Positions 1 through 64,000 of a stretch of 64,000 nt of DNA are shown here, in pieces. Position 1 is the stretch's first letter. Every line of letters starts with the position of its first letter. Source of the stretch: Dehalococcoidia bacterium (GTDB taxonomy: Bacteria; Chloroflexota; Dehalococcoidia; Plut-88900); assembly GCA_965207225.1 (NCBI GenBank), contig CBDBLV010000004.1, positions 256,001 through 320,000 of the forward strand, written 5' to 3'. Both the position numbers and the translations under genes were made by a program. Under the pieces are notes generated by a model. That model was not told the DNA's origin, did not search any database, and saw only the letters and a program-made list of their open reading frames with translations.

Positions 1-952
1 AAATGACGAAGGGCAGCGACATGACGTGGGGGTGCAGGTCGCCGAGGATGAAGCTGAAGCTGGGGAATTCGGTGATGGCCGGGAAGGAGTCGGCGGCGTC
101 AATGACGCGGGTGCTACGCCACCACCACCAGAACTCGGTGGGGTAGAAGGAGGACGATTCCGGCACCTTTGTGGCACCCTCCACCCCCACCCATCCCCAA
201 AGCCCTTCCCCACCCAGGCCCAGGGAGCGCACCGACTCCGCAACGCCCTGTAAGTTGCCGACCCAGACCATCAGGAGGCCGCCAAGCAGCCCAAAGCCGA
301 TCGACAGAATATCTCTACGTCCGCGCTCTTTCCTGTGCATGGCAACCATCTCGGAGACGAGGCCAAAAGCCCCCGTAAAGGCCAGCGAGAAGAGCAGCGC
401 AATAGCCAGGTTGTAGGCCACGGCGGGCTCTACGCCCGAGAGCTTGGCCAGCAGACCGTGCATCACGTAGCCGAAGTAGTAGTAGCTCACCGAGTGCCCG
501 CTGAGCCACGGGTCCTGGGGTGGCATGGACTCGGCCCTGACCGCGGAGTTGAGCAGGGCGAAGTCCATCGGCTGCTCAGTGTGGGAGATGGAAGGGTTGT
601 GGGCCCGGACCACCGCCCACCCGACAAGAGCGCCCAGAAACAGCACGTCCACCACGACTATCGTCCACCGTTGGGCTTTGAGGTATTCCAGGAACTCGGG
701 GGTCCGGTTCCTGATAGCCAGCAAGGACGCCGTCACCAGGACTACTGCCAGCACCGACACTACAGCCCGGTTAAGCGACACGACGCCCGTCAGCCCCACG
801 ACCCACACCAGGAAGCTGAACAGCAATATGCCCAGGGGCTTCGAAAAGGCGTACCCGCCGTAGGGCATTCGGGAGAAGAGGACGAAAGTGACGGGCAGCG
901 CGATGAGGCCAAGGGCCTCTACGGTGAGGGCCCAGGCTATGAAGTCGATCAT
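1..952 (-). CDS. DUF2298 / Chlor_Arch_YYY membrane protein (runs off the window's left edge)
   Basis: Not in ORF track. Manual translation from ATG at 952: MIDFIAWALTVEALGLIALPVTFVLFSRMPYGGYAFSKPLG...HTEQPMDFALLNSAVRAESMPPQDPWLSGHSVSYYYFG, with the family's PPxDPW and YYY motifs. Confidence 0.85.
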   Translation of the reverse strand, partial: MIDFIAWALTVEALGLIALPVTFVLFSRMPYGGYAFSKPLGILLFSFLVWVVGLTGVVSLNRAVVSVLAVVLVTASLLAIRNRTPEFLEYLKAQRWTIVVVDVLFLGALVGWAVVRAHNPSISHTEQPMDFALLNSAVRAESMPPQDPWLSGHSVSYYYFGYVMHGLLAKLSGVEPAVAYNLAIALLFSLAFTGAFGLVSEMVAMHRKERGRRDILSIGFGLLGGLLMVWVGNLQGVAESVRSLGLGGEGLWGWVGVEGATKVPESSSFYPTEFWWWWRSTRVIDAADSFPAITEFPSFSFILGDLHPHVMSLPFVI

Positions 953-997
953 GTCGGGCTGACGGGATTCATAGTTCTTGACCCATGATACCCAATA

Positions 998-1032
998 AGC
1001 CGATGCGCCCGCCTGAGGCGGGCGCATCGGCT
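998..1032 (-). terminator. Hairpin downstream of ftsY
   Basis: agccgatgcgcccgcc-tga-ggcgggcgcatcggct, 16-bp perfect stem; weak U tail. Confidence 0.65.
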
Positions 1033-1067
1033 CGAATTATTCCGCGGTGTTGAGGGTTCGGCAAGTT

Positions 1068-2003
1068 CTATTCCAGCAAAGCTGCGACGAACTCCTCCGC
1101 ATCGAAGGGGGCAATGTCGTCGGGGCCCTCGCCGGTGCCTATGAACCTGATAGGGATGCCCAGTTCGTCGCAGATGCTGAGGACGACACCCCCCTTGGCC
1201 GAGCCGTCCAGCTTGGCGAGGAAGATGCCCGTGACTCCTGCCGAATCTATGAACTGTCGGGCCTGCATGACGGCGTTCTGTCCGGTTACCGCATCCAGAA
1301 CCAGTATCACCTCGTGGGGGGCGGAGGGGTCGAACCGGGTCACGACCCTTTTTATCTTCTGGAGCTCCTGCATCAGGTTGTACTTGGTGTGCAGCCGGCC
1401 TGCGGTATCCACGATTACGAGGTCGGCCTTCCTGTTTCGGGCGCTGCTGAGGGCGTCAAAGGTCACGGCGCCCGGGTCCGAACCTTGTTGATGGGATATG
1501 ACCTGGGCCCCCGTCCTCTCTCCCCACACCTCCAGCTGCTCGATGGCGGCAGCCCGGAAGGTGTCCGCCGCCGCCAGGACCACGCTCTGTCCCTCTGAGC
1601 AATAGGCTTTGGCGAGCTTGCCTATGGAGGTCGTCTTGCCCCCCCCATTAACTCCGACCACCAGTACGACACCCGGGCCCCCGTTCACGGAAGAAAGGAA
1701 CTCCCTTTCTCCGGCGGCCCTGGACAGGATTGCGGCCATCTCCTCGCGGAGGGCGGCGCGAATGTCGTCGGGGTCGGAGAGGCGGTCTCTTCTGACCCGC
1801 TCGCGCAGGTTTTCGGAGAGTCGGGTGGAGGTCTTGACTCCGACGTCGGCGGAGATCATCAGCTCCTCCAGGGTCTCCCAGAACTCCTCGTCGATCTTGG
1901 GGGTATTGAACACCCCGACGATGCGCCGGAAGAAGCCCTGCCTTGTCTTCTGGAGGCTTTCCTCGGTCTTCTTTTCGCGCTTTCTAAGCCTGAAAAACGG
2001 CAT
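1068..2003 (-). CDS. ftsY: Signal recognition particle receptor FtsY (short, NG domain only)
   Basis: [30 protein letters not shown] motifs. Confidence 0.97.
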
Positions 2004-2167
2004 ATTCTCAACCTGAATCGATGTTAACGCCGGCCGAAAGTCATAACAATTATAGTCTCAGCATCCAAGGTCTCGCCGAACCCCTCCCCTCGTCACCTCC
2101 GCATTGACACCCCAGCCCCGCGTTCATATCCTTCCTTCCGTCGAAACCCCAGCACCAGGAGCTAGAA

Positions 2168-3286
2168 ATGGCCGATACGACTCTGCGGACACCCCTTTGC
2201 GATCTGCTTGGCATCAGGTATCCCATTCTGCAGGCGGGCATGGTGCCGGGCGGCTCTCCAGAGCTGGCTGCCGCCGTCTCCAATGCAGGCGGCCTGGGCG
2301 TGCTTGGGGCATCGGGGTGGGAGCCCGAGGACATCCGCGAAAAGATACGCTGGATCCGGGATAACACCAGTAACCCCTTCGGCGTGGACCTGCAGCTTCC
2401 GGTGACCATGGCCGACGTGGACGATAACAGAACCGAGGTCAAGGCCAGCCTCCCGGTCGATTACCCCGACCACGTGGCCTGGGTAAACGAGGCCATCCAG
2501 CGCCACTCCATTCCCGAGGCCCAGGCCGGAAAGTCCTTTGCATACAACCCGGCCTTCATCCGCCGCCAGGTGGATGTAATCCTGGAAGAGGAAGTGCCCG
2601 TGTTCGTCTCGGCGCTGGGGCCGCCGGGCTGGATGACGGAGGACGCACACAAGTTGGGCATGAAGGTTATCGGCATGGCAGGCAGCCCCCGGCACGCTCG
2701 CCGTCACGTGGACGCGGGTGTCGACGTGGTCGTGGCCCAGGGCAATGAGGCAGGAGGGCACACGGGAAGAATAGCGACGATGGTGCTCGTTCCCCAAGTA
2801 GTCGATGCGATATCTCCAGTGCCCGTGGTTGCAGCAGGGGGCATAGGGGATGGGAGGGGGATAGCGGCGGCGCTGTCCCTCGGGGCACAGGGGGTGTGGT
2901 GCGGCACACTGTTCCTGTCATCAGATGAGGCGGCCGTCCCGGACATCCACAAGCGCCGCATAGTGGAGGGTCGCTCCGAGGACTGGGTAATCAGCCGGTT
3001 GAGTTCGGGCAAGACAGCCCGCTACTACAACAACGTGCTGGTGCAGGAGTGGGCCGAGTCGGGGCTGGATGCCCTGCCCATGCCCCTCCAGGGAATGCTG
3101 ATAGAGGACATGGAGGCGGGGGTGGTCGAAGGGCACCTGGAAGAGCTGGAGCTGAACTCGGGGGGACAGGTGGGCGGCCTGATTGCCCAGCGCAGGCCGG
3201 CGGTCAGGATCGTAGAGGACCTGGTCAACCACGCCTCGGAAGTCCTTTTGGGAATTGCCCGCTACTCTCCGAGCGCCAGCGCCTAG
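2168..3286 (+). CDS. Nitronate monooxygenase / FabK-like flavoprotein
   Basis: PILQAGM, AVSNAGGLG, QGNEAGGH, AAGGIGDGRG motifs. Confidence 0.9.
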   Translation: MADTTLRTPLCDLLGIRYPILQAGMVPGGSPELAAAVSNAGGLGVLGASGWEPEDIREKIRWIRDNTSNPFGVDLQLPVTMADVDDNRTEVKASLPVDYPDHVAWVNEAIQRHSIPEAQAGKSFAYNPAFIRRQVDVILEEEVPVFVSALGPPGWMTEDAHKLGMKVIGMAGSPRHARRHVDAGVDVVVAQGNEAGGHTGRIATMVLVPQVVDAISPVPVVAAGGIGDGRGIAAALSLGAQGVWCGTLFLSSDEAAVPDIHKRRIVEGRSEDWVISRLSSGKTARYYNNVLVQEWAESGLDALPMPLQGMLIEDMEAGVVEGHLEELELNSGGQVGGLIAQRRPAVRIVEDLVNHASEVLLGIARYSPSASA

Positions 3287-3313
3287 CATCGCTTATCCAA
3301 GGAGCGGTTCGCC

Positions 3314-3946
3314 ATGTACGTGCCAGATCTGTATGCAGTTACGGACAAAGCCCAAATCTACGACTTCATCCGGGATAACGGCTTCGGCATCCTCTTCTCA
3401 CACCAGGGCCCCGGGCCCACGGCCACCCACCTCCCTTTCGTACTGGTGGAAGGGGATGACGGGCAGGACACGATCATAGGGCACATGGCCCGGGTCAACG
3501 AGCAGTGGAAACATGCTGACGGCCAGGAGGTCCTGATAGTCTTCCACGGGCCTCATGCCTACGTCTCCCCAACCTGGTACAGGGAAGAAGACGTAGTACC
3601 GACCTGGAACTACGCCGTAGTCCACGTTTACGGGACTTTCGAGGCGGTACAGGGCAGGGCAGAGACCGTGGACATCGTCAGCAGGATAGTCGACTACTAC
3701 GAGTCTTTCGAGCCCCGGGCCTGGACAGCGGACTTCGACTCTCCTTACAACAGGAAGATGATCCGGGGCGTGACCGCTTTCAGGATCAAGATTGCTCGGG
3801 TGGAGGGGAAGTGGAAGATGGGACAGAACCGCCCCGCCTACCTCCGACGCCGCGCCCTGGAGGAATTACAGGCCCGACCCGGCGAAAACGAACAGGCTGT
3901 CGCCCAACTGATGGAGGAGACCTTAGACCGCAACGAGGGCGGTTAA
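3314..3946 (+). CDS. PaiB-family FMN-binding/heme split-barrel protein
   Basis: THLPF, GHMARVN, GPHAYVSP, VPTWNY, KMGQNR motifs. Confidence 0.9.
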   Translation: MYVPDLYAVTDKAQIYDFIRDNGFGILFSHQGPGPTATHLPFVLVEGDDGQDTIIGHMARVNEQWKHADGQEVLIVFHGPHAYVSPTWYREEDVVPTWNYAVVHVYGTFEAVQGRAETVDIVSRIVDYYESFEPRAWTADFDSPYNRKMIRGVTAFRIKIARVEGKWKMGQNRPAYLRRRALEELQARPGENEQAVAQLMEETLDRNEGG

Positions 3947-3966
3947 GGAAGCGGCCTGCTCTCAGC

Positions 3967-4662
3967 CTACGGGAACTGCTCCAGGGCCTTGCGGGCGGCT
4001 TCACGCTGGGCCTCCTTCTTTGAGGACCCCTCACCCTGGCCCAGGGTCTTGCCTGCGACAATCACTTTTGCGGCGAACATCGGGCTTCCGGACTCCGACA
4101 ACTGCTCCACGGTCTCGTAGCGCGGCAACGTCTGCAGGGTAGCCTGGGTGATTTCCTGGAGCTGTGACTTGTAATTGTAGTCGGATTTGTTGCTGCCGCC
4201 GCCCAGTGCTGCGTAGATCCTGGAATTCAGGCGCCCTATGATGAAGTCACGGGCCGCCTCCAGGCCAGCGTCCAACCAGATGGCCCCTATGACCGCTTCC
4301 AGGGCACCGGCCAGGATCCTCTCCTTATCCCTCCCGCCCGACTTCTCCTCCCCCTGACCCATCCGCAAGAACCTCCCAAGCCCCATCTCTTTCGCGACGG
4401 AAGCGAGGGCCCTGGAGGAGACCAACTGGGCGCGCAGGGCAGTCATCTCACCCTCGGTCAGGCGCGGCCATTGCGCGTACAGGTCGTCGGCAATAATGAA
4501 ACCAAGGACGGAATCGCCCAAAAATTCCAAGCGTTCGTTGGATTCCAGAGCGGATTTCGGATTTTCGTTAATACAGGAGCTGTGAGTAAGGGCGAGGGTC
4601 AACAGGACCTCGTCCGAGAACTCCCGCCCAATGAGCGCTTCGATACTTTCTTCCGGGGGCAT
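3967..4662 (-). CDS. rnc: Ribonuclease III
   Basis: ALTHSS, NERLEFLGDSVL signature, C-terminal dsRBD (YKSQLQE). Confidence 0.97.
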   Translation of the reverse strand: MPPEESIEALIGREFSDEVLLTLALTHSSCINENPKSALESNERLEFLGDSVLGFIIADDLYAQWPRLTEGEMTALRAQLVSSRALASVAKEMGLGRFLRMGQGEEKSGGRDKERILAGALEAVIGAIWLDAGLEAARDFIIGRLNSRIYAALGGGSNKSDYNYKSQLQEITQATLQTLPRYETVEQLSESGSPMFAAKVIVAGKTLGQGEGSSKKEAQREAARKALEQFP

Positions 4663-4680
4663 CTATGCGGGTACGCGGGT

Positions 4681-5301
4681 CTAGTCCCCGGGCGGGGTGG
4701 GGCGCTTGATCTCCTGCAGGTTGGGCACACCGTCGACCAGTCCGAGGACGTTGTCGAAGATGTCCCTGGCCTTGTCTGCCTCGGGCGGGGGCATCATCTT
4801 GACGAAGGCAGAGGCCCCCGACTCGGTGAACATCGTCGGCACTCCGAACACGCCGTAGTTGCTTGTGGCTTCTTCGTAGTCGGCGGCGATGGTCTTGAGG
4901 GCCTCGGGGTCGTTGATGTCTTCGAGGAACTTGTCGACGTCCAGCCCCGACTCCTTCGCAACCTCCGTCAGCACTTCCAGCTTGTCGATGGCCTTGCGCT
5001 GCATGTGCCGCGCGTTAAGGAGGGCGACGTGGAACTTGCCGAACTTCTCGGGGCCCTGCTTCTTGGCGGCTTCACCGGCCTTGAGGGCGAGGAGGCCTCT
5101 GCTGGGGAACGACTCGTCCTGCTCCCAGAGTTTCCAGTCGGGGCCTTCCTTGGAGTTGACTTGCTCCAGCGGGAAGTTCTTCCACGTTATGTTGAGGTCG
5201 TCTCCGTAGGCTTCCTTCACGTCTTGCAGCCAAACTGCTGCAACCCGGACGTAGGGTCAAAGGTAGTCGTAAAAGACCGTGAGATTAACTTTCTCGCTCA
5301 T
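4681..5301 (-). CDS. DsbA/FrnE-family thioredoxin-fold protein, probable selenoprotein (in-frame TGA at 5257-5259)
   Basis: ATG at 5301 in frame with ORF 4681..5220: MSEKVNLTVFYDYL(TGA)PYVRVAAVW; TGA occupies the catalytic Cys position of the family's DxxCPxC motif; cis-Pro loop GVPT; hairpin follows the TGA. Confidence 0.85.
5219..5252 (-). promoter_or_regulatory. Candidate bacterial SECIS element
   Basis: Minus strand after TGA: acgtc-cggg-ttgcagc-agtttg-gctgcaa-gacgt; G-containing apical loop about 20 nt from the UGA. Confidence 0.7.
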
Positions 5302-5370
5302 GTCGCCCCGCCTTTCAACTCAAACTGAGGCAATTCTATCACCCGACCCACCTATAATAAAGGCCGTAAC

Positions 5371-6615
5371 ATGGACTACCTCAAGCGAATAGAAGAGCAG
5401 ACCTGCCCCGAGCTCTGGGCTCTCATCATACGGCTGGGGGAGCTGGCCGAGGAACGCGGCGCCCATCTCTTCCTGGCGGGCGGTAGGGTCAGGGACCTGC
5501 TGCTAGGTCGGGAGAGCGCCGACTTTGACCTGGTGGTTGAAGGGGACGCCCTGGAGCTGGTAAAGGCCCTTGCCGGGGACCAGGGAGGCGAGGCGGTCGT
5601 CCACTCCAGGTTCGGCACTGCGACCTACCGGCGCGGAAACCTGGCACTCGACATCGCCACCTCCCGCACAGAGGAATACTCCCGACCCGGCGTCCTCCCC
5701 GATATCCGACCCGGGCCGATTGCTGAGGACCTGAAGCGTCGGGACTTCACCATCAATGCCATGGCAATCAGTCTCGGCCCTCCGGACGCGGGTGTACTGC
5801 TGGACCGGTTCGGGGGTCGGGAGGACCTGGAGAAGGGCCTGGTCAGGGTCCTGCACGAGGGAAGTTTCGTCGATGACCCGACTCGCACTATGCGCGCAAT
5901 ACGCTACGAGCAAAGGCTCGGATTCCGGATAGAACTAAACACCCTGGAACTCATTTCCCGAGACCTGCACCTTCTCCCATCCGTCGGGGTGGACCGGCTG
6001 AGGCGCGAAATCGAGCTATTTCTCAGCGAGCCCGAGCCTGAATTGCAGTTCGGTCGGGCGGAGGGGTTGGGAATAATCGACGCTATTCAGCGGGGGCTGG
6101 TCATTGAGCCCCGGATGCGGAGACTCTTCAAGGCTGCAAGAGACAACTGCGCGGAGGTCGACCCTACTATCTATCTCGCCCTGCTTCTATACGGTGTTCA
6201 AAAGGACAGGGCCGCAGATTTCCTGGAGCGGTACCGGTTCCCCAAAGAGTGGATTCAGACCGTAACAGGCTCCTTGGCCTTGAGGGATGCGGTAGCGGAA
6301 GTCGGGGTGGAGGGGCTCAGGCCGAGCGAGGTGTACGGGTCCTTCAAGGGTTACGGGAGGGCATCGATTCAGGCCTTCAGAATCGCCGCGAATGGGAAGG
6401 TGGCAAAGAGTCGGGCCGCCGAATATCTGGACCGGCTGGCCCATGTGCGGCCTGACCTGAGCGGCAAAGACCTGATGTCGTTGGGGGTACCCCGAGGCCC
6501 GCAGGTGGGGGGATTTCTGAAACGGTTGCTCGACGCCCGGCTCGATGGGTTAGTCGCGAGTCGGGATGAGGAAGCCACCCTGGTCAAGAATTGGCTGGAG
6601 GAAGCGGGAATCTAG
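5371..6615 (+). CDS. cca: tRNA nucleotidyltransferase (class II CCA/A-adding type)
   Basis: GGRVRDLLLG..DFD, RRDFTINAMA, DDPTR motifs; TATAAT at 5353-5358 implies a very short leader. Confidence 0.9.
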   Translation: MDYLKRIEEQTCPELWALIIRLGELAEERGAHLFLAGGRVRDLLLGRESADFDLVVEGDALELVKALAGDQGGEAVVHSRFGTATYRRGNLALDIATSRTEEYSRPGVLPDIRPGPIAEDLKRRDFTINAMAISLGPPDAGVLLDRFGGREDLEKGLVRVLHEGSFVDDPTRTMRAIRYEQRLGFRIELNTLELISRDLHLLPSVGVDRLRREIELFLSEPEPELQFGRAEGLGIIDAIQRGLVIEPRMRRLFKAARDNCAEVDPTIYLALLLYGVQKDRAADFLERYRFPKEWIQTVTGSLALRDAVAEVGVEGLRPSEVYGSFKGYGRASIQAFRIAANGKVAKSRAAEYLDRLAHVRPDLSGKDLMSLGVPRGPQVGGFLKRLLDARLDGLVASRDEEATLVKNWLEEAGI

Positions 6616-7460
6616 CTCGCGGACTTCTCCAGTCTCCGGCGGTGGAAGAGGTACTGCTGGGCGTAGCCGGCGTGACCCCCGAAGTAGTCCAGGGCCCAGG
6701 CCCGAATGGCGTCGTAGGACGGGTTGTGCCCAACCGAATACCACTCCTCGACGGCCCTCCTGACCCACCTGTCTATGGGAAACGAATCCAGCTTTTCAAG
6801 CGAGAACAGCAGCACGCAGTCGGCTACCTTGTCTCCCACCCCGTGCAGCGACATCAGATCCTTCTTGGCGTCGTCGTAGGTCAGCTCTCGGAGCCCGTCA
6901 AGGTCGTACACCCCTCGGCCGATGCGCTCTGCAGTACCGGCGAGGTATGGGGCCCGGAACCCCCAGCCAATCAGCCGCAGACCTGTCTCGCCGAGCTCCA
7001 TCACCCTCTCGGGGGTGGGGAATGAATAGCGGACGTGGCCGTCCATCTCCAGCGGGTCGCCCATCCTCCGGCATAGTGACTCGATGCATTCGCTGATCCT
7101 GGGGATGTTGGAGGAGATTGAACAGATGAAGGAAGCCAGGCACTCCCAGGGCTCTTGCCTGAGGAGTCGGAGGCCGTAGAACTGGGTTATCGCCCGACGC
7201 ATCCTCTCATCTTTGCCAATCCTGGCGTAGATGTCCGGCAGGTCATCATCCAGGCGCAGGTAGTAGATGAGCCGGTTGACTATCTCCTCTTCCGCTTGCG
7301 GGTAGCTTTCAAACTCGACGCCCAGCAACGTCTGTCGAATCTTCAGGATGTTGCCGTAGATGACCCCGTAGTACCAGTCGCCCTCCCGTCTCCAGCGGAA
7401 AGCCTGGCCACATTCCAGGGTGTGGGTGAGGTTGAAGGGCTGCTCGATGGGAATCAGCAT
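6612..7460 (-). CDS. ogg: 8-oxoguanine DNA glycosylase (Ogg family)
   Basis: TLECGQAFRW, RLLRQEPWE, HhH GVGDKVADC, FPIDRW, AGYAQQYLF. Confidence 0.92.
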   Translation of the reverse strand: MLIPIEQPFNLTHTLECGQAFRWRREGDWYYGVIYGNILKIRQTLLGVEFESYPQAEEEIVNRLIYYLRLDDDLPDIYARIGKDERMRRAITQFYGLRLLRQEPWECLASFICSISSNIPRISECIESLCRRMGDPLEMDGHVRYSFPTPERVMELGETGLRLIGWGFRAPYLAGTAERIGRGVYDLDGLRELTYDDAKKDLMSLHGVGDKVADCVLLFSLEKLDSFPIDRWVRRAVEEWYSVGHNPSYDAIRAWALDYFGGHAGYAQQYLFHRRRLEKSAS

Positions 7461-7520
7461 TGGGCGGGTGTAAGTGATAGGTCGGGCCTATCCCCCCGAG
7501 GCCGAATCCGGGTTCCGGGG

Positions 7521-8198
7521 TTAATCCGGATTGTACATCGAAAGGGCGCCCTGCCTCAGCCCCGTGGCGGGTTTAAATCGGCCTGCCCTGAGCTCGGCCA
7601 CAAGGTCTTCGTCGGTGTATACGTCCCTTTCAAAGACGGTCACGTTACAGCCGACGCCGTGGTGTGAATGAGCGTCGCTGCCCGCAGTGCAAGGTTTACC
7701 CAGCATCTGGGCCACCTTGTAGGCTGTGTGATTCTCGGTATCGTTATTTCCGCCGTTGAGGGCCTCGATGGCGTCGACGTACTGAAAGACGCGGTGTTGT
7801 GCCGCCTCTTCGAGGGTCTCGGGTTTGGAGCCGTTGGGCCAGAGCAGGCTGCCCCGGTGGTCAAAGAAGCGTCGGAAGGGATGCATGGAGACCATGAACC
7901 CGCCCACTTCGGTAATCACCTCCCGGAGCTTAGCGACCTTGTGCATACCGCTAACGTAGTGGTGCAGGCCGAAAGATCCAACGTGTCCCACATCCGTGTC
8001 CACTTCCAGGGCGTGCAACACAACAATGTCCTGAGCTGCCGCGAACTCCTTGAACTTAGCCCAGTCCCAGTTCGCCCCATGCTCCGTGAAGCAGATACCA
8101 TCCAACCCTTGCTTCTTGGCTTCCATGACCAGGTCCTCGGGCGAGATGCTGCTGTCGCTCCCGCCGACCATGGTGTGGGAGTGGAGGTCTATCAGCAC
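7521..8198 (-). CDS. PHP-domain metal-dependent phosphoesterase
   Basis: DLHSHT, TEH, HP, GSDAH motifs. Confidence 0.88.
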   Translation of the reverse strand: MLIDLHSHTMVGGSDSSISPEDLVMEAKKQGLDGICFTEHGANWDWAKFKEFAAAQDIVVLHALEVDTDVGHVGSFGLHHYVSGMHKVAKLREVITEVGGFMVSMHPFRRFFDHRGSLLWPNGSKPETLEEAAQHRVFQYVDAIEALNGGNNDTENHTAYKVAQMLGKPCTAGSDAHSHHGVGCNVTVFERDVYTDEDLVAELRAGRFKPATGLRQGALSMYNPD

Positions 8199-8289
8199 GT
8201 AGACGACCTACTAAAGCTACTTGGTATCAACAAGAATGCAAGCTGTGAAGAAACGAACAAAGTGGCCCAATACTAACATTTGAAGCCAG

Positions 8290-8721
8290 TTATGACAATA
8301 AGATCGGCATGAGCCAGCCAAACATCCCTGCAAAGGCCAGCCCCAGCAGGTAACCGTCTCTCCAGAACCACTTTCGCACCCAAAACGCAACAAGTATCAG
8401 CACGTTCGCGGTGAAGGCGCAGACCGCTATTGCGAAGACCATGTTTTCGCTGCCCAGCCCGGGCCCCGGGGCCAACGCCTCCGCGCCGATGTACAGCGCC
8501 CCGATCATTCCCCCCACCAGCCCCCAGGCCCCCATAATGACCAGGGGAAGAAGGGCGGCCGCAGGAATGGTCCCGGGGACCCGGTCCAGGTAGGAGAAGA
8601 AGTTGCTCGGGGTGCGGCCGGGTTTGGTGACGTTGATGGCCCACAGCATGGTGAACAGGGACCCCATGAAGAAGCCGCATGCAGTGCCGATAAGTAGTGC
8701 CACGGTCCTACATGGCCTCAT
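8290..8721 (-). CDS. Hypothetical membrane protein (about 4 TM)
   Basis: Hydrophobic segments; ATGA overlap with the ispE stop suggests translational coupling. Confidence 0.65.
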   Translation of the reverse strand: MRPCRTVALLIGTACGFFMGSLFTMLWAINVTKPGRTPSNFFSYLDRVPGTIPAAALLPLVIMGAWGLVGGMIGALYIGAEALAPGPGLGSENMVFAIAVCAFTANVLILVAFWVRKWFWRDGYLLGLAFAGMFGWLMPILLS

Positions 8722-9611
8722 ACATCAGAGGTAATCCGGGGCCCTTCACCCGGCGCAAGAGTCCTGACCAGCCGGCAGTCCAGACCCCGCTTTTTGCATT
8801 CCCTTACTACCTTTTGCCCTTCCTCCCGGCTCTCTACAAGGCAGAAGAGGGTAGGCCCTGCCCCCGAGAGGTGGACCGGCGCGCCGCTCACGACTTCCAG
8901 CGTTTTCCACGCCTTATCGATACCAGGGAACAGCGTGGTTGCCACGCTGTCGAAGACGTTGAAAAGGGAGTCGTTGTCAAGGGCAGAGTCATTTCTTAGC
9001 AGGCTGGCCAGTCGGATTGTCTTTTGGCCATCGGTGTAGTCCCGAGGGGTGAGCGCCTTGTAGGCTGTGGCGGTTTTGTTATCGAGGAGGCTTGGTTGGA
9101 AAGCGAGGGCCAGCCATACGGTCGGAGGGGCGGGGAGGGGGGTTATGTGTTCACCTCGGCCCTCAGCAAGGGCCGAGCCGCCTGAGAGAAAGAACGGAAT
9201 GTCCGAGCCCAGCTGCGCGGCCAGGGCCGCAAGCTCTTGAATGTCGAGGCCCAATTCCCAGAAGCAATTCAGTCCGAGGAGTATAGCTGCTGCATCACTG
9301 CTCCCACCCCCCATCCCCGCCGCTATCGGAATTCCCTTCTTGAGCCTGATCTCCACCCCATCATCCACTCTTTTCGCTCTCTTGATCAGTTCGGCGGCTC
9401 GATAGACTAGGTTGTCCCGTGTCCCTAGTTCCGGCACATCGGCAATCAGCTGCACATCTTCGGCTAACGACAGCGTCAGGGTATCGAACAGGCTGACTGC
9501 TTGCATAACTGAAGCGATCTCGTGGTAGCCGTCATCCCGCTTGCCGAGGACCTCCAGGGTGAGGTTTACTTTAGCGGGGGTCTCTATGGTGACCCTATAT
9601 GAAGCGGTCAA
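8718..9611 (-). CDS. ispE: 4-diphosphocytidyl-2-C-methyl-D-erythritol kinase
   Basis: PAKVNLTL, GYHEI, KGIPIAAGMGGGSSDAA; likely TTG start at 9611 overlapping the rsmA stop (TTGA). Confidence 0.95.
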   Translation of the reverse strand: MTASYRVTIETPAKVNLTLEVLGKRDDGYHEIASVMQAVSLFDTLTLSLAEDVQLIADVPELGTRDNLVYRAAELIKRAKRVDDGVEIRLKKGIPIAAGMGGGSSDAAAILLGLNCFWELGLDIQELAALAAQLGSDIPFFLSGGSALAEGRGEHITPLPAPPTVWLALAFQPSLLDNKTATAYKALTPRDYTDGQKTIRLASLLRNDSALDNDSLFNVFDSVATTLFPGIDKAWKTLEVVSGAPVHLSGAGPTLFCLVESREEGQKVVRECKKRGLDCRLVRTLAPGEGPRITSDV

Positions 9612-10450
9612 CCCAGGGCCTCCGAAAGCCGGTCCCACTCTTGAATGGTCAGAGTGGCGGGCCTGCGCCGTCCATCGATTCCCACGTCATCCAACGCCGT
9701 CCCAATCACATCAACATCTACTTCAAGACCTTGCATCAGCGAATTGTGAAGCTGCTTTCTCGGGGCCCGAAATCCGGCCCTGGCCATTCGGAAGAAGCGT
9801 TCCGGATGGGGGACCAGAGGCTCGAGATAAACGTCGATGGCTACGACGGCGGAGTCTACTTTGGGCTTGGGCCGGAACTTGGATGCCGGGACGCGAGTGA
9901 CAATCATCGGGGCGCCGTAGACCTGGACTGCAAGACTCAGGAGGCCCATTTTCCCCGGCCTGGCGACCATGTTCTCCGCCACCTCTTTCTGCACCATCAC
10001 GACCATTTTGGCGGGCTTACAGTCGGATTCCAGGAAGTGCCGGATAATGGGCGAAGCAACGAAGTAGGGCAGGTTCCCGACTACCTTGTAATTGTCTTGC
10101 TTCCCGGAAATCTGTACGGTGTAGTTCGCTAGCAACTGTTGTGGAGAGATCTCTCGCACGTCTGCGGTTACTACGTGGACATGGGGCAAATCGGAGAGGT
10201 CGGATTGCAGGAGGTCGGAGAGGCGGGAGTCTATTTCAACTGCAATGACACTTTGGAAGCTTTCGGCAAGGAGTCGAGTCAGTGCTCCCGTGCCCGGGCC
10301 GACCTCCACCACAACCTCGTCGGGGCCCGGGTCAGCGGCCTCTACGATCTTCCTGGCTACCGCGGGATCCTTGAGAAAGTGCTGGCCCAGGGACTTTTTG
10401 GCTCGGATACCGGGGCCTGTGGGCTTCTCGCCGGCGGCAGAGACAGTCAT
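9608..10450 (-). CDS. rsmA: 16S rRNA m6,2A dimethyltransferase
   Basis: KSLGQHFL, EVGPGTG, GNLPY, PKPKVDSAV. Confidence 0.96.
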   Translation of the reverse strand: MTVSAAGEKPTGPGIRAKKSLGQHFLKDPAVARKIVEAADPGPDEVVVEVGPGTGALTRLLAESFQSVIAVEIDSRLSDLLQSDLSDLPHVHVVTADVREISPQQLLANYTVQISGKQDNYKVVGNLPYFVASPIIRHFLESDCKPAKMVVMVQKEVAENMVARPGKMGLLSLAVQVYGAPMIVTRVPASKFRPKPKVDSAVVAIDVYLEPLVPHPERFFRMARAGFRAPRKQLHNSLMQGLEVDVDVIGTALDDVGIDGRRRPATLTIQEWDRLSEALG

Positions 10451-10521
10451 AAGATTACCCTATACGCAAGGGGAGACGATGTCTAATGCCTCGGCGAAGA
10501 ATCGGTCTGAAGGTTGCTACG

Positions 10522-10962
10522 CTACAAGTTAAGGGGCAGGGCGCCGATCTGCTTGTAGATGTTCACGTTGTCCCGGTAGGCGCGGAGCGCTTTGAGCTTG
10601 CCGTCCTTGAATTCGGCAATCTCCATGAACGTCCACCCGACCTTCTTGCCCGTGGCGGGAATGCCGTTGAAGTCTCCAAGGTGAGTCCCCGACACCGTGG
10701 CCTCTGCCGCTGCCCAGTTGCCGGATGCGATGATCATTTTGCCCGTGATCCTAGAGTCCGGAAACGCACCCCACCACTTCTCCAGCGCAGCAATGAACAT
10801 GTCCCGTCCCTTATCGGTATCCGCGCGGGAGGCATCGTGGAATTCAAAGTCGTCAGAGCAGAAGGCGCGGAACTTGGCGGGGTCGTGGCTGTTAAAGCAG
10901 GCGAATATCTTTTCCAGAAGGGCTACGGTCTCGGGATCACCCGCATAGGGCACGTTGCTCAT
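10522..10962 (-). CDS. SnoaL-like ester cyclase (NTF2 fold)
   Basis: AFPD and GTHLGDFNGIPATGKKV motifs. Confidence 0.85.
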   Translation of the reverse strand: MSNVPYAGDPETVALLEKIFACFNSHDPAKFRAFCSDDFEFHDASRADTDKGRDMFIAALEKWWGAFPDSRITGKMIIASGNWAAAEATVSGTHLGDFNGIPATGKKVGWTFMEIAEFKDGKLKALRAYRDNVNIYKQIGALPLNL

Positions 10963-10984
10963 GGCTATCTCCGTCTCTTGAGAT

Positions 10985-11827
10985 CTAGGTCATTCCGAGG
11001 ATGCGCTTGGCATTTTCCAGCATGATGAGGGGTCGGGCCTCGTCCCAGAAGGGCGCTCCTTCGAAGTCTCGTACCCAGCGCTCGGGGGTGAGGGCGGGGT
11101 AGTCGGAGCCGAAGAGGACCTTGTGCTTTATCAAGGTGCTGGCGTACTGGATTAGCAGTGGATTGAAGTATTTCGGTGACCAGCCGGATATGTCCATGTA
11201 GACGTTGGGCTTGTGGACCAGGACGGCAAGCTGCTCCTCGACCCACGGGAAGGCCTGGTGGGCCATGACTATGGTGAGTTCCGGGATGTCGGCGGCGATA
11301 TCGTCGATGTAGGGGATGGGCTTGGTGTACTTCAGGTGGACGCCCCCGCCCCCCGGCAGCCCCGCCCCGACCCCTGTGGTGCCGGTGTGGAACATGGCAA
11401 TCATGCCCAGCTCGGCAATCTTTTCGTAGATCGGGTAGAACCTGCGCTCATTAGGGTAAAATTCCTGGGTCATGGGGATGAACTTGATCCCCTTCAGGCC
11501 CAGCTCCTTGTGGGCTCTCTCGACCTCTTTCACCGCCAACTTTCCCATCCAAGGGTCTACGGAGCCGAATCCAATGAAGGTGTCGGGATATCGTTTTGAT
11601 ATGGAGGAAACCCAGTCGTTGCTGTCCCATTCGTCGCCCTGGGCGGTGCGGTCGTCATTGGCCAGGACCACGGCCATATAGTCCAGCTCCCTGTATTTCG
11701 CTGCCAGCTCTTCAAGGGTGAGCTCGGGTGGAGACTTGAAGTAGGTGGCCATAGCGGAGTGAAAGCGGGTTGGGGGCTTTCCCGGCTCTTTCGGGGGGTG
11801 GATGTGGAAATCAATTGCCTTAGGCAC
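10985..11827 (-). CDS. Amidohydrolase_2 family protein
   Basis: DFHIH, FHTG, MAH, LFGSDYP motifs. Confidence 0.88.
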   Translation of the reverse strand: MPKAIDFHIHPPKEPGKPPTRFHSAMATYFKSPPELTLEELAAKYRELDYMAVVLANDDRTAQGDEWDSNDWVSSISKRYPDTFIGFGSVDPWMGKLAVKEVERAHKELGLKGIKFIPMTQEFYPNERRFYPIYEKIAELGMIAMFHTGTTGVGAGLPGGGGVHLKYTKPIPYIDDIAADIPELTIVMAHQAFPWVEEQLAVLVHKPNVYMDISGWSPKYFNPLLIQYASTLIKHKVLFGSDYPALTPERWVRDFEGAPFWDEARPLIMLENAKRILGMT

Positions 11828-11854
11828 AGACTGCTCCTGGGGAAGAGTTTTAGA

Positions 11855-12122
11855 TCGTGCACCCCCCGTCGATCTTGCCCCTCCGGCCTGCCATCCGCCG
11901 TCGGGCTCAGACCAGGCGACCCTACGGCACCCAGAATGGACCGCTTACCGTTGCTTCCTTCCGGACCTGGCGGGATTCACGGTTTTCTGCCGCGTAGGAC
12001 CCAATCATCAGCGCCCGCCGGACGAACGCAGCATCCGAAGGACCAGGACCTCTAGGGGGAATTCAGTCCCGCTGTAGCGGATTGCAGGTTCAGGGCACCG
12101 CTAGCTCCCCACCTAGCACGAC
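11855..12122 (-). ncRNA. ffs: Large (Alu-domain, Bacillus-type) SRP RNA
   Basis: Minus strand 5' cgtgctaggtggggagctagcggtgccctgaacctgcaatccgctacagcggg (Alu domain), helix-8 caggtccggaaggaagcaacgg, 3' gtgcacg pairing with the 5' end; about 268 nt. Confidence 0.93.
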
Positions 12123-12130
12123 CTGATAAT

Positions 12131-12159
12131 ATGTTATTTGACCCCAATTTCAGTGTCAA
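12131..12159 (-). promoter_or_regulatory. Sigma70-type promoter of the SRP RNA
   Basis: TTGACA-N17-TAACAT ending about 8 nt before the RNA 5' end. Confidence 0.75.
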
Positions 12160-12365
12160 ACAAAGAGGGCTTAGTCGAGGATACGGGCGAAATTGAACGA
12201 AGTATGGCTTTGTGATAACCTACCGCCCGCCGGTACAAAAGGCCCGTGCCCCGAGGCGGTATCTCAGGCATGGCAATTGTACGTTTTCTCTTCCACGCTC
12301 CCATCGGAGCAAGGGCCCCGACCGGCGCCTTAACGGAGTCAGACCGGGCTGAGGAGGTCTCAGCC

Positions 12366-13472
12366 ATCGACTCGAATTTGTATCGATGGGGTAATGTGTT
12401 GGCTAACGCCCAAAGGCTGACCGGAAGTGTTCTAGGGGGACTGACGGGGGCCCTGTTAGGACTGGGCACAGGTCTGGCCCTTGTCGAGGCAGGGATTGCC
12501 GAAGGCTGGAAGCCCTGGTTGGTCCTGGGAGCAAGTCTCACTGGGTTACTGCTCGGAACTGTGGTGACTGCCCTGATTCTGGTCCCGTTCATGCAAAGGA
12601 CTGCCAAGCGGATGGAGGCAGTCCGCCCGGGAATAGTCCTGTCGGGGGTTGTGGGGGCTCTGGCGGGGGTCCTTCTTTCGGTCAGTCTCGTATATATACT
12701 TTCCGTCGGTTCCCTGCCTTACCCCTGGGACAAAGTGACTCCGGCTCTGCTGGTAACGACGCTTGGGTCTCTCGGGGCATGGGTGAGCGCCATACGCATC
12801 TCGCGTCTGGCCTGGCCCGTGGCCCGAGAGCGGATAGACGGTACGAGCGCAACCATGACATCTACGAACGGCCAGGCCAACGGGCGATGCATCCTGGTCG
12901 ACACCTCAGCCATCATTGACGGCCGCATCGCCGAAATAACCCACACCGGATTCGTGGATGGCGAGCTTCTAATCCCAAGATTCGTACTCGAAGAGCTCCA
13001 GTTCGTGGCCGACTCCCCGGACAGCCTCAAGCGCAACCGGGGACGTCGGGGGCTGGACGTACTGAACCGGCTCCAAAAGGACAGCAACATCGGCGTTCAG
13101 ATTTCGGATGTCGACGTTCCCGACCAGGACGGCGTCGACAGCAAGCTGGTCAGCCTGGCCAAGCGTTCCGATTATTCCCTCCTCACCACCGACTTCAACC
13201 TGAACAAAGTCGCCGAGCTGCAGGGCATCAAGGTCCTGAACATCAACGACCTCGCCAACTCCCTCAAGCCCACCCTCATCCCCGGAGAGGAGCTGAACCT
13301 CCACATCACCCAGGAGGGCAAGGAGGATAGCCAGGGGGTCGGGTTCCTTGACGACGGCACGATGGTTGTCGTAGAGGGAGGGATCAGATACCTGAACTCC
13401 CAGCTGCCGGTGGTAATTACCCGTGTCCTTCAGACCTCGGCGGGGCGGATAATCTTCGCTCACCTGAAGTAG
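12366..13472 (+). CDS. PIN/TRAM-domain membrane protein (YacL family); start uncertain (ATC 12366 proposed)
   Basis: VDTSAIIDGR, RGRRGLD, TTDFNL, QGVGFLDDGTMVVVE; conserved position upstream of ispD-ispF. Confidence 0.9.
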   Translation: MDSNLYRWGNVLANAQRLTGSVLGGLTGALLGLGTGLALVEAGIAEGWKPWLVLGASLTGLLLGTVVTALILVPFMQRTAKRMEAVRPGIVLSGVVGALAGVLLSVSLVYILSVGSLPYPWDKVTPALLVTTLGSLGAWVSAIRISRLAWPVARERIDGTSATMTSTNGQANGRCILVDTSAIIDGRIAEITHTGFVDGELLIPRFVLEELQFVADSPDSLKRNRGRRGLDVLNRLQKDSNIGVQISDVDVPDQDGVDSKLVSLAKRSDYSLLTTDFNLNKVAELQGIKVLNINDLANSLKPTLIPGEELNLHITQEGKEDSQGVGFLDDGTMVVVEGGIRYLNSQLPVVITRVLQTSAGRIIFAHLK

Positions 13473-13476
13473 GGAC

Positions 13477-14196
13477 GTGGGAGAGCAAGGCCGCGGCCCG
13501 GGGCACGAGCAATCCGTAGGCGCGTTGATTCTCGCCGCTGGCAGCAGTCAGAGGATGCAGGGCATCGACAAGACCTTCGCCCCAATACTGGGCAAGCCCC
13601 TCATACTTCACACCCTCTCCGTTTTTCTTGACTGCCCAGGAATTCAAAAGATTGTATTGGTCATGCCGGAATCCAACCTGGATAAAGGGCAAGACTTGAT
13701 TGCAGAGCACCTAGGCCCTGATCGAGTGACGGTGTGCGCCGGCGGCAACAGGCGGCAGGACTCGGCCGCCAGGGGCCTCGAAGCCCTCGGCCCCTGCGAC
13801 CTCGTAGCCGTCCATGACGGGGCTCGGCCCTGCCTCTCATCCGAAACCCTCAATAGCGTAGTTGCCGACGCCCGCAAACACGGCAGTGTCGTGGTAGCAG
13901 TCCCGATTACCGACACCGTAAAGCGCACCGATGCCGAAGGCTACGTATCCGCCGCCGTGTCCCGTGACGGCCTATGGGCGATGCAGACCCCTCAAGTATT
14001 CCCCTATGACCTTGTAAGACGCGCCTATAGTGAAGTGAGCCAGGACGTCACCGACGATGCCTCAATGGTCGAGGGGCTGGGAATCAAGGTTAGGCTCACT
14101 CTCGGCTCCCCGACAAATCTGAAGGTAACCACCCCCGCCGACCTGGAGCTCGCCGAAATGATACTGACGGCCCGGGCCAGGGGTTCCGAAGGGTAG
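13477..14196 (+). CDS. ispD: 2-C-methyl-D-erythritol 4-phosphate cytidylyltransferase
   Basis: LAAGSSQRM, RQDS, VHDGARP, QTPQVF, TDDAS, NLKVTTPADL. Confidence 0.96.
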   Translation: MGEQGRGPGHEQSVGALILAAGSSQRMQGIDKTFAPILGKPLILHTLSVFLDCPGIQKIVLVMPESNLDKGQDLIAEHLGPDRVTVCAGGNRRQDSAARGLEALGPCDLVAVHDGARPCLSSETLNSVVADARKHGSVVVAVPITDTVKRTDAEGYVSAAVSRDGLWAMQTPQVFPYDLVRRAYSEVSQDVTDDASMVEGLGIKVRLTLGSPTNLKVTTPADLELAEMILTARARGSEG

Positions 14197-14204
14197 GCAC
14201 TGAA

Positions 14205-14684
14205 ATGTCTATGCGCGTAGGAATGGGCATTGACGTTCACGCCTTGGTGGAGGGTAGAGCGCTGGTGCTTGGGGGCGTTACGGTGCCTCATTCTCTGGGT
14301 TTGTCGGGGCACAGTGACGGGGACGCGTTAACCCATGCGGTGGTGGATGCATTGCTTGGGGCGGCGGGAATGGGGGATATAGGGGGTCGGTTCCCGTCCT
14401 CCGACTCGACTTGGAAGGACGCAGACAGCCTGACTTTTCTCTCATCCATCGCTCCAGAGCTGGCCGATGCAGGTTGGAGCGTCCAAAACGTGGATGCTAC
14501 AATTATTGCCCAGAGGCCGGCTCTTGCCCCCCATGTCAAAGAGATGGAATCAAACATCGCCCGGGCCCTGGGGGTCGACCCCTCCCAGATCAACGTGAAA
14601 GCCACCACCAGCGACAGGCTCGGAATCGCAGGTCGAGAAGAGGGAATAGCCGCCTTCGCCGTCGCCCTCCTAGAACAAGATTAG
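14205..14684 (+). CDS. ispF: 2-C-methyl-D-erythritol 2,4-cyclodiphosphate synthase
   Basis: GIDVH, GHSDGD, DIG, NVKATT. Confidence 0.96.
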   Translation: MSMRVGMGIDVHALVEGRALVLGGVTVPHSLGLSGHSDGDALTHAVVDALLGAAGMGDIGGRFPSSDSTWKDADSLTFLSSIAPELADAGWSVQNVDATIIAQRPALAPHVKEMESNIARALGVDPSQINVKATTSDRLGIAGREEGIAAFAVALLEQD

Positions 14685-14703
14685 CCCGAGTCCCCCAAAA
14701 CCC

Positions 14704-16179
14704 ATGCAGATTTACAACACCCTCACCCGCTCCAAAGAGGAGTTCGTACCCCTCGGCGACCCCGTGAAGATGTACGTGTGTGGGATAACGCCCTACTCGG
14801 CGTCGCACGTCGGGCATGCGATGAGCTACATCACCTTCGACGTGGTGCGGCGGTACCTGGAGTGGCGCGGCTATAACGTCCTCCACATCCAGAACTTCAC
14901 AGACGTGGACGACAAAATCATCGACCGCTCCGCAACCCTCGGCTCCTCCCCCAAAGACCTGGCCGAGGGCCTGATCCAGGACTATTTCAACGAGATGGAC
15001 GCCCTGAACGTGACCCGGGCCCACATCTATCCCCGGGCCACGGAGGAAATAGCCAAAATTTTGGAAATGACCAGGGGGCTGGTGGAGAACGGCACTGCAT
15101 ACGCCGTGGACGGCGACGTTTACTACCGCATCAACAGCTATTCCGACTACGGAAAGCTCAGCCATCGCACGCTGGAAGGCATGATGTCCGGGGCCCGCAT
15201 AGAAGTCGACAACAGGAAAGAGCATCCCATGGACTTCGCCCTCTGGAAGGCCGCCAAGCCCGGCGAGCCATCCTGGGACAGCCCCTGGGGCCCGGGCCGA
15301 CCCGGCTGGCACATGGAATGCAGCGCTATGTCCCTCAGATACCTGGGCGAGAGATTTGACATCCACGGCGGGGGCCTGGACCTTATCTTCCCCCACCACG
15401 AAAACGAGATCGCCCAGACCGAGGCGTTCACCGGCGTCACCCCATCAGTCCAGTACTGGATGCACAACGGCCTCCTCCAGCTGGACGACGAAAAGATGAG
15501 CAAGTCCCTTGGCAACCTCGTCACGGTAAAGGAAGTCCTGGAAAACCATTCCGCCGACGCCCTGCGGCTGTTCTTCCTGGGCTCCCACTACCGCAGCCCT
15601 CTTTCCTTCAGCGAGCGCGGCCTAGAGGCCATGGAACGGGGCGCAGCCCGACTCCGCAACGCCGCCCAGCAGAATGGCAGTGCCGAGAATGACGGGGCCG
15701 CGGTCTCGACTGATGGGTTCCGGGAGCGCTTTATCGAGGCAATGGACGACGACTTTGGAACCGCACAGGCGGTGGCCGCGCTCTATGACCTCACCAGGGA
15801 GATCAACCGGGGCGCCGACTCCGGGTCCAGTGTATCTGGTGCCGTAGCATTGCTCAGAGAGTTGTCGGGGGTGCTGGGGCTCACGCTAGAGGAGCGAGGT
15901 GGGGAGTCAGGGGTGGATGTCGGGGGGCTGGCGAAACTTGTAGAGTCCGTGGCGGCTCAACTGGAAGCCGCAAGCCAGGTCGAGACGGCCTCAGAGCTGG
16001 CTGGGGTGTCTGCGGACGGAGCTAGCGCCGACGATTATGTCGGGGCACTGATTGCCGCCCGGCAGAAGCTTCGCAAAAGCCGGGAGTTCGCCCTGGCGGA
16101 CGGGATACGGGACTCGCTTAGCGAACGAGGTATAACCCTGAAGGACTCACCGATGGGCACCACCTGGGAACTGGCATAG
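14704..16179 (+). CDS. cysS: Cysteine--tRNA ligase
   Basis: YVCGIT, HVGH, GRPGWHMEC, FPHHENE, KMSKS. Confidence 0.98.
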   Translation: MQIYNTLTRSKEEFVPLGDPVKMYVCGITPYSASHVGHAMSYITFDVVRRYLEWRGYNVLHIQNFTDVDDKIIDRSATLGSSPKDLAEGLIQDYFNEMDALNVTRAHIYPRATEEIAKILEMTRGLVENGTAYAVDGDVYYRINSYSDYGKLSHRTLEGMMSGARIEVDNRKEHPMDFALWKAAKPGEPSWDSPWGPGRPGWHMECSAMSLRYLGERFDIHGGGLDLIFPHHENEIAQTEAFTGVTPSVQYWMHNGLLQLDDEKMSKSLGNLVTVKEVLENHSADALRLFFLGSHYRSPLSFSERGLEAMERGAARLRNAAQQNGSAENDGAAVSTDGFRERFIEAMDDDFGTAQAVAALYDLTREINRGADSGSSVSGAVALLRELSGVLGLTLEERGGESGVDVGGLAKLVESVAAQLEAASQVETASELAGVSADGASADDYVGALIAARQKLRKSREFALADGIRDSLSERGITLKDSPMGTTWELA

Positions 16180-16233
16180 CCTTCCCCTCGGGCCCGACGA
16201 ATTTCACTAAGGCTGAATTGAGCGCGATCAGGA

Positions 16234-16680
16234 ATGTATCGAGAGATCGAAATCCCCCCCAAAGTCACCCCCGACGACGACTCCGGCTACCTGGAAGAGC
16301 TGACCAAGGCTATCTTCAGGTCGGGATTTTCGTGGGCGGTGATACGGAGAAAGTGGGACAACTTCCGGGCGGCATTCGACGGATTCGACATACCAAAGGT
16401 AGCTTCTTATGACCTCGAGGACATGGAGCGTCTATTCCAGGATGAGGGGATAGTCCGAAACCGCCGCAAGATAGTGGCCACCATCGAAAACGCCGGGAAG
16501 TGCATGGCGTTGATCGCTGGGCACGGCTCCTTCTACGCCTACCTGCGCTCTATGGATGAACTGGACTACCGGGCCAGGGTGAAGGCACTCACCCGAGAAT
16601 TTCGCGGCCTGGGCAACACCGGGGCTTTCGTCTTCCTGCACTGCGTCAACGAAGAGACCCCGACCTGGGAAGAGCGCTGA
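16234..16680 (+). CDS. DNA-3-methyladenine glycosylase I-like protein (short)
   Basis: FRSGFSW, AFDGFD, GIVRNRRKI.ATIENA. Confidence 0.82.
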   Translation: MYREIEIPPKVTPDDDSGYLEELTKAIFRSGFSWAVIRRKWDNFRAAFDGFDIPKVASYDLEDMERLFQDEGIVRNRRKIVATIENAGKCMALIAGHGSFYAYLRSMDELDYRARVKALTREFRGLGNTGAFVFLHCVNEETPTWEER

Positions 16681-16692
16681 GTTCCCTCGGTA

Positions 16693-17802
16693 CTAGATCT
16701 CTCCCAGCTTGTCCCTGACCCAGTTGTTGAACCTGAGCACGTGGGGTTCCGTCGGGCCGAGGACACCCTGCTTGTGGGCCCGAGACTTATTTCCCTGGTG
16801 GGCCAGTTCGCAGACGCCGAAGTCCTGCCTGTTGAACAGGTCCCAGAATTCCACCGTATCGCTGGGGTCGAAGTCGGGGCTGTCCACAACCTCGGCGTCG
16901 AAGAAGAACTCGTTGGTGATCTTCGTTCTGTTCGGGCCGTCGGGCCACATGACTATGGTGGCTACGGACTCGGGCTGGAACGCCAGGACGACGTTGGGGT
17001 ACAAGGAGACGCTCCGAAAACGTCCCATGTCCTCGCTGGTCAAGCCCTTCAGCTTAGGCTGGTCCGTCCTGCCCCCGGCGGTCATGGTGGCGTATTCATC
17101 CAGGAGCAGGGTGCCCGCCACTGAGTCCCGACCCGTCAGGCCCGTCCTGTAGATGGGCACCACCTCGCACAGTTCGGGGTGTACGCCCGGGCAGTGACCG
17201 CATTCGCTGGCGTTTTCCCAGATCTCCTTCCAGTTGGAAGCAACATCATAGTAGTTCACGCCGCCGGACTTGAGCCCGGAGAGACCGTACCGGGTTAGTA
17301 CAGGATTCAGGTCACCGAAGTCTGCCACAAAGGGCTCGGGTTCGGGGTCCAGGTTGATGAAGATAAGGCCCTGCCAGGTCGCTACCGGCACCCTGTACAG
17401 GGGGTATTTCTCCTTTTCAAGGCCGTCCATGTGCATCTCTTTGGGGACGGCAAGCAAGTCTCCGTTCATGCCGTATGTCCAACCATGATAGCCGCACGCC
17501 AGGGCGCCCCCCTGCGCGTGGCCCTCGGACTGGGTGCACAGCCTCGACCCCCGGTGTCGGCATACGTTGTAGAAAGCGTACACATCCATATCCCTGTCCC
17601 GGGTTATGACGATGCTCTCATCGGCTATGGTGCGTACCACGTAGTCGCCGGGCCGGGGGAGATTGCTGGTGTGGGCGACAAAAAGCCAGGACTTGCAGAA
17701 GATGCGCTCCTTCTCCAACTCATAAATCTCGGGGTTCCAGTAGTAGTGGCTGGGAAGGGTCTTTCCAATTTCCGCGGACTCTTTGACGATTTGACTTACC
17801 AT
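16693..17802 (-). CDS. Rieske oxygenase alpha subunit, copy 1 (choline/glycine-betaine monooxygenase-like group)
   Basis: CRHRG...CGYHGW Rieske motif; NWK..ENASECGHCPGVH and QD iron site; ATG 17802 chosen by alignment with paralogs. Confidence 0.92.
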   Translation of the reverse strand: MVSQIVKESAEIGKTLPSHYYWNPEIYELEKERIFCKSWLFVAHTSNLPRPGDYVVRTIADESIVITRDRDMDVYAFYNVCRHRGSRLCTQSEGHAQGGALACGYHGWTYGMNGDLLAVPKEMHMDGLEKEKYPLYRVPVATWQGLIFINLDPEPEPFVADFGDLNPVLTRYGLSGLKSGGVNYYDVASNWKEIWENASECGHCPGVHPELCEVVPIYRTGLTGRDSVAGTLLLDEYATMTAGGRTDQPKLKGLTSEDMGRFRSVSLYPNVVLAFQPESVATIVMWPDGPNRTKITNEFFFDAEVVDSPDFDPSDTVEFWDLFNRQDFGVCELAHQGNKSRAHKQGVLGPTEPHVLRFNNWVRDKLGEI

Positions 17803-17861
17803 AGCACTGCCTCCTGAATGATGAGACCCCAACCTGGGAAGAGCGTTAGGCCCTTCCCAGA
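17803..17861. repeat. Duplicated spacer with hairpin between Rieske copies (second copy 18966-19024)
   Basis: ggaagagcgttaggcccttccc present in both spacers; gene starts spaced exactly 1163 bp apart. Confidence 0.9.
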
Positions 17862-18965
17862 TCAGTTTTCTCCCAGCTTTTCTATTACCCAGTTGTCGAA
17901 TGTGACCACGTGGGGTTCCGTCGGGCCCAGCACTCCCTGCTTGTGGGCCCTGGACCTATTCCCCTGGTGGGCCAGTTCGCAGACGCCAAGGTCCTGCTTG
18001 ATGATCAGGTCCCGGAAATCCACCGTGTCACTGGGATCGAAGTCGGGGCCGTCCACCACATCCGCATCGAAGAAGAACTCGTTGGTTATCCTGGTCCTGT
18101 TCGGGCCATGGGGCCATATAACCAAGGTCATCACCGACTCAGGCTGAAACACCACGACTGCGTTGGGGTAGACGGATACGGTCCTGATACGTCCCATATC
18201 CTCTGTCGACAGACCCTTTAGCATCGGCTGATTCGTCCTGCCAGTGGCAGTCACAGTCTCATACCGCAGAAGCGTCCCCTCCACCGAGTCCCGACTGGTC
18301 AGACCCTTCTTGAAGGTCGGCACCACCTCGCAGAGCTCCGGGTGTACTCCCGGGCAATGTACACACTCGCTGGCATTCTCGAAGACTTCCTTCCAGTTGG
18401 ACTCCACCTCGTAATGAAACACGTGGCCCGACTTGAGGCTCGGAAGCCCGTATCGGGGCAGTATGGGGTTTAGATTTCCGAACTCCGCGACGAATGGTTC
18501 TGGTCCGGGGTCCAGGTTGATGAAGATAAGGCCTTGCCAGGTGGCTACGGGCACCCTGTACAGCGGGTATTTCTCCTTTTCAAGGCCCTCCATGTGCATC
18601 TCTTTGGGGATGCCAACGAGGTCACCGCTCATGCCGTACGTCCACCCGCGATAGCCGCAGGTCAGGGCGCTTCCTGGCGCGTGGCCTTCGGGTTGGGTGC
18701 ATAGCCTCGACCCCCGGTGACGGCAGACGTTGTAGAAGGCATGCACCTCCATATCCCTGTCCCGGGTTATGACGATGCTTTCGTCTGCTATGGTGCGTAC
18801 AACGTAGTCGCCGGGCCGGGGGAGATTGCTGGTGTGGGCGACAAAGAGCCACGACTTGTAGAAGATGCGCTCCTTCTCCAACTCATAGATATCGGGGTCC
18901 CAGTAATAGCGGCTTGGAAGGGTCTTGCCGATCTCTGTGGATTCTCTGACGATCTGACCTACCAT
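17862..18965 (-). CDS. Rieske oxygenase alpha subunit, copy 2 (second cluster His replaced by Arg)
   Basis: CRHRG...CGYRGW; intact ORF; ECVHCPGVH retained. Confidence 0.88.
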   Translation of the reverse strand: MVGQIVRESTEIGKTLPSRYYWDPDIYELEKERIFYKSWLFVAHTSNLPRPGDYVVRTIADESIVITRDRDMEVHAFYNVCRHRGSRLCTQPEGHAPGSALTCGYRGWTYGMSGDLVGIPKEMHMEGLEKEKYPLYRVPVATWQGLIFINLDPGPEPFVAEFGNLNPILPRYGLPSLKSGHVFHYEVESNWKEVFENASECVHCPGVHPELCEVVPTFKKGLTSRDSVEGTLLRYETVTATGRTNQPMLKGLSTEDMGRIRTVSVYPNAVVVFQPESVMTLVIWPHGPNRTRITNEFFFDADVVDGPDFDPSDTVDFRDLIIKQDLGVCELAHQGNRSRAHKQGVLGPTEPHVVTFDNWVIEKLGEN

Positions 18966-19024
18966 AGCGCTCCTTCTTGAATGAAGAAACTTCGAGCTAG
19001 GAAGAGCGTTAGGCCCTTCCCGGA

Positions 19025-20128
19025 TCAGCTTTTCCCCAGCCTTTCCCTTACCCAGTTGTCGAATGTGAGCACGTGGGGTTCCGCACGACCCAAGACTCCC
19101 TGCTTGTGGGCCCTGGACTTAATTCCCTGGTGTACACGTTCACACACATCGAAGTCTTGCTTGTTGAAAAGGTCCCAGAATTGCACCGTGTCGGTTGGAT
19201 CGAACTCCGGGCTGTCCACCACATCCGCATCGAAGAAGAACTCGTTGGTTATCCTCGTCCTGTTCGGGCCATCGGGCCATATAACCACGGTCACCACCGA
19301 CTCAGGCTGAAACAGCAGGAATGAGTTGGGGTAGACGGATACGGTCCTGAAACGTCCCATATCCTCTTCGGACAGGCCCTTTAGCATCGGCTGGTTCGTC
19401 CTCCCGGTGGCGGTCACAGTCTCGTACCGCAGAAGCGTCCCCTCCACCGAATCCCGACTGGTCAGACCCTTCTTGAAGGTAGGCACCACCTCGCAGAGCT
19501 CCGGGTGTACGCCAGGGCAGTGCCCGCACTCGCTGGCATTTTCGAAGACTTCTTTCCAGTTGGACTCCACCTCGTAATGAAACACGTGGCCCGACTTGAG
19601 GCTCGGAAGCCCGTATCGGGGCAGAATGGGATTCAGAACGCCAAAGTCTGCGACGAATGGTTCGGGGTCGGGATCCAGGTTGATGAAGATAAGGCCTTGC
19701 CAGGTCGCTACAGGTACCCTGTACAGGGGGTATCTCTCCTTTTCAAGGCCGTCCATGTGCATCTCTTTAGGGACGGCAACCAGGTCTCCACTCATGGAGT
19801 ATGTCCAGCCATGATATCCACACGCCAGGGCGCCCCCTTGCGCGTGGCCCTCGGGCTGGGTACACAGCCTCGACCCCCGGTGCCGGCAGACGTTGTAGAA
19901 GGCGTGTACCTGCATGTCCCTGTCCCGGGTTATGACGATGCTCTCATCGGCGATGGTTCGGACCACGTAGTCGCCGGGCTGGGGGAGGTTGCTGGTGTGG
20001 GCGACAAAGAGCCAGGACCTGTAGAAGATCCGCTCCTTCTCCAGCTCGTAGATTTCGGGGGCCCAATAGTAGTGGCTGGGAAGGGTAATGCCGATCTCGG
20101 CGGACTCTCTGACGATCTGGCCTACCAT
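19025..20128 (-). CDS. Rieske oxygenase alpha subunit, copy 3
   Basis: CRHRG...CGYHGW; ECGHCPGVH; QD. Confidence 0.92.
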   Translation of the reverse strand: MVGQIVRESAEIGITLPSHYYWAPEIYELEKERIFYRSWLFVAHTSNLPQPGDYVVRTIADESIVITRDRDMQVHAFYNVCRHRGSRLCTQPEGHAQGGALACGYHGWTYSMSGDLVAVPKEMHMDGLEKERYPLYRVPVATWQGLIFINLDPDPEPFVADFGVLNPILPRYGLPSLKSGHVFHYEVESNWKEVFENASECGHCPGVHPELCEVVPTFKKGLTSRDSVEGTLLRYETVTATGRTNQPMLKGLSEEDMGRFRTVSVYPNSFLLFQPESVVTVVIWPDGPNRTRITNEFFFDADVVDSPEFDPTDTVQFWDLFNKQDFDVCERVHQGIKSRAHKQGVLGRAEPHVLTFDNWVRERLGKS

Positions 20129-20152
20129 GACGCTCCCTCCTGTGATGAGAGG

Positions 20153-20992
20153 TTACAACAGGCTCCGCTCCAGGACTACCTCGCTCCCGACCCGGGCCCC
20201 GGTCCGTGCCGCCGCGCTTCCATCTCTCACCGCGACTTCCACGTATCCCGAGCTGCCGATCAACGCAAACAGATTATCTCCGTCGCCGTAGCTGCGCACA
20301 AGTCCCGAAAAGGAATGTCCTTCAATCGAGCCTTTCACAGGCTCACCTTCAAGCTGCCCCCCTCGAATGCTCGTTATCAGGTTGCCGAACCTGTCGACAT
20401 GGAGAACCTCTCCGGCCATCCTGCCTTGCCCATCGATCCGGGCCATAGGTCGAGGGTAGGCGAGTATCGAGTCAACCAGCTCACCCAGATCCATCAGCGC
20501 GGTCTCGGGGAGGCGGGCGGCGACGGGGGCAAAGATATCCCGGCCGTGGAAGGTGTTGCTGACCTCCCGGAGCCAGAATTGCTCGTTGGTCAGGCGCACG
20601 GCTTCAAAGTCTTGGGGAAGGACCCGAGGACTCGGACCCCAGCCGTTTTCGTCAGGCTGGACTCCCGACTCATCCGATGCATCAGCCAGTATGAAGCTGA
20701 AGACACCGTTGTCGGGGCCTACGAAGTATTGCCCCAGACCCTCCAGGCACAGGGCATTTCGTTCAGTCCCGACTCCGGGGTCCACGACCGCAACGTGCAC
20801 CGTGTCTTTCGGAAAGTACCTGTATGACGTGCCCAGCACAAACGCCGCCTGCCGCACGTTGCCCGGCTCTATAGCATGGGTTATGTCTACTATCTGGACT
20901 TGAGGGCTGACGGTTAGCAGCACACCCTTCATCACGCCGACGTAACCGTCGCTTAGCCCGAAATCCGTGGTCAGCGTTACTATCGAAGCCAC
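20153..20992 (-). CDS. SAM hydroxide adenosyltransferase (DUF62 family)
   Basis: LTTDFG, VVDPGVGTER, GPDNG, TFHGRDIF, DRFGN. Confidence 0.92.
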   Translation of the reverse strand: MASIVTLTTDFGLSDGYVGVMKGVLLTVSPQVQIVDITHAIEPGNVRQAAFVLGTSYRYFPKDTVHVAVVDPGVGTERNALCLEGLGQYFVGPDNGVFSFILADASDESGVQPDENGWGPSPRVLPQDFEAVRLTNEQFWLREVSNTFHGRDIFAPVAARLPETALMDLGELVDSILAYPRPMARIDGQGRMAGEVLHVDRFGNLITSIRGGQLEGEPVKGSIEGHSFSGLVRSYGDGDNLFALIGSSGYVEVAVRDGSAAARTGARVGSEVVLERSLL

Positions 20993-21043
20993 TTATCTAA
21001 CGCAGTTGCCAACCCAAGCCCGAACAGGGATGGGCAGGGACCC

Positions 21044-21259
21044 TTAGGAAAAGCGCACGCTGAGGAAAGAGACCAGGATAAATACCACTATCAGGAGAAT
21101 TGTTAGCTGAAATAGGGTCTTTTCCAAGCCTCGTCGGGTGCGAAAGCCCGTGCTGGCGCCCCCGAACACCCCGCCCATCCCCTGCCCCTTGACCTGGAGC
21201 AGTATCACGGCTACCAGCGCCACTGAAATGAGTATCTGGACTACGTTCAGCAATGACAT
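21044..21259 (-). CDS. secG: Preprotein translocase subunit SecG
   Basis: Two TM helices, LLQ..G.G.GGVFGG, TRRGLEK. Confidence 0.93.
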   Translation of the reverse strand: MSLLNVVQILISVALVAVILLQVKGQGMGGVFGGASTGFRTRRGLEKTLFQLTILLIVVFILVSFLSVRFS

Positions 21260-21293
21260 GTCGACTAAGCCTAACTCAATTGCCTCTTGGAGG

Positions 21294-22796
21294 CTAGGTC
21301 ATGCGCTCCTTCAGTAGCTGGTTCACCTTGGCCGGGTTGGCCTTGCCCCGCGTCGCCTTCATTACCTGCCCTACCAGGAAGCCCAGAGCCTGCGCCTTCC
21401 CCGACGCGAAGTCTTCCACCGCCTGCGGGTTCTGACTCACGACTTCGTCCACGACTGTGGAAATCTCATCGGTGTCCGTGATCTGGCTTAACCCCTTCTC
21501 TTTTACGATTGCCGCGGGATCCTTGCCCGTATCGTACATTTCCTGGAAGACTTCCTTGGCCATCTTGCCGGAGAGCGTGTTGTCATCAACCAGGTCGATT
21601 AGCTGGGACAGCGCCTTGGGAGTGACCCTGGCCTGTCCAATCTCCTCCCCTGACGCGTTTAGCATCCCCAGGAAGTCGCCGAGAAGCCACGATCCGACCG
21701 CCTTCGCCCTCTTCTCCGGATTCCCGTTCTCGTTGAAGGAAAGCGACTCCTCAAAGAAGTCAGCCAGGGCCTTGCTGTTAACCAGGGTGTCAGCATCCTT
21801 GGGCTGGACCCCAAGCTCTGAGGTAAACCGTCCAATTCGGGCCTCGGGGAGCTCGGGTAGACGGGACTTTATCTCGTTGACCCATGCCGGGTCGATTTTC
21901 ATGGCGGGGAGGTCGGGCTCAGGGAAGTATCTGTAGTCGTGGGCGTATTCCTTACTTCGCTGCGATACTGTCACGCCCCTGTCTTCCACCCAACCTCGGG
22001 TCTCCTGGTGCACCGGCAGCCCCTCCGAAACGGCCCGCACCTGCCGTTCGAACTCGTAGCCCAAGGCCCGGTACACGGAGCGAAAGCTGTTCATGTTCTT
22101 GACTTCGACCTTCGCGTTGAGCTCGGTCGAGCCCCGGGGCCTGACACTGATGTTAGCGTCGCACCGAAAGCTGCCTTCCTCCATGTTGCCCGTAGACACA
22201 TCGAGGTATTGCAAAATCGTGCGCAGCTTTATCAGATATTGTCGGGCCTCTTCTGCTGACCGTAGGTCGGGCTCCCCAACTATCTCCATCAAGGGCGTCC
22301 CCGCCCGGTTGACGTCCACCCGAGACCACCTGTCCCCACCTTCCCCGTCTACGTGCGCCAGCTTGGCCGTGTCCTCTTCCAGGTGGACACGGTTCAGCCT
22401 TGCCTTCCTTACTCCGTCTTCAGTCTCGACCGTCAGCCATCCTGCGCTGCACAAGGGCATGTCATATTGGGATATTTGATAGCCCTTCATCAGGTCGGGG
22501 TAGGGGTAGTTCTTGCGGTCGAACTTGGTATGTTCAGAGATAGTGCAATTCAGGGCAAGGCCCGTCATGATGGTGAATTCCACGGCCTTCCGGTTGATCA
22601 CCGGCAGGACTCCCGGCATCCCGAGACACACTGGGCAGACCCGGGAGTTGGGTTCGGCGTCCGTGTAGCCGGCCGCGCAGCCGCAGAACATCTTGCTCCG
22701 GGTCTTCAGCTGCGAATGCACCTCCAGGCCAATTACGGCCTCGAAGTCATCCAGGGGTAGTTTTTCTGTGGCGACTGCTGCGGTCTTGGTAGTCAT
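21294..22796 (-). CDS. gatB: Asp/Glu-tRNA amidotransferase subunit B
   Basis: [41 protein letters not shown]. Confidence 0.98.
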
Positions 22797-22884
22797 CTGT
22801 GTCTAATGGCGCTCACAGTCAAGTTGAATGAGTATAGCATCGCGCCCCGAGCCTAACAAAGCGAAGAAACCTGCAACTGCAGCC

Positions 22885-23541
22885 CTAGCTCGGCCAGGCC
22901 CCGGCTCCAATCAACGGTACGAACCGGCAAAGGGCCAGAGTCTTGATCTTCGGCTTGCGTTTCCGCCTCTCCACCAGCTTGAGCTCCTGCTCCTCCCTCC
23001 CCCCGACCGGAAGCACCATCTTCCCGCCAACGGTGAGTTGACCGACAAGAGCATCGGGGACCCAGGGCGCGGCCGCCGAGACTACGATGGCGTCATAGGG
23101 CGCTAGGTCGGGATATCCCAACACGTCCCTAACGGTTTCGACGCGGATGTTTTTGAAATGGAGAATTTTCAGTCGTTTTCGGGCGTCTCTGGCGAGGTCG
23201 GGTACCCGCTCCACGGTTACAACCCTGGCCGCCAGCTGCGCCAGCAATGCCGCCTGGTACCCGCTCCCCGTGCCCACTTCCAGCACAGTCTCGTAGCCTT
23301 TCAGCGACAAGGCCTCGAGCATCAGGGCCACGATGTAGGGCTGGGATACGGTCTGGCTGAAACCTATCGGCAGTGGGTGGTCTCCGTACACCATCTCCCG
23401 GGGCGCGAGCGGCACAAACAATTCCCGAGGCGTCCGGGCAAAGGCATCCAGGACCCGACGGTCCTTGATCCTGGACGCGAGCTCCGACATCATCCTCCGA
23501 TGTGCCGTCTCCAAAGCGCCTTCTTGCCCATCCCCAGCCAC
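22885..23541 (-). CDS. pcm: Protein-L-isoaspartate O-methyltransferase
   Basis: QTVSQPY, LEVGTGSGYQAA, APYDAI, RFVPL. Confidence 0.94.
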   Translation of the reverse strand: MAGDGQEGALETAHRRMMSELASRIKDRRVLDAFARTPRELFVPLAPREMVYGDHPLPIGFSQTVSQPYIVALMLEALSLKGYETVLEVGTGSGYQAALLAQLAARVVTVERVPDLARDARKRLKILHFKNIRVETVRDVLGYPDLAPYDAIVVSAAAPWVPDALVGQLTVGGKMVLPVGGREEQELKLVERRKRKPKIKTLALCRFVPLIGAGAWPS

Positions 23542-23610
23542 GATCTCCAGTCCTTCCTTCAGTGTCAGCTCATGTCAGAGTGTAACAACCCGAGGCCCTC
23601 CACGCACCGG

Positions 23611-23619
23611 TGATATAAT
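23611..23619 (+). promoter_or_regulatory. Extended -10 promoter of larB
   Basis: TGaTATAAT about 20 nt upstream of SD AGGAG. Confidence 0.6.
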
Positions 23620-23650
23620 CTCCCGACCCTTCCTCAGCAGGAGCGCAGAC

Positions 23651-24403
23651 ATCGAGCCGGAGAAGATAAGGGCCATCCTGGAGCAGGTCAAAAGCGGCGC
23701 CCTGAGCGTCGACCAGGCCTACGACGGCCTACGTCTGCTTCCCTACCAGGACCTCGGTTTCGCCAAGATCGACCACCACCGCGCCCTCCGGAAGGGCGTC
23801 CCTGAAGTGGTCTTTGGCGAGGGCAAGAGCATTGAGCAGATCACTTCCATTGCCAAAGAGCTAGCGGACCGGGCTGGCCGGTTCATGGTCACAAGGGTCG
23901 GCCCCGAGGCCTTCAAATCCGTCTCCGTTCACATCCCCGACGCCAATTACAACGAATCCGCAAGAATAATCTGGCTGGACCGCCGGGAAGGTCTCGTTCT
24001 AAAGCAGGGCGTTGCTATCCTGGCCGCAGGCACCGCAGACCTCCCCGTCGCCGAAGAAGCCGCTGTCACCTGCCGGATAATGGGCCACGACCCCCTGACC
24101 CTCTACGATGTGGGCGTTGCCGGAATCCACCGGCTGCTCGACCAGGTGGAGACCTTGCAAAAGGCCCGAGTCATCGTGGCCGTTGCGGGTATGGAGGGTG
24201 CTCTTCCCAGCGTGGTCGGGGGCCTGGTGCAGGCCCCGGTCATCGCCGTCCCGACCAGCGTGGGCTACGGCGTCGGCATAGACGGCCTGGGCGCCATTAT
24301 GACGATGCTCAACAGCTGCTCCCAGGGCATAGCCGTGGTGAACATCGACAACGGCTTCGGGGCCGGGTACCTGGCGGCCATCATCAACCAGACCCGAGAC
24401 TAA
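23651..24403 (+). CDS. larB: Nickel-pincer cofactor biosynthesis protein LarB (PurE-like); probable ATC start
   Basis: FAKIDHHR, GVPEVVFGEGK, AGTADLPVAEEA, DVGVAGIHRL, AGMEGALPSV, NIDNGFGA. Confidence 0.92.
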   Translation: MEPEKIRAILEQVKSGALSVDQAYDGLRLLPYQDLGFAKIDHHRALRKGVPEVVFGEGKSIEQITSIAKELADRAGRFMVTRVGPEAFKSVSVHIPDANYNESARIIWLDRREGLVLKQGVAILAAGTADLPVAEEAAVTCRIMGHDPLTLYDVGVAGIHRLLDQVETLQKARVIVAVAGMEGALPSVVGGLVQAPVIAVPTSVGYGVGIDGLGAIMTMLNSCSQGIAVVNIDNGFGAGYLAAIINQTRD

Positions 24404-24445
24404 CCCAAGGCAACTCGGCCGGTCGATCCAGGGACAGGGTCGGGC

Positions 24446-24673
24446 TTAGCCGACTTTCCGTACCTCCAGCACCTCGCCCGGGGCAAGGGCCACGCGGCGT
24501 ACATTTACGCCGAACTTGAGGAGCCAGTACCAAAGGGTGCCCTTGTTGACTTCCATGTCCTCCGCCATCGCAGGCAGGCCCATGCGGTTGTACATTTCCG
24601 GCAGCAGTTCCTCCAGCGGCCGGTTGTAGCGCTCCTCGACGCGTCGCATCAATTTGCTCTTTCTAATAGCCAA
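24446..24673 (-). CDS. Small basic hypothetical protein, HTH-like
   Basis: Strong SD GGGAGGT before TTG; own promoter TTGACC-N17-TAGAGT; AMAEDMEVNKGTLWYWL resembles a helix-turn-helix. Confidence 0.7.
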   Translation of the reverse strand: MAIRKSKLMRRVEERYNRPLEELLPEMYNRMGLPAMAEDMEVNKGTLWYWLLKFGVNVRRVALAPGEVLEVRKVG

Positions 24674-24845
24674 AATAACCTCCCACCTCCTGAGGTTAGC
24701 CTCACTCTAGCACCACTTTAGAACCCGGTCAAGATTTACTCACAATTGGTCTAGACGAAATACAGTACAGGGAATAGACGCATTCAAAACCGGGCACAAG
24801 GGCTGCGGAATAATCTTGTTCGCCGGCGGCTAAGCGTGGCACAAT

Positions 24846-25397
24846 ATGCCCCGACCCGTCCGTCAGACATTCTCAGGACTCCCCCGACAAGTGACTGCCA
24901 GGCAAACCCCCAACCCCATCCAGGCCACCCGACAGAATCATGCCCTGGAGCACGCCACAATCGCCATTTTGCTCCAACGCAGCAACATTCACACCAGGAT
25001 CGCCGGCAGGGCGTCCCCAGGCGGATTCCACGTCTACGGCAACATCCCCACCCCCCTCGTAGAAGAAGCGGCCCACGAGGCCCTCCGCAGGCTAAAGAAC
25101 GGGGAACGGGACCTGGCTCTGTCGCCCTTCTGCGGCACCAACATAGCCGTCGCGGGAATACTGGCCGGCCTGGCATCTATCCTGGTCATGGGTTCCGGCA
25201 ATAGATTCCTCAACCTGCCCAGGGTGGTCCTTGCTGCCATCATAGCGGTTCTGGCCGCCCAGCCTATAGGCAAGATTGTCCAGAGACGCCTGACGACCTA
25301 TGCCGACCTGGGTGAAATGGTGATAACCGGGGTCACCAGATCAACTGTCGGCCCCTGGCCCTCCCACAGGATCGACACCGCTTTTGGGTTAGAATAG
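24846..25397 (+). CDS. Conserved hypothetical membrane protein (DUF6391-like)
   Basis: RQNHALEHATI, EALRRLKNGE..LA, CGTN motifs, two C-terminal TM helices. Confidence 0.7.
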   Translation: MPRPVRQTFSGLPRQVTARQTPNPIQATRQNHALEHATIAILLQRSNIHTRIAGRASPGGFHVYGNIPTPLVEEAAHEALRRLKNGERDLALSPFCGTNIAVAGILAGLASILVMGSGNRFLNLPRVVLAAIIAVLAAQPIGKIVQRRLTTYADLGEMVITGVTRSTVGPWPSHRIDTAFGLE

Positions 25398-25441
25398 GTG
25401 AGCCCCCGACCGGAAGAGCGTCCGGCCTCGGGGCCCGAGAC

Positions 25442-25517
25442 GTCCCTGTAGCTCAGTGGATAGAGCGACTGCCTTCTAAGCAGTGGGTCGTGGGTTCGAA
25501 TCCCTCCAGGGACGCCA
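25442..25517 (+). tRNA. tRNA-Arg (anticodon TCT), CCA encoded
   Basis: gtccctg/cagggac acceptor stem, agctcagtggatagagc D arm, actgc-cttctaa-gcagt anticodon arm, ggttcgaatcc T arm. Confidence 0.97.
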
Positions 25518-25583
25518 TTCACACTTCGATACCGGCTGTCCACAAGGTAAAAGAGTCCCGAGCCACACACCAAGGAGGTCCCA

Positions 25584-25907
25584 ATGATCTACGAACTGAG
25601 AACTTACTACGCAGCCCCGGGCAAGATGGACGCCCTGAACAAGAGGTTCCGGGACCACACCTGCGACATCTTCGAAAGGCACGGGATGACCGTCGTCGGG
25701 TTCTGGACTCCCGAGGGCAAGGATCAGGAGGTCCTGGTATACATGCTCGGGTTTGAAGGCGCCGACCACATGAAGAAATGCTGGGAGTCCTTCGGCGCGG
25801 ACGATGAATGGAAAAAGGTGCGGGCCGACAGTGAGGTAGATGGAGAGCTGGTGTCCAGCCTGGAAAGCTCTGTCCTCATCCCCACAGACTACTCCGCCAT
25901 CAAGTAG
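25584..25907 (+). CDS. NIPSNAP family protein
   Basis: MIYELRTY..PGK, F..HG...VG.W, L.PTDYS. Confidence 0.9.
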   Translation: MIYELRTYYAAPGKMDALNKRFRDHTCDIFERHGMTVVGFWTPEGKDQEVLVYMLGFEGADHMKKCWESFGADDEWKKVRADSEVDGELVSSLESSVLIPTDYSAIK

Positions 25908-25937
25908 ACTATCGCACCCACAACTTCGAGGTAAAGC

Positions 25938-25973
25938 AGAGAGGGGAGCGGCCAGGCCGCTCCCCTCTCTTTT
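25938..25973 (+). terminator. Rho-independent terminator between convergent genes
   Basis: agagaggggagcggcc/ggccgctcccctctct followed by ttt. Confidence 0.8.
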
Positions 25974-26020
25974 GTCTCGTCAGGCGTGACGCCTTCCGAG
26001 TCTACTCTGTCTTTCTTATC

Positions 26021-27373
26021 CTACTGGGTCACGTCCGCGAGGAACGCTTCCATCCTCTCGGCTAGGGCATCGAGGTTGGTACCCAGCCATACCTCGTCGA
26101 CCACAACGGCCTTTTCAAGGGCCGAGGGGGAGGTCGGGAGGTTGTCGATGAGGGTCTGGGATACGCCCTCGAGGTCGGTGTTGACCAGCGGGAGGGCCTG
26201 GAAGTTCAGCGGGCCGTAGGTGATCCATTTGATCATCTCTACGTTGATGTGCGGCTCAGCAGTCCAGGAGATGAACAGCTCGGCAAGCTCCTTGTTGGGG
26301 GAGCCCTTCGGGATGTAGAACACGTCGGTCTGGTTCAGGTGTCCACACTCGAAGCAGTAGTGGATGTTGTCTCCACCCTCTTCGATCTGAACGTTCCAGA
26401 TTCGACCGTTCCACGCCGTGCACATGTCCGCTTCATCGTTGAGCAGGGCTGCCGGGCAGTCCGTGCCCGCCGTCCACCAGAACTGGATGTGGGGCTTGAT
26501 CAGCTCCAACTGTTCGAAGGACTGGTCGACCTGCTCTTCAGTAAGGCTTGCAATGGCGTTCCGACCTTCACTGGTCTCCAGGATCTCAGGCGTGCGGTTG
26601 AAGTGGGCGAAGAAGATATTCTCGTTCACCCTGCGACCCATCCACCTGGTTCCCGGGAATGCCTCGGTGTCCCAGAATGCTGTCCAGTCTTCAGGCTTAT
26701 TGCCGCCCCAGAGCTCGTCGACCTTGTTCTTCTGGTAGGCGAGACCCGTGGACCAGAGCACTCCGCCGCCACCACTCCAGGGAGTGATCGCCACTTCGGG
26801 GAAGAAGGGGAGGTAGCGGTTGTGGATGCCGGGGGTCAGTTCTTCGAGGTCACCCGTCGGGCCGAGCTGATAGACGGCCCTGGTGCCGGAGTCGACCACG
26901 TCCCAGGTCACGTTCCCGGTCTCGACCATGGAACGGATCTTGGCGTACTCAACGGGGCTGTCTTCGACCAGCTGGATGCCGAACCTCTCCTGGAAGGGGA
27001 GGAAGTAGGCATTCCTCTGGGCTGCCTGGTAGGCACCGCCCCAGGAAACTACGTTCAGGCTGGAACCTCTGTAGTTCTCGAGCGCCGCTTCGATTTCCTC
27101 GAAGGTGGCAGGGTTGTCAGCCGTCCACTCGTCTATCGGGCGGGGACCCGCGGGCTCGGGCTCCGCAGTAGCCTCGACGACCTGGCCGGGCACTGCCGTT
27201 GCAGTCGGCTCGGGCATTGCCGTGGGCTCCATCGCGGGCTCTTCGGGCTCGGGTGTTGCAGTGGCGGCTTCGCCGCAAGCTGCTACCACGAGCATGAGCG
27301 CCAGGACCAGCCCCAGCGCGCCCAAGACGGCCCGTCGCCGGCTCATCTTGATTCTTTTCTTTCCAATTTGCAT
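26021..27373 (-). CDS. PotD/PotF-like extracellular solute-binding lipoprotein
   Basis: SRRR + lipobox VAAC, Pro/Thr/Glu linker, SWGGAYQ, VTWDVVD, AWNGR. Confidence 0.88.
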   Translation of the reverse strand: MQIGKKRIKMSRRRAVLGALGLVLALMLVVAACGEAATATPEPEEPAMEPTAMPEPTATAVPGQVVEATAEPEPAGPRPIDEWTADNPATFEEIEAALENYRGSSLNVVSWGGAYQAAQRNAYFLPFQERFGIQLVEDSPVEYAKIRSMVETGNVTWDVVDSGTRAVYQLGPTGDLEELTPGIHNRYLPFFPEVAITPWSGGGGVLWSTGLAYQKNKVDELWGGNKPEDWTAFWDTEAFPGTRWMGRRVNENIFFAHFNRTPEILETSEGRNAIASLTEEQVDQSFEQLELIKPHIQFWWTAGTDCPAALLNDEADMCTAWNGRIWNVQIEEGGDNIHYCFECGHLNQTDVFYIPKGSPNKELAELFISWTAEPHINVEMIKWITYGPLNFQALPLVNTDLEGVSQTLIDNLPTSPSALEKAVVVDEVWLGTNLDALAERMEAFLADVTQ

Positions 27374-27569
27374 AAGCTCTCCTATCTAAAGTCCTTACGA
27401 GTCTCGAACCCAAAGAAGCGTTCGTCCTCGTCTGCCGGAGGAACGTTTGTTACATAGGCGTTCTCCTCAAGGGTTGGTGTGTTTGTCCTCTTGCTCTGAA
27501 AATACTGCGTATTATAGCTTTCTGTCCTGGCAAAATGTGTCGGTCTGCCTGCCGTGCTTAACGGACGGG

Positions 27570-27597
27570 GGCGGAGGAGGCATGTGCCTCTTCCGCC
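27570..27597 (-). terminator. Hairpin between the two SBP genes
   Basis: ggcggaggaggca-tg-tgcctcttccgcc. Confidence 0.5.
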
Positions 27598-27646
27598 GCA
27601 TTCCGATTTCTTGTATCTAGTGTCCTTCTCCGGCCCGAGGGGTCGA

Positions 27647-28960
27647 TCACTCCTGCAACAACTCCTGGAACCTCTCAATCATCATCTGGCCCTCGTTTAA
27701 GTTGGTGCCCAGCCAGAACTCATCCATGATGATGACCTTCTCCAATGCTATTGGTGAAGTAGGCAGGGCTTCAACTATTGCGGGGTCCAGTACGGAGGGC
27801 GCCAAAGCTACGGCCTCGGGGTGCAGCGGTCCGTAGGTGATGTAGTTGGAAACTTCCACTGCATTCTCGGGGAAGCCCATCCACGCCAGGTACAACTCCG
27901 CCAATTCCTTGTTCTCCGAGCCGTTGACTATGGCATAAACGCCCGTCTGATTTATGTGACCACACTCGTAGCAGTAGTACAGGGGAGAATTGTCATCCTC
28001 CTGCTGGGCGTTCCAGATCCTGCCGTTCCAGGCAGTGCAGGTATCGTAGTCTCCTGCTATGAGCCCCTGCGGGCAGTCGGTGCCCGTGTGCCACCAGTTG
28101 ACCAGGTGGTCCTTGATCACCCGGAGATGAGTAAAGGACTCGTCAAGCTGTGCGTCGTCCAGGCTGCTGATGCTGGCCCTACCCTCGACGGATTCCATCT
28201 TCTCGGGGTATAGAGCCATTTGGGCAAAAATCACGTTCTCGTTGGGGCGGTCTCCCATGGACCTGAGTCCCGATACACCGTCGACGTCCCAGAAGTCGAC
28301 CCAGTCTTTGGGCGCGCCTTCGTGGTTGGGGTAGGCGTCCAGGCTGTAGGCCAGTCCGGTGGACCAGAGAACACCTGCGCCTCCACTCCAGGGCGTTTGA
28401 GTGATTTCCGGATAGGCAAGTGTGTAACCGTTGTGGATTGCCGGGTCCAGTTCTTCCAGGTGGCCAGGGATGCCGAGGGTGTAGACCCACCTGGTGCCGA
28501 AGTCCACTACGTCCCATGTTACGTTGCCGGTCTCGGACATCGCCTGGATCTTGGCCAACTCGACAGGACTGTCTTCGACAATCTGTATGCCAAACTTCTC
28601 GGCGAAGGGGATCATGTGGCCCTGGCGAATCGCTGCCTGCCAGCCACCGCCCCAGCTGGTCTGGGTGAAGCTGTCGCCGCGGTATTTGGTCAGTTCAGCC
28701 TCGATCTCCTCCAGTGTCGCAGGCTCTTCGGCCGTCCACTCGGATCTAGGCCTGACGTGGCTGACCATTGCGTCGCCATCGTCCATGGCGGCGTCATCGT
28801 CCATGGTGGTCTCGGGCTCTTCAGCCTCGGGTTCCGGGGTAGCCGTAGCCGCCTCCCCACAAGCCGCCAATACGAGAAGAAGGGCCATGAGGCCAGCTAC
28901 GGCAAGTACGGCCCAACTCTTCTTAATCTTGCGCCTGGCAAATGAACTCGTACGTTTCAT
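27647..28960 (-). CDS. PotD/PotF-like solute-binding lipoprotein, paralog
   Basis: SD GAGGAGG before ATG 28960; lipobox LAAC; SWGGGWQ, VTWDVVD, AWNGR; clearly homologous to its neighbour. Confidence 0.88.
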   Translation of the reverse strand: MKRTSSFARRKIKKSWAVLAVAGLMALLLVLAACGEAATATPEPEAEEPETTMDDDAAMDDGDAMVSHVRPRSEWTAEEPATLEEIEAELTKYRGDSFTQTSWGGGWQAAIRQGHMIPFAEKFGIQIVEDSPVELAKIQAMSETGNVTWDVVDFGTRWVYTLGIPGHLEELDPAIHNGYTLAYPEITQTPWSGGAGVLWSTGLAYSLDAYPNHEGAPKDWVDFWDVDGVSGLRSMGDRPNENVIFAQMALYPEKMESVEGRASISSLDDAQLDESFTHLRVIKDHLVNWWHTGTDCPQGLIAGDYDTCTAWNGRIWNAQQEDDNSPLYYCYECGHINQTGVYAIVNGSENKELAELYLAWMGFPENAVEVSNYITYGPLHPEAVALAPSVLDPAIVEALPTSPIALEKVIIMDEFWLGTNLNEGQMMIERFQELLQE

Positions 28961-29092
28961 AGTCCCTCCTCTCTGGTAGTCCAATTGTCAGCTAGCTTGA
29001 CGATTTCCGTCTGGACAGGCAATGGATTAACCCTTCGGGAAGTACCGCCGCTCTGCTAGCTGGGCAGCCCCTTCCCCCGTATAGATTAGGGG

Positions 29093-29121
29093 ATTCTATA
29101 GACGCACCGCCCTCTTGTCAA
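29093..29121 (-). promoter_or_regulatory. Sigma70-type promoter of the SBP gene
   Basis: TTGACA-N17-TAGAAT. Confidence 0.75.
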
Positions 29122-29222
29122 ATTGCTCGTGGCTAAATGGGCCTTTGCCAGGCTAAGGAATCAACTGCCCTCGAAAGGCGCAATGGTATACTCCCTCCCA
29201 ACCCAGCCCCGAGAGGTGTAAC

Positions 29223-30377
29223 TTGCAGCACAACCCCAACCTTCCCTTCACCGCCGAAGAGTACCGTACTCGCGTTGAAACGACCCTCGCCGCCATGGAG
29301 GAAAAGGGCGTCGACGGCCTGATGATTCACTCCCCGGAGAACATCTACTATCTGACCGGTTATCACAGCGTAGGGTATTTCACCTACACGGCTCTCATCC
29401 TGACCCCCAAGGGGGCCACCATAGTCATCCGGGACCTGATATCCAGCATGGTCGAACACACTTCGTGGGTGGATGACGTACAGGGCTGGACCGACATCCA
29501 GAACCCCATCGAGACCACAAAGAAGGCCCTGGATTCCGCAGGGCTCATCGGCAAGAACGTCGGGTACGACGAGCAGGCCTGGTTCTACAACATAGGCCAC
29601 CACAAAGCGCTGGTCGAGGCGTCAGGCACAACAAACTTCGTGGAGACGGCGGGCCTGGTTGAGGCCGTGCGTAGAGTCAAGTCTCCCCAGGAGATCGAAT
29701 ACATCAGGGAGGCGGCGCAGACCTGCAAGGCAGCCATGCAGGGATGCATCGACGCCATAGAGGAGGGCGCCACCGAGAACGATGCCGCAGCCTCCGCCTA
29801 CTACGAGTCCATAAAGGCCGGCAGCGAGTACCTCGGCCACGCCATGCTGGTAGCCACCGGCTCCCGAGGCGGCCTCGGGTTCACCACTTGGGAACGCAAC
29901 CGCATCAACCGCGGCGACCTTCTCTACCTGGAGATGGGCGGGAGCTACAGGCGCTACAACGCCTGCCTTTCCAGGGGCGTGGTCGTCGGCGAACCCTCAG
30001 ATCAGGCGAAGCGCCTCGCCGACGCCTCACGCGGGGCCCTGGAACGGGCCATCGAGGCCATGCAGCCGGGCGCATCTTCGGCCTCCGTCGACAGGGCCGC
30101 CCGGGGCTACATGGAGAGCCTGGGCCTTTCCGAGCATTTCCAGCACCGCTGCGGCTACCTGATTGGTGTCGGCTTCCCTCCCGACTGGGGAGAAGGCCGC
30201 ATCATGAGCCTCATCGAAAACGACGAGACTCCGCTGGAGCCCGGCCTCGTCTTCCACCTCGTCCCCGACGTGAAGATAGACGGCGAAATCGGCGTTATCT
30301 ACTCAGATACGGTCCTGGTCACCGACTCGGGCCCCGAGGTGCTGTCGGACTTCCCCCGCGACCTCGTCGTCAAGTAG
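29223..30377 (+). CDS. M24 (pita-bread) hydrolase, ectoine hydrolase/creatinase-like
   Basis: Creatinase_N domain (NIYYLTGY), KSPQEI, GYLIGVGFPPDWGE, FHL. Confidence 0.82.
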   Translation: MQHNPNLPFTAEEYRTRVETTLAAMEEKGVDGLMIHSPENIYYLTGYHSVGYFTYTALILTPKGATIVIRDLISSMVEHTSWVDDVQGWTDIQNPIETTKKALDSAGLIGKNVGYDEQAWFYNIGHHKALVEASGTTNFVETAGLVEAVRRVKSPQEIEYIREAAQTCKAAMQGCIDAIEEGATENDAAASAYYESIKAGSEYLGHAMLVATGSRGGLGFTTWERNRINRGDLLYLEMGGSYRRYNACLSRGVVVGEPSDQAKRLADASRGALERAIEAMQPGASSASVDRAARGYMESLGLSEHFQHRCGYLIGVGFPPDWGEGRIMSLIENDETPLEPGLVFHLVPDVKIDGEIGVIYSDTVLVTDSGPEVLSDFPRDLVVK

Positions 30378-30397
30378 GGCAGGTCAGTAACTAAGAA

Positions 30398-30424
30398 GTA
30401 GGGGCGGCACAGAGCCGCCCCTAC
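30398..30424. terminator. GTAG-tagged palindrome, probable bidirectional terminator
   Basis: gtaggggcggc-acaga-gccgcccctac between convergent genes. Confidence 0.65.
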
Positions 30425-30448
30425 GTGGCTAATCAGTCTTATTTGAGG

Positions 30449-31426
30449 CTAACGCGTCTCCCGACGCGCTATCCACCTTGGCTGGTCGCAGATGTCGCCG
30501 AGGAACTCCATCACCGTGTGCGCCGCCAGGTAGGACGTTACGCCGGTGCCTACGTCCAGCTGTGGGTTAACCTCGCACAGGTCAAAGCCTATAACGTCGG
30601 TGTGCTCGGCGATGACCTTCAGGGTTTTCTTCAACTCCTCGTACATCATGCCGTTGGGCTCCGCCGACACGCAGCCCGGGACCAGGCTCATGTCCAGCAC
30701 GTCGATATCTATTGAGACGTAGACCTTGGCATCCGAAGGCAGCTCTTCTACCAGGTTCTTTTGCCCAACGTCCCGAAATTCTTCCATGCTGACGATGCGA
30801 TTGCCGTCCCGGAACGAATCGTCGACGTACTCTTTCACGTTGCGCAGGCTCCGGATCCCGACCTGGTAAATGGTGTCAACGTTAGCCATCGCGTTTATGT
30901 GCCTGAAAGCATGCCCGTTTGTGTATTCGAAGCCGTGCATAAACGGGGTGTAGTCGATGTGTGCATCGAAATGGAATACGTACAGCGGCTGTTCATCGAA
31001 GGCCCGGACAACGGGGAAGCTGACGGCATGGTCGCCTCCCAGAACAACGGGCATAGCGCCCTTTTCCAGCACCTTCTTGGTCATGGCGGTAATGTTGTAG
31101 AAGGAGTCTTCAGCGTTGGTCGGAATTATTGGTGCATCCCCGACATCGGCGATGCGCCCGTTCTTCATCTCGTACTCCAGGTACTCCTTGTCCTCCGAGA
31201 AGTTGTAGAACCCTTCTTGTCCAAACCTCAAGGAGTGTTGTCGGATGCTCTGGGGTGCGAACCGGGCCCCACCCATGAACGGCGATCCCTCGTCCGTCGG
31301 GGCGCCCATGACCGCGATGTCGGCTTCCAGCTGATCCAGGTCCGTCACGATCCTCGACCGGAGGAACGACGGTATCCCGCTGAAAGGCCAGACCTTCGGG
31401 CCCCGATACATATCTTGCTGTGCCAT
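30449..31426 (-). CDS. Agmatinase-family ureohydrolase
   Basis: GGDH, DAHID, SIDIDVLD canonical metal motifs. Confidence 0.9.
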   Translation of the reverse strand: MAQQDMYRGPKVWPFSGIPSFLRSRIVTDLDQLEADIAVMGAPTDEGSPFMGGARFAPQSIRQHSLRFGQEGFYNFSEDKEYLEYEMKNGRIADVGDAPIIPTNAEDSFYNITAMTKKVLEKGAMPVVLGGDHAVSFPVVRAFDEQPLYVFHFDAHIDYTPFMHGFEYTNGHAFRHINAMANVDTIYQVGIRSLRNVKEYVDDSFRDGNRIVSMEEFRDVGQKNLVEELPSDAKVYVSIDIDVLDMSLVPGCVSAEPNGMMYEELKKTLKVIAEHTDVIGFDLCEVNPQLDVGTGVTSYLAAHTVMEFLGDICDQPRWIARRETR

Positions 31427-31517
31427 CTTTCAGTCCTTTATGTTGAGTAAGGGTATTGCCCTATACAGACTACAGGTCTTGTATGGATGCTTTATGTAGA
31501 GCGTCCAACCGTGCCAA

Positions 31518-32597
31518 TCAGTTGGTGCTGAACCCGTAAAGGGAGCCCGCATTGGAGCTCACTATCATCTGCTTGTGCTCCTCCTCCACCCCGACAAACT
31601 GCCTTTCGATAGCCGCCCGCGAGTGAGGCCACGTGCCTTCGTGGTGGGGGTAGTCGTTGCCCCATAGCAGGCACCCGGCGCCCGTGAAGGAGATGTTGGA
31701 CAGGCCCACCGCATCCTCCCCGAAGGTGGCGTAACCTTGCCGCCGGAAGTAATCGCTGGGCTTCATGTCCAGCTTGGGACGGACGTACATGTGGTGCTTG
31801 TCCGCACCCTCGTCCATGGCGAGCATGTTCCACGCTATCCACCCTATCCCCGACTCCACGATCACGAACTTCATATTCGGGTACTTCATCAGCACGCCGG
31901 AGGAGCACAGGTAGGTGACCACGTCTATCCCGTCGACCAGCGCTCCCATCACGTAGTTGATGATTGCGCCGCCCGGGCCCCTTTCAATCCGCGGGTCCCG
32001 ACCGCTGCTGATGTGGAAGTTCGCCGGCACACCCACTTCCTCGATTGCTGCCCAGAGGGGGTCGTACTCGGGGCGGTTGTAGGGGACCGTCGGCTTGCTG
32101 GGCAGGAACATGGACCCGAGACCCATCTTCGCAGTCCTGTACACCTCGTCCACCGCGCCCTCGATATCCAGCACGGGAATCAGAGCCGCCAGCGCGAATC
32201 TGTCCCTGTGTGTTCCAAAGAGCTCGGCGGCCCAGTCGTTGTAGGTGCGGGCAGCGGCAAGCTGGAACCCGGGGTCCGGAGACGCCGTCAGTTCAAGGCC
32301 GTAGTTGGGGTAGATAACCTCTCCGGCCACGCCGTCCGTGTCCTGGGCCTCGAGCCTGACTTTCACGTCCCACCCGTCCTCAACGGCGTTCTCCCGAAGC
32401 AGGTCGTCCTTGTCCATCTCCTCTGTGCCCAGCTCTACGCGTCTCGGGCGCATTCCGTCGCGGATCTCGAGGAGCTTTCCATCTACAACCTTACGGTGCG
32501 GCGCCTTATGTCGGAACTCCGCCGGCATCCTTTCCTGCCACATGCTCAATGGTTCGTTTACGTGGGAGTCCGCCGATATCAGCTTGTAGTCCATCAT
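31518..32597 (-). CDS. Amidohydrolase_2 family protein
   Basis: SADSH, YNDW, NFH, ESGIGW, WGNDYPH. Confidence 0.88.
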   Translation of the reverse strand: MMDYKLISADSHVNEPLSMWQERMPAEFRHKAPHRKVVDGKLLEIRDGMRPRRVELGTEEMDKDDLLRENAVEDGWDVKVRLEAQDTDGVAGEVIYPNYGLELTASPDPGFQLAAARTYNDWAAELFGTHRDRFALAALIPVLDIEGAVDEVYRTAKMGLGSMFLPSKPTVPYNRPEYDPLWAAIEEVGVPANFHISSGRDPRIERGPGGAIINYVMGALVDGIDVVTYLCSSGVLMKYPNMKFVIVESGIGWIAWNMLAMDEGADKHHMYVRPKLDMKPSDYFRRQGYATFGEDAVGLSNISFTGAGCLLWGNDYPHHEGTWPHSRAAIERQFVGVEEEHKQMIVSSNAGSLYGFSTN

Positions 32598-32655
32598 TCC
32601 CCTGCTCCTTTCAGTCCCCGCTCAACTCGTCGCTCTCGAAGTCTGGGCGTCCAGT

Positions 32656-33864
32656 TTAGCCGAATGCTCCTTCTCCCTTCAATCGGGCGACCTCCTCCGC
32701 ACTGTACCCCCCGACACCCGTCATCACCTCTTCATTGTGCTCGCCCAGGCCCGGCGCCGCCGAAACCCGACCCACCGGCGTCCCCGAAAAGGCCAGGGGC
32801 ACCCCGGCCGAAGCCATCTTTCCCCTAGTCGGGTGGTCTACGTCGACGATGTAGTTGTTGGCCCGGGCCTGGGGGTCGGCGGCCAGTTCCGCTGTTGAGT
32901 TGACAGGAGAGTAGGCCATTTCCAGCCCAGCTTCCTTGAGTGTGTCCAGCCATTCGGCGAGGGTCTTCTTCGCGAAAATGTCGTCCAGTTGTCCCATCAG
33001 GCTTGCCCAGTTCTCATCCTGCGGCGATGTCGCCGCCAACCCCTCCGCCCCGATGGCGCTGCAGAACTCACCCCACCACCTGTCGGGGTCCGGTTCGCAG
33101 AACATGATCCACCGGCCGTCGGCGCACTGGTACCAGTTATAGAGGAGGCTCGTGGCTTTCTTCCTGTCATTGCGGGAATACAGAGGAGACCCTTCACCGG
33201 GCGGCAGGTTCAGGTCGGGAAACTTCTCCGCCCACAGCGCATAGTTCACCGCCCCGTGCTGGAAGTGCATCGCGCTCCCCAGCAGCGACCCCTGCACCAT
33301 CTGCCCCCGACCCGTCCGCTCCCGGCTCACCAGCGCTGCCAGTATGCCGTAGGTCATCACCGTGGCCGTCGTCTGGTCGAATAGCCCCCCTTCCAGGAGC
33401 AGCGGTTCGGCTTGCAGGCCCCCGCTGACGATGGACGTAAAGCCGCTCCGGGCCTGTACCAGAGCCTCGAAGGCGCGCCGGTCCTTGTCCTTGCCCATCG
33501 GGCCCCAGGCCCCGACCTGCCCATACACCAGCCTGCTGTTTATCCCCGAAAGGGTCTCGTAGTCCGCCCCCAACCGTTCCAATAGGGCAGGAGGGAAGTT
33601 GGAGACGAAGATGTCGGCCTTGCCGATGAGCCGGTGCAGCGCCTCCCGCCCCGACTCCTTCTTCAGGTCCAGGGTTACGCTCTTTTTGCTGCGGTTGACG
33701 GCGTCGAACCAGAAGGTGCCCCGGGAGCGGGTGGGGTCTCCGCCGTCGGGGCGCTCAATTTTGATAACCTCCGCCCCCAGGTCTCCCAGTATGTACCCGA
33801 TGGGAGGCCCGACGTGTATCACCGCCATCTCAACGACTCTGATTCCATCTAACGGTCCGGGCAT
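32656..33864 (-). CDS. Class III CoA transferase (CaiB/BaiF)
   Basis: GPLDGIRVVE, LGAEVIKIE, NRSKKS, catalytic D in LFDQ, APGLGEHN. Confidence 0.92.
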   Translation of the reverse strand: MPGPLDGIRVVEMAVIHVGPPIGYILGDLGAEVIKIERPDGGDPTRSRGTFWFDAVNRSKKSVTLDLKKESGREALHRLIGKADIFVSNFPPALLERLGADYETLSGINSRLVYGQVGAWGPMGKDKDRRAFEALVQARSGFTSIVSGGLQAEPLLLEGGLFDQTTATVMTYGILAALVSRERTGRGQMVQGSLLGSAMHFQHGAVNYALWAEKFPDLNLPPGEGSPLYSRNDRKKATSLLYNWYQCADGRWIMFCEPDPDRWWGEFCSAIGAEGLAATSPQDENWASLMGQLDDIFAKKTLAEWLDTLKEAGLEMAYSPVNSTAELAADPQARANNYIVDVDHPTRGKMASAGVPLAFSGTPVGRVSAAPGLGEHNEEVMTGVGGYSAEEVARLKGEGAFG

Positions 33865-33885
33865 GGCTCTTCTCCCATCATGTTT

Positions 33886-35286
33886 CTATCTGGCGATATC
33901 CGGAACTTTATCGGCCCACGGCCGCGCCTTTTCCAGCGCCGCCGACGCCCGCAGCACGCTCATCTCATCCCCCCACCTGCCCACGATCTGCAACCCAATC
34001 GGCATCCCTTCCGAGGAGAAGCCACACGGCACACTCGCTGCCGGATTACCCGACAAATTAAAGCTGGCCGTAAAGGGAGTCGCGCCCCAGAGTTTGTTGA
34101 CCCGCTGGCCCATGATATCTCTAGGTCTCGATCCGATTGGGTAGGCCGGAACCGCCGTGGTGGGAGTCAGCAGCAAGTCATACTCCTCGAAAAAGTCCTC
34201 CATGCGCGCCCTGAACTTCCAGAGCTTGGCCATTGCCCGGGCGTAGTCCGCTCCCGTGGCCCGGCTACCGGCCTCGATAGTGGATTTGACGTAGCCCATC
34301 AGCTCGTCGGGATGGGACTTAAGGAGGACACCCGAGCCAACGTAGTCTTCCACTATCACTATCGTCCCAAAGATCTCGAAGGGCGCACCCGACTCCGGTG
34401 TCGCATCCTCAAGAGTACAGCCCATGCCTTCGAACAGTTCAGCCGTTTCCCTGGTTACAGAGAGCACCTCTGGGTCTACTGTCCCAAACCCGAGGTCTGA
34501 GCTCCAGGCAATCTTGAGCCCCTTCACGTCGCCGTCCAGGGCTTTTAGATAGTCCGGCGGCTGAGATCGTATGGCGAGGCTGTCTCCGGAGTCGTGCCCT
34601 GAAATCAAGTTGAGCATTAGGGCCGAGTCCCTTACCGTCCGGCTCATGGGGCCCGGGTCCGAGAAGAGGGACCAGCCGTTGTCACGCGTCGGGACGCGCC
34701 CGTGGGTGGCCTTGATGCCGTACAAACCGCAGAAGGATGAGGGAATCCTGATAGAGCCTCCTCCGTCACTTCCCGTAGCCAGTGAGCACATATAGGAGGC
34801 TAGAGCAGCCCCCGACCCTCCGCTGGAACCGCCGCTCGTGCGGGTCGGGTCCCAGGGATTCCGGCAGTCGTCGCCCAGCCGGTTCTCCGTGCTGGTCGAC
34901 TCTCCAAACTCCGGTGTGTTCGTCTTCCCCAGGACAATGGCCCCGGCCTTCTTCAGCCGCTCTACGATTATCGAGTCCTGGTCCGGCACCCAGTCCTTGA
35001 ACACCAGGGACCCGAAAGTGGTCCTCACCCCCTTGGTAGCCTCCAGGTCCTTCACCGCTACGGGTATACCGTGAAGGGGCAGGGAGTCGGAGCCCGCGGT
35101 TGCCTCTGCTTCTCGCGCCGACTTTAAGGCCTCGTCTCCGCACACTGTAAGAAAGGCGTTGAGGGTCGGGTTGAGAGCCTCAATCTGCCGAAGGCACACC
35201 TCCGTAAGTTCAACAGGAGACACTTTGCGTGCAGATATCAGTTGAGCCAGTTCGGTTGTGTCTTTCTTAAGAAGGTCTTGGGTCAT
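33886..35286 (-). CDS. Amidase signature family enzyme
   Basis: KD, GKTNTPEF, GGSSGGS, GSDGGGSIRIP. Confidence 0.93.
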   Translation of the reverse strand: MTQDLLKKDTTELAQLISARKVSPVELTEVCLRQIEALNPTLNAFLTVCGDEALKSAREAEATAGSDSLPLHGIPVAVKDLEATKGVRTTFGSLVFKDWVPDQDSIIVERLKKAGAIVLGKTNTPEFGESTSTENRLGDDCRNPWDPTRTSGGSSGGSGAALASYMCSLATGSDGGGSIRIPSSFCGLYGIKATHGRVPTRDNGWSLFSDPGPMSRTVRDSALMLNLISGHDSGDSLAIRSQPPDYLKALDGDVKGLKIAWSSDLGFGTVDPEVLSVTRETAELFEGMGCTLEDATPESGAPFEIFGTIVIVEDYVGSGVLLKSHPDELMGYVKSTIEAGSRATGADYARAMAKLWKFRARMEDFFEEYDLLLTPTTAVPAYPIGSRPRDIMGQRVNKLWGATPFTASFNLSGNPAASVPCGFSSEGMPIGLQIVGRWGDEMSVLRASAALEKARPWADKVPDIAR

Positions 35287-35409
35287 GGATCAAGCGTCCT
35301 TGTGAGTTGGGCCGCACAGATGCTCCCGTGCGGTCGTGGCGATTATAGGAATCGCCCAACAACACGGTCAAGAAACTCCGCCTCCCTCCCCGTCCCTCCC
35401 CCTAATCCG

Positions 35410-35856
35410 CCATTCCGGCCCCCGACCCGGAATCCATCCCCCTCCCCTCCGTCATTCCCGAGTAGTCGGGAATCCAAGGGTGGGGTGGTGCGGGGTGTCC
35501 AATCCCCTCCCCGTAGGGGCGACCGGCGGGTCGCCCTGGGGCGGGGCCGCTCATGCTGAGGTCGCTCGAAGCATGTCCTGAGCTACGTCGAAGGGTATGA
35601 GCGGGGGGGAGGCCCGCGCCTTGCCAATTGTCACCCCCTGTCAGTACAATCCAAATCCCTCCAACCCATCACGCTTGTCTTCCACCATTCCGCGCCCTCC
35701 CCTGTAATTCCGATGCCCCGCGAGGAATCTGGGGAGGGGTGGGCGGGCCCCTCTCCCCCCAGTACCGAACTAGAGGCAGGGGTTGGCGCATAAGCGCCAA
35801 CCCCTGCCTCTGTTTTTTCTCCCCCTCTCCCTTATAGGCCCTAAGGGAGAGGGGGA
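35410..35856 (+). repeat. Mosaic array of several palindromic REP-like repeats
   Basis: cattccgg..ccggaatcca; gtcattcccg..cgggaatcca; gtaggggcgacc..ggtcgccct; gtcctgagc..cgaagg; attccgatgccccgcgaggaatct; 18-bp stem 35772-35811; ccctctccc..gggagaggg. Confidence 0.75.
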
Positions 35857-36021
35857 TCAAGGGGGTGAGGGTTCCCCCTGCTACACGCGAAATCCCCCGC
35901 AATCCCTTCAGCCGTCATTCAATCAAACCAGCTACGAGTTCAATCAACGTTCAATCAAAACTCTCCCGGTCGGCGACCCATTTGTAACCCCGAAACCTCG
36001 ACCCTATAATTGAAACCCGCC

Positions 36022-36759
36022 ATGCCCGACTCCAAGGCCCGCGCCTCCATCTTTATCACCTGCCTCGTGGACCAGTTCTACCCCCAGGTCGGCGAGGCCA
36101 TGGTCAAGGTGCTGAGGGACCAGGGCGTGCAGCTATCCTTCCCCCAGGCCCAGACCTGCTGCGGCCAACCCGCCTTCAACGCCGGCTACCAGTCCGAGGC
36201 CCGGGACCTCGCCAAGCGCTTCATCTCCATCTTCGACGGCGACTCCTATGTCGTAGCCCCCTCCGGCTCCTGCACGTCCATGGTCCGGGTCTTCTACCCC
36301 GACCTCTTCAAGGATGACCCGAATATGCTTGAAAAGGCCCAGATCCTTGGCGCCCGGACCTATGAGTTCTCCGAGTTCCTGGTCAAGGTGCTCGGCGTCA
36401 CGGAGGTCGGAGCCTCACATTCAGGCTCGGTAGCCTATCACCCCTCGTGCCATCTCCTCCGGGAACTCAAGGTCAGATCGGAACCCGGGCAGCTCCTCCA
36501 GAACGTGAAGGGTCTAGAGATCAAAGACCTCCCCGACGCTGAGCAGTGCTGCGGGTTCGGCGGTTCCTTCGCCGTGAAGTACCCTCACATCTCCGGCTCC
36601 ATCCTTGAGCGCAAGTTGGACTGCATCCGGAAGTCGGGCCCCGACACCTTAGTCGCCAACGACGCCGGCTGTCTCATGCACATGGCCGGGGGCCTTAAAC
36701 GCCAGAAAATCCCCGTCCAGGCCCGACATATTGCCGAAATCCTCGCATCCAGGGAGTAG
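36022..36759 (+). CDS. lutA: Lactate utilization protein A (CCG-domain Fe-S)
   Basis: FITCLVD, QTCCGQPA, SGSC, HPSCH, CCGFGGSF; TATAAT at 36005. Confidence 0.92.
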   Translation: MPDSKARASIFITCLVDQFYPQVGEAMVKVLRDQGVQLSFPQAQTCCGQPAFNAGYQSEARDLAKRFISIFDGDSYVVAPSGSCTSMVRVFYPDLFKDDPNMLEKAQILGARTYEFSEFLVKVLGVTEVGASHSGSVAYHPSCHLLRELKVRSEPGQLLQNVKGLEIKDLPDAEQCCGFGGSFAVKYPHISGSILERKLDCIRKSGPDTLVANDAGCLMHMAGGLKRQKIPVQARHIAEILASRE

Positions 36760-36772
36760 CCCAACCCCTCTA

Positions 36773-38221
36773 ATGAAAATCAAGACCAGGGAATTCAAAT
36801 CCGGCTCCCGACGCGCCGTCAATAACGTGCGCGTTCAGCAGGCCGCACGTCGGGCCACGGGCAACCTCCTCCGCGAACGCAACAACGCCGCCGCCGAACT
36901 CCCCGAATGGGAAGACCTCCGCAACCGCGCCCGTGAAATCAAGGCCCACACAATTGAATGGCTGGACGAGTACCTCGCCCGGTTCGCCGACTCCGTGGAG
37001 AAGGCAGGTGGCAAGGTCGTATGGGCCAGCACCGCCGAGGAAGCTTCGGACTATGTTGTTTCCCTGGCCCGGGAAAAGGGTGTCCGGACCGTCGTCAAGG
37101 GCAAGTCCATGGCCACCGAGGAGATTGACCTCAACCACAGGCTGGCGGGGGTCGGGGTGGAGGCTATAGAGACCGACCTCGGCGAGTACATGATCCAGCT
37201 CGCCGGCGAGACCCCGTTCCACATCATCGCCCCCGCCATCCACAAGACCCGGCAGGACTTCGGCCAACTCTTCTCCGAACACCTCTCCATCCCCTACGAG
37301 GAGGACCCTCAGCGCCTCACCCAGATCGCCCGACACGCCCTCCGGGAGAAGTTCAGCCATGCCGACATGGGTATAACGGGCGCCAATTTCGGTATCGCCG
37401 AGACCGGCACCATAATCCTCGTCGAAAACGAGGGCAACCAGCGCCTGTCCACCGCCCTGCCTCCCATCCACGTTTCGATCATGGGTATGGAAAAGGTCAT
37501 CCCGACCCTCCAGGACCTCTCTGTATTCCTCGCCCTGCTCCCGCGCAGCGCCACGGGCCAGAAGGCCAGCTCCTACGTCTCCATGATTACCGGCCTCCGG
37601 GGCCCGGGTGAAGTCGACGGTCCCGAAGAGTTCCACATGGTCATCCTGGACAACGGCCGCTCGCGCATCCTCGCCGACCCAACAATGCGCGAGTCCCTGT
37701 ACTGCATCCGCTGCGCAGCCTGCCTGAACATCTGCCCCGTGTACAACTCGGTCGGGGGCCATGCCTACGGCTGGGTCTATTCCGGCCCAATTGGCTCGAT
37801 AATCACCCCCGAGCTTGTCGGCGTAGGAGAGGCTAAGGACCTGCCCGCCGCCTCCACATTGTGCGCCGCATGCCGGGACGTATGTCCCATCAAGATCGAC
37901 ATCCCCCACATGCTGCTGAAGCTGCGCCACAAGTCCACCGAGCCCAGTCCTCAAATTCATGCCTCCAACGAAGCCCGACCTTCCCGCATGGAAAAGTGGT
38001 TAGTCCGGGCCTGGGCCTCTGCCATGAAGAGCCAAAGGGCGTACTCCTTCACTACGGCCTTAGCCAGGCTGGCCCAAAGGCCCCTTCTGAAGAACGGTCA
38101 CTTTCGATGGCTGCCGCCCTTCCTCAGGGGCTGGACAGACCATCGGGAGTTCCCCGCCCTCGCTCCCCGCCCCTTCCGTCAGATCTGGAACGAAAGGCTC
38201 TCCAAAGATGCCCCCGACTAG
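36773..38221 (+). CDS. lutB: Lactate utilization protein B (Fe-S)
   Basis: KSMATEE, ETDLGE, ENEGN, CIRCAACLNICP, CAACRDVCP. Confidence 0.93.
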   Translation: MKIKTREFKSGSRRAVNNVRVQQAARRATGNLLRERNNAAAELPEWEDLRNRAREIKAHTIEWLDEYLARFADSVEKAGGKVVWASTAEEASDYVVSLAREKGVRTVVKGKSMATEEIDLNHRLAGVGVEAIETDLGEYMIQLAGETPFHIIAPAIHKTRQDFGQLFSEHLSIPYEEDPQRLTQIARHALREKFSHADMGITGANFGIAETGTIILVENEGNQRLSTALPPIHVSIMGMEKVIPTLQDLSVFLALLPRSATGQKASSYVSMITGLRGPGEVDGPEEFHMVILDNGRSRILADPTMRESLYCIRCAACLNICPVYNSVGGHAYGWVYSGPIGSIITPELVGVGEAKDLPAASTLCAACRDVCPIKIDIPHMLLKLRHKSTEPSPQIHASNEARPSRMEKWLVRAWASAMKSQRAYSFTTALARLAQRPLLKNGHFRWLPPFLRGWTDHREFPALAPRPFRQIWNERLSKDAPD

Positions 38222-38909
38222 CCGGGAAGCCTTCCTGGCAACCGTCCGCCGAAGCCTCGATAGGCCCGGAACTGTCAGCTCGCAATCAAACGGAGACCCC
38301 TCAGTCGCCGCTCAAGAGGTCGCTCCCCAGCAGACCCCCGACCGCGAGCAACTGGTCAAGCGATTCGAGGAAGAGGTGAAGAAGGTACACGGCGTCGTGA
38401 GCCGGGTCTCGGGCCCCGAGGAGCTGACAGCTTTGCTCGGTGCACTTATCGAGGAAAAGGCTATCCACAGGATTGTAAGGTGGGACACCCTCGCCCTCTC
38501 TCACCTCGACACCGCCCTTACGAGCGCCGGGGCCGAAGTCTTCCCCATCAATCTGAACGAAGATGAATCCTCCCGGCTTGACCACAGGAACGCCCTGATT
38601 GAAGCGGACATGGGGCTTACGGAAGTCGATTACGCTATCGCAGACATTGGTTCCCTGGTGTTGAAGGCCTCGGGGCCCCAGAGCCGCCTTGCCTCCGTCC
38701 TTCCTCCTATACACGTAGCCATTGTCACCCCCGACAAAATTGTCCCCTCTCTCAGCCACCTTCTTCCGCTGCTGACATCCGAAGGTGGCCTCCCATCCGC
38801 CGTGTCCCTCGTCACGGGCCCCTCGCGCACCGCCGATATAGAGACCATCCGAACGGTCGGGATTCACGGACCGATCGAGCTGCAAGTCATCATCCTCGAA
38901 GATGGTTGA
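38208..38909 (+). CDS. lutC: Lactate utilization protein C (LUD domain)
   Basis: LPPIHVA, TGPSRTADIE, GIHGP. Confidence 0.92.
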   Translation: MPPTSREAFLATVRRSLDRPGTVSSQSNGDPSVAAQEVAPQQTPDREQLVKRFEEEVKKVHGVVSRVSGPEELTALLGALIEEKAIHRIVRWDTLALSHLDTALTSAGAEVFPINLNEDESSRLDHRNALIEADMGLTEVDYAIADIGSLVLKASGPQSRLASVLPPIHVAIVTPDKIVPSLSHLLPLLTSEGGLPSAVSLVTGPSRTADIETIRTVGIHGPIELQVIILEDG

Positions 38910-39029
38910 ATATTTATGTCAACATCGTCGATGATGTTGACGAAATCAACCCAACTCGCTATATTGCGCCCCATAGTCCCGTCCTGCGACCCGACCCGGT
39001 GGGTATAGGTTCTGTTGTAAGGAGGGTGT

Positions 39030-40217
39030 ATGAGAATCCAGAAGAAACTTCCTCTAATTCTGCTTGGACTTTTGGCAGTCCTTGCAATCGTGGCTTTCGC
39101 CTGCGGCGGCGACGATCCCGCTGACGATGAGCCGTTCCGGATCGGTGTCATGGAATCGGTCACGGGCCCCGGCGAAACATACGGCGTCATGGCCGTCCAG
39201 GCCAAACAGATGGCCGTTGACGAGATCAACGAAGCCGGTGGCATTAACGGCCGCATGCTCGAAATCATCGTCGAAGACGAAAAGTGCAACGCCCAGGACT
39301 CCATCACCGCCTACAACAAGCTGACCGACGTTGACGGCGTGAAGATCATCCTCGGCACCTCCTGCAGCGGCGCCATGCTGGGAGCCGCTCCCCTGGCCGA
39401 AGAGGACGGCGTTGTCATGTTCTCCGGTCTGGCCACCAACCCCGACATCGCAGACGCCGGTGACTACATCTTCCGCACCTCTCTGAATGACGCTCTGGTG
39501 GGCACCGACACCGGAAACGCCATGTGGGTCGACGGCCACCGCACCCTGGCCACCATTACCGAGAACACCGACTACGCAGAGGGTGTCCGGCGCACAACCG
39601 TGGCGAGGTTTGAGGAGCTCGGCGGCTCGGTCGTTGCCGAAGAGCACTACGCCTCGGACGTTACCGACTTCAGGACCCAGCTCACAAAGATCATCGGTGA
39701 AGAGCCTGACGCTTTGCATGTCTCAGCGCAGTCTGAGTTCACCGGCGGCACGATAATCAAGCAGGTCCGGGAACTCGGATGGGAAGGCCCCATCTACGCC
39801 GAGATTGTAGCCGTCGGACCTACTGCCCAGGAGATCGCCGGCGAAGCGATCACCGGTGCAAAGGGAATCGCCGCGGCGGGTCTGGACCCGAACAATGCAA
39901 GAGCTATGGAAGTCCTTGCAAACTTCCAGGAGCGCTATGACTACGTAGTGTTCCCCTGGTACCTCGGCTCTGCGTACGATGACGTGTACATCACCGCCGA
40001 GTGCCTGAGGCAGACCAATGACGACCAGGACGCCGACGGCTTCAGGGACTGCCTGTACGACATCACCTTCAGCGGCGCCATAGGAGAGAACTACGGCTTC
40101 GACGACAAGGGCGAAGTTGAAGGTCTTTCCAACGTAGTCGTCGAGGTCCTGCCCGTGAGCGAGAGGACAGGGGACAACCAGGGATTCAGGATCCTCGGCC
40201 CTGCGCCCACCCCCTAG
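39030..40217 (+). CDS. Liv-type ABC transporter substrate-binding lipoprotein
   Basis: Lipobox AFAC, EINEAGGING, YIFRT, DFRTQL. Confidence 0.9.
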   Translation: MRIQKKLPLILLGLLAVLAIVAFACGGDDPADDEPFRIGVMESVTGPGETYGVMAVQAKQMAVDEINEAGGINGRMLEIIVEDEKCNAQDSITAYNKLTDVDGVKIILGTSCSGAMLGAAPLAEEDGVVMFSGLATNPDIADAGDYIFRTSLNDALVGTDTGNAMWVDGHRTLATITENTDYAEGVRRTTVARFEELGGSVVAEEHYASDVTDFRTQLTKIIGEEPDALHVSAQSEFTGGTIIKQVRELGWEGPIYAEIVAVGPTAQEIAGEAITGAKGIAAAGLDPNNARAMEVLANFQERYDYVVFPWYLGSAYDDVYITAECLRQTNDDQDADGFRDCLYDITFSGAIGENYGFDDKGEVEGLSNVVVEVLPVSERTGDNQGFRILGPAPTP

Positions 40218-40226
40218 ACCCGACAA

Positions 40227-40272
40227 AAGCTGGAAGCGGATGGCCGGCCCGGGTCGGCCATCCGCCTAGCTT
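40227..40272 (+). terminator. Long intra-operon hairpin after the SBP gene
   Basis: gcggatggccggcc/gggtcggccatccgc flanked by aagct/agctt. Confidence 0.55.
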
Positions 40273-40331
40273 CTCCCGAGTCCCGAAAACAGAACCTGTC
40301 CAGAATCACCCCATATCCTGCAGGTCCAAGG

Positions 40332-41720
40332 TTGATAAGACAGCGCGAAGGCAGCAATAACCGGGTGCCGGGCATATCCCGGTATTCGGGCAGTCAGGTC
40401 CTGGCCACAGTCATGGTCGTGGCTGCTGTCGGGTACCTGGCCTGGAAGATCTCCGAATCGTCGACCCAGGCACTACAGTTCGCCTTCAACGGCGCGTCCG
40501 TCGGGGCTATTTATGCTCTCCTAGCCATCGGCTTCACCCTTGTTTACAGCACCGTTTGGTTCTTCGACCTGTACTACGGCGCAGCCGCAGCCGTAGGCGC
40601 CTACGGAGTCTTCTACCTCCGCGCCAATGAGGCCCTGCAGGTAGGCCAATTCGACGTTAACGAAGTCTACGTCAATGTGGTATTCGCCCTGGTCATGGCC
40701 GGGGTTTCCGCATGGGCCCTGAGACTCATTCTGGACTCGCGCTTCAGACGCTCCCTCGGCCGCCGCGGAACCCTGATGTTGTCCGGCCTGGGTGGTGCCG
40801 GAGTCGGCATATACTCGGGCTTCGTCCTCAGCTACCCCGATGAGCTGAATGTCCTGCTCAGCCCCGTGGTCGGTGCGTTGACCGGTCTTGCAGCCTTCTG
40901 GCTGGCAAGACGAGGCACCGACCGGTTTGTCCCGAAGGGCGCCCGTCTGCCCTTCCTCGCCGTCGCTACAGTCGGGGGGGCTGCTCTGGGGGCGTACTGC
41001 GGTCTATTGGTTGCTCAGGCTCCTGCCTCGAGCCTATACCTCAGTTGGGCAGTTTCCTGCCTCCTCGCGGGCGCAGTGAGTCTTGCGCTCTACCGAGGCC
41101 TCTACGTCTATATGCGGCGCAGAGCTCGGTCCCCCCTTATTATGCTCGTTGCCTCTCTCGGAATTCTCCTGGCTCTGACCGCCTTTACGACGGTGATATT
41201 CCAGTCGGCCCCACGCCCCCTCCCCGAAGCCTTCGGCAGCGCACCATGGAACGCCGCCGGAGCCTTTATCAAGCCTTTCAACGTTTTTTCAATTGGTGTT
41301 GCCGTCGTCGGGTTCATCGCCCTGATGGTCTTCCTGAGGGCCACGGCATTCGGGAAGGCGGTACGTGCCATCGGCGATGACGAAGAGGTTTCCAAGGTTG
41401 TTGGCATCAACACGACGGTTGTCATTGCCATCGTGTTCTTCATCGGGGCCATCTACGCCTCTATGGCCGGCATACTCAGCGGCCACGATACCGCCATACA
41501 GCCTCGCATGGGGCTGCTGCTCCTTCTTAAGGGCTGGATAGCCTCGGTGGTCGGCGGCATCGGCAACATGTACGGCGCCATCGTCGGGGGATTTGTACTG
41601 GGCTTCGTCGAGCAGTTCGGCATCTGGGACCTGGCCGGAGAGTGGCAGAACGCCATTTCCTTCGTGTTGCTCATAATCTTCCTGGCCTTCTGGCCCAAGG
41701 GCCTGATCCCGAGGAAATAG
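40332..41720 (+). CDS. Branched-chain amino acid ABC permease (LivH-like, enlarged)
   Basis: YALLAIGFTLVY, FGKAVRA, VVGGIG; 462 aa. Confidence 0.88.
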   Translation: MIRQREGSNNRVPGISRYSGSQVLATVMVVAAVGYLAWKISESSTQALQFAFNGASVGAIYALLAIGFTLVYSTVWFFDLYYGAAAAVGAYGVFYLRANEALQVGQFDVNEVYVNVVFALVMAGVSAWALRLILDSRFRRSLGRRGTLMLSGLGGAGVGIYSGFVLSYPDELNVLLSPVVGALTGLAAFWLARRGTDRFVPKGARLPFLAVATVGGAALGAYCGLLVAQAPASSLYLSWAVSCLLAGAVSLALYRGLYVYMRRRARSPLIMLVASLGILLALTAFTTVIFQSAPRPLPEAFGSAPWNAAGAFIKPFNVFSIGVAVVGFIALMVFLRATAFGKAVRAIGDDEEVSKVVGINTTVVIAIVFFIGAIYASMAGILSGHDTAIQPRMGLLLLLKGWIASVVGGIGNMYGAIVGGFVLGFVEQFGIWDLAGEWQNAISFVLLIIFLAFWPKGLIPRK

Positions 41721-41723
41721 CCG

Positions 41724-42791
41724 ATGGCTGTGGAAGTTCAAGCCGAGGAGCAGCCACGTCCGGGCATCGGGGATATTCTTCGTGACCCGACCCTGCTGAT
41801 TACCAACGCCCGTTCCAACCTGGAAGTCTGGGTCAACATTATCGTCATAGTCTGGGCCTTGGCTTTCATGATCTGGCAGGGGACCGGATTCGCCATCACC
41901 GTCGGCACGGTATTCGCCATCTGGGCCATATTGGCCGTAAGCCTCAACTTAGTGGTCGGCTTTGCAGGTCTGCTCTCGGTGGCGCATATCGGCTTCTTCG
42001 GGATCGGGGCCTACACCGTAGCCATATTCACCTCAGACGCTTCATACGAGCAGCTCCGCACCGAGACCATCCCAACCTTCGGCTGGCCCTTCTTCGCCGC
42101 ACTGCCCATTGCCGTGGTGCTTGCCGGGATCGTAGCCGTAGTTGTGGGAGCCGTGTTTAACCGGTTCCGGGACGATATCTTCGTCCTCGTGTCTTTCGGC
42201 TTCGCGATTATCGCTTTCAACGTATTCCTGAACTGGCGCCCCGTCACCCGAGGTGCATTCGGCATCCACGAAGTGGCCCGACCCGCCATCGGCGGCTGGG
42301 TATTCGATGGCGAGCTCGAATTCCTGATATTGACCCTGGTATTCCTTGCGCTGGTCATGCTTATTTCCTGGTTCATCGTGTCATCTTCCTTCGGACGGGT
42401 GCTGACGGCGATCCGGGAAGACGAGCAGGCGATCCAGGTGTTCGGGTATCGAGTCACCTTCTACAAGCTGGCCATCTGGGTGATGTCGGCGATGATGGCA
42501 GCCCTCGCCGGAGGGTTCTTCTCCAGCTGGACTACCTTCATCGACCCCAACTCCTTCATCCTCCTTGAGTCTATTTTGATGGTATCCATTGTTATCCTGG
42601 GCGGCCTGGCCAACATCTGGGGCTCTCTCCTGGGCGCCATGGTCTTCGTGCTCCTGGAAGAGGGGATGCGCTTCATCCCCTTCCTGCCCACTGAGTACAT
42701 TGGCCAGGCTCGACAAATCGTGCTCGGCATCCTCCTGGTGCTCCTCATGCTCTTCAGGCCCCAGGGCCTGGTTGGGAGATACAAGCTGTGA
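41724..42791 (+). CDS. Branched-chain amino acid ABC permease (LivM-like)
   Basis: SLNLVVGFAGLLS, FGRVLTAIREDE, ILGG, FRPQGL. Confidence 0.9.
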   Translation: MAVEVQAEEQPRPGIGDILRDPTLLITNARSNLEVWVNIIVIVWALAFMIWQGTGFAITVGTVFAIWAILAVSLNLVVGFAGLLSVAHIGFFGIGAYTVAIFTSDASYEQLRTETIPTFGWPFFAALPIAVVLAGIVAVVVGAVFNRFRDDIFVLVSFGFAIIAFNVFLNWRPVTRGAFGIHEVARPAIGGWVFDGELEFLILTLVFLALVMLISWFIVSSSFGRVLTAIREDEQAIQVFGYRVTFYKLAIWVMSAMMAALAGGFFSSWTTFIDPNSFILLESILMVSIVILGGLANIWGSLLGAMVFVLLEEGMRFIPFLPTEYIGQARQIVLGILLVLLMLFRPQGLVGRYKL

Positions 42792-43543
42792 CCACGTCTG
42801 ACACAACCATTGCTTCGGCGCTGTCAACCGACAAGGTCTCCAAGCACTTCGGGGCCGTTCGGGCCGTCGACGAGCTTTCGATTGCGATTCCCTCAACCGG
42901 TATGACCAGCATTGTCGGGCCTAATGGGTCGGGCAAGTCCACCTTGGTAAATCTGCTCTCCGGCACCCTCCCCCTGGACGGCGGCCTGGTCATCATAGAT
43001 GGCAAGGGCCTCCGGGTAGTCCACGCCTTCGAGACCCCAGACCACGGGCTAACCCGCACCTTCCAGGAAGTCCGCCTTTTCGACCAGATTACAGTCTGGG
43101 ACAACATCATGGTCGTCCTCACCAGCCGGCCCTGGCTTCCGGCCCTCTTCGAGCGGGCCAAGCCCGACTTTCGGCAGAAGGCGGAGGAGATCCTTAAGAA
43201 AGTGGGGATGTGGGAGAAGCGTAAGGCGCTGGCCCAGAACCTCTCCTACGGGCAGCGCAAACTGCTGGAGATAGGCCGGGCGATGGCCATGGATGTCAAG
43301 GTCTACCTGTTCGACGAGCCCTTCGCCGGCCTGTTCCCACAGATGCTGGAGCGGGTCAAGGACTTGATGAAGGAGATGCGGGACCAGGGCCACACCATTG
43401 TCTTCATCGAGCACAACATGGACATCGTGCGGGAGCTTTCCGACCACATATTCGTGTTGGATAGCGGCGCCCTCCTGGCCGAGGGAGAAGTCGAAGACGT
43501 CCTGAACCGCCCCGAGGTCATTGAGGCCTACCTGGGTGACTAG
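42788..43543 (+). CDS. ABC ATPase (LivG-like)
   Basis: GPNGSGKST, LSYGQ, DEPFAG, VIEAYLG. Confidence 0.92.
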   Translation: MTTSDTTIASALSTDKVSKHFGAVRAVDELSIAIPSTGMTSIVGPNGSGKSTLVNLLSGTLPLDGGLVIIDGKGLRVVHAFETPDHGLTRTFQEVRLFDQITVWDNIMVVLTSRPWLPALFERAKPDFRQKAEEILKKVGMWEKRKALAQNLSYGQRKLLEIGRAMAMDVKVYLFDEPFAGLFPQMLERVKDLMKEMRDQGHTIVFIEHNMDIVRELSDHIFVLDSGALLAEGEVEDVLNRPEVIEAYLGD

Positions 43544-43563
43544 CCCCGAGAGGACAACCCGAG

Positions 43564-44304
43564 ATGGCAGAGAATAACGGCAACGGCGAAATGAGAATAC
43601 TGGAGCTCGTCGACATCTCCGTTCATTATGGCGCGGTCATCGCTCTGAACGAGGCTTCGCTGGGCGTGGACAAAGGCGAGGTGGTGGCCGTGATGGGCCC
43701 CAACGGCGCCGGTAAGTCCACGGTCCTCAAGGCTATCATGCGGCTGGCCCCGGTGGTCGGGGGGCAGGTCTACTGGCAGCAGGGCCTGTTCGAAGCCGAG
43801 ACCCACGAAATCGTCAAGGAAGGCATCGCCTTCGTTCCCCAGGGCCGCCGCGTTTTCACCCACCTCACCATCGAAGAAAACCTTGAGATGGGCTGCCTCT
43901 ACTTGAACGACAAGGCAGAGAAGCGCCAACGCCTCGACGGTGTGATGGAGCTCTTCCCCATCCTTCACGAAAAGCGCCGAGACTACGCCAGCCAGATGTC
44001 CGGCGGCCAGCAGCAGATGCTCGCCCTGGGTCGGGGGCTCATGGCCAATCCCGAGGTCCTGCTCCTTGACGAGCCCACCCTCGGCCTCGCGCCCATCATC
44101 GTCAAGGAAGTCTTCGAGAAGGTCTCCGAGATCAGCGACAGGCTCGGCACTACCATCCTCGTCGTCGAGCACAACATCAAGGGCGTTCTCGACATCGTGG
44201 ACCGGGCCTACGTGCTGGACAAGGGCCGCGTCGTCCACGACGGCACGCCTCAAACCGTCCGGGACACCGACATCCTCACCCGGGTCTTCCTGGGCGCAGC
44301 CTAG
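43564..44304 (+). CDS. ABC ATPase (LivF-like)
   Basis: GPNGAGKST, MSGGQQQM, LDEPTLGLAP. Confidence 0.92.
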   Translation: MAENNGNGEMRILELVDISVHYGAVIALNEASLGVDKGEVVAVMGPNGAGKSTVLKAIMRLAPVVGGQVYWQQGLFEAETHEIVKEGIAFVPQGRRVFTHLTIEENLEMGCLYLNDKAEKRQRLDGVMELFPILHEKRRDYASQMSGGQQQMLALGRGLMANPEVLLLDEPTLGLAPIIVKEVFEKVSEISDRLGTTILVVEHNIKGVLDIVDRAYVLDKGRVVHDGTPQTVRDTDILTRVFLGAA

Positions 44305-44310
44305 GCTTTC

Positions 44311-45375
44311 CTACTTCTTCGCCTTCTCCAGCGCCAGCCCCGCCATCAGGTACATGATCACGTACACGATCACCCGGTAGATCACCGCAGACCCCGGCGG
44401 GATGCAGATGAAGGACATCCCGCTCAGCCCCCGTCGCCCGACCTCGTGGGCTATCCTGATCACTTCGTAGTCCGTCAGGCCGATCGGTTCGGCCAACTCA
44501 CCCATTATGTCGCCGGAAGCCGGGCCCGCCCCGCCGAGCACGTCCATGTCGAAGTGGACGTACACGCCGTCAGTGCCCTGGTAGGCTCGGTCGAGCTCGT
44601 TGACCACACCCTCGATGCCAAGGCTTCGGACCTCCCACGAGGAGATGAACCGGGCCCCTTCCCTCAGGTACCGACGCACGATGTCCTTCTTCTCCAGCAT
44701 CCCCCGCTCCCCGATCTCCACCAGCGTGCTCGGGTGCATGTTCTCCAGGAACTCGTACATCTTGTGCTTCCAGCTGCCGCTTCCCGCGATGCGGGGATCG
44801 TTCGTCATGCGGTCGAGCTTGGCAGCGTCCCAGTGGGTATCGAGACTCACGCACCCGACCTGCCCCGCCGTATGTTCCGATATTGATTTGGCAATCGCGA
44901 AGGACCCCATCGGCGAGTTCTGCCCAATCACAATCGGGATTCCTCCCGCCTCCAGCACATCTCCGACCTTCTCCTCCACCGACGCCTGCGCCTTCAGGAT
45001 GTTTTCGGGGGTCTGGGAGATGTTTACCTCCTCAGGAATATCCGCGTCTCCGTAGTCGACTACGTTCAGGTGCTCGAACACGTCTATGTCGAAGTCCTGG
45101 ATGTAACCCGACCCATACCTCACCGACTGCTGCCTAACCCTCTTCGGCCCCGAGATCCATTCCCACTTGTCCACCCCCGCGTACCTGTCCGTGGCCGTCG
45201 CAACGTAGGGCGCCCCGATAATCACCACGTCCTGGCCCTTCAGTTCATCCTTGGAAGTGACGTGGGGAACGCCCAGGAATGTGGGCAGCTCGTCCGTGAT
45301 CATGGGGAATTTGTGACGGCCTATAAAGGTGTGCTCCAGCAGCTCTTCCCAGCCGGGGTATTTCATTGAACACAT
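44311..45375 (-). CDS. Ureohydrolase-family protein with non-canonical metal site
   Basis: DTHWD and DMDVL present; GGDH replaced by GQNS. Confidence 0.82.
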   Translation of the reverse strand: MCSMKYPGWEELLEHTFIGRHKFPMITDELPTFLGVPHVTSKDELKGQDVVIIGAPYVATATDRYAGVDKWEWISGPKRVRQQSVRYGSGYIQDFDIDVFEHLNVVDYGDADIPEEVNISQTPENILKAQASVEEKVGDVLEAGGIPIVIGQNSPMGSFAIAKSISEHTAGQVGCVSLDTHWDAAKLDRMTNDPRIAGSGSWKHKMYEFLENMHPSTLVEIGERGMLEKKDIVRRYLREGARFISSWEVRSLGIEGVVNELDRAYQGTDGVYVHFDMDVLGGAGPASGDIMGELAEPIGLTDYEVIRIAHEVGRRGLSGMSFICIPPGSAVIYRVIVYVIMYLMAGLALEKAKK

Positions 45376-45406
45376 ATTGGTCCTCCTGGGGAATATTGGG
45401 GCGAAT

Positions 45407-46576
45407 TTATCCCATTACTTTCGATGCGTATCCGATGTCGTGCAGGGCGTCCTCACCAAACCGGGTCATCCCGAGACTCGAGATATCAATGCTCCTCGCC
45501 TCCCCATCCACGATCATCTCGGCAACCAGCTTGCCCACCGCCGGCGACTCCTTGAACCCGTGCCCGTTGAAGCCCGTGCAGATGTACAGCCCGTCCACGC
45601 CTTCAACCTTGTCGATTATCGGGTGTCCGTCCGGTGTGTTGGTATAGAGCCCCGCGTACCCTGTGAAATACTCTGCCTGTTCCAGCCCCGGCGCCCGTTT
45701 CGCCACCCGACCCCACATCCTCTCGATATAGTCCATGCCCGGCTTCTGGTCGTATTCGTCGGGATCGGCCTCTATCTCCAGTTCCACATCTCCGACCAGG
45801 GTGAGGTCCGGGCTCTCGGGCCGCATGTAGGCCATGTTCACCAGGTCGCCGATCACCGGGTGATCGGGTATGACCTCCATCCTGCGCTTCAGGAAGAAAA
45901 CCTCGTGCCGGGTAGCCTTCAGTGGCAGCTCAATCCCGATCTTCCGCATCAGCTGGACAGACCACGGCCCCGCGGCCACGACCGCCGTGTCAGTCTCGAC
46001 TCTCCCCGCCCCTGTCTCCACCGCAACAACCCCGTCATTAAGAATCTCAACGTCGAGAGCCGGTGTGTCCAGCAGCAACTCCGCCCCCCTCCATCGCGCA
46101 TCCAATGCAAAGCCCTGCCCTACGCTCGGCGGGTCCGCGTAGCCCGACTGCGCCTCAAAGCAGATCGTGTCCGACTCGTCAAACTCCAGGTGAGGCGCAA
46201 CCTCTTTGGCCTGCTTTGCATCCAGGACCCGTGTGTCGATGCCCAGGGACTGCTGCATGGCGATGTTGCGGTAAAAGTCTTCCTTTGCCTGCGGCGGCGC
46301 TATGAACATCGCCCCCGAGTTCACGAACCCCGAGTCACTCCCTGTTATCTCTTCAAAGTCCCGGATGGTCTTCAGGCTGGCGAAGGCGATCCTGGCGTTG
46401 ACCTCGCTGGAGTAGTGCATCCGCACGATGCCCGACGACCGCCCCGTAGACCCCGCGCCAAGCGACTCTTTTTCTACGAGCACGGTGTCGGTCACGCCGC
46501 GTCGGGCGAGGTGGAACAGAATGCTGCACCCCATCACACCGCCGCCTATGACTACTACATCAGCCCTGGATTTCAT
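45407..46576 (-). CDS. FAD-dependent oxidoreductase (sarcosine oxidase beta/DAO family)
   Basis: GGGVMG, GSTGRSSG, TPDGHP, GFNGHGFK; upstream promoter TTGACG-N17-TATCAT. Confidence 0.9.
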   Translation of the reverse strand: MKSRADVVVIGGGVMGCSILFHLARRGVTDTVLVEKESLGAGSTGRSSGIVRMHYSSEVNARIAFASLKTIRDFEEITGSDSGFVNSGAMFIAPPQAKEDFYRNIAMQQSLGIDTRVLDAKQAKEVAPHLEFDESDTICFEAQSGYADPPSVGQGFALDARWRGAELLLDTPALDVEILNDGVVAVETGAGRVETDTAVVAAGPWSVQLMRKIGIELPLKATRHEVFFLKRRMEVIPDHPVIGDLVNMAYMRPESPDLTLVGDVELEIEADPDEYDQKPGMDYIERMWGRVAKRAPGLEQAEYFTGYAGLYTNTPDGHPIIDKVEGVDGLYICTGFNGHGFKESPAVGKLVAEMIVDGEARSIDISSLGMTRFGEDALHDIGYASKVMG

Positions 46577-46709
46577 GCCTGCCTCTGAGAGTATGTGGGA
46601 CTGGATCCGCCGGTCGCATGATATTGCCCCGCCTGCCCTCCGTCAATCAATCAGCCCCGACCCCCATGCTATACTGCCCCCATTCCCGACATCCGATGAA
46701 AGGCCCTCA

Positions 46710-47915
46710 ATGCTGCCTCTTGACGGCATAAGAGTCATCGACCTCTCTCAAGGCATCCCCGGCCCCTTCTGTTCAAGGCTCATGGCCGACCAGGGCGCCG
46801 ACGTAATCAAGATCGAATCCCCCTCCGGCGGAGACCCCGCCCGGCGGCAGGCCCCTTTTCCCGGCATGGTCCCTCAGCCGGAAGCAAGTGGGACGTACCA
46901 GTACGTCAATCTCGGCAAGCGAGGCATAAGTCTCAACCTGAACAGTGAGTCAGGTAGGAGAATTCTGAAAAAGCTGGTCTCCGGCGCGCATGTCATCGTT
47001 GAGGGCTTCGAACCGGGCGTTTTGGACACTTTGGGTCTCGGTTTTGCGGATCTATCGGAGATAAACCCGGGGCTGGTGATGACATCGGTCACCAACTTCG
47101 GGCAGTCGGGGCCCTACAAACACTACAAGTCCGACGAAATTACGCAGTACGGCATGGGCGGGCCCATGTCCCTTACCGGCACCCCCGACCATCCGCCTTT
47201 GAATCTGGCCGATGGCATAGTCTTTCTTCAGGCTGGGACAGCCGCAGCGCTGGCTGCAATGATTGCATTCTTTGAGGCAGAGGTGTCGGGGGTGGGAGAG
47301 CACGTGGACATCTCCATTATGGAAATCCAGGCCGGCAACATAGACCGCCGTGCCCTCAGCCTTCTTGCCTATCAATACACGGGCGAGCGCGGCACACGCA
47401 TCGATGCGGGAGGAAGTGCGGTAAGCGGTGTCCTGCCCACCAGCAACGGCTACATTGCCTTCGATGCTGCGACCCCGGCAGCGCTGGAGAATCTCCCAAC
47501 TCTGTTAGAGGCGCCTGAACTGGCACAGGACCCCCGCTTCACGGACCCCAACGCCCGAAACGAACCCGAGAATTCAGAGATGCTGGCGTCCCGAATCCTG
47601 GAGTGGGCCCTCGGCCAGGACAACCAGGTCGCATGGCGCAAGGCCCAGGCACACAGGTCGATGGCTGCACCTATCAACAATGCATCCGACCTCCTCGCCG
47701 ACCCCCACTATGCTTACCGTGGATTCTGGAACCGCATCGAAAGTCCGGTGGGGCTCGTACCATATCTGGGGTCGCCTTTGACCATGAACGGCGCCCGCGT
47801 CTCCGTCAAGCGACCGGCGCCAATGCTGGGCCAGCATAATGGCGAGGTCCTTGGAGGTGAATTGGGATTCAGCCGCGAAGAGTTAAGCACGCTCAAACAA
47901 GCGAGGGTGATCTAG
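46710..47915 (+). CDS. Class III CoA transferase subunit lacking the catalytic Asp
   Basis: LDGIRVID, GADVIKIE, APMLGQHN; start moved to ATG 46710. Confidence 0.88.
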   Translation: MLPLDGIRVIDLSQGIPGPFCSRLMADQGADVIKIESPSGGDPARRQAPFPGMVPQPEASGTYQYVNLGKRGISLNLNSESGRRILKKLVSGAHVIVEGFEPGVLDTLGLGFADLSEINPGLVMTSVTNFGQSGPYKHYKSDEITQYGMGGPMSLTGTPDHPPLNLADGIVFLQAGTAAALAAMIAFFEAEVSGVGEHVDISIMEIQAGNIDRRALSLLAYQYTGERGTRIDAGGSAVSGVLPTSNGYIAFDAATPAALENLPTLLEAPELAQDPRFTDPNARNEPENSEMLASRILEWALGQDNQVAWRKAQAHRSMAAPINNASDLLADPHYAYRGFWNRIESPVGLVPYLGSPLTMNGARVSVKRPAPMLGQHNGEVLGGELGFSREELSTLKQARVI

Positions 47916-47918
47916 TCG

Positions 47919-49214
47919 ATGCCTAGTCTGCCATTGGAAGGAGTCCGTGTCCTGGACATCACCCAGATCTGGGCGGGGCCATACACCACCCAGCTTCTTG
48001 CTGACTGGGGCGCCGAGGTCATTAGAATCGAATCGACGCAGATTGCCCCCATTTCCACGCGGGTGTGGTCCCATGAATGGATAGAGCCCACTCCTGGCAT
48101 CTTTTGGCTCGCTTATCCCGATGGAAAGATGGGAGAAAACCGGGCCAATCGGTGGGCCCTCTTCAACATCCACGCCCGCAACAAGCACAGCGCGACAATG
48201 GACCTCACCCGACCCGAAGGCCGCGCCGTCTTCGACAGCCTTCTCCAAATCAGCGATGTACTGGTCGAAAACAACACCCCGACTACAATGGCAAAGCTGG
48301 AAATAGACTACGAATCTGTCCGCAGGCAGCGGCCCGACATCGTCATGGTCCGCATGCCGGGATTCGGGTTGGATGGGCCATACACGGACTATAGATCCAT
48401 GGGCAATCATGGTGAGGCCATCGCGGGGCACACATGGCTCAAGAACTACACTGACACCGACTTCTCGGAAATCAGCACTACCGTCGTCGGGGACGGGGTT
48501 GCGGGCCTTTACGCCGCCTTCGCCGCGATGAGCGCCCTCAGAGCCCGGCGCCGCACCGGCAAAGGCGCCCTGATTGAGCTGGCCCAGTGTGAGTCCATGG
48601 CCTCCTTCATGCCCCGGCAGGTCCTGGAATACGCCATCAACCGCCGTATACCCAACGCCATCGGCAACCGGCACTGGTCCCTGGCGCCCCACGATTGCTT
48701 TCCGTGCAAGGGCGAGGACCAGTGGGTGACTATAGCCATCGGGACGGACGATGAATGGGACAGCTTCGTAAGGACACTCGGGAGTCCCGAGTGGGCCCTA
48801 GACCCTCGCTTTGCCACCGTTACCGGCCGCTACAACAGCCAAACCGAAATCGGCGAACACATAGCGCGCTGGACCCGGGAGCGTGACCCCTACGAGGTCG
48901 CCAACCTGCTCCAGACCCACGGCGTCGCCGCAGGCCCCGTCATCTTCGATAAGGAGGCCTTCTCCGACCCGCAATATAACGCCCGGGGCTTCTTCGAGCA
49001 GGTAACCCAGGTCGACTGCGGAACTCACTTGTACCCCGGCATCATGTGGAAGGCGTCGGGACACCCCAACGAGATACGTATGCCGCCATGCAGGCTCGGC
49101 GAACACAACGATTATATCTATTCAGACCTCTTGGGGCATAACGCTGAATACCGGGCGCAAATGGAGGCCGAGGGACATATCGGCACCTCATACGTCATAG
49201 ACAATCCCGGTTAG
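47919..49214 (+). CDS. Class III CoA transferase subunit
   Basis: PLEGVRVLD, WAGP, GAEVIRIE, VGDGVAG, LGEHN. Confidence 0.9.
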   Translation: MPSLPLEGVRVLDITQIWAGPYTTQLLADWGAEVIRIESTQIAPISTRVWSHEWIEPTPGIFWLAYPDGKMGENRANRWALFNIHARNKHSATMDLTRPEGRAVFDSLLQISDVLVENNTPTTMAKLEIDYESVRRQRPDIVMVRMPGFGLDGPYTDYRSMGNHGEAIAGHTWLKNYTDTDFSEISTTVVGDGVAGLYAAFAAMSALRARRRTGKGALIELAQCESMASFMPRQVLEYAINRRIPNAIGNRHWSLAPHDCFPCKGEDQWVTIAIGTDDEWDSFVRTLGSPEWALDPRFATVTGRYNSQTEIGEHIARWTRERDPYEVANLLQTHGVAAGPVIFDKEAFSDPQYNARGFFEQVTQVDCGTHLYPGIMWKASGHPNEIRMPPCRLGEHNDYIYSDLLGHNAEYRAQMEAEGHIGTSYVIDNPG

Positions 49215-49274
49215 AAATGTCTCCCTGAACCCACTTCGCGTCCCGCCTCCCCCACCCTCCCCATTGCTCCCTCA

Positions 49275-49650
49275 TCCGTCATCCCAGAATCCGATCGAGA
49301 ATCAATTCTCTGGGGTGGTGCATTCCGCTCGTCCTGAGCGGAGTCGAAGGGTCTCAAAAGCGGAATAGGTGGGGTGTCCCCCTCCCTTGAGGAGACTTTT
49401 GAATAACTGTCATTCCGATGCCCCGCGAGGAATCTGGGGTGGGGGCCTCCTTCCGTTCCCTCCCCCGTAGGGGCAATCCCTCGTGGTTGCTCTAGGGCGG
49501 GGGGTGGCCCACGCCTCGCCAACCCGTCTCGCCCCTCCAAAACTAACCACCACATTCTCCCCTGTCATTCACAATTCCGATGCCCCGCGAGGAATCTGGG
49601 ACGGGGTCCGTCCTCTCCTTGTAGGGGTGGCCCACACCGGCCACCCCGCC
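49275..49650 (+). repeat. Second mosaic array of palindromic REP-like repeats
   Basis: gtcatcc..., gtcctgagcggagtcgaagg, two copies of attccgatgccccgcgaggaatctggg (49412, 49574), two gtagggg-tagged palindromes (about 49468, 49621). Confidence 0.75.
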
Positions 49651-49687
49651 ACTTATGCCTCCCTCAAAAAATGGAAGGGGAAAACCC

Positions 49688-49732
49688 TTGACTCCTATAA
49701 CAGTCGTGCTAAACTATCTCTAGTTCGAACTA
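49688..49732 (+). promoter_or_regulatory. Promoter with overlapping palindromic operator
   Basis: TTGACT-N16-TAAACT with TGn extension; perfect palindrome TAGTTCGAACTA at 49721-49732. Confidence 0.55.
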
Positions 49733-50307
49733 ATAAGCTGTGACATAAGGAGGAACCAAAAAACCCAGGGAAGCCCCCGAGACCCGCCCCAGAGGATGTA
49801 ACCCCCGAGACGTCCGGGACGCCATCCCCTCACACGGGTCCCGTGCCCCTTCCCTACCCATCCAGGCGATGGAAGGTCCACAACATTAAGCGGCACGCTC
49901 CTCACTTAGGAGACCTGCCGAAAAACCTCGGGCCTTACGGCCCTTGAAAAATCTCCCCCGTCGTTCCCCTCGGAGATTCCCATAAACCCAGCGACGGCAG
50001 CGAGAAAACACCCACCCACCCCTCCGAGTGGGTCGGGAAAACTGAAAAACTGGTGGCAGAGACGCCCTCTGGCGAGACCCCCTCGCTTGTCTGCCACGTG
50101 ACACAGGAACACGGGGCTGAACCAGGTGGGCCTCCCGCCCCCTGAAAACCGAGTCCCGGACCTTCCATCGCCGACCCAAAACCAGACAGACAGAACGGAA
50201 AACGAGCCCCACAACAAGAGAAAACACCGGTGCCTCATCAACCCACCGAGCCATCGCAAACTCTTCCAAATGGCGGTTGTTGATGCTACTATGTCGGCAG
50301 CGCGTAG

Positions 50308-52482
<2,175 letters not shown>

Positions 52483-52521
52483 ATGCAGGGAATAATCGCA
52501 GAGACCAAACGCGAGTTAACC

Positions 52522-52560
52522 GTGTGGGTGAGGGATGTATCCCTCACCCACACCATTTTC
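52522..52560 (+). terminator. katG terminator
   Basis: gtgtgggtgagggat-gt-atccctcacccacac followed by cattttc. Confidence 0.7.
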
Positions 52561-52613
52561 TCCGGGAATTCAGACGGTAGCGCTGGAGTCGGAATTCAAC
52601 TGGGAGCAACAAT

Positions 52614-53216
52614 ATGACCACCGCTATAGACCTTCGCCCCGAAAAGCTCGCCCGCTTCGTGGAGGGCGTCGTAGAAGTATCAAGAATGGGCCTTCCACCC
52701 GAGCAGTCCATCGAGCGCATCTACCCGAACTTCCAGCAAATGCTCGACTCCCCGGACTGGCTCGCCGACGAATACAAGGTCCCCATCCCCGACAAGTTCG
52801 CCCAGTACCTCCTCCATCGTGAGGAAGACGCTTCCCTGTCCGTAATGGCTATGGTTGTGCCCGCCGGCTGCACCACCCCCGTCCACGATCACCTCGCCTG
52901 GGGCCTTGTCGGCGTATACCAGGGGAGCCAGTTGGAGACCGTCTACCACCGGGAAGATGACGCCTCAGACCCGGATTACGCCAAACTTACCCACGTAGCC
53001 ACCAACGTCTTGAATGTGGGAGACATCACCCGCCTCGTCCCCCCCGAAGGTGACATTCACAAGATCGAGACCATGGACAAGGACCAGCCGTCCATCTCCA
53101 TACACATCCTGGGTAACGACATCGGTTGCCGCTGGCGTCACGCCTTTGAGGTCGAGGAAGAGAAGGTCTTGGACTTCAGGTCGGGGTACGTGAACGCTCC
53201 CTGCCGGGAAGACTAG
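52614..53216 (+). CDS. Thiol dioxygenase (cysteine/3-mercaptopropionate dioxygenase family cupin)
   Basis: QYLLH, TPVHDH..WG, GDIH, SISIH. Confidence 0.82.
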   Translation: MTTAIDLRPEKLARFVEGVVEVSRMGLPPEQSIERIYPNFQQMLDSPDWLADEYKVPIPDKFAQYLLHREEDASLSVMAMVVPAGCTTPVHDHLAWGLVGVYQGSQLETVYHREDDASDPDYAKLTHVATNVLNVGDITRLVPPEGDIHKIETMDKDQPSISIHILGNDIGCRWRHAFEVEEEKVLDFRSGYVNAPCRED

Positions 53217-53227
53217 ACGGAAGCTGC

Positions 53228-54223
53228 TTACTGCAGGGCTATGGCGTAGGCGTCCCCCACCACCGAGAACCCCGGCCCGACACTCCCGCCAATCGAATAG
53301 GCGATGCCGTCTACGTTTGCCATGGCCGCACCATGCACGGTCAATGGCAGCGGCTGGAAAGTCTGCCACCGCCCCGACTTGGGATCAAAGGCCCGCACCG
53401 AGTCCAGGGCAATGTCTATGTTCTCGCCGCCCAGGATGTACACCCGACCATTGTGCTCCAGCGCTCCCAGGTTAGCCCGTGCAACGCTCAAGCCTTGGAC
53501 TGCCGCCCAAACTCCGGAAGTCGGGTCAAGGGTCTCAACCAGGTCCACGGTCGAGCTACCCGTCTCATTCTTGCCGCCAATTACATATATGAGCTTGCCC
53601 ACCGTGACGGCGCTCATGTGGCTCCGCTCCGTTTGCAGCGACGGGCCTCGACGCCAGGAATCCGATTCAGGGTCATAAATATCGATGCGAGAAGAGGCGG
53701 TGTTCTCATCTACCCCACCAATCAGATAGACTCGGTTGCCGTAAACGGTTGCTGCAAGGGCGGCTCGGGGGTAGGGCATCGGAGCCACCTCGCTCCAGGC
53801 ATTCGAATGTGCATCGTACTGATAAACCCCACCCGACACCTCACCTCGCCTCCCCACAAACCCACCGAACAAGAATACCTTGTCCCCGCCTTCCCGGCTG
53901 AGACCGACTGCAGCCGCATTATGTACGGCCTTGGGCAGGGACGCGGTGACCTTCCAGGTCTTGTCCCGCGGATCGAATACCTCAACTTTCCTCGAGGGCC
54001 GACCAAGCTCGTCCAGACCGCCCATCACGTACACCTTGCCATCGGCCACTGCCACCGCGGCGGCTGTTCTTGGGGTGGGGAGAGGCGGGAGTGGCGCCCA
54101 AGCCTGAGCGGTAACAGGGATGTCTGTGGGTTCGGGGGTGGGGCTGGGGGAGATGGAAACCGTGGAGCATCCGGCGATGACAAGGGCAAGGATAGCAATC
54201 AGTGTGAGGGCCGGACGTTTCAT
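53228..54223 (-). CDS. Kelch-repeat beta-propeller lipoprotein
   Basis: Six YxxGG...Y/F-D..W repeats; lipobox IAGC; ATG 54223 lies downstream of the aor terminator. Confidence 0.88.
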   Translation of the reverse strand: MKRPALTLIAILALVIAGCSTVSISPSPTPEPTDIPVTAQAWAPLPPLPTPRTAAAVAVADGKVYVMGGLDELGRPSRKVEVFDPRDKTWKVTASLPKAVHNAAAVGLSREGGDKVFLFGGFVGRRGEVSGGVYQYDAHSNAWSEVAPMPYPRAALAATVYGNRVYLIGGVDENTASSRIDIYDPESDSWRRGPSLQTERSHMSAVTVGKLIYVIGGKNETGSSTVDLVETLDPTSGVWAAVQGLSVARANLGALEHNGRVYILGGENIDIALDSVRAFDPKSGRWQTFQPLPLTVHGAAMANVDGIAYSIGGSVGPGFSVVGDAYAIALQ

Positions 54224-54237
54224 CGCGCTTATGATAC

Positions 54238-54276
54238 CAAAAGGAAAGGGGCCTTTCGATATGAAAGGCCCCTTTT
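54238..54276 (-). terminator. Terminator of the aor operon
   Basis: Minus strand aaaggggcctttc-atatc-gaaaggccccttt followed by cctttt. Confidence 0.75.
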
Positions 54277-54318
54277 GGCTCGATGGATTTTTCATCAGCC
54301 TTGCATGAGAATCGACAC

Positions 54319-54573
54319 CTAGGAGCCGCCAGCCAGAGGCGGGAAAACGCTAACTATGTCGCCATCCTGAAGCTTCTTCTGTTCCCGCCATTCCTGCTCT
54401 GCGGGACAGTGCTGGCCATTAACGAGGGTCATGTGGGCCAATTCCGGTGGAATTTCCAATTGGGCAATTACATCCCAGAGGCTGGTCCCCTCTTCCAGTT
54501 CCAGTACCCCCTTGCCCGTGCCGTTGCCCATCTTCGCCCGAAGGCTGGCGAACAGTTTTATCTCTACTTGCAT
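54319..54573 (-). CDS. MoaD/ThiS family sulfur carrier
   Basis: VEIKLFASLR, LVNG, FPPLAGGS. Confidence 0.88.
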   Translation of the reverse strand: MQVEIKLFASLRAKMGNGTGKGVLELEEGTSLWDVIAQLEIPPELAHMTLVNGQHCPAEQEWREQKKLQDGDIVSVFPPLAGGS

Positions 54574-54580
54574 GGCCTAT

Positions 54581-55978
54581 CTATTCGGCTGCCTCTTCGG
54601 GCTCGGGGATGCCTGAGACCAGCACGCCGTGCCATTCCGAGACCTGTGTCTTTGCAGCGACATTGCCGTCCCTGTAGCCCCGGTCGGCAGACTGGCCGCC
54701 GGTCAGTGTGCTCTTGAGGAGGCCCTCTGCTACTTTGCAGGCGATGTAGGGCTTGCGAACGTCAAGGGGGTTGTTGTTGAGGTAGTCCTTCCACTTGCCG
54801 AGTTGGGTACCGGCCTGGATGAAGCCCTTGACCATGCCTACGTCGTTCAGGGCCCCGACGTCGGAGGCCCGACCCACCATCACCGCTCCGACTATCCGGT
54901 CACCGTCCCAGGACAACCGCCTGTAAACCGACGTGATGGAGCTTGAAACTACTGTCGTATCCGCATCGCTCTGCCAGTCCCCAAAGCTTGCCACTTGGAG
55001 CCCTACCGCGTCGACAACGTTGAACCCGATGCTTCCAGCGTAGCTCACATCCTGACCTGCCATGTTAGAACCTGCCACACGCCCGTGTTCGAAGGCGGTG
55101 GGCTGAATGGCATGGACAGCCTTGGAGTCGGAGTGGAGAACAGGACCCTCTGCCACGTCTCCGGCGGCGTAGATGCCGTCCACGTTGGTCGCCATTTTGC
55201 TGTCAACTAGTATGCCGTCACCGGTAGCTATGCCAGCACTCGAGGCGAAGTCCAGGTTGGGTCGGATGCCCGTGGCCATGACAACGGCATCGGCTTCCAT
55301 CTTGTCGCCGCTGCTCAGCTTAACGTCGCGATGGGAATCATGCTGGCCGATGCTGGAGACGCTTGTCCCGGTTATGCACCTGACTCCGTTCTTCTCTAGC
55401 CATGCCTCCACCACCTCTGCCGCTTCGGAGTTGATCATCCTCGGGAGGATGTGCTCCTCCAGTTCAACAAAGGTGATAGTGTGGCCCCCGCCGTGAAGTC
55501 CGTCGAGAATAATCAGACCAATAAACCCTGCACCGACAATTACTACCCTGCTCCCCGACGAGACGTTGTTCTTGAAGTTCCGGGCGTCCTCCAGGTTCCA
55601 CATATTCTGGACGCCCGCACCGTCGGATCCATCAATGGGCGGGGTGGTGGCGGAGGAACCGGTGGCTATCAGCAGGTTGTCATACCCTATGGAGGAGCCG
55701 TCACTCAGGGTTACGGCCTTGCCCGCCGCATCGATGCTTGTGACGTGGACCCCGTATTTTGTCTCCACGTTCAGGCCCGAGAGGTAGTCTTCATCGGCCG
55801 TTTTCACCGCCTGTTCACTTATGTCCCCTGCCAGGTAATAAGGCAAAGCCATCCGTGAATAGGGAGGCTCGTTGCCGATTAGGGTAATCGAAGAGTCAGA
55901 CTGGAGTCCCCTGATAGTCTCAATCGCCCGAATCCCTGCGGGACCCGTTCCGAGGACTAAGTGTCTCGTGTTCGCCAT
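54581..55978 (-). CDS. FAD/NAD(H)-dependent oxidoreductase (AorC-like)
   Basis: GTGPAG, ATGS, GAGFIG, YAAGDVAE. Confidence 0.88.
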   Translation of the reverse strand: MANTRHLVLGTGPAGIRAIETIRGLQSDSSITLIGNEPPYSRMALPYYLAGDISEQAVKTADEDYLSGLNVETKYGVHVTSIDAAGKAVTLSDGSSIGYDNLLIATGSSATTPPIDGSDGAGVQNMWNLEDARNFKNNVSSGSRVVIVGAGFIGLIILDGLHGGGHTITFVELEEHILPRMINSEAAEVVEAWLEKNGVRCITGTSVSSIGQHDSHRDVKLSSGDKMEADAVVMATGIRPNLDFASSAGIATGDGILVDSKMATNVDGIYAAGDVAEGPVLHSDSKAVHAIQPTAFEHGRVAGSNMAGQDVSYAGSIGFNVVDAVGLQVASFGDWQSDADTTVVSSSITSVYRRLSWDGDRIVGAVMVGRASDVGALNDVGMVKGFIQAGTQLGKWKDYLNNNPLDVRKPYIACKVAEGLLKSTLTGGQSADRGYRDGNVAAKTQVSEWHGVLVSGIPEPEEAAE

Positions 55979-55982
55979 GTTG

Positions 55983-56273
55983 CTAACCTCCCGGAAATCC
56001 TCTTACGCCGTGGTAGAGCAGGGTGACCCTGTCTTCTTGTCCCAGCGTCGTCGCCATTCCGTCCAGGAACTTTATGTTTCTGCCGTTTACCAGTACCTCT
56101 ACGTCGTCGTTAAGCTCTGATTCGTCACCATCCACAAAGAGCAGTTCTCTCAACTCAGTGCGACTTCCGTTGGACAACTCTACCAGAAGCGCCTGCACCC
56201 GTGGCTGGTCTATGTCTTCTTCGGCTACGCTGGCTAATTCTCTCAGTTTTCCCAAGTATTTTATCGTGGTCAC
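55983..56273 (-). CDS. MoaD/ubiquitin-like protein
   Basis: VLVNGRNI..LDG..T.L...D, C-terminal FPGG. Confidence 0.82.
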   Translation of the reverse strand: MTTIKYLGKLRELASVAEEDIDQPRVQALLVELSNGSRTELRELLFVDGDESELNDDVEVLVNGRNIKFLDGMATTLGQEDRVTLLYHGVRGFPGG

Positions 56274-56289
56274 GATATCGACAAGTTCG

Positions 56290-58137
56290 CTAGGCGATGC
56301 CTAGCGCTTCCAGCTTTTCTTCCGTCGGGGCGCCGTCCTGGTCCCAACCTCGCAGGCTGTAATACTCAGGCAGCATCTTGTCCAGCAGCCCCACCCTACC
56401 CCGGGCCGGATTATCGTCTCCGCGAATTGCATCCTTCAGTATGCGGTCGGGCAGAGTATCGTCGGCTTTTGTCAGGCCGGCCTTCAGGTTGAATAGCCTC
56501 TCCAGGTTCCAGACCCGCTCACCGATGGTATTCATGTCATCCATGGTGAATTCAATGCCCGTGACCCTCACCAGCAACTGTCTAATGTCTTCCAGGTCGT
56601 TGCCGGCGGAGATGAAGAGGCAGAGGCCCGTGGAATCGTGGATAGAGTTTTCGTTCTGGAGGGACACGACCAGCTCGGCTTTACCATCGGGGGAGGCGGG
56701 ATCCAGCATGTAAGGCATTCCAAAGATCTCGGCGGCGGGGGTGAAGGCGCGCAGGTGATCGGCGCCCCGGTTGTTGGTGGCGTAAGCCAAGCTCATGCCG
56801 TTGTAGGCCCGGGGGTCGTAGGCCGGGAACTCCTGGCCTTTGGCGCCCATGTGAACGCCGGGGTTGCCGTACTTGATTGCCATGCGCTTCGAACCTTCGG
56901 CCAACGTGTCCCCGATACCCTCCCGATAGCTAGTTTTTTCAACCAGGGAGACAAGGGCCTCGCCGCTGCCGAAGTCCATCTCCATCCCAGCCTCAGCCTC
57001 GGAGATGGCGCCCTCCCCATAAAGTTCCATCGCTGCGGAGACGGTCGCGCCCATGGATATGGTGTCGACTCCCAGGTCGTTGCACATCCAGTTGGCTTTT
57101 ATCAGGGCGTCCAGGTCTGAAACGCCGCACTGCGCCCCCAAGGCCCAAGCCGTTTCATACTCCGGGCCTTCGGCGGCGATATTCCAGTTGCGAGGATGCG
57201 TATTTACCATGTATTTCCCGGCCGCTCCATCGGGAAGGTGAGTGACCCTTCCACAGGCAATGGTGCAGCTGAAGCAGGCTTTATTGGAGACAAGTCGGGT
57301 CTCGGAAAGGGCCTCGCCGTTGATGTACTCTTCTCCCTCGAACTGGGTCTCAAGGTGATTACGGGTCGGGAGTCCGCCAGTCTCATTGATGATCCCCATA
57401 ATTTCGAGGGTGCCGTACATCTGCATCCCCATTACACCGGGGTTGTCGGTCAGTTTGCCGTGCTGAGACCCGATCGCCTGCATTGCCCCGTCGGCTGACG
57501 CTACCTGTACACTCCCCGTACCCCGAACTGCTATGGCTTTCAGGTTTTTGGACCCCATCACGGCCCCGACCCCCGAGCGGCCAGCGGCACGGTGAAGGTC
57601 GTTCACTATGCAGGCAAACCTGACCAGATTCTCACCGGCGGGACCGATGCTTCCTATCACGCAGTCGGGAACGCCGGTCTCCGTCCTAATCAGTTCCTCT
57701 GTTTCCCAGACCGTACTACCCCAGATGCGCTCCGCCGACAGAAGTCTCACATCGTCGTCATAAATCCAGAGGTAGACTGGGCTTGGGGCCCGACCCTCCA
57801 CAATAACCATATCGTACCCGGCGAATTTGAGCTCTGGGCCCCAGAAGCCCCCCGAGTTGGACCCGGCCATGCCGCCCGTCAACGGGCTCTTGGTCACAAC
57901 CGAGTACCGGGAAGATGCCGAAGCCCCCGTACCGGTCAGCGGGCCCGTTGAGAAAACCAGGACGTTGTCCGGGTGCAGGGCGTCGACGGTGGGGTCTACC
58001 ATCTCCTCGTAGAGGTACTTGGCCCCGAGACCTCTCATGCCAACATAGTCCCGGGCCCAGTCCATGTTCAGGTCTTCCTTTTCGACCACACCATTGGTCA
58101 GGTCAACCCTCAGGACTTTTCCGGTCCAGCCATTCAT
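56290..58137 (-). CDS. aor: Aldehyde:ferredoxin oxidoreductase family catalytic subunit (copy 2)
   Basis: KSPLTG, AAGRSGVGAVMGSKNLKA, CFSCTIAC, GPEYE, RGADH, GLC. Confidence 0.94.
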   Translation of the reverse strand: MNGWTGKVLRVDLTNGVVEKEDLNMDWARDYVGMRGLGAKYLYEEMVDPTVDALHPDNVLVFSTGPLTGTGASASSRYSVVTKSPLTGGMAGSNSGGFWGPELKFAGYDMVIVEGRAPSPVYLWIYDDDVRLLSAERIWGSTVWETEELIRTETGVPDCVIGSIGPAGENLVRFACIVNDLHRAAGRSGVGAVMGSKNLKAIAVRGTGSVQVASADGAMQAIGSQHGKLTDNPGVMGMQMYGTLEIMGIINETGGLPTRNHLETQFEGEEYINGEALSETRLVSNKACFSCTIACGRVTHLPDGAAGKYMVNTHPRNWNIAAEGPEYETAWALGAQCGVSDLDALIKANWMCNDLGVDTISMGATVSAAMELYGEGAISEAEAGMEMDFGSGEALVSLVEKTSYREGIGDTLAEGSKRMAIKYGNPGVHMGAKGQEFPAYDPRAYNGMSLAYATNNRGADHLRAFTPAAEIFGMPYMLDPASPDGKAELVVSLQNENSIHDSTGLCLFISAGNDLEDIRQLLVRVTGIEFTMDDMNTIGERVWNLERLFNLKAGLTKADDTLPDRILKDAIRGDDNPARGRVGLLDKMLPEYYSLRGWDQDGAPTEEKLEALGIA

Positions 58138-58184
58138 AGGTATCGCATCCTTAAAAGGCCCCGAAATCGAAAGGTAGCGACCCT

Positions 58185-60029
58185 TTACAGGATACCGAGT
58201 TGGACCAGCTTTTCTTCGGTGGGCTCCCCGTCCTGGGTCCAGCCCCGGGCCTCGTAGTACTGGGGCAGCATCTCGGACAGCCGATTGACGCGGCCCTTGG
58301 CGGGACCTGCCGGAATAGCTTCGTTTAGCAACCGTTTGGGCAAGGTGTCCATGGTTCCGGGGACGCCGGCCTTGACGTTCCAGACACGCTCCAGGTTGTA
58401 GATCCGCTCCCCAACTTCCAGCAGTTCTTCCATCGAGTAGTCCAGGCCCGTGGCAGCGTTCAACTCAGGCTGGATGTCGTCCAGCCCAATGCCGAAGGTA
58501 AGGAACAGGCACAGACCTGAGGCATCGACAGCAGAAGTCACGTCCTGGAAGATCTTGGTCAGTTCGGCCTTGCCTTCGGTGGCCGTGGGGTCGGCCTGCT
58601 GCGGGATTCCGAATACCTCCGCGGCAATGGTGTATGCCTTCAAGTGGCACGCGCCCCGGTTGGATGTTGCATAGCCGAGGCCAATGCCCTGAAAGGCCCG
58701 AGCATCGTAGGCCGCCACTTCCTGACCTTTCACGCCTATGAAGAGGTCGGGGTGGCCATATTTCTCGGTCATCCTCTTGGCGCCCTCGGCCAACTCGTTG
58801 CCGAATCCCTCCCGGAGGCAGGTCTTTTCAGCCATGGCTACCAAGGCCTCTCCGCTACCGAAGTTCAGGGGCATTCCCGTCTCTTCTTCGTTGATGACCT
58901 CTTTTTCGTACAGTTCCATCGCTGCGGCCAGGGTGCCGCCGTAGGAAATGGGGTCGATGCCCAGGTCATTGCAGACCCAGTTGGCCTTGATAAGCGCATC
59001 GAGATCGCCGATACCGCAGTCTGATCCCATGGCCCAAGCTGCCTCGTATTCAGGCCCCTCGCCCGACACTTTCCAGTTGCGGGGAGTGGTGGTGACCATG
59101 TATTTGTCGGCGGCATCGCCCGGCAGGTGCGTCACCCGGCCACAGGCGATGGTGCAGGCAAAGCAGGCCTTCGGACCCGTGAGACGGGTGTCGGTCATCG
59201 TTTCTCCGCTTATACCCTCGGCCTCTGCGAACTCGCCATACTGGTGGTTGTTGGTCGGGAGTCCGCCGTGCTGGTTTATCACGTTGACAAGGACCGGGGT
59301 GCCGTACACCCGGAGGCCTTCTCCGGTAACAGGAGAAGCAGCCAACTTTTGCTTAGCAGCGAACGTGGATGTCATCATGGCGTCGCCATTCGCTACCTGT
59401 ACCGCTCCCGTGCCCCGAACGCCGATGGCCTTGAGGTTCTTGGAGCCCATCACAGCGCCAACACCGTTACGGCCTGCGGCCCGGTGCTTGTCATTCATGA
59501 TGGCGGCGAACCGCACCATGTTCTCACCGGCAGGGCCAATGCTGGCAACTACGGCGTCGGGTACGGCGGTCTCCTCTCGGATGGTGTCCTCGGTCTCCCA
59601 GACTCCCTTGCCCCAGAGGTGAGACGCGTCGATGAGCTGGACGTCATCGTCATAAATCCAGAGGTATACGGGCTTAGGTGATTTGCCGTTCAGGATCACC
59701 ATGTCGTAGCCGGCAAACTTGAGCTCGGGGCCCCAGTGCCCACCCGAGTTGGAAGTGGTAATGGTGCCGCTCAAGGGGCTCTTGGTGATCACCATGTACC
59801 GGGCCCCGCACGAGGCGTTGGTCCCCGTCATGGGACCCGTGGCGAAGATCAACTCGTTTTCCGGGCTTAGTGGCTCGACCGTCGGGTCCATATCCTCGTG
59901 GAGATACCGGGCCCCCAGGCCCCTACCCCCAACGTATTGCCGGGCCCACTCTTCGTTAATGTCTTCTTTCTTTATGGTACCGGTGCTCAGGTCTACCCGG
60001 AGCACTTTCCCAGACCAGCCGTATGCCAT
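58185..60029 (-). CDS. aor: Aldehyde:ferredoxin oxidoreductase family catalytic subunit (copy 1)
   Basis: KSPLSG, AAGRNGVGAVMGSKNLKA, CFACTIAC, GPEYE, RGACH, GLC; ATG 60029 after SD AGGAG. Confidence 0.94.
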   Translation of the reverse strand: MAYGWSGKVLRVDLSTGTIKKEDINEEWARQYVGGRGLGARYLHEDMDPTVEPLSPENELIFATGPMTGTNASCGARYMVITKSPLSGTITTSNSGGHWGPELKFAGYDMVILNGKSPKPVYLWIYDDDVQLIDASHLWGKGVWETEDTIREETAVPDAVVASIGPAGENMVRFAAIMNDKHRAAGRNGVGAVMGSKNLKAIGVRGTGAVQVANGDAMMTSTFAAKQKLAASPVTGEGLRVYGTPVLVNVINQHGGLPTNNHQYGEFAEAEGISGETMTDTRLTGPKACFACTIACGRVTHLPGDAADKYMVTTTPRNWKVSGEGPEYEAAWAMGSDCGIGDLDALIKANWVCNDLGIDPISYGGTLAAAMELYEKEVINEEETGMPLNFGSGEALVAMAEKTCLREGFGNELAEGAKRMTEKYGHPDLFIGVKGQEVAAYDARAFQGIGLGYATSNRGACHLKAYTIAAEVFGIPQQADPTATEGKAELTKIFQDVTSAVDASGLCLFLTFGIGLDDIQPELNAATGLDYSMEELLEVGERIYNLERVWNVKAGVPGTMDTLPKRLLNEAIPAGPAKGRVNRLSEMLPQYYEARGWTQDGEPTEEKLVQLGIL

Positions 60030-60034
60030 TGCTC

Positions 60035-60526
60035 CTAGCTCCCTTCTAAGGACCTTGCGTAGTTGGCGTCCACCTTGTCGCCCCACGGGCCAAGCCAATC
60101 AGAGCCGTTTGCCTCGGCAACCTCAATGGCGTTTGTCGGGCAGGCCCGGGCGCAGGCGGGGTCGCCACCGCATAGGTCGCACTTTACTGCCTTCTTGGTA
60201 GCGGGGTTCAGGAACACCGTCCCGAATGGGCAGGCGATGACGCAGAGCTTGCAGCCCACGCAGGTGTCTTCTATGACGATCTTGGCCTGGGTGTCGGGGT
60301 CCACGCCGATGGCGTTGACCGGGCAGACCTGCAGGCACCATGCCTCCTCGCATTGGAAGCAGGTGTAGGGACTGTAGCTGGACTGCTCATCAAAGATGTG
60401 CACCCTTATCAGGGACTGTGAGGGCTGGAATGTGCCGGTCTGCACCCATGAGCAAGCCAATTCACACTGAATACAGCCGGTGCATCGGTCAGGGTGAATT
60501 TCGAGCATCTTGACAGTGCTTCCCAT
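60035..60526 (-). CDS. 4x[4Fe-4S] electron-transfer subunit (AorA-like)
   Basis: CTGCIQCELAC, CFQCEEAWCLQVCP, CVGCKLCVIACP, CDLCGGDPACARACP. Confidence 0.92.
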   Translation of the reverse strand: MGSTVKMLEIHPDRCTGCIQCELACSWVQTGTFQPSQSLIRVHIFDEQSSYSPYTCFQCEEAWCLQVCPVNAIGVDPDTQAKIVIEDTCVGCKLCVIACPFGTVFLNPATKKAVKCDLCGGDPACARACPTNAIEVAEANGSDWLGPWGDKVDANYARSLEGS

Positions 60527-60606
60527 GCTTGCCTCCTTCTCGAAGGTACGCTATAAGGTAACGCGGGCTAGTTTTACATCAGGCGAGGCCTGATGGAGGG
60601 AGCATT

Positions 60607-60635
60607 AGAATAGGGCTGGAGAGGGAATTTGTCAA
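60607..60635 (-). promoter_or_regulatory. Promoter of the aor operon
   Basis: TTGACA-N17-TATTCT. Confidence 0.7.
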
Positions 60636-60680
60636 TTAGAATTCGCATTAGAATCACTCACAGAAAGTAATTCCACTTCA

Positions 60681-60710
60681 TTGACGCGCAACAAATGTGT
60701 TGTGTATACT
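60681..60710 (+). promoter_or_regulatory. hicAB promoter with palindromic operator in the spacer
   Basis: TTGACG-N18-TATACT; spacer cgcaaca-aatg-tgttgtg. Confidence 0.7.
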
Positions 60711-60750
60711 GTTCCCATCAAGGCCAAGGAGGTAAAGACGTGAATAGCTC

Positions 60751-60936
60751 ATGAATGCGAGTCAATTTAGGCGGTGGTTGTCAAAACACGGTTGTACTTT
60801 CGAGACACACAAGGGCGGCAGCGGGCACCTGACCGTCAGACTCGGAAGCAAGACTTCTCAATTGCCCATACACGGTGGAAAAAACCAGCTAAACACTAAA
60901 CTCATTGCAAAAATCAAAAAGGACTTGCAACTATAA
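60751..60936 (+). CDS. hicA: HicA toxin (mRNA interferase)
   Basis: 61 aa basic protein, GSGH catalytic His, PIHG, IKKDL. Confidence 0.9.
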   Translation: MNASQFRRWLSKHGCTFETHKGGSGHLTVRLGSKTSQLPIHGGKNQLNTKLIAKIKKDLQL

Positions 60937-60981
60937 ACTTGAATTACAACAACCGATTCATTCGGAGAAATAGAAACATTA

Positions 60982-61419
60982 ATGCTTGCATATCCGATAT
61001 CTCTTGAAGAAGATGAAAACACAATTCTGGCTACATCCCACGACTTCCCGGAACTTACCACCTTTGGTGAGGGCCGTGATGAGGCTCAATACCGTGCCCT
61101 AGACGCCCTCCAGGAGGCCATCGCCGCCCGGATCCACGACAGAAGGGACATTCCCCCTCCGTCTCCGGGCGGCGATGTCCGCATCACCTTGCCTACCCTC
61201 ACCGCCGTCAAAGTTATCCTGTACCAGGGAATGAGAGACCAGCAAATATCCAAGACGGATTTGGCGCGTCGTCTCGGATGGCATCTGCCACAGGTGGACC
61301 GGGTCCTGGACGTCAATCACCATTCGCGGCTCGACCAGATGGATGCCGCGCTGCAAGCTATAGGTTGCCGTCTGAGTGTGAGTCCAGTATCGTCGACCTC
61401 AGAACTTGTACGGACCTAG
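60982..61419 (+). CDS. hicB: HicB antitoxin with C-terminal HTH
   Basis: YP..L..D, DFPELTTFG, A.DAL, IPPPS, KTDLARRLGWHLPQVDRVLD. Confidence 0.9.
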   Translation: MLAYPISLEEDENTILATSHDFPELTTFGEGRDEAQYRALDALQEAIAARIHDRRDIPPPSPGGDVRITLPTLTAVKVILYQGMRDQQISKTDLARRLGWHLPQVDRVLDVNHHSRLDQMDAALQAIGCRLSVSPVSSTSELVRT

Positions 61420-61443
61420 TGATGCAGTCGCTTTAGGGAGATA

Positions 61444-63111
61444 GTGTTGTCGGAAACTCCTCAACTGGACACCCTCCAGCAAGCCAAGGCGAATTGGGCC
61501 GAGAAATACGAGGCCTCCAGGAAGCGCGACGCCCTGTACACGACGATTTCCGGCGCGCCCGTCGAACCCCTCCACACCCCTCCTCTCGACCCCTACTCCA
61601 ACTTCGATGAGCAGATGGGGATGCCCGGACAGTACCCATTCCTGAGAGGGATTCACCCCACGGGTCATCGGGGCCGGCTCTGGACCATGCGTATGTTCGC
61701 AGGGTTCGGGACTGCGGAAGAGACTAACGAGCGGTTCAAGTTCCTCCTGGGGCAGGGAGAGACGGGCCTCAGCACCGCCTTCGACATGCCCACCCTCATG
61801 GGTTACGACCACGACGACCCTATGGCCACCGGTGAGTTCGGCAAGTGCGGCGTCGCCGTTTCCTCCATGGCCGACATGGAGGTGTTGTTCGACGAAATCC
61901 CGATCGACCAGGTCACTACGTCCATGACCATAAACGGTCCCGCCGCCATCATCTGGGCCATGTTCATTGCAGCAGCGGAAAAGCGGGGCGTTCCGAGGGC
62001 TAAGCTGGGCGGGACGTTACAGAACGACATCATCAAGGAATACACGGCCCAGAACGAGTACATCTTCCCAGTAGAGGCCTCCATGCGCCTGGTCACCGAC
62101 ACCGTTGAGCTGGCCACCAAGGAGATGCCCCGATGGAACCCAATCAGCATTAGCGGCTACCACATCCGGGAGGCGGGCTCCAATGCCGCCCAGGAACTGG
62201 CATTTACCCTGGCCGATGGTTTCGAGTACGTAGACTGGGCCCTTGAACGTGGTCTCGACATCGACGAGTTTGCGCCTCGGCTCAGTTTCTTCTTCAACGT
62301 CCACGACGACTTCTTCGAGGAGATAGCCAAGTTCCGCGCCGCCCGAAGAATCTGGGCCCGGGAGCTTCGCAACAGGTACGGAGCGAAGAATGAACGGTCT
62401 CTTTGGCTTCGGACCCATGCGCAAACTGCCGGGGTCGCGCTCACAGCCCAGCAGCCCGAGATAAACGTCTCCCGGGTCGCGATCCAGGCCTTGGCTGCCG
62501 TTATGGGCGGCGTTCAGTCTCTTCATACCAACTCCATGGATGAGGTCCTGGCCCTTCCATCGCAGGAAGCAGTGCTTGTGGCGCTTAGAACGCAGCAGAT
62601 CATTGCTCACGAAAGCGGTGTCGCTGACCTCGCCGACCCCCTCGGCGGAAGCTACCACCTGGAAGCCATGACAGACCGAATAGAAGAGGAAGCCTACGAG
62701 TACTTCCGCCAGATCGAGGACCAGGGAGGCGTGATAGCTGCGGTCAAGAATGGCTACTTCCAACGTCAGATCGCCGATTCCGCATTCAAGTACCAGCGTG
62801 AAATCGAGCAAGACCAACGCATCAAGGTCGGGATAAACGGCTATGCCGAGGATAGAGACCCAGAAATCCCCATCCTGGAAATGGATCGAGAAGGCGAGCG
62901 GCACCACTTGGAAAGACTGCACCGCATCCGGGACACCCGGGACCAGGCTGCCGTAGACCGTGCGCTCTCGGCGCTCAAGCGGGCCGCCCTTGGCAGCGAG
63001 AATTTGATGCCGTATCTGTTGGAAGCGGCGCGGGCGTATGCGACCCTCGGGGAAACTACAAACGCCCTTCGAGATACACTGGGCGAGTCTGAGATCTATA
63101 ACGTGGCGTAG
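61444..63111 (+). CDS. Acyl-CoA mutase large subunit, isobutyryl-CoA mutase-like specificity residues
   Basis: [35 protein letters not shown]; no B12-binding domain. Confidence 0.9.
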
Positions 63112-63257
63112 GCCTTCATTCCCTCCAATTTTCTTGTAGCCTTCCGGCACAATTGCGGCCGCAGACTTGATTGCATCCGGTGGCATAACGCGGATTACGC
63201 GTTTATCATAAGCACGGGAGGATCGCCCTGAACTCTACCTACGGATAAGGACGCCCT

Positions 63258-64000
63258 ATGCTCAAAAGCGAGGACCTAAAAGTTATTTCCCAACGCCAGG
63301 AAGAATGGCAGGAAAAAGCGGGCAAAGCCCGGCAGCGTGACGGACTTTTTGCCACTTCCTCCGGGTCTCCCGTCAAGGCCGCATACTCCCCCCTAGACAT
63401 CGCAGAGCAAGACTATGTGTCTGAAGTCGGGATGCCTGGCGAGTACCCTTTCACCCGAGGCATTCATCCCTCGGGATACCGTGGAAGGCTTTGGACCATG
63501 CGCCAGTACGCGGGCTTCGGTTCGGCGAGGGAGTCGAACAGGCGGTATCGCTACCTACTGGAGCAGGGCCAAACCGGGCTGAGCGTCGCATTTGATCTCC
63601 CTACCCAGATGGGTTATGACTCCGATCATCCTATGGCGCGGGGCGAGGTGGGCAAGGTGGGGGTGCCCATAGATACACTCGCTGACATGGAAGTGCTTTT
63701 CGAAGAGATCCCCCTGGAAAAAGTCACGACCTCCATGACCATCAACGCCACCGCATCGATACTGCTGGCCCTTTACGTAGCCGTGGCCAAGAAGCAGGGA
63801 GCGGACCTGTCCAAGCTGGGTGGCACAGTCCAGAACGATATCCTCAAGGAGTACATAGCCAGGGGCACTTACATTTATCCGCCCCGCCCCTCCATGCGCC
63901 TTATCACGGACCTCTTCCGCTACTGTGGGGAGAGCCTTCCGGCCTGGAATACTATCAGTATCAGCGGCTATCACATGCGGGAGGCGGGCTGCAATGCGGT
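63258..64000 (+). CDS. Methylmalonyl-CoA mutase large subunit (truncated by window end)
   Basis: Not in ORF track. From ATG 63258: [17 protein letters not shown]...[12 protein letters not shown]...[14 protein letters not shown]...[11 protein letters not shown]. Confidence 0.92.

What the first reader, a model, noticed from the sequence alone, without database searches (positions are those of the whole stretch)
4681..5301. Hidden cysteine-free selenoprotein: DsbA/FrnE fold with a U-P-Y-V active site
Seen: the called ORF (4681..5220) lacks the thioredoxin active site. Extending it in frame to ATG 5301 gives MSEKVNLTVFYDYL-TGA-PYVRVAAVW, with TGA (5257-5259) exactly where the family's first catalytic Cys sits. 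The 206-aa product has no Cys at all, so there is no resolving thiol. The gene lies 18 bp upstream of rnc. Established: DsbA-like selenoproteins exist, typically UxxC, and gene callers truncate them. Inference: a mono-selenol oxidoreductase recycled by an external thiol or partner, co-transcribed with RNase III.
Basis: partly seen in the sequence, partly recalled or inferred. Interest (0 to 1): 0.85.

Follow-up and report, generated by a model that had tools for sequence, protein, structure and literature searches.

The report
Single-selenocysteine DsbA-like protein gene
This is a real selenoprotein gene that gene callers cut short: a cytoplasmic DsbA-like protein whose only redox residue is one selenocysteine, from a family predicted in 2008 whose function has never been tested.

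Summary
Gene 4681..5301 (-) carries an in-frame TGA at 5257-5259, and the 206-aa read-through product has no cysteine.

It is a genuine Sec gene:
- The genome has tRNA-Sec, selA, selB and selD, and uses TGA as an ordinary stop.
- The TGA is kept in 23 of 45 homologous loci down to about 40% identity. The other 22 have TGC or TGT at the same codon. Sec and Cys switched at least 3-4 times on the tree.
- The 14 codons before the TGA evolve as coding sequence.
- A hairpin that fits the published bacterial SECIS model follows the TGA. It shows paired changes in Sec forms only.

The whole family is single-Cys/Sec by design (C/U-P-[YFW]-[VA]). Only 1 of the 45 loci has CxxC, and no database homolog does. 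The nearest solved structure is Deinococcus DR2335 (TM 0.86), a single-Cys protein with no functional data.

The family is already in print as "DsbA 3, UxxV" (GOS selenoproteome, 2008), so this is a new member of a known kind.

The mechanism is inferred: a mono-selenol reductase recycled by an outside thiol or thioredoxin. rnc lies downstream only within the window's class. A CoaE fusion in Thermomicrobiales hints at coenzyme A.

The parts
4681..5301 (-). Full selenoprotein gene: 206 codons plus stop TAG. DsbA-like thioredoxin-fold protein with one Sec and no Cys.
   Evidence: Pfam DSBA matches residues 7-161. AF2 model has pLDDT 93.2.
5299..5301 (-). Start codon ATG, kept in all 9 family-f1 relatives compared.
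   Evidence: the ATG is aligned in L024-L035. Ungapped identity of the 60 nt further upstream is 27-58% in seven of the eight comparisons (95% in the closest genome).
5257..5259 (-). Sec codon TGA (residue 15), at the N-cap of helix 1 where Trx-fold proteins hold the nucleophilic Cys.
   Evidence: 23 TGA and 22 TGC/TGT among 45 loci; helix 16-35.
5219..5252 (-). SECIS-like element. Lower helix 5252-5248 pairs with 5223-5219. Upper 7-bp helix 5243-5237 pairs with 5230-5224. Apical loop AGUUUG lies at 5236-5231 and starts 20 nt after the UGA.
   Evidence: upper hairpin -9.5 kcal/mol; paired changes in Sec forms; no such pairing in Cys forms; published bSECIS rules.
4681..5220 (-). Truncated ORF as gene callers report it (179 aa from GTG 5220). 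It lacks strand 1 and the active site.
   Evidence: The closest database homologs are 162-197 aa and begin after the TGA.
4663..4680 (-). 18-nt spacer before rnc, with no terminator-like site.
3967..4662 (-). rnc (RNase III), directly downstream on the same strand.
   Evidence: Ribonucleas_3_3, Ribonuclease_3, dsrm. Synteny.
5371..6615 (+). Divergent upstream gene of the PolyA_pol head domain family (CCA-adding enzyme or poly(A) polymerase type).
   Evidence: Kept beside the gene in most same-class loci.

Best explanation
Gene 4681..5301 (-) encodes a cytoplasmic DsbA-like thioredoxin-fold selenoprotein. UGA-15 is decoded as selenocysteine by the genome's own SelA/SelB/SelD/tRNA-Sec system, directed by a hairpin that begins 14 nt after the UGA.

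Shown: the protein belongs to a family that carries a single redox residue by design, C or U in C/U-P-[YFW]-[VA] with no partner Cys. The window's copy is the Sec form.

Inferred (about 0.5): the lone selenol at the N-cap of helix 1 attacks a disulfide or S-thiolated substrate and forms a Se-S intermediate. That intermediate cannot be resolved within the protein. It is released by an outside reductant, either a low-molecular-weight thiol or a thioredoxin-type protein. This is the monothiol mechanism known for Cys-type GSTs, monothiol glutaredoxins and the DsbA-Mrx1 protein NCgl2478. The outside reductant is unknown. The gene may be co-transcribed with rnc, but this is not shown.
For: Sec machinery in the genome:
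- tRNA-Sec scores 66.4 bits and ARAGORN reads anticodon TCA.
- selA scores 556 bits, selB 359 bits, and selD 387 bits with its own in-frame TGA.
- TGA is a normal stop: it ends 653 of 1992 long frames.

Sec/Cys column:
- Of 45 homologous loci, 23 have TGA and 22 have TGC or TGT at the same codon.
- A tree of 40 of them needs 4 Sec/Cys changes, and at least 3 are forced by well-supported branches.

Coding constraint before the TGA: 40 synonymous against 13 non-synonymous codon changes over 8 comparisons, which are not independent. Differences sit mostly at third codon positions.

SECIS:
- The window's hairpin meets all four published bSECIS constraints.
- In 19 distinct Sec forms, 88.7% of upper-helix cells pair, 4 of 7 pairs change on both sides, and 0 of 500 shuffles reach the covariation score.
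- In 21 Cys forms the same columns pair in 46.9% of upper-helix cells (47.6% over both helices), and 221 of 500 shuffles do as well.

Not an assembly slip: a contig from another study covers 5171-5363 with 0 differences.

Single-Cys design:
- 88 of 120 database homologs show the motif and none has CxxC.
- 26 of 40 genome-derived forms have no other Cys.

Fold: the model has pLDDT 93.2. The best solved match is the single-Cys DR2335, with TM 0.86.

Cytoplasmic location: strand 1 starts at residue 5, so there is no leader.

Monothiol precedent in the nearest characterised branch: the abstract of PMC8280269.
Against: No selenium incorporation, transcript or activity has been measured.

The 73-nt region after the UGA is not unusually stable as a whole (z -0.23), and no Rfam family matches it.

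The hairpin lies over conserved A-A-V-W-L codons. Its loop conservation is therefore confounded with coding, and the Sec forms are closer kin to each other than the Cys forms are.

No pathway for glutathione, mycothiol, bacillithiol or ergothioneine was found in this 92.3%-complete genome, and no CoA-disulfide reductase scored over its cut-off. The proposed outside thiol therefore has no identified source. A thioredoxin reductase-like gene exists, but it scores below the curated cut-off (282 against 343 bits).
Confidence: 0.8

Rival explanations
1. The family works with coenzyme A. It would be a CoA-directed mono-thiol/selenol enzyme, for example one that removes CoA from S-CoAlated proteins or handles CoA disulfide or persulfide.
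For: Three of the best 150 representatives (P0122, P0124, P0154) are fusions of dephospho-CoA kinase (PF01121) with this domain. coaE lies directly upstream on the same strand in 21 of 27 named loci, mostly Thermomicrobiales, and is fused in one of them, L083. The window's genome shows none of four other thiol pathways. This reading is a special case of the best explanation, not a contradiction of it.
Against: The 27 loci were fetched with the fusion protein itself, so 21 of 27 is biased. In the unbiased phylum sample coaE is adjacent in 0 of 45 loci, and in the window's genome coaE lies on another contig. No CoA-disulfide reductase scored over its cut-off. CoaE makes CoA, and a fusion to it need not mean that CoA is the thiol partner.
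Confidence: 0.15
2. The selenol acts directly on an oxidant or small molecule, as a peroxidase, a selenenic-acid cycle, or a transferase or isomerase like kappa-class GST and HCCA isomerase. It would not be a protein disulfide or de-thiolation reductase.
For: The family has invariant residues of its own near the fold's substrate face: W40, F43, L45, E46, Q47, W56, W59, H99 and a C-terminal E-x-K-R-P. These suggest a defined small ligand. Kappa GST and HCCA isomerase share the fold (TM 0.63-0.66).
Against: Those enzymes are far more distant than DR2335 and Rv2466c. gshB was not found. Any selenenic-acid cycle would still need an outside reductant.
Confidence: 0.15
3. The TGA is a true stop. The gene would be broken, or only the 179-aa product from GTG 5220 is made, or the TGA is read as another residue.
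For: Gene callers report the short ORF. Three database homologs print W at this site.
Against: The short product would lack strand 1 and the active site. The TGA is kept in 23 loci, with coding constraint upstream and Cys in the other 22. The hairpin is specific to TGA forms. The full Sec machinery is present, and TGA is an ordinary stop in this genome.
Confidence: 0.03
4. The protein serves RNA metabolism together with RNase III and the CCA-type enzyme. It might control them by redox, or act on thiolated or CoA-capped RNA.
For: rnc lies directly downstream in 19 of 22 same-class loci, for both Sec and Cys forms. The divergent PolyA_pol-family gene is kept in most of them. The spacer is 18 nt with no terminator-like site.
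Against: rnc is adjacent in 0 of 23 other-class loci and 0 of 27 named loci. The kept block is wider (ogg, cca, dsb, rnc), which looks like plain synteny of housekeeping genes. No contact between the proteins was tested.
Confidence: 0.05

Closest known systems
'DsbA 3' selenoprotein family, motif UxxV (Zhang & Gladyshev 2008, GOS selenoproteome, PMC2398784)
   Same: PF01323 domain and a UxxV motif. The paper lists 5 Sec reads and 72 Cys homologs. The reads printed in its supplement share, by eye, the F-D-F-R-U-P-F-V start, the W-K-x-F-S-L-x-Q-x-N block and the G-V-P-T...F-L-K-M-x-x-P-P-E block with the forms found here. L059 and L068 also read D-F-R-U-P-F-V.
   Different: That record is a table row and raw reads only. 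It gives no SECIS covariation, structure, context or mechanism. I ran no alignment against the printed reads.
DR2335 of Deinococcus radiodurans (PDB 7DK9; C24S mutant 7DKA)
   Same: DsbA-like fold with one conserved Cys in C-P-Y-A at the same place. Profile E 5e-28 over the full length. TM 0.86, rmsd 2.0-2.5 A, 25% identity. Predicted cytoplasmic.
   Different: It is a Cys form only, from a distant branch with insertions. Passages of two reviews say that no functional or expression data exist (PMC8945050, PMC6300522).
Rv2466c / NCgl2478 (DsbA-mycoredoxin-1 cluster)
   Same: Cytoplasmic DsbA-like reductases. Full-length profile match of about 4e-8. TM 0.73 to 4zil. Pfam PF22234 scores 27.0 bits, exactly at its cut-off of 27. 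NCgl2478 removes mycothiol from mixed disulfides by a monothiol route (abstract of PMC8280269).
   Different: Those proteins have CPWC or CPFC with a resolving Cys and use mycothiol. Here there is no second Cys, and no mshC scored over its cut-off.
DsbA-like selenoproteins with UxxC ('DsbA 1', FrnE-like; 'form 1' of the 2026 review)
   Same: Same Pfam domain, with Sec at the first active-site position. The window's genome holds one of these as well, with U-P-W-C on contig C5.
   Different: They keep the resolving Cys and are only about 30% identical to this protein over residues 56-157.
Cys-type glutathione transferases (Omega, Lambda, Xi/GHR)
   Same: Thioredoxin-fold enzymes with a single catalytic Cys in C-P-[FYW]-A-like motifs. 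They remove glutathione from substrates through a mixed disulfide that a second thiol molecule resolves (passages of PMC4138524). This is a working analogy for the mechanism.
   Different: They have a different domain architecture and are not homologous beyond the fold. gshB was not found in this genome.

Membership tests
Bacterial selenoprotein gene | In-frame TGA aligned with Cys in homologs | tested here: met
   Of 45 loci, 23 have TGA and 22 have TGC/TGT at one codon. 85 of the 88 database homologs that show the motif have Cys there, and 3 print W.
Bacterial selenoprotein gene | Conservation on both sides of the TGA | tested here: met
   The Pfam match starts at residue 7. Upstream codons change 40 times synonymously against 13 non-synonymously. 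Matches span query residues 1-206 across the stop.
Bacterial selenoprotein gene | bSECIS: loop of 3-9 nt, stem of 4-16 bp, G in the first two loop positions, 16-37 nt from the UGA, MFE <= -7.5 kcal/mol | tested here: met
   Loop 6 nt (AGUUUG), stem 7 bp, spacing 20 nt, -9.5 kcal/mol. The rules are quoted from PMC13188914 section 5. 15 of 21 Sec forms and 2 of 14 Cys forms pass a strict no-bulge version. Covariation was counted.
Bacterial selenoprotein gene | selA, selB, selC and selD in the genome | tested here: met
   All four score over their curated cut-offs.
Bacterial selenoprotein gene | Selenium shown in the protein | not testable with these tools
   Needs 75Se labelling or mass spectrometry.
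'DsbA 3' (UxxV) family of the GOS selenoproteome | PF01323 domain with a UxxV motif | tested here: met
   22 of 23 Sec forms read U-x-x-V and 1 reads U-x-x-A.
'DsbA 3' (UxxV) family of the GOS selenoproteome | Sequence likeness to the printed GOS reads | tested here: inconclusive
   Clear by eye from the supplement passage. No alignment was run, because the printed reads were not put into a tool.
Classical DsbA / FrnE dithiol oxidoreductase | CxxC (or UxxC) active site | tested here: not met
   U-P-Y-V here. None of the 88 database motifs has CxxC, and 1 of 45 loci does (L071, C-P-V-C).
Classical DsbA / FrnE dithiol oxidoreductase | Thioredoxin fold with an inserted helical domain, and the loop before strand 3 with Pro | tested here: met
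   Model and DsbA-family matches. G-V-P-T is present, with P155 nearly invariant and T156 invariant. The cis state of the Pro was not checked.
Classical DsbA / FrnE dithiol oxidoreductase | Export signal (periplasmic DsbA) | tested here: not met
   Strand 1 begins at residue 5, which leaves no room for a leader. No signal-peptide program was run.
DR2335-like single-Cys DsbA-like proteins | One conserved Cys at the helix-1 N-cap, the same fold, and full-length homology | tested here: met
   E 5e-28; TM 0.86.
Rv2466c / DsbA-Mrx1 cluster | CPWC/CPFC motif and dependence on mycothiol | tested here: not met
   No second Cys. The mshC model scores 322.8 bits, under its cut-off of 485.1. Pfam PF22234 scores only at its cut-off.
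Kappa-class GST / HCCA isomerase | Closest fold and sequence relatives, and use of glutathione | tested here: not met
   Weak profile hits only (3fz5 1.3e-5, 2imd 1.5e-3). TM 0.63-0.66. gshB not found.

The most novel reading that the evidence does not exclude
The single-Cys/Sec DsbA-like family is a coenzyme-A-directed redox enzyme, for example a de-CoAlase. The window's protein would then be its selenium-boosted form, in an organism that shows none of the glutathione, mycothiol, bacillithiol or ergothioneine pathways. The basis is the recurrent fusion and adjacency with dephospho-CoA kinase in Thermomicrobiales. The neighbours rnc and the CCA-type enzyme leave open an even bolder link to thiol-bearing (dephospho-CoA-capped) RNA.
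Probability: 0.12. Interest if true: 0.65.

Novelty: new member of a known kind. Interest (0 to 1): 0.35.

Why it matters
It corrects a systematic annotation error. The closest database entries are all truncated at the TGA.

It also shows that this DsbA branch runs on one redox residue only. That makes its members natural traps for their own substrates, because the Se-S or S-S intermediate cannot be resolved within the protein.

The family has a solved structure (DR2335) but no known function. The Sec/Cys switching, the family-specific invariant residues and the CoaE fusion give concrete handles for assigning one. As a discovery it is modest, since the UxxV DsbA selenoprotein family was listed in 2008.

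Tried and rejected
- Rfam scan of 4600-5400 at E <= 10: only four chance-level hits and no SECIS family.
- Whole-region fold energy after the UGA: not different from shuffles (z -0.23). The signal lies in the local hairpin and its covariation, not in bulk stability.
- NCBIfam: no model over its cut-off. The best was NF041057 at 26.3 bits against a cut-off of 190.
- Earlier findings of this scan: nothing to show.
- Promoter scan of 3800-5500: 0 sites. Of the 4 terminator-like sites, none lies in the spacer.
- Reads: all runs are contigs, so they cannot show transcript ends or levels.
  - An RNA-library contig covers 5118-5310. It has 3 differences whose places were not listed, and DNA can be present in such libraries, so I do not count it as proof of expression.
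  - The X13 contig spans the stretch with 47 differences. None is listed at 5257-5259, but 49 rows of that table were not shown.
- Low-molecular-weight thiol pathways and CoA-disulfide reductase: nothing over a cut-off. This leaves the reductant open. The genome is 92.3% complete, so absence is not shown.
- coaE next to the gene in the phylum sample: 0 of 45 loci.
- Search for a paper on 7DK9: one unrelated methods preprint. A search for DR2335 found two reviews.
- The 2026 review's 'DsbA-like form 2, DxxUP' fits D-Y-L-U-P. Its label 'crotonase/enoyl-CoA hydratase family' and its cited source (PMC5029168, one passage seen) did not let me decide whether it is the same family.
- I did not run a complex prediction, because the report claims no binding.

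Full report
**Observation.** On the - strand the frame opens with ATG at 5301 and runs through an in-frame TGA at 5259-5257 to TAG at 4683-4681.
- Read with TGA=U it gives 206 residues with U at position 15, in the context Y-D-Y-L-U-P-Y-V, and no Cys.
- The mechanical ORF list shows only the 179-aa piece from GTG 5220.
- Pfam DSBA (PF01323) matches residues 7-161 at E 2.6e-18, so the domain starts before the stop.
- rnc (3967-4662, -) follows after 18 nt. A PolyA_pol-family gene (5371-6615, +) lies divergently upstream.

**Is the TGA decoded as Sec? Machinery and conservation.**
- The window's genome (4.03 Mb, 5 contigs, 92.3% complete) holds the full machinery. tRNA-Sec scores 66.4 bits and ARAGORN reads anticodon TCA. 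selA scores 556 bits and selB 359 bits. selD scores 387 bits and has an in-frame TGA of its own.
- TGA is otherwise a normal stop. It ends 653 of 1992 stop-to-stop frames of 350 codons or more.
- In 61 related genomes, the 18 best matches, down to 40% identity, all span the query across exactly one TGA.
- Together with a 401-genome sample of the phylum, I parsed 45 loci. 23 have TGA and 22 have TGC or TGT at the same codon. One of the 23, L065, comes from an unpublished genome (G201).
- A maximum-likelihood tree of 40 forms (19 Sec, 21 Cys) left out L065, three exact duplicates and the misparsed L075. It needs 4 Sec/Cys changes, and at least 3 are forced by well-supported branches.
- The 14 codons before the TGA change mostly at third positions. 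There are 40 synonymous against 13 non-synonymous codon changes over 8 comparisons with the window's copy. These comparisons are not independent.
- The 60 nt further upstream keep only 27-58% ungapped identity in all but the nearest genome.

**Is the TGA decoded as Sec? The hairpin and the reads.**
- Fourteen nt after the UGA lies a 7-bp hairpin, with the 5' arm at 5243-5237, the 6-nt loop AGUUUG and the 3' arm at 5230-5224. A 5-bp lower helix encloses it.
- It meets the four constraints of the bacterial SECIS model as quoted in section 5 of PMC13188914 (read in full). The loop has 3-9 nt, the stem 4-16 bp, a G sits in the first two loop positions, the loop starts 20 nt after the UGA, and the energy is -9.5 kcal/mol.
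- Across 19 distinct Sec forms, 88.7% of upper-helix cells pair and 4 of 7 pairs change on both sides. The covariation score is 0.282 against a shuffled mean of 0.189, reached by 0 of 500 shuffles. Sliding the partner by 1-3 columns gives 31-53% paired.
- In 21 Cys forms the same columns pair in 46.9% of upper-helix cells (47.6% over both helices). 221 of 500 shuffles do as well.
- Two caveats apply. The structure was read from one of the Sec sequences. The Sec forms are also closer kin to each other than the Cys forms are.
- No Rfam family matches, and the 73-nt region as a whole is not unusually stable.
- The TGA is not an assembly slip. A contig from a different study covers 5171-5363 with no difference.

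**What the protein is.**
- Among the 120 listed database homologs, 88 show the active-site motif in their first 45 residues. The counts are CPYV 57, CPFA 9, CPYA 8, CPFV 6, CPWA 3, CPNA 2, WPYV 2 and WPFV 1.
- None of these has CxxC. The other 32 mostly begin after the site, which means they are truncated Sec forms.
- Among the 23 Sec loci, 22 read U-x-x-V and one reads U-x-x-A. One Cys locus (L071) reads C-P-V-C.
- 26 of 40 forms have no other Cys, and no further Cys is conserved.
- A 50-sequence alignment has invariant D12, C/U15, P16, W24, W40, F43, L45, E46, Q47, W56, W59, S67, A78, Q82, F87, H99, T156, E197 and K199. Several of these are peculiar to this family.
- The AlphaFold model is confident (pLDDT 93.2, pTM 0.89). 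Strand 1 spans residues 5-11 and helix 1 spans residues 16-35. Residue 15 therefore sits at the helix N-cap, and there is no room for an export signal.
- The best solved match is 7DK9, the DsbA-like protein DR2335 of Deinococcus radiodurans, with TM 0.86, rmsd 2.0-2.5 A and 25% identity. 7DKA is its C24S mutant. The profile E-value is 5e-28 over the full length.
- Next come Rv2466c (TM up to 0.73) and YjbH. FrnE, kappa GST and HCCA isomerase are farther.
- Passages of two reviews describe DR_2335 as a DsbA-like protein with a single conserved Cys. The 2022 one adds that no functional or expression data have been reported (PMC8945050, PMC6300522).
- No NCBIfam model covers the family.
- In a library of 1.84 billion representatives, 143 score E <= 1e-30.

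**What is in print.**
- Table 2 of the GOS selenoproteome paper lists 'DsbA 3, pfam01323, UxxV' with 5 Sec sequences in 3 samples and 72 Cys homologs (PMC2398784; passages).
- Its supplement prints reads under '#DsbA 3 UXXV'. By eye these are the same family (passage). I ran no alignment on them.
- Earlier papers list DsbA-like selenoproteins as UxxC (PMC1088965, PMC1794560; passages).
- The 2026 review lists 'form 1 UxxC' and 'form 2 DxxUP' (PMC13188914). The second motif fits D-Y-L-U-P, but I could not confirm that it is the same family.
- The family is therefore a known predicted selenoprotein. I found no functional study of it.

**Context.**
- rnc follows directly on the same strand in 19 of 45 loci. 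That is 19 of 22 from the window's class, including the two Cys forms L041 and L072, and 0 of 23 from other classes. It is also 0 of 27 named loci.
- The kept block is wider (ogg, cca-type gene, this gene, rnc), so plain synteny explains it as well as a shared function does.
- No terminator-like site lies in the spacer. Co-transcription is plausible but not shown.
- Three of the best 150 representatives are fusions of dephospho-CoA kinase with this domain.
- With one such fusion as the query, 27 named loci came back, mostly Thermomicrobiales and Sphaerobacterales. 21 have coaE directly upstream, and it is fused in one. 8 of the 27 are Sec forms.
- That sample is biased by its query. In the phylum sample coaE is adjacent in 0 of 45 loci, and in the window's genome it lies on contig C5.

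**Mechanism.** With one selenol and no partner Cys, the protein cannot run the dithiol cycle of DsbA or FrnE.
- The best-supported reading is a monothiol-type cycle. The selenolate attacks a disulfide or S-thiolated substrate, and the Se-S intermediate is cleared by an outside thiol or a thioredoxin-type protein.
- Two precedents support this. One is the Cys-type GSTs with C-P-x-A-like motifs (PMC4138524, passages). The other is NCgl2478 of the Rv2466c branch (PMC8280269, abstract).
- The reductant is open. mshC, bshC, gshB and egtD were not found over their cut-offs, and no CoA-disulfide reductase was either. A thioredoxin reductase-like gene scores 282 bits, under its cut-off of 343.
- The CoaE fusion points to CoA as a candidate.
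- All of this is inference. Identity as a selenoprotein gene is shown as far as sequence can show it.

**Verdict.** The protein is a new member of a family already listed as a selenoprotein in 2008, so the interest is moderate to low. This work adds the following:
- the family-wide single-residue design;
- the contrast between Sec and Cys forms in the SECIS hairpin;
- the structural tie to DR2335;
- the class-limited rnc context;
- the CoaE fusion as a lead to function.

Noticed in passing
Own genome, contig C5 about 846373-847000 (+), outside the window: A second DsbA-like selenoprotein gene of the classic type, with U-P-W-C at residue 15 of its read-through frame. The genome therefore holds both the UxxC form and the UxxV form.
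   Followed up: partly
Own genome, C5:649975-650898 (-), outside the window: selD itself carries one in-frame TGA (387 bits over the full model). It serves as a built-in control that Sec decoding is in use.
   Followed up: no
P0122, P0124, P0154; loci L083-L103: Dephospho-CoA kinase is fused to the single-Cys DsbA-like gene or lies directly upstream of it in Thermomicrobiales and Sphaerobacterales MAGs. Six of these coaE-linked loci are Sec forms (L087, L090, L094, L095, L099, L101).
   Followed up: partly
P0084, P0093, P0096 (database homologs): These three print W-P-[YF]-V at the active site. They are probably TGA read as Trp by a gene caller using another code, but their DNA was not seen.
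   Followed up: no
L071:174-224: One Cys form reads C-P-V-C, the only CxxC in the 45 loci. Its closest kin, L067 and L069, read C-P-F-A and C-P-Y-A. This looks like a regained partner Cys.
   Followed up: no
window 14689-15879 (+): This gene matches the mycothiol ligase MshC model at 322.8 bits, under the cut-off of 485. It is most likely cysteinyl-tRNA synthetase.
   Followed up: no
window 54971-55960 (-): A pyridine nucleotide-disulfide oxidoreductase. It is the genome's best match to the CoA-disulfide reductase model, at 173 bits against a cut-off of 578.8.
   Followed up: no
window 3900-5500, run X13: A 24.6-kb contig from a run labelled sponge metagenome spans the whole stretch with 47 differences in 1601 bases. 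A close relative therefore occurs in that kind of sample.
   Followed up: no
window 3314-3946 (+) and 6612-7460 (-): The flanking genes (paiB-like and ogg-like by my own labels; no family search was run on them) keep their places beside the gene and its neighbours across the genus. The ogg-like gene is also kept in two distant families (L041, L072).
   Followed up: partly
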